A stretch of DNA of 64,000 nt from Peribolospora baueri. Taxonomy: Eukaryota. The position numbers and the translations under genes were made by a program. The stretch covers positions 1 to 64,000 of the forward strand of contig JAMDHS010000014.1 in NCBI GenBank assembly GCA_029717555.1. The letters are read 5' to 3'. The notes under the pieces are model-generated. The model was not told the DNA's origin. It saw nothing but the letters and a program-made list of their open reading frames with translations, and did no database searches. Positions 1 to 64,000 of the stretch are shown piece by piece (positions within the stretch are counted from its first letter, which is position 1; the number at the start of each line of letters is the position of its first letter).

Positions 1-20
1 TTTTTTTGCTTCCAACGCAG

Positions 21-312
21 CCGTCAATGCCGAAGCGGTCTTCGCCGCCCCGCGCGCTTCCAGGGGTCGGTCCAGCAAGGCCATGCGTACCTCTGTATCG
101 GACAGCGACGACGGTGACGAGGACAGCGATGAAGGGCCGCGACGAGCAAAGGTGAGCCGACTTCGGCATCCTCCACTCCCGCAGCGGTTCAGAAAGCGTC
201 GTTGACCAGCCCCGGCTGGGCTTCTTTTGTTCACTTTCCATCGGCATCGTCCTGCCAGTCGAGCTCATTCCGCAACTCGTTAGCAACGTTCGCCGACGAG
301 ATCAATGATTGA
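21..312 (+). CDS. 3' end (last two exons) of an unidentified gene entering from the left edge
   Basis: Pyrimidine tract and CAG acceptor end at 20. Exon 21-151 encodes ...AMRTSVSDSDDGDEDSDEGPRRAK. Donor GTGAGC at 152, acceptor CAG at 258, last exon SSSFRNSLATFADEIND* (TGA 310-312). No family recognised. Confidence 0.45.
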
Positions 313-569
313 TGGAGCGGGTATGCTGAAGGCGATGCTTCTTCAATGCTCTGAACTCTAGTGACCACCCGTCTAACCCCTGTGCCTGCGAGTCGAATGG
401 GACGTGTCCAAGCAAGAAGATACACATTTACTCCATGGCGTGTGCTCTCCGGGGAACCTGAAAAGAGATACCGTGCTAAAATTATAACCAAGAAGTGCGA
501 CGCCTTGATTTGTCTCCTTTCCCTTCCTTCTTCCCCGTCCCTCCTCTGAGGACATGATAACACGGCGCC

Positions 570-1437
570 TCAGTTGTTCTTCTTCTCCTCCACAGGCTGA
601 GGTCGCCTTGTCGGCACGGGCTTCTCCTCCTTGCCGACGGTGCGCTCAACATACCACTGCCCGAGTTGGAGGATGACGACGCCGAAGAGGGCGGCGATGG
701 CGAGCGAATTACCGGCGGCGAGAACCTGGATGGCCTCGGCTCTTTGAGAGAGAGAGAGGACTTCGGCATCGCCGGACATCGACAAGGGCATCTGGTTAGC
801 CTCGCTGTTGGACTGCGGGAGAGAGGACTTTGCGAAGGTGTTGAGGGAGGGAGCGGCGATGAGGCGGATGTTGGGCACTACAACCGAGCCGTACATGGCG
901 ATCGCGACGGTGAACAAGGCTACAGGACGAAAATGGAAGAATGAAGAAATAAACACGTTTATCAGCGCTAACAACGAGGGTTAACGGCCATCGGACGGAC
1001 GCAGATGTCGTGCTGTCAGCGGGGCCCACTCACCGACGGAACCTCCGTCGAAATACTTTGCGCTCTCCGTCCACGCGTGGAGCTTGGTGATGAGCGCAAG
1101 GACGCCAAGGGCCATCATTCCATGCAATAGCGCCTTAATGGCCATCGGAGCATTGTACAGGTTCCGGTAGAACGCCTCGGCGATGTCGAGCGCCTCTGGG
1201 GTCAGCTGAGAATAGAGAACGCGCGAGTCGACGATGAGGGAGACGAAGAGGGCGCCTGCAGAAGATGGGCGCGGAATGAGACGGTGGAATGGGGGGGCAC
1301 ATGCGTCAGGTGAGTTTGAGCGAGCGGGGCGAAGGGGGGCAGGTTCGGCTCGGCAGGATGCCTCGGCTGACGAGAGGAAGGAACGCACCGAAGAGAAACG
1401 AGACGCTACAGATCAGCGCTCCTGTACGAAAACCCAT
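570..1437 (-). CDS. SHR3: Shr3-family ER membrane chaperone for amino-acid permeases (3 exons)
   Basis: ATG 1437 MGFRTGALICSVSFLF|G (intron 1388-1256), then ALFVSLIVDSRVLY...AEAFYRNLYNAP...KLHAWTESAKYFDGGSV, then LFTVAIAMY...EAIQVLAAGNSLAIAALFGVVILQLGQWY. Four hydrophobic segments, typical Shr3 motifs and a C-terminal KKNN dilysine ER signal. Confidence 0.9.
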
Positions 1438-1605
1438 GGCGGGAGACGGCTGGTCCTTTCTTGTATTGCCTTGTGTCACCTAATCTGATCTGAAGCGGCC
1501 TTCCAGTTTGACTTTGCTCGTCCTCGTCGTCTGTCGTACGTTGTGCGAGCCGTTCGAAGAAACCGACGTCGAGGGGCGAGATAGATAAGTAGCGCTGCCC
1601 CACGC

Positions 1606-1654
1606 TGCCACGTGAATTGCCACGTGCTACTGGTCTTCCAGCGCGCCGCACGTG
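1606..1654. promoter_or_regulatory. Tandem TGCCACGTG x2 plus a third CACGTG upstream of SHR3 (UPRE/E-box-like)
   Basis: TGCCACGTG at 1606-1614 and 1618-1626, CACGTG at 1649-1654; 170-220 bp upstream of the SHR3 ATG. Confidence 0.4.
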
Positions 1655-2591
1655 ACCCGACTTTCTGACCGTGACCGCTCCCCGACCCGCCTCTTCGCCG
1701 TCCCCCACATTCTTGACCAGCCCCTGCCTCGCATTCCGCCGCGCCACGGCTGTTCGTATACCATCCACCCAGCGGTTGAGGTCGCAGACGGCACCGTTCA
1801 GTGCTCAGGAGCTCGACCCACGCTGCGAAAGGGCCACCGGTGCCGCAACTCGAGCACGTTCTAGTCTGCTCACGACCACCGGGATCAGCGACAAGGAGCG
1901 CGCAAAGCGCTCTCCGTGGGATGGAGCGTGGGATCGGCAAACTGGCGCCACACAGTGTATCATGGGACGCTCGAGCAAGCAATCGTTGTCTCCGAAGATT
2001 TAGACGGGACTGCGAGACGAAGGACCGAACTAGATGACGGACGTGCGAGTGGGACGAGGGAAGTCCTGAGCAAGGCGAACGTGCAGACTAACCGAAGGCC
2101 GTTGCGTTGCAAAGTTACGTGCCGAACGTCATGAGCGGAGGCAATGTAGGCGAGGCGATGAGATGACGGGACGGGCGGTCTGAAGGACTGGCCAAGAGCG
2201 TGCCGAAGATCCTCATCGCTCGGGCGGCAAGACACCGAGCGGCGGGCTCTGAAGAATGAATGCCAGAGGGTGGTGACGGACATCCGATTCTTGCGTGCCC
2301 GCCGCCGTCGCGTCTCTGCGCTCACCAGCAACACTGCCACGCTCCCTCCCTTTTGCCCCTCTCCCCACCTCTTCTACCTTTCGCCATCGCCTCCTTCGTC
2401 GCTGATCCTCACCTCTACTCCCCTCACAGCTTTCCTCCACGGTCTTTACAGTGTCATTTCGTCGTTCTCTCTCTAGGTAGTCATCCCGGAGTCTCCTACC
2501 GAGATCGCGTACTCTTCTTCCTTATCCAACACGCCAGCGTATTTTTGAATCCTCGGCTGGCGCCTACGCGCCGTTCAACGGCACCCGCACG

Positions 2592-5500
2592 ATGTCAGCG
2601 CGTCCCGCTCGGACGCCTTCGCCTATGGCCACGCCTTCCCATCCTCCCACCGCCCCACAACCGTCCTCTCACCCACGGCCTCCGCGATCGCCTTTGCCCG
2701 CCGTACCTCCGACGAAGGAGCAGCACGCTCTTCCCCGACGACCAGACCATCGGAGCAACGGCTCGCGACGCGACCATGGGAAGCCGGAGGAGAAGCGGTA
2801 TCAGAGCAGGTTCGAGAGAAGCGGTGGCGAGCAGAATCGCAAGGATGACCCAAAGTCCATTGGGCCTTGGCGCGTCGGTAGGACGATTGGAAAGGGCAGC
2901 TCGGGTGAGTGTGTTTACGGGTCAGACGCGTCGATGTATGCTGCATTTTTGAGGCGGCTCACATTCCCTCGCCTCGTCTTCGTCGCCGTCGCCTTCGTCT
3001 CTTGCCTGCATGAGAAAGGTCGTGTCAAGATCGCTCGCCATTCCCGCACCGGTCAATATGCCGCGGTGAAGATCGTACCGAAACACCTGCTCGCCAGCTC
3101 GCGACTGTCCATGTCCGAGGCGACGGCAAAGGCCGAGAAGATGCTCCTGGGCATTGAGAGGGAAGTGGTGATCATGAAGCTCATCTCTCACCCCTCCGTG
3201 CTCTCTCTCTACGACGTCTGGGAGACCGAACGGGAATTGTTCCTCATCCTCGAGTACGTTGAGGGTGGCGAGCTCTTCGACTATCTTGTTCAGCGCGGCC
3301 GCCTCCGGCAGGACGAGGCGCTGCGTTACTTTCAACAGGTCATCGCCGGCGTCGACTACTGCCATCGGTTCAACATTGCCCACCGAGACCTCAAGCCGGA
3401 GAACCTGCTCCTCGACAAGCACAAGAACATCAAGATCGCTGACTTTGGGATGGCCGCTCTACAGCCGGGCGGAAGGATGTTGGAGACGAGTTGTGGCAGT
3501 CCACATTATGCCAGTCCGGAGATCGTGGCGGTGAGTCGTGTGGCTTCGGACGACGAGTGACAATGATCGTCCGCCATGTATACTTATTCCTGTTCCGCTG
3601 CTTCGCTTCCATGCAGGGCAAACACTACGACGGCTCATGCTCCGACATCTGGTCTTGTGGCGTGATCCTCTTCGCTCTCCTTACCGGTCGTCTGCCGTTC
3701 GACGACGAGAACATCCGAACTCTCTTACAGAAGGTCAAGCTCGGCCACTTCGTCATGCCTTCGGAGCTCGATCCGGAAGCCCAACACCTCATTCGCCGCA
3801 TGCTGTGCGTAGATCCTACGCAGAGGGCCAAGATGGACGAGATCATCGCCCACCCCTGGTTCAACAGGCGCAAGTACAAGCCTTGGGGCAACAGCACCGG
3901 TCCCAAGGAGGATGAGGACCCAACGAGCCTCGAGGCCCTGGAAGAGGAGCTCAAGGAGCGTGCGGATATTGATCAGGATATCCTCGACAACCTCGCAACT
4001 CTCTGGCACGGGACGCCGAAGAAGGAAATTGAGGCTGCACTCTTGAGCAAGGAGTGAGTGGCCGCGCCTCCACGTTCAATTGGTACTGGCCTCTTCTTCC
4101 GTAGCCTACCTGCTGACCGTCGTCCCCTCCTCCGCACCCACGATCAGGAAAAACCAAGAAAAGGCGTTCTATTCGCTGCTCATCAGATACCGTACTCGCC
4201 AGCTTGAAACTTACAATATGGCCGACTCGGATCTCAGTCCGGCACTCTCTCGCCATCAGTCCTCCTCCTCGCCGCGAACGCCGAACTGGAGCAACAGCGA
4301 CAAAGAAGAGATAGGGCTCAAACGTCGCACATCGACGCGTGCCCCTCCTGTAGAGCAGCAAGCGAGCACGAAAAGCGCGGAGCGCCCGGATGTCGAGACG
4401 CTCAAGGTCCAGAAGCGCCCCGCTCCGCCTGCGCCTGTGGCCGAGAACAGCGGCTCGAGCCCGACGCGCCCGCTCGCCATCCGTCCGAAGAGCCCCATCA
4501 AGACCGTAGAGACGCCATCGTGCAGCCAGCCCAGCAGCCCGGCGCGCACTCCAATGGCCCGCCCCGGCAATCCTTCCCCCGGTCGCGCTGAGGGAGATGG
4601 TGACCATGAGACGCCAACGCGCCCGCGCCGTCTGCCGGTGCCGGGCTCGACCGAGACGGGCACACCGGGCCACGTCGCGCGCATCGCTCGCCGGTTCGCC
4701 GAGACGCGCGCCGAAACCCCCAACCACCGAGCTTCTGTCGTTCCCGCCATCACTTTCCAGGCGGCTACTCCCGAGGAGATGGCGGCGCGCAAACGCGAGG
4801 AGCAGCGCCAGAAGCGTGAAGATGCTCGATCGCCCATAACGCCAACATTCCACGCACAGGACAGCCCGCGTCTGCCTTCGCCAGCTCTGTCTTCCGAAGA
4901 ACAGTTCTCCGGCACGTCCGCCCCCTCTAGTGCGCTCATTTCCCCGGTCACCCCTCAGCAGGCTCTCCCCAGCCCCGCTCTGAGCCAAGCCTCAGACACC
5001 AGCAGCGGCAGCACGACAAGCGGCTCTCGCGTCAGCGCTCCGTCCGTTGGAGGAAACTCGCTCGGCATCACCGTACCTCAGGTGAACGACGAGGTGCTGC
5101 AGAAGTTCTTCAACGATGTTGCGGAGCAGCTTATCGCCTTGCGCTCCGGTGCCAGCTCAAGCTCGGTCGGAGCGTCGAGCACTGCCGCGTCTGGCAGCGA
5201 TTTTACGTCCCCCGCCAGCTTGTTCGATCAGGCTATGAGTGCCGTCAAGGCCGCTTCGATGGCTGCTAGCTCCACGTCCGAGCCGGCGGCTGTGAAGAAC
5301 GAGGGCGTCGGAGGTACTGCCATTCCGAAGGCAGAGCCCGCCGTTACGCCCGCTGCTCCAGCTCCGACGCGCGATTACCGGGCAGAGGACAAAGAGAATA
5401 GCGCCGCTGCCAAACCGGGGATGAGGAGTAACGAAAACTTGGATGAAGGGCGGCAAAAGGCTGCCCTTGGGGTCAACTTGAGAGCTCAGAACGGTCGTCC

Positions 5501-6450
5501 GAGCGGTCCGAGGACGTCTTACCATGAGAAGACGGACAAGAATCGGGCCCAAGTGCATCCCCCCGTCGTGCCAGTGGCGGGCCTTCCTGTCGCCTATACC
5601 CCCCCTAATAAGGACAAGGAAGAGAAAGGATATCAGGCGAGGTTGAGGAGGAAGAACCGTGAGTCTACAGGGGCCATCAATCGTCCGGGTGTTCCGTCGT
5701 CGATGTCGTCCTTGGGAGAGTCATCTGGCGCTGACTGCTTTTATGACCATTTTCACAGCTGATGGACTTGGTTTGGACATGAAAGCAGCTTCGCCAACGG
5801 CTCTCGCTTCACCGGTGTTCAACTCTTCGTCTTCCCCGAGGTCGGAACCTTCGGCCCCTCCCACGCCGTTCCTCTCCCCCGGCTTAGGAGCTTTCGCCGG
5901 CGGCGGAATCGGAGGCCCTCACACGCCGACGGCCTCCACGCCCAAGCACAGCTGGTTTGCAAACCTGTTCCACTGGAAACCGGCGTCGTATTCTCTCCTA
6001 TCCTCCGAGTCGGTCCCCGCGACGCGCGCGGAGGCGTACAGAATCTTGGAGGGTTTTGGGATCTCAGTGATCGTGGAGGATGCGGACGGCGCTGGGGTGC
6101 TCAAATGCAGGGTGGAGGAGATAAGAGAGCCTTTGGGCGGGGCGGTTGCGATCAAGAGCGTCCGGTTCCGCGTCGAGTTCTCCGCCCGCGGGGGCCCGAG
6201 CGGAAGCGGCGGGGGCGGAGGGACGTCGCCGAAGCCGATGAGCCCTTCGATCGGCAGTGAGACCGGCTCGAGCGTCGGAGGGGGGAGCAGGGTCAGCACT
6301 TACTCCACCGCCAGCTCGGCCAGCGGCGGCGGGGCCCACGCAAGTGCCCTCGCGGCGGGCTTCCAGACTAGCTTGACGCTGGTGCAGGAGAAGGGCGCGT
6401 TGAGTAGTTTCAAGACGGTGTACAACCGGATGAGGAAGGAGTGGGAGTGA
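2592..6450 (+). CDS. GIN4: CAMKL Ser/Thr kinase of the Gin4/Hsl1/Kcc4/Cdr2 (BRSK/SAD) group with C-terminal KA1-like domain
   Basis: IGPWRVGRTIGKGSSGRVKIARH, AAVKIV, HRDLKPENLLLD, DFG, LETSCGSPHYASPE, SDIWSCGVILFALLTGRLPFDD; post-kinase NQEKAFYSLL; C-terminal SWFANLF...VRFRVEF...LVQEKGALSSFK. Exons about 2592-2904, 3019-3530, 3617-4053, 4148-5658, 5759-6450. Confidence 0.9.
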
Positions 6451-8449
6451 GTATGGTGAAGGAAGACGGCGGGCGAGGTTGGAGCGGATCGGTTTAGGAT
6501 CGGTGTCTGTGCTAGGCCTCGCTGACGATGGAATTTTCGTTCCCCTCCGTCTGGCTTGTCGCCTCTATTGCTTCGCCCAGACTCGACACCCCACGCTCTC
6601 CTGCCATCGGCCTGGGCGTCCGCATGGTGCCAAGCCCTATAGTCTCGCCTCAGCTCTGAGTCGACGGCGAGCTCAGATGGTCTGGTCTCCTTTCGCCATC
6701 GGATCGTCGTTGTCTGGCGACTTACCCCCCTCTCACCCTCTCTCACCCGAGTTATGGTATCGGCCGTGGACTTTGGTTCTGTTCACCAAAGTGTTCGCCC
6801 GCTCTTCATCCCCTTCCCGTCCTAGCCGCCGACTGGGCGAATTGCCCAGGGACTCGCGCCTTGTGCTATCCCGTTCATGGGGTCTGCTTGGACGACACAC
6901 GCTCCTTCAAGTCTTTGGGTCGCGATAGTCGTCCTTTCCTTTGCGTCCTCTCTCTCACTCTCTCACTCTCGTCCTTCTCGTAGCCTTGCTTCTTTCGGCC
7001 GCCGTCTCCTCGCCTCGTCCACGCCCTGTCTGCCACCCCTCGCGGTGCGGTCCTGTCTTTACTCGGCTTTTTCTTCTGATCCTCTCGTCCCGTCCCACTC
7101 CTCTATTTGCCGTTCCTTCTTCTCTCTCTGCCGACCTAGTCCTCTCCTCTCCTCACCTCTCCTTCCTTCTCCCCTCCTGTCCTCTTTTCTCCTCTCTTCT
7201 TCTTTTAACCGCCCTGTCTCGTTCGAATCCTTGCTCTCGACAGTGTGTGTGTGTGTGCCGAAGTGACTTTTCGGATGGGTGGTGGAGCGACGGAGATGAA
7301 ACGTGACGACGGCCGGCTCCTCTTTGGGTGCCGGCGGCTGCAGCTGCGGATGATGCTGCAGATGATGCTGCGGCTGCTGCGCGTGATCTGAGAGGCGGCA
7401 AGATATCAACAAGCGCAGCTGCAGGAAGTCGGTGGTTGGACGTCGCCGCAGCAACGGCACGACATTTCGGCACTCGCTCGACGACCGTGGTCGGCAGTCA
7501 GTCGATAGAACAAGCCGGCCAGCATAGACAGATATTCCCGTGGCGTCCCTTCCTTTCCTTCTCACCTTCTCTCTCTCTTGCCTCGTCCGCTCCTTCCTTT
7601 CCTCTCTCCCTCTGTTCGGCGCGGCGCAGCCACACGACTACGACCTCGACCACGAAGCGACGCGACGGCCCCATCGCTCCATCGGCACCCACGACTCTAT
7701 TTTCGGCCGCCCGTCTCCTTTCGTCGTCCCCCGCCCGCCTCTCTCTTTCTCTCCCGTCTCTTCCTTGCTCCGCAGTGCTTTGGACGGGACGACGAGGGGA
7801 CCCATACAACACGGTGGTGTGCTGCCGCCAAGGAACTAGCTAGCCAGCTAGGTCGTTCGCTCGACTGGATCGACGGCCAGGTGCGACAGATAGGCGGTCG
7901 ATCGACACTCAGATAGATATAAAGATAGATAGATAGAAGCGCTGGCTGGACGAGGGCAGGCAGGCAAGCGCAGCAGCTGGCCTGCTACAGACGGCAGCAG
8001 CTGACCGTCGTCGATTCGATTCGGCCTACGCTTCCTGTTCCTTGTTCCTTGTTCCTTGGCTTCTTGGCTCGTCTGCGTCTGGTCGGGCGACCGGCGGACG
8101 ACTGGGGTGACTGCGCCAGCGCAGGCGGATGGGAGCAAGCGAGGCGAGGATACGTCCCATCCCATCCCATCATCCATCAACCGTCTGTCTGTCTGTTCTC
8201 CTATCGACGAGAGCCGAGCGCAGTCAAGCCAAGGCGAAACGAACGAAAGGGCGGCTCGGATCCGTCCAGTCAAGTCCGGGACGACCTTCTGCCTCAGCCT
8301 TTTTTTTCTCCTTCCTCCCCTCCCCCTCTCCGCCCAAGTCCACCACTCTCCCGCCTTCCATCTTACCCTCTCCTCCTCGTCGACCGTCCGCCTAGACGAC
8401 ACCCTCGCTCGCCCTACGCCCAGCGCGTGCTTCCTCCAGGCGCAAGACC

Positions 8450-11400
8450 ATGACGTCGAGGCAGACCAACGACGCAGCCACCCGGCCTGCGAGGGAGATG
8501 GCCTCCGCGTCGGCCGGCCCGCTCGTCGGTTCTTCTTCCTCGTCTTCCCTGCCCGGTTTCATCTTCAAGTATCAAGGCGGACATCAAGACCAGCACCAGC
8601 ACGGCCGGCCTGCGTTCTCCCCCTCCGTCAGCAGAGACGGTGACGACGGCGCGGGCGAGGGCGCCTGCGAGGACGACCCCGAGCTCAGCTCTTCCCGGCA
8701 CGCCTCCTCTTCTTCCTATTCCCAGAAGATACCTTTCCTCGAGGCGCACGGCTTGGAGGAAGCGCGCGCCCGACGGTCACAACCACGCTCGACCATGGCC
8801 ACCATCGCCCACCATCCGCCTCCCGCTTCCTCGTCGTCGTCGTCGTCGTCGTCCTCCTTCTCCTCCGCCGGTCATCTCCCCACCCACCTCTACCAAGCCT
8901 CCGACCGTCCCTACCCTCCGTCCCCCTCCCCGCCTCTCCTCCCCACCCATCTCCGCCGCCGACCAGGCCTGCCTGTGAGAAAACTGCTCGCTCTCCGACG
9001 CGCGGCCCCGCTCCTCCTCTTCGCTGGCGGAGCCAGCGTCCTCGTCGCCTTGTACATCTTCCTCTTGGGCGCCGCGCCCGGCTCCTCCACCTGGCGGACT
9101 GTCTCCCGTCCTTGGCGATGGAAGTGGCCCTCCTCCTCCTCCACCACCACCTTTTCCGACCACCTTTCCTCCCTCGACTTGCCCCCTCCCCCACAACCCT
9201 TCGTCTGGTCCGGCGGAGAACCGCTCCGACCACCGCCAATCATGGCTCACTCCCTCTTCTTCGGAAAGGCGGGCGGCACGGCCGACGGGAGCGGGAACAA
9301 GTGTTTGGAAGCTTGGGTGGCCCGAGGCGAGACGTGTCCAGCACTCGACTTGTCCCGCGCAAAGATGCTCGATGCGGTTTGGGCGTGGGTTAACGGGAGG
9401 TGAGCGAGTGAGCGAGCGCGCGCGCGAGAGAGAGAGCCCGTTCAAATCGAACATACGGTTTTTAATCCTCTCTTCCGCATTCCCGTCCCCGCCCCCTCCT
9501 CTTTTTGCTTTTCCTCCCAGCGAACCGCGCCACCGCTCGTCCCGGTCGTTTTGGTCCAACAAGCCGGTCAATTACTCCATCGTTCACCTCCCACAAGGCT
9601 CGCCGTCGCCGTCGCAATCACCGCGCGAGGCGTCTCCCTCTCACGCCGACGACCGCAGACTGGAAAAGAGGCTCAGCGGACACCGTCCCGGTATCCAGCC
9701 TCCGGTGTCGAACAATGAACCGGGGTCCCCCAATTCCGACGGCAACGTCGCCAAGATGGACGAGAAGTGGTTCCGGTGCGTTCGCCTTAGCTCGTCTGTC
9801 CCCTCATCCTCCTCCCGTGTGACGATGCTGATTCCGATCGACGATTTTCTTCTCTTCGTTTTCTTTGTCGCCCACGGTTTTCTTCTCTTCCTACCCCGCA
9901 GCGATCACGACGAGCTCCGTTATTCCTTCCGTTCCATCTACCAACACATGGGCCCTTACATCCGTACCTCGCACATCGTCGCCGGCGACTTTGCCCACCC
10001 CTACGTCTCCCCACACTACCTCGAGGCGACGAATGGGAGCACGACCGAGATACACGACCCTACAGCGGACGATAAGGGTCGTGTGGACCCGGGACGAGTA
10101 GGCTTCACTGACCTCTTCCCCGCCGTCCCTTCTTCCACCGTAGGTGACGAAGGTGCTGCCGTCGGCTGGCGAGCTGGCCAATGGCCGCAGTGGTTGGACG
10201 CCGAGAGCGAGTGGACACGGACACGGCAGGGCAGCACCGACGGTTCCGGCTTCGGCGGCGTGCGCATCCACCACCACTGGACCCTCTTTTCCATCCCCCC
10301 GCCCCTCCGCGACAGCGCGCCGCCACCGGCGCCGGAGGGGGAGAGGGACGAGGAGGAAGAGAGGTGGAAGGATAGCGTGTTGCCCACGTTTAACAGCTTT
10401 GCGATCGAGGCGCAGATGGCCAACATCCCTGACTTGGGAGAGAATTTGTCAGTTCGTCTCTTCTTCTCCTTCAAAGGCGATCGATCGATCGATGCATGCT
10501 CATGCCATCCTTGCTTCCTCTCTGCTCTCCCGTGCCCGCGACGACCAGCATCTACAACAACGACGATTTCTTCCTCACCTCCGACCTCACCGTCTCCGAC
10601 TTTGTCACCCCGCTCTACGGAAGCGTCTTCCGCATGCAGGGCAACTTTCGCGTCGATCCCGTCGCGAACAGCATGGCGAACCCCAAGGGCGAGTGGCCTC
10701 AGCTTCAGCGGAGCTCTTTCGTACTCGGCGAGCGGTTCGGCGGAAGGAAGAGGCCTTATATCGCTCATGGTCAGTCCCCGCTTTCCCCCCGTCACCGCCG
10801 AGCTGCGAGCTGGCTGGCTGACTGACCTCGCCGGCCGTCGTCGTGGCTACCGCCACCTCCATTCGATCCGCAGTCACCAAGACGTTCTCCACGCCGCTCC
10901 TCCAAGAGGCCCGACTCATGTTCCCCTCCGCCTTCGCCGCGACTGCCTCGCACCGGTTCCGCGGAAAAGGCCATGACACGGTTGCCGTCTTCCTCGCCAA
11001 CCACATGACCGTCGAGAGACACCGTGAGGCACTGCTCTGGAGCTTCCTCGTGGCCAAGGGCGACGCCAACGCGGACGGGTATCTGGACAGGCAGGAGATG
11101 GCGGCCCTCCTCGCCGTCATGAAGGATGGTCTCGCCGATGGGCAGAGTCAGAAGCCCGTCACGATGCCACATCGGATGACGTTGCGCGACGATCGACACG
11201 TTCAGAAGCTTAGGAAGGCCCGCTTGCCAGCGCCGCGAGAAACGAGTAAGTTGGTTCGCTTTTCTTCCTTCCTCGACGGCGCTCTCGTGGCTCATATGAT
11301 CCGCTTCTGCTTCCCCTGCTCTCATCCCGCAGAGTACCGCTTCTCGTCCCGAGATGGCTACCCCTTCCTGCGCCGACTGTCACCGCAAACGATTGACAAG

Positions 11401-12314
11401 AAGACCCACTGGCCGGACGTCAGCCTGTCGTCCAAGCCCGAACTTTGCATCCTCCGCTTGGACCAATGCTTCCCAGAGGCCTACTACGCTACCGACGATT
11501 CCACCGACCCGGCCAAGGGAAAGGGAAAGGGAAAGTCGTACGTGTGGGCGAGCGACGTGTTTAAGAGGTTCGCGTTCGACAAGTTTGAGTGCGGCGATTG
11601 TCGTGAGTGTCCCGTATGGCGTCATACACGCACACGAGCCGCGCAAGGGGGATTCATCATCGAGTCTACGGCTGACCGCCATGGTTTTTTTTGTCTTTGT
11701 GCCCGCCTTCGTCTTCCCATCCTCCGCCAGTCGTGTACCACCTGATGAGCCTTTCGGGTAACTACGGTCTCGAGGCCTTCCTCCCGCCGCGCGAATCATC
11801 GTTCCCCGTCAACGAATCCATGTCAGTCCCAGACGGCATCGAACCCACACCTTTCCTCCCGTTGGGACCCACCTGGCGCCCGCTCGATTTTTCCCTCGCC
11901 AACGTCGCCGCGTCGACCGGTTGGCCGGGACAGAGTAGGAGGGAGTTTGCAATGCGGCTCATTCATAGGTATTCCTATATCCTAGGTGAGCCTTCCTCCT
12001 TTTTTTTGTTGATCTCCTTCGATGCCGGTTTTCGCAAACCAAACGGTTTCGTGGCATTTCCTTCGTCCTTCCCTTTCTTCGCTTTTGTCCCATCGACCCC
12101 GAATTTGCGCGCCAGGCGAATCTCCCACCACGTTCATCGCCCTCGAATTTCCTCGCCAAGTCACCACCGAGTTTGCCAAACTCACCAAGGCCCACTCGGT
12201 GTTTGTGTGCGTGAACGACGACATCAGCAAAGGTCGGGAGAGAATCGAGAGTGAGTTGTCGCGGTTGTTTTTGCTTGCGGATTGTGTGGGACAACCGTCG
12301 CCTTCTGACCATCG

Positions 12315-12350
<36 letters not shown>

Positions 12351-12428
12351 GGTGGCGCCGCCCCAGACATGTTCTCCCATTGGCTTCGCACCTCGTTTCC
12401 CACACCTCTGCCCAACGAAATCGTCTGA
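8450..12428 (+). CDS. XPT1: Stealth-family sugar-1-phosphotransferase, Cryptococcus Xpt1-like; type II membrane protein, multi-exon
   Basis: TM anchor (LLLFAGGASVLVALYIFLLGAA). Stealth CR1 LDAVWAWVNG; CR2 DHDELRYSFRS...PTFNSFAIEAQMANIPDLGENFIYNNDDFF; CR3 H..KTFSTPLLQEA..MFP; CR4 VFVCVNDDI. Ends WLRTSFPTPLPNEIV* (TGA 12426-12428). Start codon uncertain. Confidence 0.85.
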
Positions 12429-13551
12429 ACTAGACTCGCCCTTCCTTCTTCTGCTTCTTGCACGCCATAGACACCGCTCGCTCTCGTCCCTCCGTCCCCT
12501 TTCCGCATTCCCTCCCTCTCCCCTTCCCTGCCCGGCTTCGCTTCGAACCGACCGGACCATGGACGACACCCACCCGTACATCCATCCATTCGTCCATCCA
12601 TTCGTTCTTCCCGTCCCCCGCCGCCTATCGATCGGATCGCCGGAGCATGTCATGTGACGTGTCTGTCGCCGCCGCTTGCATGTACTTGTATCCTTGTACC
12701 CTCTCTCTCTCCTTCCCTCCTTCTCTCACTTCCTCGGCGCCAGTCGCGGACCAGCCAACCTACCTAGCAAGCATGCCATCGACTTGGGACCGAAACGAAA
12801 CGAAACGAAAGGGATAAGATGGGCATCTTCTGTTCGCGCGGCGAGTGGGGATCCGCAAGCAAAGGCCACACACAACACAACACCAACACCAACACGGCAC
12901 GGCACGGTAGGAGATCGCATCCACCTCGACATGGTGTGATCATGGATGGGGGTTACCTTTGCGCTCGCTGGCCAAACTCGGCCAGAGAGGATTGTTAGAC
13001 GCGAGGATGAAACGGTGGACGACGATGATGAGGATGAACGCGACGACTCTCTGCGCACACCCGAATCGTCAGCGCCGTTTATAGCGACTAGTGCGCTGTT
13101 CCTTCTTCTTCCTCTACGACCACCACCATTCGAAATACAGATAGATGGCTGTGTGAGAATCAGGCGCCCGTAAAAGCTGAATCTGTCGCCGCTCCCGCAC
13201 CCTTTCTCCTTGGCGTACTTCACATTGGCAAAAGCCACCTCGTCTTCACAGCTGGCGCACTAGCAACGGGAACATCGGACAGGACTTCCTTCCTCGCGCC
13301 GCGTCCGCCGCCGTTTCCCTACATATGTACGCGCCAAGCCTCGCAATTTTTCCGTTTCGTTTGTTTGTTTCTCTTCAACAATGTTTTCTTTCCTGGATAG
13401 CCGACGAAGGCGGACGGCCCTGTGTTTTCGACCTCGCGTCGTGGTGGAGCACGCTTGCGCGGGCGCTTCGCTTTCCGATGAGACCTGTCATATGATGGGG
13501 AGCAGGCCGAGACATTGGGACATCCTCTCCTTTCTTCTTTACTCCCTCCCT

Positions 13552-13557
13552 TATATA
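13552..13557 (+). promoter_or_regulatory. TATA box of the small secreted Cys-rich gene
   Basis: TATATA about 110 bp upstream of ATG 13663, followed by a CT/CA-rich leader. Confidence 0.5.
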
Positions 13558-13662
13558 CCTTCTTCCACCCACATCTCTGTGACGACACCCTAACTGACCC
13601 ACCCCTCTATCTCTCCAACTCCTTCCAACAACCTCGCTTGACCTCGCTCGCTCCACACCGAA

Positions 13663-13971
13663 ATGAGCCTCTACTCTCTCACTCGCCTCGTAGGGCCGCT
13701 TGTGTTCTCCACCGCGATCTTAGCGACGGTCACCATCGTTGGAACTAGGGGTCTCCCTACGTCCGACGGCACCTACTTCCTCGCTGCCGCCGCCAGACTA
13801 GCTCCTCGCGACCGGTGTTACCCGGTCTGCGTACTCAACCGTTGCTTTTGCCCGGCCTCGTGCAACGGTGTCTGTCCAGACTACGGCTCTGGGTGGGACG
13901 GTCCGGACCCCAACAACAGGCACCAGTATGGCCATCACTTTGGTGGATACTCTTTCGGGCAAGGCGGCTGA
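13663..13971 (+). CDS. Orphan small secreted cysteine-rich precursor (102 aa; signal peptide + propeptide + 6-Cys peptide)
   Basis: Intronless ORF. Hydrophobic N-terminus LVGPLVFSTAILATVTIVG, likely cleavage TRG|LP, propeptide ending LAPR, then DRCYPVCVLNRCFCPASCNGVC and a G/Y/H-rich tail. Upstream TATA box. Confidence 0.7.
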   Translation: MSLYSLTRLVGPLVFSTAILATVTIVGTRGLPTSDGTYFLAAAARLAPRDRCYPVCVLNRCFCPASCNGVCPDYGSGWDGPDPNNRHQYGHHFGGYSFGQGG

Positions 13972-14030
13972 GACCACTTGGACTTGGACGCGCACACATC
14001 CGAACGTCGCCAGGACACTGTGGACGGGCG

Positions 14031-15639
14031 TAAGCCAACTGCTCCTACGGCTTGATCGACGAGGTGAGCATACTTTCTTTCCTTTTTTCCCCCCTATATA
14101 TGTAGTCTAGACTGGGCCAATGGACTAAACTTTTAATTACCTCCTCTCGAACACAGGCCCAATGATCCATACCCAGCTGGATCGAGCAAAAGGCGACCGA
14201 AGCCCGAGAGACAATGAAGAAGCAGGGTGTTATCTACGGCGGCTCCTTGCCATGCCGACACATGTGCAGATATCAGAGCGGGTCCTTCTACCCATACCCT
14301 TTGTTTAAGGACATCGAGGTGAGCCAGGACAGCCGCTTGGGGAACTTGAAGGAGCGACCTCGTGTCTCGCGAATTGACCAGCTTTCCCCATGGAACAGTC
14401 AGCACTATTGGCGCATTGAGCCGTCGGTCAAATACCTTCTGCGATCTCGACGCCAAGTGCTTGATCCGATCCGATCAGGAGATTCTCTCTTGGACTCACC
14501 AGCTTGGGACCCTCCCCATTGCATCTTCCCCGTCTCGTTATCCTTTCAGTATGACCCCTTCCGCTTCATAGCCGAGAACAACAAGAAGTACGGTTTCGTG
14601 TTCAGTTTGTACGAGTACGAAGCGACTATTCCCATGCTTTGGAAGGAGACCCAAAGGTGAGGGCAATCACGACTGTACGCACGTGCACATGCTGAAGGCA
14701 AACCTGCGCTGCTCTCGTTCCTTCGTTTGCTCGTGTTGCGTCGCCTTTTTACTTTTCGACACGACCCCCGTCCTTTTCGTCCAACAGAATTCATCGCCCA
14801 AAATCCACAGTACCTCGCCAGTGATAACGCTATGGACTTGATCTCCGACGACGGGGGACTCGGCGTAACAACCGGTGTCAGTTTTGTGGTCCAAGTGTGT
14901 CTCGAGGCGTGATCCTGCTTCTTCTCGTATAGATGTTCGGCCGGGTCATTCTGACACCACCTACCTTTTGTGCGCTGCCTATAACAGCATCGAAATCGGC
15001 ATCTCTCGATCTCTGGGCGCTCTGAAGCATACGAGAAGTAAATTTTGACCACTTGGGACAAAGCAGGCGGCAGTTCTTCTACGAGGTGCGCGCCTTTGCT
15101 CTCAAGCCTGTCATGGAGGACATCCACGCATATTTCTCTTCACCTTTTTAACTCTATGATACTCTTTCTTTGTCTCTTTGCCCCTTTAAGCGGTAGGGCG
15201 ACGCAACCGGTGGCACTCCCTCGCGGGCCTCGCTTTTCCTCAATAGGAGCCAGCTTCACTTCTTCGAGGTGTGTACGCGTGTGATACGGGCCGGGTCGCG
15301 CCCCTTCGAATATCCAGGATGTGCCTAGATCTAAAACGTCTTACTCATTTTACGTGCTGTCGGCGTTGTGGCATATCAGGATATCGGTGAGCGTTCGGCG
15401 GCCGTTCCCATGCAGGGCCTCTTCCTCGTGTGCAAATCTCTACCTCGCGCTTAACTCGACTCGGTTTCGCTGAATTAATGTTCCCTTATGTGCCTGCAAC
15501 CCCCTTATCCTATCCTACAACCGCCAATTGAACATCGTCCCCAAATAGCTTATTAACCCCCCCCCCCCCCACCCTCTTCTTCACGCACTGCTCAAGAAGG
15601 CTGGCCAAGCAGGGCACCTCCTGCAGCTGCGATTCGCAG
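14031..15639 (+). pseudogene. 5'-truncated, disabled GT15 (KRE2/MNT1/KTR) alpha-1,2-mannosyltransferase remnant
   Basis: Exon remnants: CSYGLIDE|AQ*SIPSWIE..VIYGGSLPCRHMCRYQSG, HYWRIEPSVKY+FCDLD|YDPFRFIAENNKKYGFVFSLYEYEATIPMLWKET, DNAMDLISDDGG, LD+KAGG+FFYE|R*GDAP+HSLA..LFLNRSQLHFFE|DIG. Stops at 14163 (W>TGA) and 15194 (W>TAG) plus many frameshifts. Confidence 0.9.
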
Positions 15640-16184
15640 GTGAAGGTGAGCTTCCACATCACACCGTCTTATCCTCCGATCGTTCTTGCGTTTGACAAGG
15701 GCCGGTCGGACGGGACACTTTGGCTCGTCTTCCATTTGTACCCCCTTCTCATCTATCTATCTGCCTGTCTGTCTGTCCTCTTCACACCTTTACACCTTCT
15801 CTGTGGCCCCTTCAGCCACGTAGCGTACTCATGCCTGCCTCTACCTCGATATGAGAGGCTTGTGGGGCAAAAGTTCGTCCGAAATCGTATTTCGTCGTAA
15901 GATGGGGGGTGGGGCGGGGTGGGCGGGTGGAAAGGAATATTCGTAAGAGGTACAAGCAAGATAGATAGACAGATGGATAGATGGATAGATAGGTAGAGGG
16001 GGGCACGACGATGGATGGGAGGGGGAGGGGAGGGGGGATGGGGGGATGGAAGACGCCTTTGGCGAAGCGAAAGCGAAGGCAAAGGCGATGGCGATGGGGA
16101 GAGCAAGGGAAGGCGAGGCGAGCAAAGGAAGAGAAACACACACACATGCATACATGTATGTATATGTGCGACGCCAGCCCGCTT

Positions 16185-18976
16185 TCACTCCTCGTCGTCG
16201 TTGTCGACATGGCGGTTACCCGACCGTCCAATCTCGTTATCCGACTCCTCGTTTTTGTCGAGGTGACGGAAGGAGATGTAGAAGATGGCACCGGCGACAA
16301 AGGCGGCGATGGCGATGCCAGAGTACATGCCCACCAGGTACGGGTCCGCCGATACGCTCACCAGCGCTTCGCCGATTGCGTTGGCCAGTGCGGTCATGAA
16401 GAGGAAGATGGCCTGGGAGAAGAAAAAAAAATGAACAAAGGAAGACGGTGGGATGTGGAGGATGGGGACTCGCGCGACGCACCATGACGAGCGACTTCAT
16501 GCGCGCGGGCGCCTTGAGGTAAGCGTACTCGAGACCTGCGGGGCGTCACGTCACACGTTCAGTCGGGGCATTCGTCCGTAGACTCGACTCGACTCGATCC
16601 ATCTCCGCGCGCGCTCACCGGTGATGGAGGCGAAAATCTCGGAAAAGGCGATGAGGACGTAAGCGGGGATCTGAATCCAGCTGTGAGCGCGGAGCGGAAC
16701 GGTTAGGGGGGGTCAGACAGAAGTGAACAGAAGGAGGAGCTAGTTAGCGTCGGGACATACACGTTGATGCCGACGGGGTCGCAAGGGTTGTCGTTGGTGC
16801 CGAGGCCGTTCCGCATGCATGGGCTCTGCTGGTAGATCTTGTACTGGAGCACGGCGGCGTAAACCATGGAGAGGGAGGCGAAGAAGAAACCAAAGGTGAT
16901 ACGGGCGATCGGCCTGAACGGTCGGTGGATACGACGGAAGAAGGGGTAGACGACGCGGTCGACGATGGGGATGAAGACGATGAGCGTGATGGCGTCAAAG
17001 TTCTGGATCAGGTCGTTGGGCACGCCTCTGAGGTCCATGACGCCGGCCTGAGAGATGAGGTTGTTGGTCCTGGAAAGGGGGGGGGGACCGGTAAGCGAGG
17101 AGGCTGTTCAAGGGGACACGTCATTCTCGCGACTTACATCTGGTTGTAGCTGTCAACGAGGGACGAAGGCGAAGCGAGGTGAGCGCGAGGCGTGTGGGGA
17201 TGACGATCACCGGCAAAGAAGAAAAACTCACGCGAGCCAGTAGATCGGCTACGGAGAGGGACGGGATGAAGAGAGAGAGAGAGAGAGGCGTGTTAAGAAG
17301 AACGAGAAGAGCCGAGCCGAGCCGAGTCGAGCCGGACTGGCGACTCACGTAAAAAGCAAAGACCTTGCAGGCGCTAAAGGTGCGCTTGACCTCGTCGACA
17401 AACGTGTCGTCCCACGTGAGCCAGGACGGCTTGTTGCGTCCCTCGGCGTCCATGACGACCTCCTTTGTCTTTTTCGTCGGCCCTCCGTGGACGGCGATGT
17501 AGGTCGGCTTGGCCCTGTCCCACAGGCTGCCGTCGATCTTTTGGGTGATCGTCTTGTAGAGCGTCACCGGGTTCCAGGACCAGGCGCTGGCGAGGACGAG
17601 GCGGCAGACCTTTGCGGCTTCGAGGATGACGGAGCCACGCGGGGGCAACTTGACGTACTTGTTCCTGCCGAGGACGAGGAGGGTGGGCACGAGGATGAAG
17701 ACGGCGGTAGGGAGGAGGAAAGAGAGCCAGAAGCCGACGTGGCGCTCGGACTCGGTGGTGGCGATGGAGGAGAGGGAGCCGAGGTTGATGAAGAAGTAGA
17801 AATAGAGGAAGACGCGGCCGACGGTCGCGCTGGGGTCGACGATGACCCTCTCGCCCTTGTCGGTGGTGCGGACCACCTGGACTTGGCGGGTGAGCTGGTC
17901 AGCGATGAGGGGAGCGACGTTGGACTTGATACCGCCGGTGCCGAGACCCATGATGATCATGCCGACGATGAGACCGGGGAAGGCGCCGTTATGGAGGAGG
18001 CTGGGAGGGATGGAGGTGAGGAGGATGATGAGAAGGCCGGCGATGTAGACGCTGGTGAAGACACAGATGGCCTTGAAGCGGCCCCAGCGGGTGTCGGCGA
18101 GGATGGCGCCGAGGAAGGCTGTAGGCGGTGAGGGAGACGAAGTGAGTTCGAATTCGTCGTTGACGGGCGAGGTGTGATTTGACGAGACTCACGGGTGACG
18201 TAGCAGAAGAAGCTAAAGAAGGTGGTGAGACCGGTGGCAGCCTGCTGGCCTCTACCTGAAGAAGAGAAGAAGGAGAAGAGGAAGAAGAAAGGGTAAACAT
18301 TAAAATGCCAAGCGTGCGCCGACGGGAAGGAGGGAGTGAAGGACGTGCTCACCGATAGCACCGGGGACGTCGGAGGCGGTCATGGCCCTTCCGGTCGTCG
18401 AGCCGGCAGGAAGTGGGTTCTGGATGTAGTCTGTATGAATCGATGGTGTGAGAGCGTTGACCTAAAACAAAACCGGGGCGTGAACTCACTCTGGAAGGGA
18501 CCTATCATTCCGTAGTAGGCGAAGCGCTCGGCGAACCTGCGAAGCGGGGGGCGACACGAGGAGGTGAACGGGAGAGCGAAAGGACAGGAGGAGGAGAGAG
18601 AGGAGAACTCACTCGACGCCGACGACAAAGTAGGCACTCAGGGGGATTTTATCGCTGACCTTGCGGAGCGTCACGCGCTCCTCCTCGGTGGGCAGGCTCT
18701 CGCCTTCGGCAAGGGAAGCGTTGAGGTAGGCGGGCGGGGGATCGCCAACACGGGCGACGTTGACGTCTCCGCCGTCGCCTTCTTTTCCGACGGGCACCTT
18801 TTCGTGGTCATTGTTCTGGAGCCTTTCCTTGGCGAGGGATTGGCGGATCTCGACTTGGGCCTCGGCGTCGACGGCCGTCGACAAGTGTTCGGTTCCGGCT
18901 GCGAAGGGGGAGGGAGACACGGTGGTGAGCGGGGAGGGGACGGGTGGGCGGGGGATGGACATGGTCACTCACCCAT
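16185..18976 (-). CDS. PTR2: POT/PTR-family di/tripeptide transporter (MFS), many exons
   Basis: ATG+G at 18976-18973 then a GTGAGT intron. VEFAERFAYYG (ExxERFxYYG), ILADTRWGRFKAI, GLGTGGIKSNVAPLIADQ, FLYFYFFINLGSLS (PTR2 motif), GVPNDLIQNFD, SEIFASITGLEYAYLKAPARMKSLVM; stop 16185-16187. Confidence 0.95.
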
Positions 18977-20045
18977 GACTGCAAGGAGAGGAGTAGGACG
19001 GGGGAGGGGAGGGAGGAGGGGGAGGGAGGAGGAGGGGCGGAGGGGGAAGAGAAGGGAGGGGAAAAAAGACGGTGGTGGGTTGGAGGAGGGAGGGACTATA
19101 AGGCGGTGGGTGAGCGGATGCGGAGCGGAGGATGGGCGGTAGGTTATTATTAGCGGTGTCGCTTCTCTGTGTGCGCGTGTGCGCGTGAGTGCGAGTTGTC
19201 CAAGTTGTCCGTGTGCAAGTGTCAAGTGTAAATGTATTTCATGTATTTCACGTATGTATCTATCTATCTGTCTGTCTGTCTATCTGTCTGGTCTGGACTC
19301 TGGACTCGGTGTTGTCCACGCTCAGGCACGCAGGCGACGCGACCGAACGCAGCCAGGCACGACAGGGCGGCAGGGACAGGCAGGCAGGGCCAAGGAAGTG
19401 GGTTGGTTGGGGAGATAGAGATAAGTGGGTGATGATGGACACGGGACAAAGCATGTGAACAGGACAGACGCAGGCGCAGGACAGGCGCAGGACAGGCGCA
19501 GGAGCAGGACGAGGACGAGAAGGAGCCCAAGGTCGAGCCAAGCGAAGGGGCAGGTGAGGAAGGAGGGAGGGCAAGTGGGTCGAGCGGGGCCACGGATGGC
19601 GTCGTCGCATCGCGTCGCATCATCCCATCGGTACAGCCGAGCCCAAGTCGAGTCCGCGTCCTCCCTCTTCACCCGCTCCGTTCGCGTGACCGCGTCGGAG
19701 GAGCGGGAGGGTGGGCGGGCGATAAGCGTTGGGCCAGCAGGAGGGGCGTTGCGGCGAGGAAGGAAAAAGAAAAAGGAAAGGGAAAAAGGAACCGAGGCAG
19801 GCGACCGCGTCCGCTGGTTGATCCGACGACAAGAGAAAGAAGGAAGAGCATTGCTTCTATCGAACACCGGCGGCTATTCCTCCCGCTGGGCACGCGACTG
19901 CGGCAAGTGGGGACAACGGCGTAAAACGTACAACTCTACACCCGACAGTCGACCAACCGAGCGCGGCGTCTGGTCTGTGTCTGGCCGGCCGCTAGCCCTC
20001 CTCGCTCGGACTGGCCCGGTCCGGGCGGCAGCGCAACACATGATC

Positions 20046-20046
20046 G

Positions 20047-20096
<50 letters not shown>

Positions 20097-20112
20097 CGGC
20101 TGACCGGCTGAT
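20046..20112. repeat. (GGCT)n microsatellite with degenerate GGCTGACC units
   Basis: About 10 consecutive GGCT units seen directly. Confidence 0.9.
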
Positions 20113-20511
20113 TGGCTCGCCCGCTCTCCACCCGACCCATCCTGCCAATTACGCCATACGACGCAAGGCCGGCCAGCCGATGCGATGCGATGCGGTGGGA
20201 CGCCACGCGACGCGACGGGTCACGAGCTTGGCCGCGCCCACCTCGTGCTTTCTTTCTTTCTCCGCATTCCCTCTCTCCCATCCGTTCGTCCCTCCTCGCC
20301 TCCGACTCCCTCCATCCATCCCTTCGCCACGTCTTCCCATCGGCACACAGACGCAACGACAGATATATACGTTAAGTTTGCCCATATGCGTGTATATTTG
20401 CAACCTTCTCGACCGGCAATGGGATCCATACCCGACTTCGTCGTCTGGCAGGGATCGGGGAATGACACGAGAGATGGCATAGAATAATGGACCGGACGGA
20501 CGGACGGATAA

Positions 20512-20546
20512 ATAATGGATAATGGATAATGGATAATGGATAATGG
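20512..20546. repeat. (ATAATGG)x5 tandem repeat
   Basis: Five perfect 7-mers, producing GATAA at each junction. Confidence 0.9.
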
Positions 20547-20819
20547 AAGGGAGCATGTTGGAGTGAGACGCAGAAAAGAGGACCGATCGATGGACGATGA
20601 TGGACGGCGGGCAAACGTAGTCCAGGCGGAAACCGAGGCCGAGACAGAGACAGACAGACGGAGACACAGACACAGACACAGACACGGACACGGACACGGA
20701 GACAGGGAGACGACGACACAGAAAACCCGCAAAGACGCAGCTGCCGAACGGCGGAAAACGAATTAAAAACCGAAAGAAAGAAAAAAGCGAGCACGAACGC
20801 CGTCGGCCACGACAGATGA

Positions 20820-23800
20820 TCATCCCAGCATATCGTACTCGCTCCCAAAGCCTCCCAAGCTCCCGTATCCGCTCTCGTACGGCGACGCCGGAGGACGACC
20901 GCCGTCGACGCCGCACGAAGACGAAAACGGCCCAGACGCAGACGCAAACGCCGACGAGGTGGGGCCCCGAGACGGCGAACACGACGACGACGACGGCGGC
21001 GGCGAGGGGCAAGACGAGGAGTTGGACGACGACGACGAAGACGCGAACGGATGGGGCGCGCCGGCGGAGCTCGCCACTGACAGCGCGTCCAAGTTTGTCA
21101 CGCCGCCGCCATGTCCCAGTTCATGCCCACCGTCCTCGCCAGCTCCGCGAGGGAACCGAGTCGACGTCGGAGAAGGCGTGCCCGGAAGCGACGGCACCTT
21201 CTCGTGACCCCACCTGGCCGCGGCCGCTCGCAAAGCGCTGTTCGCCGCCGCTCCTCCGCGAGGAGAAGAACGCGGGCCGAAGCAAGGCGATCGTGGCGAG
21301 AGCAGGCCATTCGCCGACGCTCGATGCGGCGAGCCTCCGCAGCCGCCGGTCCAAGAGGACGACTGGTGATGGCCGGCAATGGACGCCAAGCCGGTCCGAC
21401 CGGGCGAGGCGGAACGCGACCTCCGCCCGTCGTCCTCCTCCTCCTCTTCCTCGCCATCACACTCCTCCTCTCCTCCGCCGCTAGAAGTCGTAGAAGACGG
21501 CGCGTCGGGAGAGCAGCTCGTGTCGGACGACCCTACGGCGCTTCCACCACGCAGCCGACCATCAGAGGTCCCACCGTGGAGCGGACCGAGACCTTTGACG
21601 ACGCCGGGCCTGCCCGCTCTCCCACGGTCTACATCGTCCTCCTCTCCGTTCCCCCAGCGCCTGGACGCCGCCTCGTCGTCGTCGTCCTCGCCCTCGTCGC
21701 CGAACAAGGTCATCTCCGAAAGCCTTTCCGGAGGCGTCGCAGCCTTGGGACGGATGACGGCTGCAGACCAGCCGCACCCATTGCCGGCGGCGGTGACCCG
21801 ATCCGGAGAGACGCTGGACGAAGAGTTGCGACGGCGTCGACGGACGGGGACAGGAGGGAAGAGCGCCGCATTGGTCGTCGAAGACGAACATGACGAGCAA
21901 GCTGGGTCGTCCGCATCCGACGGGTCGTTAGAATTGGCGCAGCCGGGCAAAAGGCCAAGCTCGACGTTGAGCTCCCTCATCTCCTCCACGTCCTTCCTGC
22001 TCAGCCTGTTGGACACCGGACAGCTGGACCGATCGTAATCCACGGGAGAGTGCGCCTTGAAGCTCTGCGGCGGTCCCGGACTAAAGTGCACGCTGTGGCG
22101 CGTGCGGCCGCGGCGCTCGGAGCGGAACGAGCTCGTGCGAGATCCGCCGCTGCTATTTCCCCCGCCTCCAGGGCAGGCGGCAGAGGCAGAGTCGGGCGTC
22201 GACGAGCGCGTGGAATCGGCGGAGGAATGGACGGCGGGAGATGGAGAACCTTGGCCGGAAGAGGAGTTGTTACGCCCCTTGCCATGGCGAAGCGACGGTC
22301 GCAGGGGCGGTCGACCGAGTAACGGAACCTTGTGTGCCTCGGCTTGACGTTCGTGCAAAAAATCGCGGGGCTCGACCTCGATGGTGGCCCAGAATGTCTG
22401 CTGTTCGGGTGACCGCGGCGCGCTCTCCTCTCCTTCCACTTCGTTCCGGCCTCCTGGGTGTCCACGAGCTGTCGCGGCCTCATTGCGGACGACTACAATA
22501 GACGACGTGGGCGTGGTATCAGCGGCCTCGTCCTCCTCGTCCTCGTCCTCTTCCTCGTATCCGGTCTCGTCCATCTCGCCGTCGGCCGTATCGGTCACAG
22601 TCGGCTTAGGAGACGAAAACGGACGAGAATGATGAACGTCGTCTACCGCTTCCTTTCCCGCGAGGGACGAAACGGGTGGGGCCGGAGAGGCGGGAGACGG
22701 CTGTCCGTTGCTGGAGCAAGGCGACATCCGCACGGCGGGCGGGTGAGACGGCGGCGCCGAGGAGTGGATCGTCAGTCCCGACAATCCATCTTCGCCGACG
22801 ACGCGCTCGAGTGCCGTGATGAGCGGTCCGGCTATGCTGCTCGACGCGGCGGCGATGGCGGGGACGGGACCGACGACGGCGGACGACGATGGCAGGCGAG
22901 AAGGGGACGGTTCGGCGTGACGGTGGCGAAACCGGTGAGCGGGAGGAGTGGAACGACGATGACGGGCGGCGCCGACGGACTTGAAGTCACGCGAGCGCGA
23001 TAATGATGATGGCTTGGCGGATGCGAGAGAGGGGGCGGACGATGCGTCGACGGGAGCGTCGTGCTTATCTTTGCCCTCCTCGTCCTTATCGCCTCCCTCC
23101 TCGTAGCTTATCGGCAACGTTGCATCCGGCTGGCGCGCATCACGCACGAGCGCAGACTCCGACGGCGGGCTGTGCCCCTCGCCGTCGTGACGGAGCGCCT
23201 GAGATAGGGAACGCGCAGAAGGAAGGGCAGGACTTGGCGGAGCGTTGCCGGGGCTCTCCAAGCTCTCCTCCGGTACCTCCTTCACCACCTCGAGCGCGAG
23301 ACTTAGTCCCATGACACAGCAGGAAGATGGCGGCACGGCAGCGCCGTTGGCGAGAGCACCGTGAGGGCAGGTGGGGCGGTCGACCATAGAGCCATCCAAG
23401 GTCGAGTGTGGAGCGCCCTCTCCTCTATCTGTGTCTTGCTTGCCCTTGTCCTCTCGCTCGACGTCCTCCTCTTCCGTCTCCTCGACGCACTCCAGCTCGC
23501 TCAGGTCGTCGAGCTCCTCATCGAGCCTTCTCCCGTTGAGGCTGTAGGCGGAGCCGAGAGAGCTGATGCTGGTGAAGCTGACCGGTGAGTCGGGTACGGA
23601 GGAGGAGTACGAGTAGTCCAGGCTGGGCGAAGGTGGCACGCTGGGCGCGGTCGACGCTGAGGGGATGGAGCCAAAGCCGGCCGACGCGGAGAGGGGGCAA
23701 GTGGTGTACTCCTTGTCGCTGTGGGGGGTGCGCGGGTGAAGGGCCGAGTGGGCGTGCAGTTGGGCTACGGTGGGCGTCGACGGGGAGTGGGTATGGTGGT

Positions 23801-24095
23801 GGTGGAGGGCGTGACATGGCTGGTGATGTGCCGTCGAGGCGAGAGCGGAGGTGGGCAACATGGCGACCTTTGCTGAGAGCTGAGCGGGAGCGACGCGAAC
23901 GACGGCCTCGTCGGGACGCTGACGCTCCGAGCGCGGTATCGAAGAGTCGTCGGCGGCGGCGGGCGAGGCAACGGCGACGCCGACGCCGACGCCGCCTCCA
24001 GGCTGACCGCTACTGCTACTGCTACTACCTCCGCCACTATTAGGACTACTGCTGCCTCCCTCATCGCCCCCGGAGTCGTGGGATGACGAAGACAT
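20820..24095 (-). CDS. 1091-aa single-exon low-complexity protein with one conserved-looking PP1-docking segment (VxF...YDR; Bni4/phactr-like motif)
   Basis: Uninterrupted 3.3 kb ORF with Ser/Pro/acidic bias and a pyrimidine-rich leader; motif RTRHSVHFSPGPPQSFKAHSPVDYDRSSCPV. Confidence 0.75.
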   Translation of the reverse strand: MSSSSHDSGGDEGGSSSPNSGGGSSSSSSGQPGGGVGVGVAVASPAAADDSSIPRSERQRPDEAVVRVAPAQLSAKVAMLPTSALASTAHHQPCHALHHHHTHSPSTPTVAQLHAHSALHPRTPHSDKEYTTCPLSASAGFGSIPSASTAPSVPPSPSLDYSYSSSVPDSPVSFTSISSLGSAYSLNGRRLDEELDDLSELECVEETEEEDVEREDKGKQDTDRGEGAPHSTLDGSMVDRPTCPHGALANGAAVPPSSCCVMGLSLALEVVKEVPEESLESPGNAPPSPALPSARSLSQALRHDGEGHSPPSESALVRDARQPDATLPISYEEGGDKDEEGKDKHDAPVDASSAPSLASAKPSSLSRSRDFKSVGAARHRRSTPPAHRFRHRHAEPSPSRLPSSSAVVGPVPAIAAASSSIAGPLITALERVVGEDGLSGLTIHSSAPPSHPPAVRMSPCSSNGQPSPASPAPPVSSLAGKEAVDDVHHSRPFSSPKPTVTDTADGEMDETGYEEEDEDEEDEAADTTPTSSIVVVRNEAATARGHPGGRNEVEGEESAPRSPEQQTFWATIEVEPRDFLHERQAEAHKVPLLGRPPLRPSLRHGKGRNNSSSGQGSPSPAVHSSADSTRSSTPDSASAACPGGGGNSSGGSRTSSFRSERRGRTRHSVHFSPGPPQSFKAHSPVDYDRSSCPVSNRLSRKDVEEMRELNVELGLLPGCANSNDPSDADDPACSSCSSSTTNAALFPPVPVRRRRRNSSSSVSPDRVTAAGNGCGWSAAVIRPKAATPPERLSEMTLFGDEGEDDDDEAASRRWGNGEEDDVDRGRAGRPGVVKGLGPLHGGTSDGRLRGGSAVGSSDTSCSPDAPSSTTSSGGGEEECDGEEEEEEDDGRRSRSASPGRTGLASIAGHHQSSSWTGGCGGSPHRASANGLLSPRSPCFGPRSSPRGGAAANSALRAAAARWGHEKVPSLPGTPSPTSTRFPRGAGEDGGHELGHGGGVTNLDALSVASSAGAPHPFASSSSSSNSSSCPSPPPSSSSCSPSRGPTSSAFASASGPFSSSCGVDGGRPPASPYESGYGSLGGFGSEYDMLG

Positions 24096-25453
24096 GACGG
24101 GGAAGAGGAGAGAAACAGGGAGCGGCGGCAGGGAGGGTGTCGCAAAAGGGCGTGGGCGAGGGGAGAAAAAAAAAAAGAAAAAGGAAAAAAAAAAAAAGAA
24201 AGGCGACGAGGAAGGGGGTTATCGAAGGGTCAGATCCATCCTACCGACGGCCTTCTAACGGACGTCGAGAGAGGGGGAGAGAATGGTAGGCAGTCGGGGT
24301 AGAGGGAGGGGTAGGGAGAGGGGGCCACAGTCAATGAATTGAATGCAATGTCAATGTCAATGGTCTGGGCGAGGGAGGCGGGGAGCGAGGGATAAAGAAA
24401 AGAAAACTGAGGGCGTGGAGAGGCTCGGCGCCATCGAAGGGTGCGAGGGGCGAGGAGTGTTGGTGGGAGGAGGGTAAAGGAGAGATTGAGATGGGTGGGA
24501 GGTCGAGGTGATGGTGAGGGTGCGGTGAATGCGGCGACGGTGACGGTGCAGGCGACCGGCAGGGACGGGACGGCGGCAAGCAGCGCAGGCCGCGAGCGAC
24601 GGAGGGAGGCGGTGGAGGCGGTCGTCGGCAGTGGGGCCGTCGAATGGTCATCGCCGTCGGGGCCCTCATCCCCGCCTTTGTTCGCTTTACTCCGCCACCC
24701 CAGTTTCCTCACCGCGTGAGCCGCCACGCGAGCGTACAACAGCCGCTCACCGCCGAGCACAAAGGGATGACAGGATAGGATAGGATAAGATAGGTTAGAC
24801 GGAACGCTGAAAAGGGAAAGAAAAGAGAGCGGCCGGCGGGGAAAGAGAACGAAACGGACTGGCTGGCGCAACTGCCCACTGCCTGGTTTGGGCATATCCA
24901 CGCCACCACGTCCCGCACCTCCTCCGATCCATGACGCCATGCAGCCCCGTCCAAGCGATTCCGAGCGACAACCGGCGTCCCCACGACCTGCCAGACGGTC
25001 GATCGACACGGCTGCGCCCGCCACGCTAGCTCTTCCGTTCCGGACGTCTAAACTCATCCATCCGTGCGAGGCCTTCTGTGCGATGCGAGGTAGCTACGTA
25101 ATAGACATGCGCAATGACGCCCGACGGAGAAAGAAAGAGAAAAAGGAGGAAAGAAAGGAGGAAAGAACAAAAAGACGACGCTGCAGTCGTCACTGCCAGC
25201 TTGGCCCGCCAACGTACGCAACATGCGTAGCTCGATTCTAAGGCCTCCTGCGTCCGTTACTGACGTAACTTTGGCGTCTAAAGGTCGTCGTCTCCTTTCC
25301 CCCCCTCAAATCGCCTTTCCTCCATCTCAAACCGACGCCGACGGCAGTCCGTTCCGACACATGCCTACGTGCTACCTCCGGCATAGGCCCAGGCCCATCT
25401 CTCTCCCCAGCCCCTTATGCTCCGCGCCCTCCTTCCTCTCCTTTGTCTCCCGC

Positions 25454-27154
25454 CTACTTGTCCTCCTCCTCCTTCGCCTTGGCCTCTGCCGCCTCCTCCC
25501 TCTCCTTGGCCTCCTGCTCGGTCTTGGGCTGCGTGCAGACAGAGGATGAAGTCAAGAGAAAAGCAGAGCCAAAAAAGCGAATAGCGAGTTCAGATGGTCG
25601 GTCTCCGTCGGTGAAGAACAGCGCTCGTACGCGACAAGTACACCCCCTCGAAAACACCCCGGGTCAAGGGGCGAGACGACGGCATCCGTGGAGGCACGTC
25701 ATTTCGCTCGTTTCCCAAAGAGGAATTGCACGCCGGAACGAGTGGCCTGATAGGCGGAGCATCAGCTCACTCACCTTAATCCAATCGTTCAGGCCGCGAC
25801 GGAGACGGGCGATCTCGAAGACGTAAAACTGCCCGCAGCGGAAGGACAGACCATCAGTTCAAATTCGAAAAACTCGGCGAAACGACAGTGTCCGTCTCGA
25901 ACGACAACAACCAGCGAGACTCACTTGCATACGGGTGACTGGAGGTTATAAAAAAGAAGCGGGGGCGAGAAGAATGATCAAGCCATGTCTGGCCTCTTAG
26001 TTTTCCCCGAACTGGCGGCCAGCGATGGCTTTCCCTCTCAACTCGTCCATCAAGCTTTGGCTCTCCTTGTCCAAGACTTGACCTTCAACCCACTCCTATC
26101 CATCACGAACGCGACCTCGGCGAGAGCTACTCACCGAACATGGTGTTGAACTGCGTGTACTCGTCCGAGGCATCCGTTCTTATGAGCGTGCCAAAATTGA
26201 AGTCTTGGACTATATGCGTCCGGAAAATACAGGCGAGCGGAAGTGAAAGCAGAAAAAAAACGAGATAAAGCGCGGCAAATGGGTTCGCGTTAGCAGTCTC
26301 CTTCTGTCGTTTAAGAAGCTCAGCCTCGATGAGTGCGTGCCAGCGTCCATACATCCTCGAACAACGAACACCCACCCTTCCCCTCATACCGATTAATGAA
26401 ATCTCTCCACCTCTCCTTGCCCTCCTTGGACTTCATCGCCTCCTCATTGACCTTTTGGATGCCTTCGTTGTTGTCCTTAAACTCGGGGAAGGTGTTGAGG
26501 AAATCTTCATAGATCTCGTCGTCGATCCTGAGCCGAAGGAGGTCGAGAAGAAACACGGCAAAGGAAGAAGGGACGGGGTGAGGGGGGACAGCGGAACAGA
26601 TGGGTCTCCCTGGCCTTTCTCGTCCCACAGAGATCGCTCACAACTCACTTGGTCAACCGAAGCCTGGACGGCTCGACCTTTTCGAGGAGGTTCCAGTACG
26701 TCTGCGCATGCTCGACGCACTTGACCGCCATCTGCTTCTCAATCTGGCCGTGTCCGGAAGGGAAACGAGAGTGCGACGGGAAGAAAAAGTGGGAATGATG
26801 TAGGCGATTCGACTTGGCAGTCCGGTTTGGCTAGCTGGAGCGGACCAGAACCTGTTCAAAGCGTGAATGTAGACACTCACGTCGGGCTGGCCAAGAGCAC
26901 GTAGTCGTCCAGAGTAGAAAGGGTAACAAAACAAAGACAAGAGTCAGCGAGCCTGAAACTCCAAATACCGCAGCAAACATCTGTCATTCGAGTGTCCTTC
27001 CCCCGCGCCCCTTTACTGCTGACCGCCAACTTCACCTCTTCCAGTGGCTCGACTCGGTACGGAAGGAGTTGCCCCCAGAAGCCAAGCAGAGCGGGAGAAG
27101 ACAAGTTCTTACCAAGTTCTGCGCCTTGTTAGGATCAAAGGTTCCCATCGACAT
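25454..27154 (-). CDS. PBDC1: PBDC1/YPL225W-family protein (polysaccharide biosynthesis domain), with micro-exons
   Basis: Spliced: MSMGTFDPNKAQNL|PD|IEKQMAVKCVEHAQTYWNLLEKVEPSRLRLTK|IDDEIYEDF...MKSKEGKERWRDFINRYEGK|VQDFNFGTLIRTDA..YTQFNTMF|VTRMQ|FYVFEIARLRRGLNDWIK|PKTEQ...EEEDK*. Confidence 0.92.
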
Positions 27155-28723
27155 CTTGTTGGTCAGTGGGGAGTCAAAACTGTGGGAAGGGCCTGTTTGA
27201 GAGGGACGGGGGTTTCGCTGCTGGGGTAGGAGAAGTTGATTGGGCGGATGGTCCCGCGGCCGTTAAAAACAGATCGGCGGGGTTGAGGCCAAAGGAGCGC
27301 CTGACGAGGCGGTGGAGGACCTGTGGGCGGAACAGTGGTAGAAGATAGTGAGAGTGGTATGGTCTTGGTGGGACGAGAGAGAGCAGAGCGGTGGATGACG
27401 GCTCCCCAGGGCCCCATTCTTCGGGCGGTGACGACCTCCGCAAGCACGCGCAGGCGAATCACGTGGGATTCACGTGCTCTTTGCGAAGCTTCATTGGCTG
27501 ACAGCGATATGCGTTCGTCTTCGTCGGCTTGCGGCGCTCCTTTGCACAGATACAGGAGACCACTTCGAGAACACCTCCCAAACGGATGTGCTCGCCGCCA
27601 ACGAGCGGCTGTTATTGTTCTGGGGTGACTCTGCGTGGCAGAGAGGAGATGTACACGCCATTCTAGTCCATCGATCGCACCAGCCAAATGCAGCACAGTA
27701 AAAGGTGTAGTAGCATGTCGGTCGTCCGCCTTTTCTGATTACAGACTTGTTTCAGCGCAAGCCTCTGTGCTCGACATCTTTCGACTACGGTAAATCCCGC
27801 GATCTGCTCGTCCCCTCGACCTGGTTCTCCGCCCCAAGGCCCTCGCGAGGCCCTCGAGGACTGAACAGGCACGCCGTCCGCCCGACGATCCATTTGTGCT
27901 CCTTGTTTGCGAGTTCGCCGGTGCGTCCGCGGGTGCGGGTGCGGGTGAAGGCAAGGTGGTGTATTCCGGCAGCTGGTGCGTAACGATAGCCGAGACGAGG
28001 GGCCGCGAAGAGAGGATGGAGAGACACAGGAGGCGAGGTTCGTGAGCCAGGTATTGCCTAGTCGACCGCCTCGCGCGGCAGACCTGGCTCGACCAATCTT
28101 GGGCTTCCGGCTGGAGTGGAAATAAACCCACCTAGGGATCTCTCTCCCGCTCCCGTGTCATGCTTTTCGTCTCCTTCGTCTCCTCGCGAAGAGAGTTGCG
28201 GTATGCCGCCACTTCTGTGATGCTGCCCATGTCGGACTCTGTTATGTCGGTGGGGGGTCCCTGCTGGGGGGGTTTGTGTCTGTAGACGCCGACCGCCTTC
28301 ATCCGGTCTCGGTGCGAGGCCTTATAAAGTCGAAGCATGGGCGCTGAGCGACCGACGCCAGGTGTGAAGACGACTGTCGCAGCGGTGTGACTCAAACGAC
28401 GGTGCCATGAACAGATCGAGTCACGCCGCGTCGTGGCCTGGCGTTGCAGGGCTCGCGATCCGTTGGCGCTTGCTCACTCGGCACGGGTGACCAGAGGGTG
28501 CACCACCTTTGCGCTAGAAGTGCGGATTGGGACAAGGAGATAAATGATGCCAGTATCCATCGAGACCACCGGAAACACGAAGACATGGGTCTACAGACGA
28601 GCGGAGTGCGCCGCTCTACGCCCGCCCGTGCCCGACAGAAAAGAAAAAAGCCTATAACGAAGGTGGACAAGCAACGGACGGCAAGACGCCCCACTCGCCG
28701 TCAGAGTGACAGCTCCGCCGAGC

Positions 28724-31700
28724 TCAGACCACCTTCATGGGCTTAAGCCACTCGTTCGCCGTCTCGAATCGCCGCGCCACGTCCGGACTGAGCGCATTCT
28801 CGTCTTTCAGCGTCCGGACCACGATGAGCATCTGAGGGAAGGATTGCACGCGTGGGAGATGGCAGAGGGATCGATTAGCGAACGAGTCAAGTGCCTTGAA
28901 AGCAGGTCGGAGGCCGGCGGCCGCCTTCGCACTCCCACAACCAACGACGAAGACGATAGTGACACGCACCGAATCCCAGAACCGGAAGCCGCGCTTCACC
29001 TCCGCCCTCACGTCCTTGACATTGGTGAAAGTGCTGTTGCCAAGCAAATCCAGGACGGTGTCCTTGGCGACCTTCACCTCCTGCCCATCCGCATCCTCCG
29101 GCTTGACCCAGTCTCCGACGAACGTGCGCAGTCCCTCGAAGTAGCACTTGATCACGACACCCAGTCCCGTGTTGGTATCCGCGGTGAACGGCAAAGAGAG
29201 CGCAATGTCCAAGTAGTCATCCCGGTTTCGTCGAGCGTCGCCGCGGAGAAGCATCGACATCGCTGTCATCTCGACGAGAGAGCGGAGGGAGCGGTTAAGC
29301 GACTTGACGAACGAGTTGAAGATCAGCAGTTCTCGCGACAGAGGGCCGTTCCATGGTTGGGGCTGTTCGACGGATGGGAAGAGAAACAGAGAGGCTTGTA
29401 AGCGCAGTGAATACGAGGTAAATACGAGCACCGTCATTGCTGGCCATGCTCACCTTGAACGACATGGGCAGCAGGCTCATGGTCCTCATAACCAACACCA
29501 TACTGCTCTTTTCGTCATCTTAAACGAGGACAACGACGCCGTCAGCAATGTGCTGTTAACCGACATGGTCGCCGAGGGAGAAGAAAGGGGAGAAAACGAT
29601 AGCCCACACAAAACTTACCAGTACCCATATACGGTCCACCGCTCCACATCGTGTTCCCATACCAGTTCGCATGCAGCACGCCAGCGCGCAATAACTCAAT
29701 GGCCGTGAACAGAGGCTCCTGAAGCTTGTCGTTAAGTCGAGAGGCTTTGAGGCCGAGATGCAGGGCGCGGGCGTATGGTGTGTGCAGGTGAGAGTGGCTC
29801 AAAAACCTGAAACGGAGAGGGGTTTCAACGTTAGCGGGTTCTTCAAACCGACGGCGTATAAGCTAAAACCCTATCAAAAATAACGACTCACCCTCGCAGT
29901 TCGAGCATCCTCCAGATCACGTTCGCCACGACCTCGTCTTTCTTCTCCAGTTGCTGAACGAATTAAAGGTTCATGTCCGATCAGTCTCCCAGCGCATGGT
30001 ATTTCACTACTTGTACGCGCGTAGCCCCAGACGTTTGATGGGCTCACTCTGTCAGCCCGTTTCGGCGTCTTTGTTCGTGCTGCCAGTTGCTCCGTCTTCG
30101 TCGCGCCCAAACACAAAGCAATATCTATCGTCGATGACTATCTCCAACCGGAAGAGAAAAAATTGTCAGCGCTCAACACCTCTGAGACTTTGCGCCGGTT
30201 ATTTTAAGCTCACTCACGTTCTGTGTCCTCAACTCGTCCTCCACGACCGGAACGGGTACGTTCCACTTGTTGATGCTGTCAACAAGTTGGAGCGTCGCCT
30301 GGGACGCGTAAGGAATCGTGCGCTCGGCGTTGGGCTCGAAGTAATACACCGCCGCCTGACGAAGCACACCGCGGGATAGGCGAAGCGGAGTCAGTACCTA
30401 CTTACCGGTCCTCTAGGCACGCTTACAAGTTGGAAACGCGTGCCGCGACTCACCACTCTCTTTTGCGTCCAGAACCCGTTCAGCGCGCTACTCGCGAGCG
30501 CCAAAGCGAGGCACCGCGGGCTGCTGGGCGACTCGGTCAAGTACTCCTTGACGAACCTGCGATAGTCTTCAGTCTCCCCATTGCACAACGGCGCGTTCTC
30601 GATCACATAGCCTGTGGCGAGCGTGTTCAGCACCTGATACCCCACAAGACCACGGCAGAGGTGCAGGAAGACTTCATCGGGGAAGCGGTGCGAGAAAATT
30701 TCGTGCAGGTCGCTCGGTACGTCGGCAGCCGTGAGCGCTGGTGCCGGCCGACCTGGTTGACTGAAGGAAGCGGCACCGGCGCCTCCGGCAGGAGTGGACG
30801 TCGCTGAAGAAGGAGTGGAATGGGGAAGGGGCGTGGCGAGCGGCAAAGGAAGAACGCGACCTTCCTCGGCTGGCAAAACGAGGTTGAACTTGATCATGCA
30901 CCGGTTACGACAGAACTGGTCAACATATCCGCTCGCCTTGACACCGGGGTGTTCGGAATGGGCCATGACAACCGCGAAACCGTTCTTGTATTGTCGGACG
31001 AGGTCGACGCAAGCCTTGAAGGCGAAGTTGTCGGAGATGGGGGGGAAGGTCTGGCAGAACTCGAATCCGGCGAGGAGGGAGAGGTCGAGGAACTGGTCGT
31101 CGGAAACGTGCAGGTCGGCGAGGATCTCGCGCTTGGAGGCGAAGAAGATGGTTGGCTTGGCAGTGTTGAAGTTAATGTCGAGGATGACCCTATCCATGCC
31201 TTCGAAGAGGAAAAGTTCGTTCGCTGCATACATCGAGTGGACATACGACTTGGAGTGTCGCTCCAGTGAAACGAGCTGTGACCGCGGGAACAGCACAGTC
31301 AGGGATGAGAGAAAGGCCCGTTTCCTCGCTGGAACTCTCAAAGGAAATATGGCTCAGCTCACCTGACCCCATGAAACATAAGGTGCGACGATGAACTCGA
31401 CGGTCCGATGCCTGAAGCACCGCAAGATAGCCCGAAACAGATCCGGCTGGAAGACATTGCTGATAGAGCTCAAAAGCTGCGTGGCCTGCTCGTTCTGCCC
31501 GGCCTCGTACGCCTTCCACGCGCGCTCACGGAGCGAGATCCTCCCATCGTCGTACGTGAACGGTCGCTGTTTCTTCGCCGGAGGGATGCCCATGAACACA
31601 AACACAGGCTTGATACGGGCCTTGTCCAGAACTCGTAGATCCTCCTCAATGTGGTGGATCAGCGCGAGCGGCTGGCCGCCGAGCGCTGCGACGAGGGGTT

Positions 31701-31957
31701 CGCGGGTGGATGGGGAGGTGAGGAGCTTCTTAAGATATGTCTGCATGTCGATGCCCAGTCGGGTGTCCTTGAGGGCGGAGAGAGGCGCCTCCCGCACGAG
31801 CTTGCGCTCCGAGATAAACTCTGAGTGCGACCAGCGTATCCATTCAGCAGAACCAAGAGGACAAGTGAGTACGAAGATGGGGCACGCGATTACCTAGATG
31901 CGCGCCTGGCAGGCTCGCGTGTACACCACACTCACTGTCCAAGTGACGGATGCCCAT
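28724..31957 (-). CDS. MKT1: Mkt1 (XPG/PIN-like fold, post-transcriptional regulator)
   Basis: MGIRHLD|KFISERKLVREAPLSALKDTRLGIDMQTYL..REPLVAALGGQPLAL..IKPVFVF, VEFIVAPYVSWGQL, VPSDLHEIFSHRFPDEVFLHLCRGL, WNGPLSRELLIFNSFV..LSLPF, EVKRGFRFWD; stop 28724-28726. Confidence 0.92.
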
Positions 31958-32350
31958 CTTGCCTCGGCCTTCGCCTCACGTTGAATGTCCTGGAGAGCTT
32001 GTTTCGAGTGCTGATCGAGCGATGTACAAAGAAGCAGGAAGGAATGTTCAAGCTGGTTGCGTTGAATGCTTGCTGTTGTCCACGCCGGAAGAAGCCGTCG
32101 GAGCGTTGGAGGCCCGTGAACATCGACTCCCACCAAAGCTAGGGTTATCAGCCCCCGCGCAACACGCGCTCGACTCGCGACCTCGGAAGGGCACTTCGAT
32201 AGGCTATGGCAATGTGGGTACAGCAGACGCGTAAGCTGTGTATCTTGTCCGTGGCACACGGCGAAAGTATTTTACAAGTCTGAGTATCGTCTTCCCATTT
32301 CCCGAGTCATAACACTGTGCTGACTAGACGACAACCCACTCCACAACCGC

Positions 32351-33552
32351 TTATTGCGCACCAGGGGGACGCATGGGGAACCTGTGATGAACAAAAACCG
32401 GCAAGGTGAGCCAAGACTGCATTATGAAAAAAATCAGCTAGGATACTTACCCTGGAGGCGGCCTGAACTGTTGGCCAGGAGGGCCCGGGGGGAACACGCC
32501 CGGAGGTCCGCCAGCAGGGAACCCGGCTGTGATCAAGTCAGAGACATGAACAAACAAGATTATGATGAGTGAAACTGATCGACCTCCAAAATAATTATAC
32601 CAGTCTACTCACGAGGTGGCCTGCCGTACATGCCCGGCGGCGGACCGGGCATACCGGGCGGGAACTGACCAGGCATACCGGGCATACCTGGAGGCATAGG
32701 CGGACGACCGTACGCCATGGGCCGCGCTTGCATCATCGGAGGAGGCACGCCAGCTTATTAAAAACAGGAAATGGATATCGCGGTGAGCAAATGTCGTCCG
32801 AATATGGAGAGCCACGAGACTGACATAAGAAAGAAAAAGAACTCACCAGGAGGCACCATACCGATTCCACGACCAGCCGGCATGCCTTTACCCGGGCCAG
32901 GGGCGAGCTGGTTGAAAGGAAGGATAAAAGTAAGTAAAGTAAGATATAGCTAACGTCGGGTTCAGTGCAGAAATTAGAAGAGGCGGCTCGAGGAGCTTGC
33001 TCACGTTCATCTTCCTGTCGGCATCAGTAGACGGCGGCGGCCCCTCCACTGTCAAGCTAACGATGGTCTCTCCTCGCAAAATGATGAGACCCAACGTGCG
33101 CTTCATCTCCGGCTCCGGAGCCTTGACCTCGTCCTCGTCATCCTCGTCCTTCGCATCCGCATCGCCCCCCTCCGCCTTGGCCTTTTTTCCCTTGCGCTTG
33201 ATCTTCCGGAACTCCTCCGTGTCAGCAAGCACCAGGTTCATGTGCTTGTCAAAAGCCAGCATTTGGCCTGTGAGCTGACGCGAATCGGAGCTGCAAGAGG
33301 ACGGTAACAACAAGGGTTAGACCAAATGAGGTATCTCGTCAAGGAGCATTAAAGTCGCGCAAGCGAGTGACTTACAGGGTAACCCGCAGGCGATAGTTAA
33401 TGAGCGACATCATCTTGCCGCCTTTTGTCTTTGAGGGTGCCTGTCAAACGACAGCGACGAACCATGGAGCCAAGTCGTTAGCCCAAACATCCATCCACCC
33501 GCCCTCCGCAAGGCCCAACTGCGAGCGAGAACATCGTGCGGCCTCTCACCAT
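32351..33552 (-). CDS. SMB1: Small nuclear ribonucleoprotein SmB/B'
   Basis: ATG-only first exon (33552-33550), then [50 protein letters not shown]...[27 protein letters not shown] and Pro/Gly/Met-rich tail ending FPMRPPGAQ*. Confidence 0.96.
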
Positions 33553-33658
33553 CTTGACTGGATTGGACTGTCCGTGATCGAGGACGCCGTGACGGAGATC
33601 GTGACCGACTGGCGACGAGAACCTCGCGGGGATGGCATGCAGTCGCGCCGCAGCCTGA

Positions 33659-33753
33659 TCACGTGCAAACGTGAGAATATATTTACATCACATGATCATA
33701 TAACCCTATCCTTTTGCACTCGCTTTCTAGGGTTACAAAACTGTGTAGCCCTG
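33659..33753. promoter_or_regulatory. Bidirectional SmB/RPL11 promoter with TCACGTG and inverted TAACCCTA/TAGGGTTA telo-box pair
   Basis: TCACGTG 33659-33665; TAACCCTA 33701-33708; TAGGGTTA 33728-33735; TAGCCCTG 33746-33753. The two ATGs are about 300 bp apart, head to head. Confidence 0.55.
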
Positions 33754-33859
33754 CGGCGATCGCGTCGGGACAGCGGTGAGCATCGTAGAAGTCACTCTCG
33801 TCCACCTTCTGCAACATATCCGGCGGTGTCATTATATACGTTCCCGCGGCAACTTCAAG

Positions 33860-34796
33860 ATGGCCGACACCAGCAAGCAGGCTAAGAGGGCTCAGAACCC
33901 TATGAGGGAGTTGAAGGTCGACAAGCTCGTCATCAGTGAGTAAAGGCGGCGCCGTTTTTGCCCTTTGACTATTCACTAGGTTCGATGGGTGGTAGCTGAG
34001 GTGTCGCTGTCCCCGTATTGGTCGCTGTCGGCCCACCGCGCAGACATCTCCGTGGGCGAGTCTGGTGACCGTCTCACCCGTGCCTCCAAGGTGCTGGAGC
34101 AGCTCACCGGTCAAAGCCCCGTCACCTCCAAGGCCCGCTACACCGTGCGTACGTTCGGCATCAGACGTAACGAGAAGATTGCTGTGCACGTCACCGTTCG
34201 CGGCCCGAAGGCGGAGGAAATCCTTGAGCGCGGTCTCAAGGTCAAGGAGTACGAGCTCCGGAGGAAGAACTTCAGCGACACCGGTAACTTCGGTTTCGGT
34301 ATCCAGGAGCACATTGACTTGGGCATCAAGTACGACCCTGGCATCGGTATTTTCGGCATGGACTTCTACGTTGTCGTGAGTATTGAGAGGCAGCTGGTCC
34401 AGTTCAGCCTGTCTGAGATTTCGTCGCTTGACGCTCATCTTCTTCTCTGCGACAGATGGGCCGTCCTGGTAACCGTGTGGCTCGGCGCAAGGTGAAGAAG
34501 GCTCGGGTCGGCTTCCCCCACCGCATTAAGGTCAGTCGCTGGTCCTTTGGCTTGTCATGTCCCTTCAGCAGTCTGAGACTGCTTCCTTTTTTACCACCGG
34601 AAACACGTTGGCGATTAATAGAAGGAGGAAACTGCCCAATGGTTCAAGCAGAGGGTGAGTTACGAACGCCATCTTCGAGGCACGCCATCGGGCAGGTGCC
34701 GACCATGGAGTCCAATGTGTGAATAGAAAGAGAGTGTGCTGACCGATTTGGGTCTCCATCTGATCCGCATAGTTCGATGGCATCATCATGCGCTAG
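33860..34796 (+). CDS. RPL11: 60S ribosomal protein L11 (uL5), 5 exons
   Basis: [90 protein letters not shown]..|[18 protein letters not shown]. Confidence 0.98.
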
Positions 34797-35000
34797 ACAG
34801 TGGCCGCCCAGGCCCGATCGTCTATTCCTGGCCTTGCGCGCACACATGTAAAGTACAGTACATCATGACGATGGCCCTTTTCGTTACAACGCAATGGGCG
34901 AAAGGCGTCATTGGTCGTCGGTGCGCTTGGTTGTCCTCACCTTCCTCTCTCGCCCTCTTCCGCATGTCTCCTATGGCTCCTCCCTTCATGCCCATCCACC

Positions 35001-38000
35001 TTAATCCCGGCCAGCTGCGGCGCCGGGCTGCCCGTGGATCTCTTCATTTACTCGTTGTATGCGTAGGCGCCGTGACTGGAAAAAAGGAGACGAGCGTCTC
35101 TGTTCACCACAGCTGGGACAGGCAGGGTTCAAGAGGGAGAGAGGGAAAGGTGTCATTCAACGGCTGGGAAAGCGTTTTCCCGAGGGGCTGTCATTAATGT
35201 AATGTGGATTGGAGCCTGCGATGAGGTCGGAGAGAGCTCCACAAGGTGCAAGCGAATACGCAGAGTCACGTTATACGCTCGAGACTGGGACTGACCAGGT
35301 CAACCACATGTTCTACGGCTAGATATGGCGAGTACATCCATCCACCCCTTTCCCCCAGCTGAACCGAACCGAACCGAACTGAGCGGAGCTCCACGACCTC
35401 CGAACAAAAAAAAATACAGGCTCGTACGCGCCCAAGGCGAGCGAGGGATGCATGCCGAAAAGATGACCACCACCAGAGCACTCGCGTCCATCCCTTCCCT
35501 TCCTTCCTTTTCGAGGCGCACGGCATATATCGGAGCGAAGCTTCACACACCCTCTTGCGAAGATCGCCTCGAGTCGTCCGTGCGGCTGGAGTCGATTGCG
35601 GTCGATATGGGACGCCTGCGAGGCGGCCTGGCCCACTTCTCCTCCTCCTCCTCATGTGCGTCGTCGTCGTCGTTACCCTTATGACACGGTGGAGAGATGC
35701 CGTCTGCTTCCACCACACCACCGACATCCACCGGACGATGTTCAGATGTCGTCGATGTCCGGGCGTCACTGCTCTTTCCCGTGCATGTCCGTGTCCGTGT
35801 CTCGTCTGAAGGTTCGCCAGACGGGAAGGCGGTAGCGGGCGTGTAAGGGGTGATGGGCGTGACAGGGATGCTGGCGGGCGGGGAGGACTCGCTAAAAAGC
35901 GAAGGAGGCGGGGTAATGCTCGAGATGGACGAACTATCCTCTTCTTCTTCCTCCTCGCCGTGTTCCTCTCTGTCGTCGTCGTCGTCGTCGTCGTTGTCGT
36001 CGAGGCGGACGGGGCCCGGAGGTGGGGACTGGACGTCTGCTGCATCCTCCCCGGGTTGGAGCTGCCCCTGCTCCCCTCGGATCTTGTTCGTGGTCTCGCC
36101 GTCGGTCCCTGACGGGAAGGTGGCGGGCGGTGGGTGTGAAGCTGGGCTGCTCCATCGTGGCGGCAAAGGCCTCGGAGGTCGCGCAGCGGTCGCCGCCGTC
36201 CGAGCGGTCCGAGCCATCCTCGACCGGGGCCGGGGCCTGGGGATCATAACCAACCGCTTCCGGTTTGTGAGGCTCTCGTCGTCGTAGAAGCCCACCACTC
36301 TGCCTTCGCCCTCCGTCCAGTACTGCCTCACGTCCCGATGCACGGGCGGAGGTTCGAGCTCATACGCCTCCTGCCTCTTCCTCCTCTCTTCCTCGTCCTC
36401 CTCGTCCTCCCCATCCGAGGAACTGGAGATGATGCCATTATCCTCGAAAAACTTGAGCTGCTCGGGAGTAGGGGGTAAGCGAAGCGTCTCGCCTTCTCCC
36501 AGCTCGAGCTCGGACAGGGAGGAGAGGTGAGCGATGGAAGTGACGCCCAGATCATCCTCGAGCTTGGACCCTTGCGCTCGTCCCGTTTCCGCATCTCGAA
36601 GAGCGGCATGGAGAGATCGGGCCTCCGGAGGCACACGTACGCGGCCGGAGAGGATATCGCCGGCTTTGATGCCGGGCCCTAGGTGATGGGGGAAAGCATC
36701 GAGGTGAAGACGAATGAAAGTATCAAGCAGCTGCTTCGGAGCTTCGAGGCCTCCCCCACGTGATTAGAAGAAGGAGCACACTCACAGCAGTAGAACCGCC
36801 TAGTCGAAGGCGAGGAGAGGTGATCGAAGAAAATTCGAACGGCAACAAAGTCAGGCCAACGATCACGCCCCGAAGCAGCGCAGCGAATCGGCTCGGTGGA
36901 GCCTTGAATCCATGGAGGGAGAGAGAACGACAAAGTAACTCACTCGTTCTCGTCGAAACGGTCGATGAACAACTGGGCCATGACCTCGGCGCCCATGTAC
37001 AGTCCTCTGCTTCGCACGTAGGAGAAAATAGGCGCACGCTCGATGCCCATTTCGGCCGAGCCTCCAGCTCCAACCGGGCCCGCTGCGACTGCGAGCTCAC
37101 TGCCGATGGTGACCTTGTGGGTGCGGAAGGAGTCGAGCGCTTTTTGCGTGCGGAGGATCAGGATGCTAAAGAGCTCGGAGTGCGGACATTCAGATTGGGT
37201 GCGGAGCGAGCAGGGTCTAAGAGCATGCCCGAGAAATCAACGAGGGCCACTCACACGTCGAAGATCTGTCGGACGAAACAAAATAATAAGGCGATGTGTA
37301 TCCGACAGTCAGTTCTGTTCAGGTCACGAGCGAACGTGCGGGCTGTGGCGAGTCCGATCGGTACGACTCACGTCGAACCCCAACATGAGACCTGCGGAAA
37401 GGTTGTTTGGACTGAGGGCAGACGGCGCGGACCAAGCTGTGGTGAGGAGACGAGAGCGCCAGGAAGAACAGGTAGGCAGGCACTGTCAGTTATCGCCCGA
37501 ACGTCGTCGCGCTCAGGATCTCAAGTCGTTCGTCCACTCACATCCGTCCGCAAGCCGGCCCATGACGAGGCCACCGCCGCCCGCACCGCCAAACGGTGCG
37601 ATTCCGGACCTCATGGCGGTGTAGATAACGATCCCTTTGGCTTCGTGGATCACTGAAGGCGGCACTTTGCGACTTCAACACAAACGAGGCAAGGTTCACG
37701 CTCGGTTGGGATCAGTTCAGCGAGGCCGAGTAGCCAACCCAACCCGTCCACCGGCGCCGGCGACGAATGCCGACCGCAGAAGCACTCACAGCACCTTCCT
37801 CTTCTTCTTCATCCACCCCTCTCCGCCCTCCACCTTGACCGTCTCCTCCTTCTCGACCACCAGGCCCTGTGCGGTGAAGGCGCGAAGGATGCGCTCGCAC
37901 TTGGCCAGCTCGAGAGGCATGTCGTTCGACTGGGGCCAGAAGCGCTCCGCGCCGACCTCTGTGTTGGCAACGGCACGGCGAACGCGGGAGACGGACGGTC

Positions 38001-38196
38001 AGTGAAGTGAGAATGGGAAGGGCAGAGAGGTGCGTCCTTGCGAGCAGTCGGACTCACTGGCAGCGCCGGCGTTGGCATATCCTCCTGCCCAGTCGGACGC
38101 CTTGATGGCCTTGTGGGCGGCGCTAATGCCCCATCTCTTCCAGCGGGAGTCGCCGGGGGGAGCGGAGGCGCGCTTGGCCTGGACGGAGGAGGACAT
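35001..38196 (-). CDS. SYLF/Ysc84 (DUF500) domain protein with Pro-rich/acidic tail and no visible SH3 domain
   Basis: GAERFWP..ELAKCERILRAFT, KVPPSVIHEAKGIVIYTAMRSG..GGAGGGGLVMGRL, WSAPS, ELAVAAGPVGAG, APIFSYVRSRGLYMG, ENERFYCWPGIKAGDILSG. The 3' end is uncertain (stop at 35543, 35266 or 35001 depending on splicing). Confidence 0.85.
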
Positions 38197-38885
38197 GGGA
38201 GGGGGAAGTGAGTAGGTGTGAAGGTGGTGGCGGTGGAAAGAAGCCGGCGGTGGAAGAGGAAGAAGGGCGACTGACGTCCATGCTTCGATGCCATGCCACT
38301 CATCCATCCTTTCCTCCGTTCATCATCCATCGAGTTCTTTGATACCGTTTGCCAATATCGTCACCATTTATCACACCGGCCCGGCAACGACCGCGCTCGG
38401 CAGCTCGGCACCATCCTCCGATCAATCAATCGCCCGATCCGCCGCGATCGGCTTCGGTCGGCCGAACGCTGCTGCGGACGCGTTCATTAGCAAATGGGTG
38501 GGTCCTCAGCTCGCAGAGCGTTGCATCAGAAGCAACATGGAAGATCAGCAGAGACGAAGGGAATGGAAAGGAAGGGCAAGAGGGGGAGGAAGGGAGGGAG
38601 GAAGGAAGGAAAGAAAGTAGAAGAGAAACAATAAAACATGAAAGCGAAAACGAAAACGGCACCGGACAGGGCTTCAATTTCAGTAAGCCATGACAGGGGG
38701 AAAGCGACCTGTTCGAGAGTTTACGTAGTCGAGGCACGACGCGAAGCTCGCTGGCCACCCGGGCCAGCGACGCACGTATTCGCTAGTGCCCGAACCAGCA
38801 GGACGACTGGACGGACCACCTCCCCAATAATGCTACATTCGGGACTCGGTGTCCCACGAGGTCCGCACCACCTCGGACGACCTCC

Positions 38886-41800
38886 TCAGACCCTACTACC
38901 GATCGGCACCAACGGCGACCTCGCTGGCGTCCTCGTACCTATGACAGAAGCTCCTTCCGCACCGTTCGCACCGGGGCCGTGCCCAATATTGCCCCTGCCA
39001 TTCCGCACAACACCAACGCCGCCGCTATCGGGGAGCACGGGCAGGGCGGCGGCCAGCTTCTTCCTCTTCGTCCTCGGCTCCCACTCCTTTACCCTTCCTC
39101 TCGGCCGCTCTTCGTCCGCCGCTGAGTTGGAGGCGACGGCGGCAGCTGCAGCTGCGGCCGTCTTGCCCGTCTTGGTCGTTCGCGACTTTGAAATCGTCGG
39201 AGTCGCGGTCGCGCCGCTCCGATGGCCGCTGCCCGCTCCTCCTCCAGCGGAAGAGACTCGAGAAAGCGGGGACGCATACCTCTTCGATCCTGATCCCGAT
39301 GCAGCCGCGGGGGAGCCTGGCGCAGCACGACCCGCCGAGACGAGAGCGCCGACGGGACGGCGGCGTGCGTTTAAGCCGAGCGCGGAGGCAGACGGCTGGA
39401 GGGAGTGCGAGTTGGGCACGGAGGGTAACACGGCCTGGACGGCGCGCAGCGACGGCCCACGATTCGTGATCCCCGAGTGGTGCACCTGTGAAGGGGACGA
39501 ATGGAGGCCGGGTGCCAAATCGGAGGGTCGAAGGCGGTTGTCGAAGACTCGCTGACGCGCGGAGAGGTAGGCCGATATGCGAGGTTTGACGAGGTGGCGA
39601 CTGCGAAAGGCAGCGCCGTGCTGTGGGAGACGCACGTAGCAAAGGGCGAGAGGGAGAGAATGAACAAGTCGTGTCGCCTCGAGGTGTGGCGTACAGTCCT
39701 TGACCTTATTCGGACGGCCGGTCGAGTTGACGCGGCAGTTCAATCACTCACCTCGATCGTCCGAACGCTATCGATCACCAAACTGACCCCATCGTGCGAG
39801 TTGCCCCAGCTCCTGCTCCGGAGCCCTCCTCTCGCGCTGCCTTGATAGTGAATCAGCCGGGGGGCGACTCGGAGCGTGACCGACAGATCCGGGACGGGAA
39901 CGGAGATTGGCGTGACGACACGCTTCACGTCCTCGCCGTTGCTTCGCGTCGACGCTTTGGCGTCCGCTTTAATTGCGGGCTGGTCGGCTGCAGTTGGAGC
40001 GACGTCGGCAGACGCGTTTTCGGCGGCCGCGTTCTCTCTCCCTTTGGAAGGAGGGGCAGCAGCGGTGGGGCCTCCACGCGCTTGCTCGTCAACGACGTCC
40101 ATCCGCGAATCATCCTCCTCTCGATCAGCCGGTTTTCCTTCCTTCATCTCACCGCCCGCTTCCCCGTCATCGGTAGCAGCCTTCTCACTCCTCACCGCCC
40201 CCGCCTCCACCTCTGCGCCTCCCCGTTCGCTCCCTGCCTTCTCCTCCGCAGAGTCGACGACTTTCCTAGGCCCACCCCCGCTATCGCCATCCCCTTCCCC
40301 ACGTCCCTCCTTCCTCCCCTCTTGATCCGCGTCATCGCCGAGGACCACCCACCCACCATGAAGGACCATAGCCAACACGTCCGAATCGTCCGTGTACACG
40401 TCGGTGCCCCACAACTTGCGCCTCCTGACAGGTTCCAGCTCCGCCACGGCGTGCCGGGAGGAGGAGAGGGGGGTGGTAGAGGAAAGCTTGGTGGGTTCCG
40501 AGGAAGACGAAGACGTCTCGACGCGAGGCTTCTTGTTCGGTCTCGCTTCCTTCTCCGCTGTGCCTTGCTGGACACCCGGCTCTCCTCGCTCGTCCTTTCC
40601 GTCCTCCTTCTTTCTCGCCTCTTGTCGTCCCTGGCGTCCTTCAAGCTCGCCGTTCCCCTCACCACGTACCCACCACCCGGTTCTTTCTATACGACCGCCC
40701 TCGCCTTCTCTCTGCTCGTACCCCTCACCTCCTTCGGGCCGGACGTACGGCCCAAGCAGAGCCCCGGGAATACGCACCTCGAGCGTAGCGCCGACGTTGG
40801 AAGCGAGCAGATCGCCAGGAAGAAGCGGGTCGACCAGTGGCGTGTAGAGGAAGTGGCCGAGGTGCTTTGGCGTAGACGACAGCTCGCCGGCTTCGTGCGC
40901 AGCCTCTTTTCGCTTGTCCTTATCCTTGTCCTGATCCGCGCCCGGCACGTCGGTCGTCTCGCCCGCTGAGGTCTTGTTACCTGGCCTAGCACCGCCGCCG
41001 CTGGCGACGGAAGCCGCCTTTTGCAGTTTCCTAGCCGCCGCACGCTCTTTCCTCTCCCTAGCCGCCTCCTCCGCCTTCTCCTCCCCGCCCATCTCCTCCT
41101 CCTCCTCCCCGCCCCCCTCAGCGAGGGCGAGCGCAACCTCCCTCTCCCTCCTCGCCCGTTCACGCGTCACCTCCTCCATCCGCCTCAGCACGAGATCGTT
41201 CTTCACCGTCAGCTTCATCGCTGATGGAGACGGAGGATGGAGCGTCTCGTGCTCCGCTTGCGATTGCGCCCGGGCTTGGGCGCGCGCAGCGGCGGCGGCC
41301 ATGCCGGCGGGATGGTAGGAGGCAAAAGCGGGAGGCACACCGCTCCTATCGAGGTGTGAGTCGGCACGCACGGCCTCCTCGCCCATTCGCGACGACGCCT
41401 GGCGGCTCATTTCGGCGGCGGCGGCGGCGGCCTGAGGCGGTAGATAGCAGGGATCGTAATGAGGGTCGAGCCCGGCAGCTTCTCCTCCACCATACGGTGG
41501 CGTCTCCGGGCCCACATACTCGGCGTGGAGATGTGGGTGAGGGTGGTGATGGTGGTGGCGGGACATGGGCTGTGGAGGGTACTGTACCTGATGCTGGCGC
41601 GGAGGAGGCTGCTGCTGCGGATGACGATGGTCGTGCGGCGGGGGAGCGAAGACGGCGGGGGCAGGGGCGTGGTGGTGATGGTGGTGGTGGTGGTGCATCG
41701 CCGCCTCAGAGACGGGCGGCGGAGGGTACTCTGGGAGCATGTGATGATGATGGGGCGGATGGTACGGGTGCTGGTGATGTGGATGATGCGGCGACGGCTG

Positions 41801-44577
41801 GGAACGATCTCCGGGCGAGACGACTTTTCCCACAGCTTTGTCCCCTCGCTCTCCATCTCGCCGCTGCTCCCCGCCCGACGGCTGATGAGGCGAAGCCGCA
41901 TGCGGAGGGTATCCGCCGGGATATATTCTAGTGTGCTCGGTCGCCGCAGGCAATGGAGCGAAGACGGATGCGGAGTGGGCGGACGAAGCAAGGGAAGAGG
42001 AGCCCGGAGGAAGGGGAGCCGGCTGCTGCTGCTGCTGCTGCTGAGAGCGTCTGTCGGCCGATGATAGGACGTTTGCCCCCCCGCCGTCTCCGGCACCACC
42101 ATAGGGAGGCTGCTCCCTTTGCTCAGTGGTGCCGAACACAGCGTCAGAAGGTGCCGAAATCGACATGGGAGGCGCAGCCGCGGCCGACACGGTCCCACCA
42201 GAGCGCTTGCGCTTGTGTGTGCCTGCCTGTGCTTGCGTCGCTGTCGCCGGCGGAGGACCGACGGGCAGTCCGGCCATCGACGTGTTGGCGCTTCCGTCGG
42301 TCGGCAAGTAATCGCCCGGTCCCAGTCGATTCGCCTTGGTCAATCCCGCAGACGCCGGATGCACTGGATAGTTGGGCGCGTACGACTGTGAATAAAGGTC
42401 TTCTCGCTGGTGCTGGTGCTGGTGCTGTTGGTGCTGCTGGTGATGGTGGGGCGACTCGTAGCGCCGAGGCTCCTGGTGTTGGTGCTGCTGCCGCTCTCTC
42501 GCGCGGTAGTCTTCATGAGACTGGTCAAGCGGCGACGTCTGTTGTGACGCCTGTCCGGACGGGGGTGACGCGTGCGGACGAGTGCTGACGTCCACTTGCG
42601 GCCCCGACGGGCGCCGAGACGAATGCGACGAAACCGATTGTCCAGACACGGACGTGGATATGTGCGCCGACCGGCCGGGGCTCGCCGCTTCGCTGGCGGG
42701 ACGTTGTTGTTGCTTGCGGTCCTGGCCGTAGCCTGGAGGCGGAGGCGGGGGAGCATAGTAATGTCCCTCGGAGGGGTGCACAGGGCCCGCGGGGTGCGCT
42801 GACGGAGGAGGTCCTTGCCCCGGCGGGGAGTGGAACGCAAATGACTGCGAAGCGCCTTGAGTGGCGGGCTCGTAGGACGACCTACCACCCTCCGTCGCAG
42901 GAGGCACGACGGCGCCCCAGGATCGTCCTTCGTAACCTTGGCCTGAACCGAGCTGACGCGCCCGCTCATGCTGCTGCGGCGAAGTCGGACCGTAGCTGGA
43001 TGGACCGAGCGCGCCGCTCGCGCTGGAAGCCGATCCCGGCGGACCGGACGGACGGCGAGCCTGACCGAAACGTCCACTGTCAGCCTCGTCGCCACGGTCG
43101 CCGGACAAGCGTGGCGTTTGCGATGGGCGTCGGTGCTGTGGCGAAGCGCTCATGTACGAGCTGGGGGTGGGCGACGTGGGCCGAGGGGGATACTGAGGTC
43201 CGTACTTGCCTCCCGAGGGAAGTCCATACGGGGACATGGACTCGGAATGCGTCTGCTGTCCATACGGGCGCTCGTGTCCTGCGGAAGGAGGTCGTTGAGG
43301 AGGACGACCGGAGCTCCTATCGTCCTGAATGGACGAAGGCGGCGGCATCATCTCCCTCTTGGGAGATGAAAGCGGCGTCGCGTGGGCAGAATAGCCCTGG
43401 GGAGGCAGCGGAGCTTGGGAGAACTTGGAGCCGGGAGGCGAGCCGCTGCCGGCCAGTGTCGGTGCGCGAGCGCTGACCATGTTCGGTTCCGATCCAGCGC
43501 TGGACGAGGCAGGGCGATGACCCTGACGATGAGGGGCCGGGGGAGGACCATAGGGACCGTGAGAAGAGAGCGGCGGCAGCTGAGACGACTGCTGCCGTTG
43601 TTGTTGCACATGACCAGCCGAGCCGCCGTAGTGCCTATCGCGCTCGCGCTCCTTATCCCTGTCCGCACGGCCGGCCGGCCCGAGGATGGAGGACATGCTC
43701 ATGGGGTCGGACCTGGCCGACGCTCCGGGACTCGTATGTGGGCTCCATCCCAACGAGCCCAAAGGAGGCAAACTGGGACCGCGGGACGTCCCAGGAGGAT
43801 TATGTCCCAGCGGCAGCCCTCCTACCGAAGGTGGCGAGGGCGGCGGTAGGGTGAACCGACCGGCGGAAGGTCGCCGGGAGTGCTCGGGCGCACCACCAGG
43901 CGGCAAGACTTGAGACGGATGGGAGGAAGAAGACAAGGGAGCATGTGAAGGAGGCGGTCCAGCGTGGTCCCAGGAGACAGGCGCGCTGGTCTCAGCCGGC
44001 ATTCTGGGACTTGAGGCGGGGAGGGAAGGAGGACCGGAGGGAGGAAGTGGGGGATAGCCTGATCGGTACGAGCGGCGGGAAGGCGAGATTTATGTAAGGG
44101 ACAGAGCAAAGTCAACATGCATGCGTACATATCGGGTGGCGCTCCAACGCACTCGCGTCGACACGGAGAAGAGAGGGACACTGACCCGGATCGGTGGCAG
44201 CGTGTGCTCCGTCGCGCCCGGCACTGCCGCCATACATGACTGGTCCATCGGAGGCGGAGGACGTCGGCCTAGCTCCGGGCAAGGAAGGGGATGCAGAGAC
44301 GTGACGGTTGATTGGAGGCAAGGTGTTGGGAGGGATGTTGGGCGCCGAGGGCGGGTGGGGGGGGTGGTGCGAGATGGATTGCAGGTTGGGCGGCTGGAAG
44401 GAAGGCGTCGAGGAGTCTGGGGGCGAGAAGCACGTGAAGACGAGGAAGGGCAGGAGGATCAGCGATGGTCATGGCTCTGATACGAAAGCTCCGCGTTGGA
44501 CGAGGAGGAGGGTATGTCTCACCGGATGGCATCTCCTCGGCTGACTGAGGTTGGCCTGGAGGGCGGCCGGCGGACAT
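38886..44577 (-). CDS. RXT3: Rxt3-domain subunit of the Rpd3L histone deacetylase complex with a very long disordered N-terminus
   Basis: LASNVGATLEVRIP, RRRKLWGTDVYTDDSDVLAMVLHGGWV, DLSVTLRVAPRLIHYQGSARGGLRSRSWGNSHDGVSLVIDSV. The 5' exons from ATG 44577 and the last exon HGAAFRSRHLVKPR... are inferred from splice sites. Confidence 0.85.
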
Positions 44578-45525
44578 GGTCGCGTGACGGCGGCCGGAGC
44601 TGGCTACGCCGTGCTACGTACGTGGATTATCGAGTGCGGGCGGTGCAAAATGGGGCGGGCGCGATGGGAAGGTGGTTGGACGCGGGAGGGGGGTGAGAAG
44701 GTTTCTCGCACGGCGGTGGATGACGACGACGCAGGTACACGGAGAGGGCGCTGTATGCGCTGGGGTCGGACGGGTGTCGGACCGGGCGCGGTGAAGTGGG
44801 TTGGCGAAGGAAGATTGGGTGGCAGGAGGAGATGAGAAGAAGGGGAAAGAGGATGAGTTGGGCGAAGGAGGGGTTGATGGATGGCGAGGGCGAGGGCGAT
44901 GGTGATGGCGATGGCGATGGCGGATGGAAGGAGACGAGAAGGGGGCCGTCGTTGATCGAGGAACGGAGGACGGAAGGACGACGGACGGGGGTGGATGGAT
45001 GGGTGGATGGAATCGGGCACGGACGACTGCGGCACGCAGGTCGGCTCAGCTCAGCTCAGCGAGAAGGGACAATCGCGCCGGAGCCGCAGAGCTGCTGCGG
45101 CAATCATGGCTCGATAGACGACGCGCAAAGGGGAGGAGAGACGCCGAGATGAGCGATGAGCGGGGAGAAGCGACGCGAGCCGGTCTCCACAAGACGCAGT
45201 CCTCAGTACTCAGTCGGCTGCCGTTCTTGAGCGCCGTCCGGCGACGACCGTACCTGCGAGCGCCCAAGCGTTCCAGCGAGCGAACACGGACCGACCCTTG
45301 CCCATCCACGATCCACGATCCACGACCGAACGAGCAACCTCGCACTAAGCGTGCCGTGCTCCGACAATCGGTCGACCGCATGTCATCCCGGAATCACCGC
45401 AGCCGGCCGGCGGCCGCGGGCTTGCTCCACGTGGGTTCCATTTCCACGTGATCGATCGAATCGAACGGGTCGATTAGGCCGGCAAACGCTGGTACGTCCA
45501 TTCAATACCCGCACTCCCGGCGACC

Positions 45526-46751
45526 ATGCAAACACCGTCGAGCACAGGAGAGCCCTTCTCCCTGACATCGCCCACTAACGTCCCCCGGCCCGCGAACAAG
45601 GACGACGGGCAAACCAGCAGCGACGGGGCAAAACCAGGCCCGAAGGCAAAGGACAAGGGCAAGGGCAAGGTGACGTCCGACGGCTTCGTCTTGCCTTCCA
45701 TTCACGAATTTCCTCCCTTCTTCACGTGAGCGGCCTTTGTCTCTTTCCTGCTTTCGCCTTCAACTCCCGTTACTTTATTTACTTTTCTTTCTCTGCTCGC
45801 TGCCCCGATCCCGATCCCAGCCAGCAACCCAATCCGACAACATGGGCCTCCCAGTCCGCCCTTTGGGCCCAGCTCATCCTTTCCTACTGCCAGCATGCTC
45901 GCATCTTTCGACTCGACGCTGAGGGGCAGAAGGAGAGGGAGTCCGAGTTGTTTTCGAATCGAGCGATCGGTCGTAAGTGCGGTGCGGCTCTGCGTACAAG
46001 GGCTCGAGTTTGCCATGGAGCCCCGCCTCGTACAGACGAGTTCATCCTCGCTCACCCCATCGCGCTGCTCTTCCAGGTCGATTATCCCCCAAAACGCTAA
46101 AGAACATATTTGTGCAGATGGTCAAAGCCGGTAAGTGCCACGTTTGCACTCCGGTTCCGTATGAAGCGCGACGATCCGTTCTAACCCTTCCTTCTTCCAT
46201 CTCCCACTCGCCCTTTCGCCTTCGCCTAACTCGAATACCGGCCGCCGACGCAGGCCAAGCAGAATACGAGCCTCCGCGACAGACGTCGTCGGTGCTCGTG
46301 TATTGGCGCAGGCCGGACGAGTGGGGCGAGATCATCTACCACTGGGTGAGCCTCTTGGTTGTCCTCTCAGACTCGTTCTTCTATCCTTTCCGCTTTCTCA
46401 CCCTCCTCCTGGCGTTCGCTCGCTCTTCTGCTGCTGCGGACGATGGCGACGACAGGTGGTCGAGAGCGGCCTCAACGGCTCGATAATGACCCTCTTCGAG
46501 CTCACCGACGGTGACGCCGTCCAGGGCCAAGGTGAATCGGTCTCGTGCCTCTCTCTCCCCTTCCTGCTGTACCTCGGTGCTCACATCTCCCCTTCTCCGC
46601 TTTCGTCTCGCCCGACTGACCCCGCTTGTCAGAATTCACTTCCCTACCCCCCCCGCTCCTCCGCCGAGCCCTGGACTCGCTCGCCCGACAAGGCAAAGCA
46701 CAGACCTTCCGGGGCACAGAAGGCGATGGGGACGGTGTCAAATTTGTTTGA
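45526..46751 (+). CDS. VPS25: ESCRT-II subunit Vps25
   Basis: FVLPSIHEFPPFFT|QQPNPTT..LWAQLILSYC, LFSNRAIGRRLS, LVYWRRPDEWGEIIYHW, GSIMTLFEL, LRRALDSLARQGKAQ..DGVKFV*. Confidence 0.95.
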
Positions 46752-46767
46752 TTTTCGTTTGATTCAT

Positions 46768-46865
46768 CGATCCGATCCGATCCGATCTGATCCGGTTCAC
46801 CCCCATGCTGTGGGTGGATTCATTCATGTACGACTAGGGGTGACTGACTGACTGACTGACTGACC
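46768..46865. repeat. (GATCC)n and (TGAC)n microsatellites in the VPS25 3' region
   Basis: Tandem units seen directly. Confidence 0.8.
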
Positions 46866-47759
46866 GACTGGTCTAGAATGCCGTCGAAAGCGTAGGCGGG
46901 TGGGACGAGTGTGGATGGAGGATGCGCAGTTTGCTGCACACGAGCACAAGGGGTCGCACACACACACGAATCCTTCCTTGATGGCCATGGCGACGGGACG
47001 GGTACGAGAGGAGGATGGCGGACAAAAGACGAAAGGGAAGCGCAGCCCCATCCATGTCACGTTTACGTCTACGTTGCGTTACGTTACGTAGCGGTCCATC
47101 GTATCGCCCCCGGGTGTCTGTGAGCACAAAGGACGAGAGATTGGGCCGTGCGCAGCGTCGCATTCATTCATTCGTTCGTTCGATCGGTCGTCGGCTAGGA
47201 GCGTAGAGTCGTAAATGGAAAACGAAGGGGAGAAACGCGGCGGCGCGTCGTTCGTTCGGGCAGCGGTGCCGCCGTCCTACCTCGGTTCTGTCTCAGGGCG
47301 CACCGGGTGCGGTGATTTGCGTCAGAGACGAGACGAGAGAGGAGGAAGCAAGTAGCAAGTGACTGTTCAGGAGATGACGGTACTGTACGCAGCGCCGAAC
47401 GACGCTGGTGATGGCGATGACGACGATGATGATGACGACCACGCCGACGATCCTCCCTCCACCGCCTCTGGCTTGTTTGTCCTCGCCTTGGTCTCCTCTA
47501 TCTCTCTCTCTCTTTTTCTCGCCGCCGCCGGCCGACGTGTGCCCTCCACAAAGAGCGCCCGCCCATCCATCCCACTATCCTACCGTGAGTGACCCGTGGG
47601 CTCGCACAACTTCGACGCCAGCCCCTCCCGCATTCCGACCTCCGATTCCACCGCATCGGAACGCCGACCGGCGGGCGGGGCTGGCGGCGCGCTGTGTATA
47701 GCCTTCGGTTCGTTCGGCCGCGCCCATCGCCGCCCCGAAGCATTTCGCCGATCCGGGAC

Positions 47760-47820
47760 GTTAGTCGTTAGTCGTTAGTAGAGTCGGTAGTCGGTAGTCG
47801 GTAGTCGTTACTCGGTAGCC
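47760..47820. repeat. Degenerate 7-mer array G(T/G)TAGTC x~9
   Basis: gttagtc gttagtc gttagta gagtc ggtagtc ggtagtc ggtagtc gttactc ggtagcc. Confidence 0.85.
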
Positions 47821-48298
47821 TGCTCACCACCCGCACACTCCTTCCTCCGCCTCGTCCGGCCCGGAAACAGGCTGTGCCTGCGCAGCAACGTAACCATCGC
47901 GGCCGTCGTTCGTGGTTGTATTTATTAGACCATCCATCGTCCCGCCTACTCTACTCAGTATCAGTCACTCGCTTGCTTGCATAACGGAACCTACCGACCG
48001 GCCATCGTCCTCCTCCTCGTCCCCGGCCCGCTGACCGACGACCACATCACTCTACTCCACTCCGTCTTCCGCTGCCTCCCTCTCCCCTCTCCATCCAACA
48101 CCATCATCCTCGGCCCAGTGCGACTGCGATAGACAGACAGACAAACAGACAGCACGCTCTACCTTCCCTTTCGTTCCCTTTCGTTCCCTTTCTTCTTTCT
48201 CCCTTCCACTCTTCGTCTTCCCTTTCTTACCTTTCCCTTTCTCCTCCCACACCTCCGGCCCTCCTTTCCCTCGCCCTCGCCCTCGCCCTCGCCTCGCC

Positions 48299-50194
48299 AT
48301 GTCTCCCCCATCTCCATCTCCATCTCCATCTTCCTCGCCGCCGCCCGCCCGCATCCTCCTCGCCCTCGCCCTCCTCGCCTCTTCCGCCCTCCTGCCCCTC
48401 GCCGTCTCCGCGCCCAACCCCGCCCACGACAGCGCACCCCAGCGCCACTCCCGATCACCCCTCCCTGCCCTCGACGACCGGCCCTTGACCATCCCCCTCC
48501 GCCGCACTCGCCGCGCCCCCCGCCAAGGCGAAGAGCTGCTCGCATGGATGGACGCCGAGACGGCGCACGTCCGCGCCAAGCACGGCTTCGTTCACGCCGG
48601 CGCCGAGGCCGCCAAGCAGGCGAGGCGAGCCGCCGAGGGGGACGCGAGCACCATCGGCAAGCGCGGCTCCACCGGCGCCGTCGATCTCGCCAACTACGGC
48701 CACGACTCGACCTACTACGGCTCGCTCAGCATTGGCACCCCCGCCAGGGCCTATAACGCCATCTTGGACACCGGCTCCTCCGACCTCTGGCTCGCTTCAA
48801 CCGGCTGCTACGCCGGCTGTCAGGGCGTCGACGCCTTCGACCCCACCGCCTCCTCCTCCTTCAAGAACCTCTCTCAGAACTTTGACATCCAGTATGGCAG
48901 CGGAGAAGTCGCCGGCACACTCGCCCAGGACGACATGACCATGGGCGGCTTCAGCGTCAACGGTCAGACCTTGGGTGCGTGCCGCTCCTCTTTCGCTCAC
49001 CGCCGCCCGCGCTCATCTTCGCCTCCTCTCTCCCTCTTCAGCTGTCGTCAACTATGTCAACCCGCCGGGCTTGATCGACGGAGGCCTCTCCGGTCTCATG
49101 GGTTTGGGATGGAAGGTGAGCGAACCCAAGTCCCTCCTCATCGTCCATTCGAGCCGCTCGCTCACCCCCCTCGTGTTCCCCCCTCCTCAGCAAATCGCCG
49201 CCTCGGGAGCTACGCCGTTCTGGCAACAGCTCGCCGCGAACGGTGCGCTGGCGTCCCCAGAGTTCAGCCTCTTCATCACCCGCTTCGTCGACGATGCCCA
49301 GGCCAAGGACCTCGAGCCGGGCGGAATCTTCACGCTCGGCGGCACCAACTCGTCCCTCTACACTGGCAACGTCAATTACATTGACATTCCCTCCGGCCAG
49401 GAAGGCTATTGGATGATCCCCCTGCAAGGCGAGAGAGCGCCCTCGTAGCCCTCGGTCGCGTGACGTGCTCACCGTCTTCTCTTTCCTCCTCCGCCCCTCA
49501 GGCATGGCCATCAACGGCTCGACGATCAACATCGGCACCCCGGCGCCCAACGTGGCCATCGACAGCGGCACGACGCTCGTCGGAGGGCCCAACAGCGTCA
49601 TCGCCGACCTCTACTCCCACATCCCCGGCGCGGCCGCCGCCGGTGGCGCCAACCAGGGCTACTACACCTTCCCGTGCGACACGCAGGTCGGCGTCTCGCT
49701 CACCTTTGGCGGCGTCACTTACAACGTCTCCCCCGCTGACTTTAACCTCGGCACGGCGACTAGCACCAGCGGCCGCGGAAGTCATCAGAGTAACGAGTGT
49801 CTTGGCGGGTTCTTTGAGCTCGGTGATAGCGCTGGATCGCTCGACTGGATCATCGGCGATACCTTCCTGGTGAGCGCTGGGCCGGCTGGTCGTTTTGAAA
49901 GCCACGTTCCTCACCCTCCCCTCTTGTTATCCTCCTCTGGCGTCTCCCCCGTAGAAAAACGTCTACTCCGTCTTCCGCTACAACCCGCCCTCAGTCGGCT
50001 TCGCCCAGCTCTCCTCCACCGCCCAGGCTTCCGTCGGCACAGCCGTCCCGAGCAGCGTCGCCACCCAAGTCTCTGGCGGCATCTCCGGCAACAGCGCTCA
50101 CGGAGACGTCCACTCCCGCATCACGTCCTCCTTCCTCGCCGCCGCGCTCGTCGGCGTCGTCGGCGGCGCTGCGGCCGCGCTTGGCTTGTTCTGA
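48299..50194 (+). CDS. Secreted A1 (pepsin-like) aspartic protease, probably GPI-anchored
   Basis: Signal ILLALALLASSALLPLAVSA; propeptide ending KR; catalytic ILDTGSSDLW and VAIDSGTT; flap IQYGSG; WIIGDTFL|KNVYSVFR..VGFA; Ser/Thr linker, GNSA and a hydrophobic C-terminus. Confidence 0.93.
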
Positions 50195-50955
50195 ATTCGT
50201 GTTCGAGTCGAGCGACGCCATCTTTGTTCGTTCGTTCATCGCTCGCCCCCCACCATCGCATCCTCTCTCTCCCACGGACTCGACTCACGCTCGCTCCTTT
50301 CCGCTCACCGCACTAACCGGCCATTCGACACTCATCTCATCTCATCGCTCCTTCGGTTTTTCATTTGGTTTTGGTTTTTGGTTTTTCTTGTTGGCTTTGA
50401 TCCATCCAGCCCCTTGTACTTACTATCTCGAGAATCTTTCGACCTCATTCGGGCCTTGTGCATGTACATACGTACGCATACGCCTACCTACCTACCTACC
50501 TACCTAAATAACTAACTACTGTACCTCACCTGCTTGACCATTACCTACCCACCCTATTAAGTTCTTCTACCAACCGCGCTCGCTCAATCGGTGCATGAAT
50601 AAGGAACGCGAACGCGAGGCGGGTGAAACGGAGGCAACTCATCTCGACGCGCCGGACGATCGTCAAGACTGGCGATGATGATCAGAGACGGACGGACGGA
50701 TATACTTACATGCATGCATGCAGTTTCCGTTACCCGCCGTCCATCGTCCCATCCACCTCATCTCGTCTTCTCTTCTCGTCTCGTCATCGAGGTCCCGTCT
50801 CCGTCCATCCGTCCCTTTGCCTTTATCATTCCTCGCCCGGTCTTGCTTCTTGCGTGTTGAACGCGTCTTCCGTCGCGCTAGTCGGCGGCCAGCAAGCAGT
50901 GCATACATTCGTCTCCATCCCAGGCAACCCCGTTCGTTCGTCCATCCACGCACGC

Positions 50956-53900
50956 ATGTCCTCGTCCGCCGCCGCACTCCGATTGCGCTCCGGAATCGGC
51001 CTTCGCGCCTCCCTCGCCCTCGCCGCCGCCGCGAGGTCCCGACCACCACCCCCAGCGCGATCGCCGGCCGCTCTCTTCTCGCCGCCGCTCAGCGCCGCTC
51101 CTCGCGCTCGGGCCACCAATGTCTTTGCCTCCAGCAGACGGTTCTTGGCCACATCTCCGCCTCCCCCCTCCTCCCCATCAGCGGGGGACAAGCCATTCAC
51201 CGGACCTCCCCCGCGCCGACGCTTCCTCGGCCGGTACCCACGCACCCGCTTCGTCGCCTTCGCCGCCCTCTCCTTCGCCCTCACCATCGGCGGCATCACC
51301 GCCGTCCTCCTCGTCTACGACGCATTGACCTACTCCGACCGACACGTCGGAAACGTCCCCGCCCACCCACTCTCCCTCCACCCGCAGCGCGGTGGGCCCA
51401 AGAACTTGCCCGTGTTGAAGCGCCTCGTGGGCGATTATGAGTCTGAAGAGGCTCAGTCTTTGTCTGATAAGCCGCATCTTGTGATCGTTGGCGGCGGATG
51501 GGGCGTGAGTGGAGCGAATGAATGCATGATTCCCTTCGTTCGTTTGGCCTAGGGCCGAACCCGGCTGAACGAACCCTTTCTCCCCCGCTCGGCAGTCCGT
51601 CGCGCTCGTAAAGTCGCTCGACCCCGACGCGTACCACGTCACCCTCGTCGACCCGGACAACTTTTTCCTCTTCACCCCTCTCCTCCCTTCCGCCACCGTC
51701 GGCACCGTCGAACCACGCTCGCTCGTCGAACCGCTCCGCAAGATCCTCGCTCGCGTCAACGGACACTACCTCGAAGCTTCTGCCGTCGACGTCGAGCTCT
51801 CTGAACGGCTCTTGGAGGTTAAGACGATCAAGGGCGATCATTTGTATGTGCCGTACGATAAGCTTGTCATCGCTGTTGGTAGCAAGAGCAACGATCATGG
51901 CGTCGACGGACTCGAGTACTGCCATCAGCTCAAGACGGTCAAGGACGGTATGGAGATCCGCAGGCATATCATGGGTCAGTCCCGTCCCATCCCATCTGTC
52001 TATCCGGATAGTACTGTCTGCTTGTCTTTCTTAACATGGACCCGCTCCTCTCCCTTCTAGACAACCTCGAAGCCGCCGTCCTCCCTTCGACAACGCCCGA
52101 GGAGCGACGGAGGCTGCTCAGCTTTGTCATCTGCGGCGGAGGTCCCACCGGCGTCGAGTTTGCCAGCGAGCTCTACGACATGGTTCAGGAGGATGTGATG
52201 CAATACGTGAGCAGCCGAGGGCGTCGGCGTTCTCTTCCCGGGAGCGAAACAGAACGCAAGTGCTGAGCCCGTCTCTCCTTTTCACCGCCAGTTCCCAAAA
52301 CTCCTCCGCGCCTCCACCTCCGTCCACCTCATCCAGTCCCGCGATCACATCCTCAACACTTACGAGAGCACCATCTCCGAGTACGCCGAAAAGAAATTTC
52401 AGCGGGACGAGGTGGACGTGATCGTCAACGCGCGCGTCAAGGAGGTTTGTCCGGATAAGGTCATCTTCACCGTCAAGAAGGCGACGGGGGAGAAAGACGA
52501 GAAGGGCAAGGATAAGTTTGTTACGGAGGAGCGGGTGTTGGATACCGGCCTTGTGCTTTGGAGTACGGGTATCGGTGAGTGACGCATCAACGCGCGCTAG
52601 ACGATCCCCCGTGTCGCTTTTCTCATTCATCGTCTTTGCTCTCTGAATAGCCATGAACCCGTTCACCAAGCGCGTTGCAGAGCTCTTGCCGAACCAGTAC
52701 CACTTGAAGGCGCTCGAAGGTGGGTTGCCATGGATCATCGTACCCCCCCCCCTTTTCCGTCCCAGCTAATCCTCCCACCTCGCACTCCACCCTCTCGCCA
52801 GTCGACTCTCACCTCCGCGTCAAGGGCGCCCCGCTCGGCACCGTGTACGCTGTCGGCGACTGCTCGACCATCGATCATCGCCTCCTCGACTATCTCTTCG
52901 ACTTTGTCTCCAAGTGCGACGCCGACAAGGACGGCGCGATCTCTCCAGACGAGTTTGACGTCCTCGTTCGCCGCATGCAACGCCAGTTCCCGATGAGCAA
53001 GAAGCACACGAGCAAGATTCGGGACTTGTTTGAGTTGTACGACAAGAACAAGGACGGAAAGCTGAGCATCAACGAGCTCACGGATATGTTTCTCGACTTG
53101 AGCAGCAAGATGACTAGCTTGCCCGCCACGGCGCAGGTGGCCGATCAGGAGGGTGAGCGTTCCGCACAACGTCCTCAGCTCTTGGTTCGGCATTGTCGAA
53201 TCCTTCGTAACTCATATCCGTCCGTCCGTCTGTCCGTTCGTTCGTCCATCCATCCATCGATCCTTACGCCACAGGCAAGTACCTCGGCCGCAAATTCAAC
53301 AAGCTTGCCAGAGTGGCCGGCACGCTGGAGGCGAACGACGTGCACGACGACCCTGACGACACGGTCTACAAACCCTTCGAGTATATGCACCTCGGTAGTT
53401 TGGCCTACAGTGAGTTCCGAGAGGCGCAGCATCACCTAGCGACCGTCGCGTCCTTCGTTGTTGGGCGTCATTCGATCTCGTGCTGACGATCGTCCGCACC
53501 GTGTTATCTGCCCCCTTGTTTCCTCCCCGCCTCCGCGCCCCAGTCGGCAACAGCGCCGTCTTCGACTTTGGCAACGGATGGAGCTTCGCCGGCGGACTCA
53601 TGGCCATGTACCTCTGGAGGAGCGTCTACTGGTCCGAGCAAGGTACGTCGCCACTCGTCGTCACAGCTCCTAAATGCGTCTTGTGGCGGCTTGGTCGCCT
53701 TCCTGTCCCCGCCTTTCTGACGTCTTGCGCCCTGGCCTCCCTGACTTACAGTATCCACCCGCACCCGCGTGCTGCTCATGCTCGACTGGTACGTCCCTCC
53801 CTGCCTCCCCCTCTCCCTCTGGCCGTCGGTCATTTCTCGTTCGTCGGCCGCCTTTCGCGAACGTTCACTGACGACAGCGACCTACTTTTGCTGTGCTCCT

Positions 53901-54138
53901 CGCCGCCTCCTCCTTCCCTCCCTCTCCTCTTTCGCGCATTTCAGGATCAAGCGCGGCATTTGGGGAAGAGACTTGTGCGTTTCCTTCCTTCCTCGCTTCC
54001 CCCTGGCTTGGACTCAGACTGCCAGCGCCCTGTCCGGGTATCCGCTCTGACCTTGGCCTGGCGCGAATGCTGATCGTCTGCTCCTCGCTCGATTCTCGCC
54101 CTTCGCCGACGGCTTTCCACGACAGGTCCAAGTTCTGA
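50956..54138 (+). CDS. NDE1: Mitochondrial external type II NADH dehydrogenase with EF hands (64-kDa, Neurospora NDE-1-like)
   Basis: Arg/Ser/Ala-rich presequence and TM segment; [55 protein letters not shown] loops [12 protein letters not shown] and [49 protein letters not shown]. Confidence 0.93.
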
Positions 54139-55421
54139 ACTGACACCAACGAAAGAGGAGCAACCCACCTAGCTTATGAAATCACGCAGTGACGCCATCG
54201 TGCCCGATCCGATCATCTACCTATCTTGGTTTTGGTTGGACGTTCGCCTTTGCCTCGTTTCCCGCGTCGATCGGGCGGCGCTGCGCCGCGCGCGGGCTTC
54301 TTGCTTTGTCCTTTGTTTCAACTCGTCGGCCCCATGTTCTCTTATGCTTTGCTTTCCTCCTCTGGCACACCTGACTTGGCCCGGGCGAGCGAGCGTGCGT
54401 TTGCGACGGGCGCGCGTATGCGACACAGAGAGTCGGCACCGTGCCAGCTGTCGGACAGAGTGTCGGAGACGAACCAGGGATGGCATGATGAAGAGCGGAC
54501 GAGGAGGAGGGGAGAAGACGGGAGCGAGAAAAGGTTTATGTTGTCGTAATGAAAAAGTTCGAGGGGGCGACCTAGCCGTCGTTGAACCGGTCAAACGCCC
54601 TGATGGCGAGGGCAGAGCGAGTGAGACGCTCGTCGACATGTTCCTGAGTTTTCCGTCATGACAGACAACCTTGAGGCCATGCTCCGACAATGCCGAATGC
54701 CGATCGATGCCCGGGAGAAGAGGACGATCGGGTGCAGCATGGAGAACGAGGTGGGCGACCGTGTGTGAGCGAGGTGGAGGAAAGCTCGGTCGGATGGTGG
54801 GGACGAGAACGACACGGCACGGGCAAGGAGTGAATCGAATCGCACCCACGAAAGATCAAAGTTGCACGAGACCGACCGAATCGAAGGAAGACGAGCGACG
54901 AATGACGCTACGAGATACAACAGGACACATGGGAAGCGGGACGGAGGCGGGAACGGAGGGCGACATAGGGGTCGTTACACTCGGTACATTCGGGTGCGCA
55001 CGACACGACACGAGACAGGGACGGTGCGGCAAAAGAAGAAGACGGGTAGGACAGGGAACGAAAACAGGAGGAGGGGGAAAGCGAAGTCGAAAGGGGATGG
55101 CAGAAAAGAGACGGGAGGAACGAAGAAAGACAAGGTATGTAAGCCGGGAAAACTGGTGGAAACAAGGGAACACGACCACGAACACGAACGCAAAAGACAA
55201 GTATCGCAAGCACTCAGACATGGACGACAGACACCGATACACAAACTCCAGGAGACTAGGACGCAAAACGAATCAAAACGGGACGAATCGATCAAAGAGA
55301 CAGACAGGCACGACAGAGAACCAAGAGGAACAAACCGTCTCCTCGACGCGGCCGAGCTCCTTCGCGCCACGTCCACCGCCGCCGAACGCGGGCGGACTTC
55401 TTTCTCGGTGGCAAATCAGTT

Positions 55422-58396
55422 CTACCACTGCGGCCTGTAGCCGAACCTCACCGGGCTCGAGTCGACGTCCAAGGCATGCCCGGCGAGCGACTCGGCGGTG
55501 TAGTAGTCGAGCTCGTGCTGGAGCGTGTTGGAGTAGTCGAGGCCCATCTGCGCGAACGTGGGCCGATGAGGGGTTGTGATGGCGCGATTACCCCCTCCCG
55601 CTCCCGTCGATGAGCTCTGAGAAGCAGTCGACGCCTGCCTGGAAGAAAGACCAAGAGGACGGCGTCGCTCCTCCCTGGCGCTCGAGAACGCGGCATAGGG
55701 GCCGAGCCTGCTCGGACTGAATGGGGAATATTGACCGAGCCTGCTCGGACTGACGCCAAAACCCATGCCCGATGGGGGCCAGTTCTCCTGGCCCAAGCCA
55801 CCGAGGCCGGTGCTCGAGGTGGAGAAGGCGTCGACAAACTTGCCAGGCGTGGAGAACGGAGCATATTGACCGAGCCTGTTCGGACTGAGACCGAAGCCCA
55901 TGCCCGGCGGCGTCCAGTTCTCCTGGCCCAGGCTGCCGAGGCTGCTGCTCGAGGTATCGAGGAGCTTGCCAGGCGAAGACGTGTCCTGGATGAAGGAGAA
56001 GACCCTTTTCCTCTTCTTCGACGGAGGCGGCGGCGCAGCGTCACTTGTCGTGTACGATCTCTCATCCGCCGCGCTCGAGCTGACGCCCACGACCCTGTCC
56101 GCCAACGCTGCCGAATTGTCGCTGGCCTTGGACGAAGAAGGAGGCGGGGGGAGAGGCTGGGGAGGTGGAGCGGGCGGGCCAGGCGGGCGGGTTTTGACAA
56201 TGTTGCCATCGACAAACTTGTGCTCGTCCCCCTTGGCGATGACCCAGAAACAGCCCTTGCCGGGCATGCCCTTCTCGCGAGGCTGCTTGAGAAAGCTCTT
56301 GTTGAGGCTGAGGTTGTGCCGGATCGAGTTCATCCAGCCCTTGTCGCCCTTCTTGTAGAACGGCCAAGCCTCGTTGATATATGCGTAGATCTCGCTCAGG
56401 CTGAGCCGCTTGTCCGATGCGGAGAGGATGGCGAGGCCGATCATGCCGGCGTACGACGCCGCGGGCTTTTCGTCCGTGCGCGGGCCGGGAGGGAGAAGGT
56501 AATACCGGTCGGGCGGACGGATGGTGATCTCGCTGCGCTTGAGCGCCGCGTCGATCTCGCTCGTGTCAATCTTTCGCCAGCGGGGGTTCCTCAGCAGCTC
56601 TTCGGCCGTCGGCACACCTCCCTCGGTCACGCCGTCGCCGTCATCGTTGTCGTCGCCTCCCCCCGATAAGGACGAGGAGGGGCGGCCGAACGTGCGTTTC
56701 TTGCCGAGCCTGCTCAACCGGTTCGTTGGGCTCTCTCCATGCGCCTTGTTGCTCTTTCTCATCCTCTCCCGGCCCACCGGTCCCGAAAGACTGCGAGCCA
56801 TGGGCGATGAACCGTCGCAATCTCTCCAGGTGACGCCCGCGGCCAGACGCAAACGCCCCTCCGTGCTCGAGTTGCCGAGGCTCTTGGGCGAAGTATCGGG
56901 AGATGAGGACGGGGGAGAGGTGTTGGATGACGCGCGACCGCGGCCGCGGCCCATCGACATAGTCCCTTGGGAGGCGAAAGGCAGACCGTCGGTGTCGCGA
57001 GCGTCGCTTCCATCTTCTGACGTTGAACACCCCTCCGTCGCCTCGTCCTCTTCCTCCCCATCCACCGCAGCCACACCGGAGAGACCCGCGGAGCCGGGAC
57101 GAACGTCCTGGATCTCAGCAGCTGCTTGAAGACCAAAGCCGAAGCTATCGGCTACTCTCCCAGGCCCAGGCCCAGGCTTCCTAGACAATCCGGCGGCACT
57201 GTCGCTTCCGTGTCTGGCCATCTTTACACCGCCGACGTCCTGGTCCAGCAAGCCGAACACGGCCGCGGGGCTGATGGTGTCGTACAAGCTCGCGTGCGCT
57301 TTGGCGGCCGTGCCGCCTTGCCTCTCGAGCGTGGAGGACGAATGGGAGCGGATGAGCAGGGAGCGAGGCGAGTTGCGCGTCGCCGTCAGGCTTCGAGGGC
57401 TGCCATTGCCGTTGACGGCCCGGTTGAGGTCACCGGCCAGAAAAGCTACGCGCGGGGAGGCGACGCGCTGGCGAGGAGACTCGGGGTTTGAGTTCGTCTT
57501 GTCTGGCGAAACGGACATTCGAAGGAGGCTCTGCGCCGCGCGCAATGCCTGAGCTTGGGCTTGGGCTTGAGCGTGAGCGTGAGCGCGGGCAGGCGAGCCG
57601 AAGAGCAAACCTCTTTTGGCAGGGAGAGCGGGCGTGCGAGTGAGCGAAGCCGACTGACGGCGCGACGTCTGCATCTGTTTCTGATTCTGCACAGACATCT
57701 GCTGGTTGTGGAGCGGACTTGAGTTCTCGAGTAGCGTCCGATCCATCTCGTCTTCCTCGTTCGTCACCTCCTCGGTGGTCTGGGTGAGACTCGGCTCGTT
57801 GCCAGCCCAGCGAACGCGGCTCGTCTTGCTGCCCTCATCCGCAAGAGCACGGCTTGTGGGGGGCGTCGGGGGGAAGATTTCGTGCTTGTGCGCGCCTTGC
57901 TGCTCTCCCGGATGTGCCGGCATGGATCCGCGCACGGAGCAATGGCATCCCTTGTCGGAAGGACCCGCACGTTCGGCGGCGCTGGCTTGGGGATCGCGAC
58001 GAGAGCGGGCGGCCTTCTTGACGACCTTTTGAATGGCGCGAACATCGTCGGCGGCGTCCAGGAAGCGCTCCATGAAAGAAGCGGAAGTAGGTGAGCCTGA
58101 ATGATGAGCCAGAACCTGCGCCTGAGCTTTGGAGAAAGTGATTGAATTGAGCAACGCTTCCGCGGCGGTGGGTCGATGAGTGGACGGGTGTGAGACTTGG
58201 AAGGTGGAATAGGGAACAACCCCTCCGGAATTGCCATAGAAGACATGAGCATGTCCCTGTGTCGCTCCTTCGACCGACATCGCGGCGGTGGGGAAGCCCT
58301 CTCTCGCACCCTGAGCGAAAGCGGCCACGGCATCGCCTTCGCGCGCATACGCCAAGGCCAGCTGCTCCATCTCGCGAGCCATGCTCTTGTCCTCTT

Positions 58397-58427
<31 letters not shown>

Positions 58428-59612
58428 TGTTGTCGTTGTGCTCCGGGACCCCGCCGCTGAGGGTAAGGACTGCATGACCGTCCCGCCGGCGGCCGCGGCA
58501 ACGGCCTCCTCGGGTGAAGAGTAGAGTCCGAGCGCACCGTTGGGAGCGACCCACGCACTGGCATTAAGAAGGTGCAGAGACGGGTCCATCTCCGTTGTCG
58601 GGCTGATGGGCGGCGGGAGGAGGGCATTGTCTGTCGGAGGCGACGACGGCGCGTCTACGCTTCCCTCATTCCCTCCCCTGCCTGCTCCGCCACGTCCCGC
58701 CGAGCCCTGGCACGCGCGCACGCCCGTGCCGGCCTTCATTGCTCCAAGCGCCGCCATCACAGAACGCCTCTTCAAGCGCTCCCGCCTCTGCTGCGCGCGT
58801 CTCTTCTCCTTCCTCCACCCCACGTCATCCAAACTCGGCCTGGACCCACGCACGCCCGCATCCATCCCTCCGGGCGTTACCGCGATGGAGCCGGAGAAGA
58901 AGCGCAAAGGGCCCATCGAGGAACTCGAGCCCGACCCCGACCCCAAGAAGGGCCGGCCACCACTGGAGCTCATCGTCGCCTCCGATCCCGAGGCTTGAAA
59001 TCGGCCGTCAGACATGGATGGCGTGACGGGTGAGATGGAAGATGGGGGCGTGCCGAAGGAGCCGCCCGAGTCACAAGGCAGCCGACGGGTCTTGCCCTTG
59101 CCCTTTCCGCCCTTCTCGTCGGTACGGTCGCCGCGGCCGTCACCATAAAAGCCGTCTCCGAGTTCGTGGGCGTTCGGCTCCCATTGCCAATCCACGTCCG
59201 CCGGCCTTCGAAGGGCGCCGGCGACAGCTAGCTTAGTCGAGCTCCCCAACGTGGACGGCAAATCAAAGCCACCTCCTCCGGACGAGGAGTCGGTGGAAGA
59301 GCGGAGAAAGGCGATAACGCCACTTCTGGCCCGCTCGTACTCCTCGCGACTCAGGGTGAGGCCGAGGCTCTGGGCATGGGCGAGGAATGAGTCTGCGTTG
59401 GTGAAGGGGGTGGTGAAGTCGGAGGGCACGGGACGGGGTAGTGGGTGAGGATGGTGCTGTGGATGTGGGTGTGGTCGGGTCGAGGACGACGACGCGGGTT
59501 TTTCGTCTTGCGCGACGGACAGGGAAGGAGGCTGGCTGGGCGTTGTCGTCGCCGTCGCGGCGCGGAGAGGGGAGGACGCGGTGGCCGAGGGCTGGGTTTG
59601 TACGTCAGTCAT
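55422..59612 (-). CDS. Forkhead transcription factor (Hcm1/Sep1-like, no FHA domain seen)
   Basis: Forkhead domain KPAASYAGMIGLAILS..RLSLSEIYAYI..PFY..GWMNSIRHNLSLNKSFLK..GKGCFWVI (about 56215-56470) inside a >4 kb open frame. First in-frame ATG is 59612; an upstream exon is possible. Confidence 0.9.
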
Positions 59613-60402
59613 AGCTAGGATGTGCTGAGAAGAGGCGGAAGCGGATGTTGACACGAGCTGACAGTGCGCCTCTCCTCGTCGTCCGTGGCGATTGCCGTCG
59701 CGGGATGAAGGACGGGTAGAGCCGGATAGGAGGCGGTGCTGGACGATGAGAACGTGTTGAGGAAAGGCGAGAAAATGGGAGGTAGAGAGAGCGGGCGTCT
59801 AGAGAAGACGCGAGACATGAAGAAAAGAAGAAAGAGGAGGAGGAGGAGGAGGACGGAGGGGGGACATGTAAGACGAGGTGGGGGTGGGATGGGATGGAGG
59901 TGGTAAAAAGGGAAGCGACTCGACGACCGAGCGCGTCTCGACGCGTGCCTCGATCGGCAGGCGGGGTGAGCGATGAATCGAGCTGCGGCAGCTGCGGCAG
60001 CGTTGGCGCGGATGAGACGCCTCGTTTCTTCCTGCTTCGGCGCCTCGAGGCGATTCCGCGTGCGTCGAGGTCGACGTCGGCGAGAAGCCTCCTTTCTCTT
60101 CCTTCCTTTCACCATCCAATCCCTTCCCTCTTGTCACACTCACCACCTATCGACTCGAGCTAAGCGCCCGCGTCCCTTTGCAACGGCAAATCAAGTTACG
60201 TAACGTAGCATGCGGCCAAGAGGAGCGAGGTAGGCGGAATTCGGGGGTGAGCGGGTGAGCAGGCCAGCGATACGGTATGGCAGGAAGGGAAGAAGAGGTG
60301 TGGCACATAATTACAGACTGCGTCCGAAGACGAAGAAGGAAAGCCTCGAGGCCAACAGCAAGGCAGAGAGCGAGCCGAGCGACGACAGACACCAGACGGA
60401 CT

Positions 60403-63400
60403 TCACTTCTCCCACGCGGAGTAAATGATGGCCGAGAGCGCGGTGAGCTCCTTCACCTCGCCAAGCGCCTACACCGCCAGTCCACGCGCCAACGTCGGGT
60501 CGGGTCGGGTTGGGTCGGAGGGTGTAGGGTAAGGTCGTGCCGTATCGTGTTGAGTGCGCGTCAGGGATGGCAGACGGACGACCCACGAGGAGAGGAAGCC
60601 GGTTCCAGAAGTGCGTCAGAGTCAGCCAAGCTCGGCGCCAGAAATGAACATCGACGGACACGCAGCGCTCCGATCCGACCGCCCGTCCAGCTTACCTCGA
60701 GGTACTCGTTCGGCACGCCGTGCACAGCCAGTGTGCTCTGTCTGCTCACGAGGGGGAACAAGGTCGCAAGGCGCGCCTTGCTTCCCACTATCGGCCGTCC
60801 CTTCTCATCCACCTCCGCCAGGCGTGGCCCCGAGATGGGCATCGGCGCCAGCCGCGCCTCCTTCCCATGCCCATGCCCACGCGGAAAGGAAGCGGCGGCG
60901 CTGCGAAGAAGGACCACCTCGTCCCAGTCCACTCCGAACGCGGGGCACAGCGCCCGCTCGAACACGTCGAATGCGGCGTCGAGGGAGAGGGACAGCACGG
61001 CAGAGAAGTCGGGCGACTCGGCGATGTCACACGTCTCCTCGAGCAGCGACCGCAGCTCCGGCTCTGGTGCCTCGAGAGGGGCGAAGGATGCGGATGCGGA
61101 CGAGCCGCTGGCTTCGGCGAGCACGACGTTCTCGTCGGCAGGCGTGAGAGGGAGAAGGAACGGAAGGAAGCTAGGCAAGCGAAGGGCGGAAAGGCGAACA
61201 CGGAGAATGAGTGAATGAAGGGACGTCATGGCAAACCCGTTGGACAAACGCTCTCCGGCATGCATATCACATTCGCAGAAAGCGACTCACTTAAATGGAA
61301 CGGGTCGGCCCTGGGCGTCTCTGTCCCACTCGATTTTGTTCCTTACTTGACCGATCAGCTCTTCCATCTCGACGAACGATAGCTCTCGTTTGAGTGAGAG
61401 ACTGCGCAGACGGAGCCAGGAAGTCGAGGAGGGAAGGGAGATGTTGTCGTCAACGTGCCAAGGCAACAACAAGCGCGGCGCGCACCCGTCACTCACCCTC
61501 CGAAAACATCCTCGACCGCGCTCCTGACTCTCTCGGCCACCTTTTTCCATCCCACGTGCAGCACCCACCAAGCGAAGGTGAGGTACCTCTGCTCTGTCTC
61601 CTTGGCCAACCTCTTCCGCCTTTGCGCACCACCGCCGGACGAAGCTCCCACGTCGGCGCTTCCCTCCTCCTCCTCCTCCTCTTCATCGTCCTCCTCACCG
61701 TCGTCGAACAATGCCTCCGCACGTGCTCCCGTGAGCAGATCGCCGGGGAACTCGCCTTCCCCACTCGGCGAAAGTGGGTCCCGGTTCTGCAGGCGTATCC
61801 GCGCCGCCCCTGAGGAAGACGAGGAGGACGTGGCGGAAGCGAGGGAGAAGACCGAGGAAACGTAGTTGAATCGCCCTAGCAGGTTTACTTGGACGTGCGT
61901 CAGGAGGGTGAGGAGGACGAGCGTGTAGAGCGCCGTCAAGGACCGGGAGAAGGCTGATGGTGCGCGGATCCGTCGGTCATGAGCGACATAGGATCGGTCA
62001 TCATTAGCTCCTTCCTTTTTTCACACGGATAAAGTTCGAGATCAACTCACAAAGGACTTTGATCTCGTTCCAAATCTCTGCCTTCGTCCGTCGGTCGGCA
62101 TCCTTTTCTCGCTCGTCAACGACACCGACGACCTTCTCCGCCGCCACAAACCCATCGGCGCTCGTCTCCTTCTGCTTCCCGAGCGCTACGACCCGTTTCG
62201 TTTCCTCGTCGCCGGACGTTTCGAACGCTTGAGCGACGTCCGCCACGGCTGCCGCCGCCGGTGGTACAGATACCAGGGTGGAACGGGCCGGTTCCCCGCC
62301 CGCGCCTTTCTCCGCGCCATCCGTCCCCGTCGCTCCGTCCGCCCGTGCCACAAACTCTTTCGCCCATTCCGCACCCGTCTCACCTACGATCGCTTGCGTC
62401 GCGTGACCGTTGGGCTTGGCGTCAGACTGAGGCTCGCCAAAAGCGCTACCGGCGACCGGCACAGCAGCGTCTTCGGCGGCGTCGAAGACATGCTCGGGGG
62501 ACACTCCGTTCTCCTGAGCTCCCGCGACGCCGTCGGGAACGTTGACAGAATCCGCGGACACCTCCTCTTCCGGGTTTTCTGACGGCGCGTCCGTCGTAGC
62601 TGGGGTCGTGTCACCTTCCTCGGCCAAGACATACGGCTGCACACCCTCCTTCTCTGCACTCCTTTCTCCCGCACCGCCCACCTCTTCCTTTGCCTCTGTC
62701 TTCTCCAAGCTAGATGGTCCGTTGTTCGTCGCCTCCGCTGCAGAAGTGGTCGGCTCGGCTGTTCGCTTTCCATCCTCAGTGAGAGCGTCGTCGGACGTTC
62801 CGTTCGGCCCCGGCTTGGCTTCTCCCAAATCGCCACTGGCTTGAACGCCACCTTGGCTTTCGCTTGTCGCCCTGGTCGCCGTCTCGGGCTCCGTCTGCGG
62901 CGTCTCGCTTCCCACCCGCCCTTCCTCCACCGTGGTCACCGTCGCGGCCACCTCGGCCAACTTGGCCCTCCTCGCCTTGGTCTGCAAGGCAGACGTGAGC
63001 GCCTCCACGTCCATGCTCTCGAACAGCTGGTCCCCAAAGGTGGGCAGGAGGGCAAGGACGGTGAACTGACAGTCGCTTTGGTTCTGACCAAAACGTCGTT
63101 GGAGACTGGGGGGTGCGTGTTTCCACGAAAAGAGATGAAATGGAATGGAATCGGAAGGTGAATGCGACGAATGCAGGGTACGCAATCTCGCTGTCTTTCT
63201 TCCCGCGCCTCCGATGGTTTCCCACTCCCTTCCCGGCCGCCACAAGGGACGTGGGGAGGGCGGGGCGGGGCGGGGGACGAATCAAGGACACAGTCACAAA
63301 CAGGGAGAAAGGGAAGGAATGATAAAGACTCACTTCTCCCTCCCACTCTTGTCCTCGGTCAACCTCCTCTGCACATCCCTGAGCTTCTCCGCGGCGTACT

Positions 63401-63491
63401 GGCCCAGGAGGTAGGCGCCTCCCACGAAGCCGCCAGCGAGGGCGAAGCCTCTCCGACGGTCGTAGAAGTAGTTGTAGATGGAGGAGAGCAT
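60403..63491 (-). CDS. PEX3: Peroxin-3
   Basis: MLSSIYNYFYDRRRGFALAGGFVGGAYLLGQYA, N|LQRRFGQNQSDCQFTVLALLP, KAEIWNEIKVL|SFSRSLTALY..LLTHVQVNLLGRFNY, EQRYLTFAWWVLHVGW, ETCDIAESPDF, NEYLE|ALGEVKELTALSAIIYSAWEK*. Confidence 0.95.
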
Positions 63492-64000
63492 GGATAAGGA
63501 AGAAGCGAGGTGGAGAGAAGCGGTTACGGACCGTGCACTCGCACGACACGAGGTCCAGGAAAGCGAACCGGCCGTGCGTCGTTCTCGTTCTCAAACCTGC
63601 GGATGGTCCTGCTCGGGATTGCGCGTGACTGCTGCGGTAACTCGGAGATCGGCCTCGGCTGTCCGGCCTGTGCGACAGCGGCGGGCAGAGGGATGTATGT
63701 GACTACCAAGGACGGGGACGAAGGGATATAGATAGATGGACGAGGGCGAGCAATGCAAGGAAGCTGAAGGATCGATGGACATGAGATGCTTGAGTCGAGG
63801 ACGCGGCCCCAGTGCCAGCGTCTTCACCAACACGACTCTCGCCTCGCCCACTTCACGGCGTCCTCCGCCCTCATCTCGTCTCTCAGTACGTCCTCCAGCC
63901 GCTCTGTTGCCACGACTCATACTCCTTCTACATCCTCTGCTCAACACCGGACACCTGCTTTAGCTCACTTAACCGCGAATGTCGCGCCGTCGCCTCCTCC

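What the first reader, a model, noticed from the sequence alone, without database searches (positions are those of the whole stretch)
13663..13971. Orphan prepro-peptide: signal peptide + LxxR prodomain + 6-Cys core (candidate new antimicrobial/effector family)
Seen: an intact ORF with a TATA box, a hydrophobic signal ending TRG|LP and a propeptide ending LAPR. The predicted 53-aa mature peptide (from 13810) is DRCYPVCVLNRCFCPASCNGVCPDYGSGWDGPDPNNRHQYGHHFGGYSFGQGG, with Cys spacing C-x3-C-x4-C-x-C-x3-C-x3-C. Known: fungal Kex2-processed prodomain effectors and antifungal peptides often have an LxxR site followed by a disulfide-rich core. Inference: three disulfides, a beta-hairpin (CVLNRCFC) and a Gly/Tyr/His tail that could bind metal or cell wall. 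I do not recognise this spacing as a hydrophobin (8 Cys), PAF/AFP or a classical defensin. It is the only non-housekeeping-type intact gene in the window.
Basis: partly seen in the sequence, partly recalled or inferred. Interest (0 to 1): 0.8.

Follow-up and report, generated by a model that had tools for sequence, protein, structure and literature searches.

The report
Shortened copy of secreted cysteine-peptide precursor
This fungal gene is a shortened third copy of a two-peptide secreted precursor with no known relatives; it still encodes the whole conserved first peptide, which may be a new kind of antimicrobial, though no activity or expression has been shown.

Summary
The ORF and its features are as described, but it is neither an orphan nor complete. 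The genome holds two collapsed copies of a 203-aa paralog: signal, LxxR pro-piece, the same 6-Cys core, KR, acidic spacer, second 4-Cys core. The window copy is a diverged duplicate, moved together with a KRE2-type mannosyltransferase pseudogene. A small deletion puts its stop at the KR site, so it encodes almost exactly the first processed peptide. The family is under purifying selection (mature part dN/dS 0.11; Cys core 4 synonymous, 0 replacement changes). The window copy has no indel in 102 codons, against 14 frameshifts in 203 codons of the pseudogene beside it (P 0.001-0.07). A close relative has the same truncated copy. No homolog was found in 5.8 billion proteins, 1.84 billion representatives, Pfam, PDB or metagenomes. 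The peptide is near neutral (charge -1 at pH 7, +2 at pH 5), unlike AFP/BP/NFAP2. Best guess: a Kex2-released, disulfide-bonded, acid-active antimicrobial (about 0.4); function is untested.

The parts
12918..13662 (+). Upstream part of the duplicated block (promoter region shared with the two source-locus copies)
   Evidence: blastn to ends of C58 and C4, 74-79% identity with many gaps; DNA further upstream is single copy
13552..13557 (+). TATA-like box; kept in the window and C4 copies, degraded in the C58 copy
13663..13752 (+). Predicted signal peptide, residues 1-30, cut after Gly30
   Evidence: hydropathy; helix 6-29 in the model of the paralog; small residues at -3/-1 in both paralogs. 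SignalP not available
13753..13809 (+). Pro-piece, residues 31-49, ending L-A-P-R (L-A-S-R in the paralog)
   Evidence: motif definition in PMC8528282
13810..13875 (+). Six-cysteine core (two CxxVC, one CxCPxxC, levomeric gamma-core pattern)
   Evidence: codons 52-72: 4 synonymous and 0 replacement differences from the paralog; motif scan
13876..13968 (+). Gly/Asp/Pro linker and Gly/His/Tyr/Phe tail
   Evidence: 28 of 31 residues identical to the paralog
13969..13971 (+). Stop codon created by a 6-nt deletion at the position of the paralog's KR site (residues 104-105)
   Evidence: alignment; same stop in runs X3 and X4 of organism B (table 7)
13972..14029 (+). Non-coding remnant of the spacer; a 15-nt deletion, then a deletion of about 0.39 kb that removed the second core and the 3' end
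   Evidence: length worked out by hand from those coordinates
14030..15876 (+). 5'-truncated pseudogene of a GT15 (KRE2/KTR-type) alpha-1,2-mannosyltransferase, carried in the same duplication
   Evidence: PF01793; 86-88% identity to the intact gene on C58; 2 stops and 14 frameshifting insertions in 203 codons

Best explanation
A small lineage-restricted gene family of a basidiomycete fungus encodes a secreted precursor that Kex2 cuts into disulfide-bonded peptides. The long form (203 aa, two copies) is signal (1-30), pro-piece ending LxxR (31-49), core 1 (50-103, 6 Cys plus a Gly/His/aromatic tail), KR, an acidic spacer with further Arg sites, and core 2 (155-203, 4 Cys). The window gene is a third copy, duplicated to a new site with a neighbouring mannosyltransferase fragment. 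It lost core 2, and its stop fell at the KR site, so it would still give a 53-aa core 1. Most likely role: a mycocin-like peptide against competing microbes. The three-disulfide head gives stability and target binding; the His tail turns the net charge positive at acid pH and may bind Zn or Cu. Shown: gene structure, copies, selection on the family. Inferred: secretion and cleavage (about 0.85), that the window copy is still functional (about 0.55), antimicrobial role (about 0.45).
For: Paralog of 203 aa, 80% identical over 102 aa. Depth 206-219 on the paralog against 90-134 on flanks and on the window copy, so two collapsed copies; 127-bp graph overlaps to two entry and two exit contigs. Mature region: 10.5 synonymous and 4.5 replacement differences, dN/dS 0.11, binomial P 0.0006. 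Window ORF: 0 indels in 102 codons; the adjacent pseudogene has 14 frameshifts in 615 nt, P 0.0009; where the source-locus pseudogene can be compared it has 0 indels in 419 nt against 8 in the window, so they arose on the window branch. TATA kept. Organism B has three copies, including the same truncated one, and one of its long copies has a 10-nt deletion between the cores, a second loss of core 2 with core 1 kept. Kex2-type gene present. Charge -1.0 at pH 7, +2.2 at pH 5, +4.4 at pH 4. Mycocins are made as pre-pro-toxins, share little sequence and often act at acid pH (PMC12715866, passages). Zn makes the Gly/His peptide shepherin I antifungal (PMC10698721, abstract).
Against: No activity data and no characterised relative. 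Not cationic at neutral pH, whereas AFP, BP and NFAP2 members are basic (PMC13525654). The gamma-core pattern occurs in 75% of shuffles. Most of the dN/dS signal predates the window copy; tests on the window branch alone are not significant (P 0.05-0.15), and the 4.5 replacements match the 5.3 expected at the pseudogene's rate. The indel test falls to P 0.07 if only the nearest four exons are used, and the ORF was picked because it is open. The copy lost its own 3' end and runs into pseudogene DNA. Organism B is close (38% shared words) and from the same study, so shared truncation is weak evidence of selection. Strong conservation of the core is not what an arms-race toxin would show. Structure models are poor (pLDDT 54 and 41).
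Confidence: 0.4

Rival explanations
1. The family is real, but the window copy is a young pseudogene: a duplicated passenger that was cut by deletions and has not yet been hit inside its first 102 codons.
For: It sits in a decaying duplicated block next to a pseudogene; three deletions follow codon 102; own 3' end lost; replacement count in the mature part fits the neutral rate; signal region dN/dS 1.5.
Against: No indel in 306 nt where 2.7-7 are expected; the stop lands on the processing site; TATA, start codon, hydrophobic core, LxxR and all 6 Cys are kept; the three changes in the mature part that can be placed on this branch besides codon 51 are synonymous.
Confidence: 0.4
2. The peptides are surface or matrix components, like Ustilago Rep1: released by Kex2, they self-assemble through the Gly/Tyr/Phe/His tail and coat the wall.
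For: Rep1 is a Kex2-processed basidiomycete precursor whose peptides form amyloid-like fibrils (PMC8528282); neutral charge; strongly conserved aromatic/Gly tail; gene dosage raised to three copies.
Against: No tandem repeats between Kex2 sites; tight Cys cluster; the tail is polar, with 4 Asp in the peptide.
Confidence: 0.2
3. A secreted metal-binding peptide (Cu/Zn scavenging or detoxification) using His and possibly Cys as ligands.
For: CxC and CxxxC clusters; 3-4 His in a short tail; slightly acidic pI 5.6-6.3.
Against: Cysteines in the secretory pathway are normally oxidised (established knowledge); even Cys numbers in both cores (6 and 4); no metallothionein match in Pfam.
Confidence: 0.12
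4. A host-directed effector (plant, lichen partner or fungal host) of the Kex2-processed pro-domain class, or a signalling peptide.
For: Fits the K2PP pattern: signal, short pro-piece, LxxR, Cys-rich mature part (PMC8528282); lineage-restricted; in a rearranged duplicated region.
Against: The organism's lifestyle is unknown; purifying, not diversifying, selection on the mature part; only three copies.
Confidence: 0.2
5. The two cores of the long form act as one two-chain toxin (as K1, K2 or zymocin subunits come from one precursor); the window copy makes only the first chain.
For: Two Cys cores separated by an acidic spacer with several Arg sites; precedent in PMC12715866 (passages).
Against: Each core has an even number of Cys and needs no inter-chain bond; core 2 was lost twice while core 1 was kept; core 2 takes 2 replacements among 4 listed changes in its last 27 codons in organism B.
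Confidence: 0.12

Closest known systems
Kex2-processed pro-domain (K2PP) secreted proteins (PMC8528282, part 1 of 3 read)
   Same: Signal peptide, short N-terminal pro-piece, LxxR site with Leu at P4 and Pro at P2, Cys-rich mature part
   Different: The long form has further sites and a second core, so it lies between that review's class 1 (several peptides) and class 2 (pro-domain); no sequence or fold link to any effector; no known host
Fungal antifungal proteins AFP, BP, NFAP2 (PMC13525654 abstract, sections 3 and 20, passages; PMC10273333 passages)
   Same: Pre-pro form, about 5.8 kDa, 6 Cys, a gamma-core pattern; CxCPxxC like the conserved ACNCPNNC stretch of NFAP2 (0.4% of shuffles, noticed after the fact)
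   Different: All 6 Cys within 20 residues (NFAP2: Cys 9, 11, 15, 23, 40, 49); levomeric, not dextromeric gamma-core; not basic; long Gly/His tail; no hit to their PDB entries by sequence or fold
Yeast mycocins / killer pre-pro-toxins (PMC12715866 passages)
   Same: One secreted precursor processed into one or more chains; chromosomal examples exist; little sequence likeness among them; acid optimum
   Different: No sequence or structure match; no killing shown; no immunity gene found; cores are shorter than HM-1 (88 aa)
KEX2-processed repeat proteins, KEPs, including Rep1 (PMC6339444 passages and section 6)
   Same: Signal peptide and several Kex2 sites releasing peptides
   Different: Two unlike cores that share only CxxVC...CxCP, not three or more repeats
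Shepherin I (PMC10698721 abstract)
   Same: Gly/His-rich segment; possible Zn-dependent activity
   Different: Plant peptide; only compositional likeness to the tail

Membership tests
K2PP pre-pro-protein | N-terminal signal peptide | tested here: inconclusive
   Hydrophobic stretch and -3/-1 rule fit in both paralogs; no SignalP available
K2PP pre-pro-protein | KR, RR or LxxR site in the first half after a pro-piece | tested here: met
   LAPR at 46-49; LASR in the paralog
K2PP pre-pro-protein | Cleavage by Kex2 shown | not testable with these tools
   A P-domain convertase gene exists on C659; cleavage needs protein work
AFP family | Dextromeric gamma-core and 6 or more Cys | tested here: not met
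   6 Cys, but no G-x-C-x(3,9)-C (criteria)
BP family | 8 or more Cys and two levomeric-1 gamma-cores | tested here: not met
   6 Cys; one levomeric-1 site
NFAP2 family | Dextromeric gamma-core in the C-terminal part; Cys at 9, 11, 15, 23, 40, 49 | tested here: not met
   Only CxCPxxC shared; spacing differs; no PDB sequence hit
AFP/BP/NFAP2 superfamily | Basic character | tested here: not met
   pI 6.3, charge -1.0 at pH 7
KEP | Three or more repeats separated by Kex2 sites | tested here: not met
   Two dissimilar cores in the long form, one in the window copy
Hydrophobin | Eight Cys in the conserved pattern (recalled) | tested here: not met
   6 Cys in core 1; no Pfam hit
Fungal RiPP (dikaritin) precursor | Repeated cores and a linked UstYa/DUF3328 gene (recalled) | tested here: inconclusive
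   No repeats; PF11807 not found, but the control rang nowhere
Mycocin | Kills other fungi | not testable with these tools
   Needs an assay

The most novel reading that the evidence does not exclude
Core 1 founds a new family of fungal antimicrobial peptides: a 20-residue three-disulfide head with an undescribed Cys spacing, joined to a Gly/His tail that switches activity on at acid pH or with Zn/Cu. The window copy is a working single-peptide gene that arose when a deletion turned the Kex2 site into a stop.
Probability: 0.25. Interest if true: 0.7.

Novelty: new variant of a known kind. Interest (0 to 1): 0.4.

Why it matters
Genes for antagonistic peptides are hard to find by homology, and this family has no detectable relative. 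The 53-residue peptide is short enough to make and test directly. If active, it adds a small disulfide scaffold and a non-cationic, pH- or metal-dependent mode to fungal antimicrobial peptides. The three copies also show how a two-peptide precursor can be reduced to one peptide. If it is inactive, or the window copy is silent, this is an ordinary lineage-specific small secreted protein and a decaying duplicate, of which fungal genomes have many.

Tried and rejected
Off-frame artefact of a Ser/Thr-rich or mannosyltransferase gene: rejected; the Cys frame is the one under purifying selection, and the intact GT15 gene has a different N-terminus (exons; translation). Allele of a hybrid genome: rejected; flanking DNA is single copy. 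Homolog searches with no result: 0 of 198 candidates for the long form, 111-356 aa; 0 of 4 for the window protein, 56-179 aa; proteins over 356 aa were not searched with that tool; 0 of 1,835,955,588 representatives; Atlas, no usable hit twice; 0 of 299 metagenome stretches; Pfam 0 for 4 of 4 queries; PDB sequences, best E 0.81-0.97, chance level; plasmids none; Rfam none in 12000-17000. A looser pattern in the own genome gave 42 matches against 33 for the control, 3 of them the known cores; the other 39 were only looked at in the listing, mostly simple repeats. Foldseek and VIA-align found nothing for a pLDDT-54 model, which says nothing about the fold. Expression: no RNA holder listed. The core 1 / core 2 complex was not folded, so that question is open. 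A link between the peptide and KRE2 (named, as recalled, for killer-toxin resistance; only a search listing seen) was considered; adjacency and co-duplication explain it, and the extra copies are pseudogenes. One literature search for such peptides in basidiomycete yeasts returned 0 papers. The host lineage could not be named: the best named hits of the neighbouring PTR2 are Ceratobasidium/Rhizoctonia at 49-53%. Supplements of the papers were not read; the KEP tables of PMC6339444 could hold similar precursors.

Full report
Observation. TATATA lies at 13552. Of 248 ATG ORFs of 60 aa or more in the window only this one has both a hydrophobic start and six clustered Cys; 0 of 5,527 ORFs in 30 shuffled windows do.

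Setting. The genome has 22.7 Mb in 668 contigs, about 60% G+C in this window and many introns. The best named hits of the neighbouring peptide transporter are basidiomycete proteins at 49-53%, so the lineage is poorly sampled and its lifestyle is unknown. The ORF lies between a Stealth-family gene and the transporter. Directly behind it is a 5'-truncated GT15 mannosyltransferase pseudogene, 14030-15876, with 2 stops and 14 frameshifting insertions in 203 codons relative to the intact gene on C58.

It is a truncated paralog. A search of the genome finds a second ORF on C251, 80% identical over 102 residues and 203 aa long. It continues past the window's stop with KR (104-105), an acidic spacer holding RR (123), LSAR (138) and PETR (154), and a second core of about 49 aa with four Cys. 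Both cores contain CxxVC...CxCP. C251 overlaps two entry contigs (C58, C4) and two exit contigs (C358, C108) by 127 identical bases, and has depth 206-219 against 90-134 for its flanks and the window copy, so it stands for two collapsed copies. One path through the graph reads: intact GT15 gene, peptide gene, GT15 fragment, a gene with a weak Sfi1 hit (E 0.002), inverted peptide gene, SRP54; the orientation of the middle part is not resolved. The window holds a diverged copy of the unit 'promoter, peptide gene, GT15 fragment', about 12918-15876; the DNA upstream is single copy. In this copy a 6-nt deletion removes the KR site and leaves a stop in its place; a 15-nt and an approximately 0.39-kb deletion follow. 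The product thus ends one residue short of the core 1 that Kex2 cleavage and trimming of the basic residues would release from the long form (inference).

Selection. Window copy against long copy: mature 53 codons, 10.5 synonymous and 4.5 replacement differences, dN/dS 0.11, P 0.0006; codons 52-72, 4 and 0; signal region dN/dS 1.5; pro-piece 0 and 4. The family therefore encodes a protein whose mature part matters. Whether the window copy is still alive is less sure. For: no indel in 306 nt, where the adjacent pseudogene's rate predicts 7.0 (P 0.0009), or 2.7 from the nearest four exons (P 0.07); over 419 comparable bases the source-locus fragment has 0 indels and the window 8; the TATA box is kept here and on C4 but degraded on C58. 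Against: substitution tests on this branch alone give P 0.05-0.15, the replacement count fits the neutral rate, the 3' end is lost, and the ORF was chosen for being open.

A related organism. Four runs of one study hold the long gene: two of organism A (possibly the source) and two of organism B at 37-38% of words. Three were laid. B has three copies. One has loose ends that match the window copy, the stop included (29 of 30 letters, compared by eye). Of two long copies, one shares letters with the window type (positions 348-363, 438, 441, 602-619), which suggests that the window copy came from it and that in A the two long copies were later made identical (inference). A 10-nt deletion lies between the cores in one B contig and an 18-nt in-frame deletion in the signal region in one B contig; they could not be phased. 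No listed change touches a Cys; 13 further differences were not shown. B is close and from the same study, so it is weak support.

Relatives elsewhere. None was found by sequence, language-model features, family libraries or Cys-pattern scans; the limits are listed under Tried and rejected. These collections hold few annotated genomes of this lineage, so absence is expected in part. AlphaFold2 without an alignment gives a hairpin at mature residues 6-8 and 11-13 (pLDDT 65-69 for residues 1-20, mean 54) and nothing reliable for the long form (mean 41); fold searches were empty.

Likely working. Shown: gene structure, copy history, constraint on core 1, a Kex2-type gene in the genome. Inferred: signal removal after Gly30, Kex2 cleavage after LxxR (Leu at P4 and Pro at P2 are among the accepted residues in PMC8528282, part 1 of 3 read), three disulfides, secretion of a 5.8-kDa peptide. 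Its charge is -1.0 at pH 7 and +2.2 at pH 5. I put an antimicrobial role first (about 0.45): mycocins are pre-pro-proteins with little mutual likeness and often an acid optimum (PMC12715866, passages), and a Gly/His peptide can become antifungal with Zn (PMC10698721, abstract). The gamma-core pattern adds little, since 75% of shuffles have one. Rivals are a Rep1-like surface peptide, a metal binder, a host effector or signal, and a two-chain toxin; separately, the window copy may be a young pseudogene (about 0.4).

Comparison and verdict. It works like a Kex2-processed Cys-rich pre-pro-peptide. It fails the tested criteria of AFP, BP and NFAP2 (PMC13525654 abstract, sections 3 and 20 and passages; PMC10273333 passages) and of KEPs (PMC6339444 passages and section 6). 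It shares CxCPxxC with NFAP2's most conserved stretch, a lead only. One search for such peptides in basidiomycete yeasts found 0 papers. Verdict: a real, apparently undescribed peptide family of a known kind; the flagged gene is its shortened third copy; function and expression are untested. Interest 0.4.

Noticed in passing
window 14030-15876: GT15 mannosyltransferase pseudogene with a dense run of 1-2 nt insertions from about 14850 to 15350, far more insertions than deletions; cause unexplained
   Followed up: partly
L003 1-721 with L011, L012, L013, L004: Two apparently identical peptide genes in inverted orientation flank about 5.9 kb (GT15 fragment plus an Sfi1-like gene); a likely site of inversion or gene conversion, since organism B's two long copies differ
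   Followed up: partly
L003 45-188 (minus strand): Core 2 has a KR pair (180-181) between its two Cys pairs, so it could be cut into a two-chain disulfide-linked peptide
   Followed up: no
L003, sites at residues 49, 105, 154: Three of the predicted cleavage sites are followed by Asp
   Followed up: no
window 13577-13598: A stretch of about 20 nt is nearly identical in all three promoters although they differ by several indels; possible regulatory site
   Followed up: no
window 14030-14035: A good 5' splice-site-like sequence lies 58 nt after the stop, also on C358; the 3' UTR could be spliced
   Followed up: no
window 9372-11745: Stealth-family gene (CR2 and CR3 hits) just upstream of the duplicated block
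   Followed up: no
window 48299-49384: Aspartyl protease gene
   Followed up: no
window 17121-17960: The PTR2 transporter is at most 53% identical to any listed protein; the host lineage is poorly represented in protein databases
   Followed up: partly
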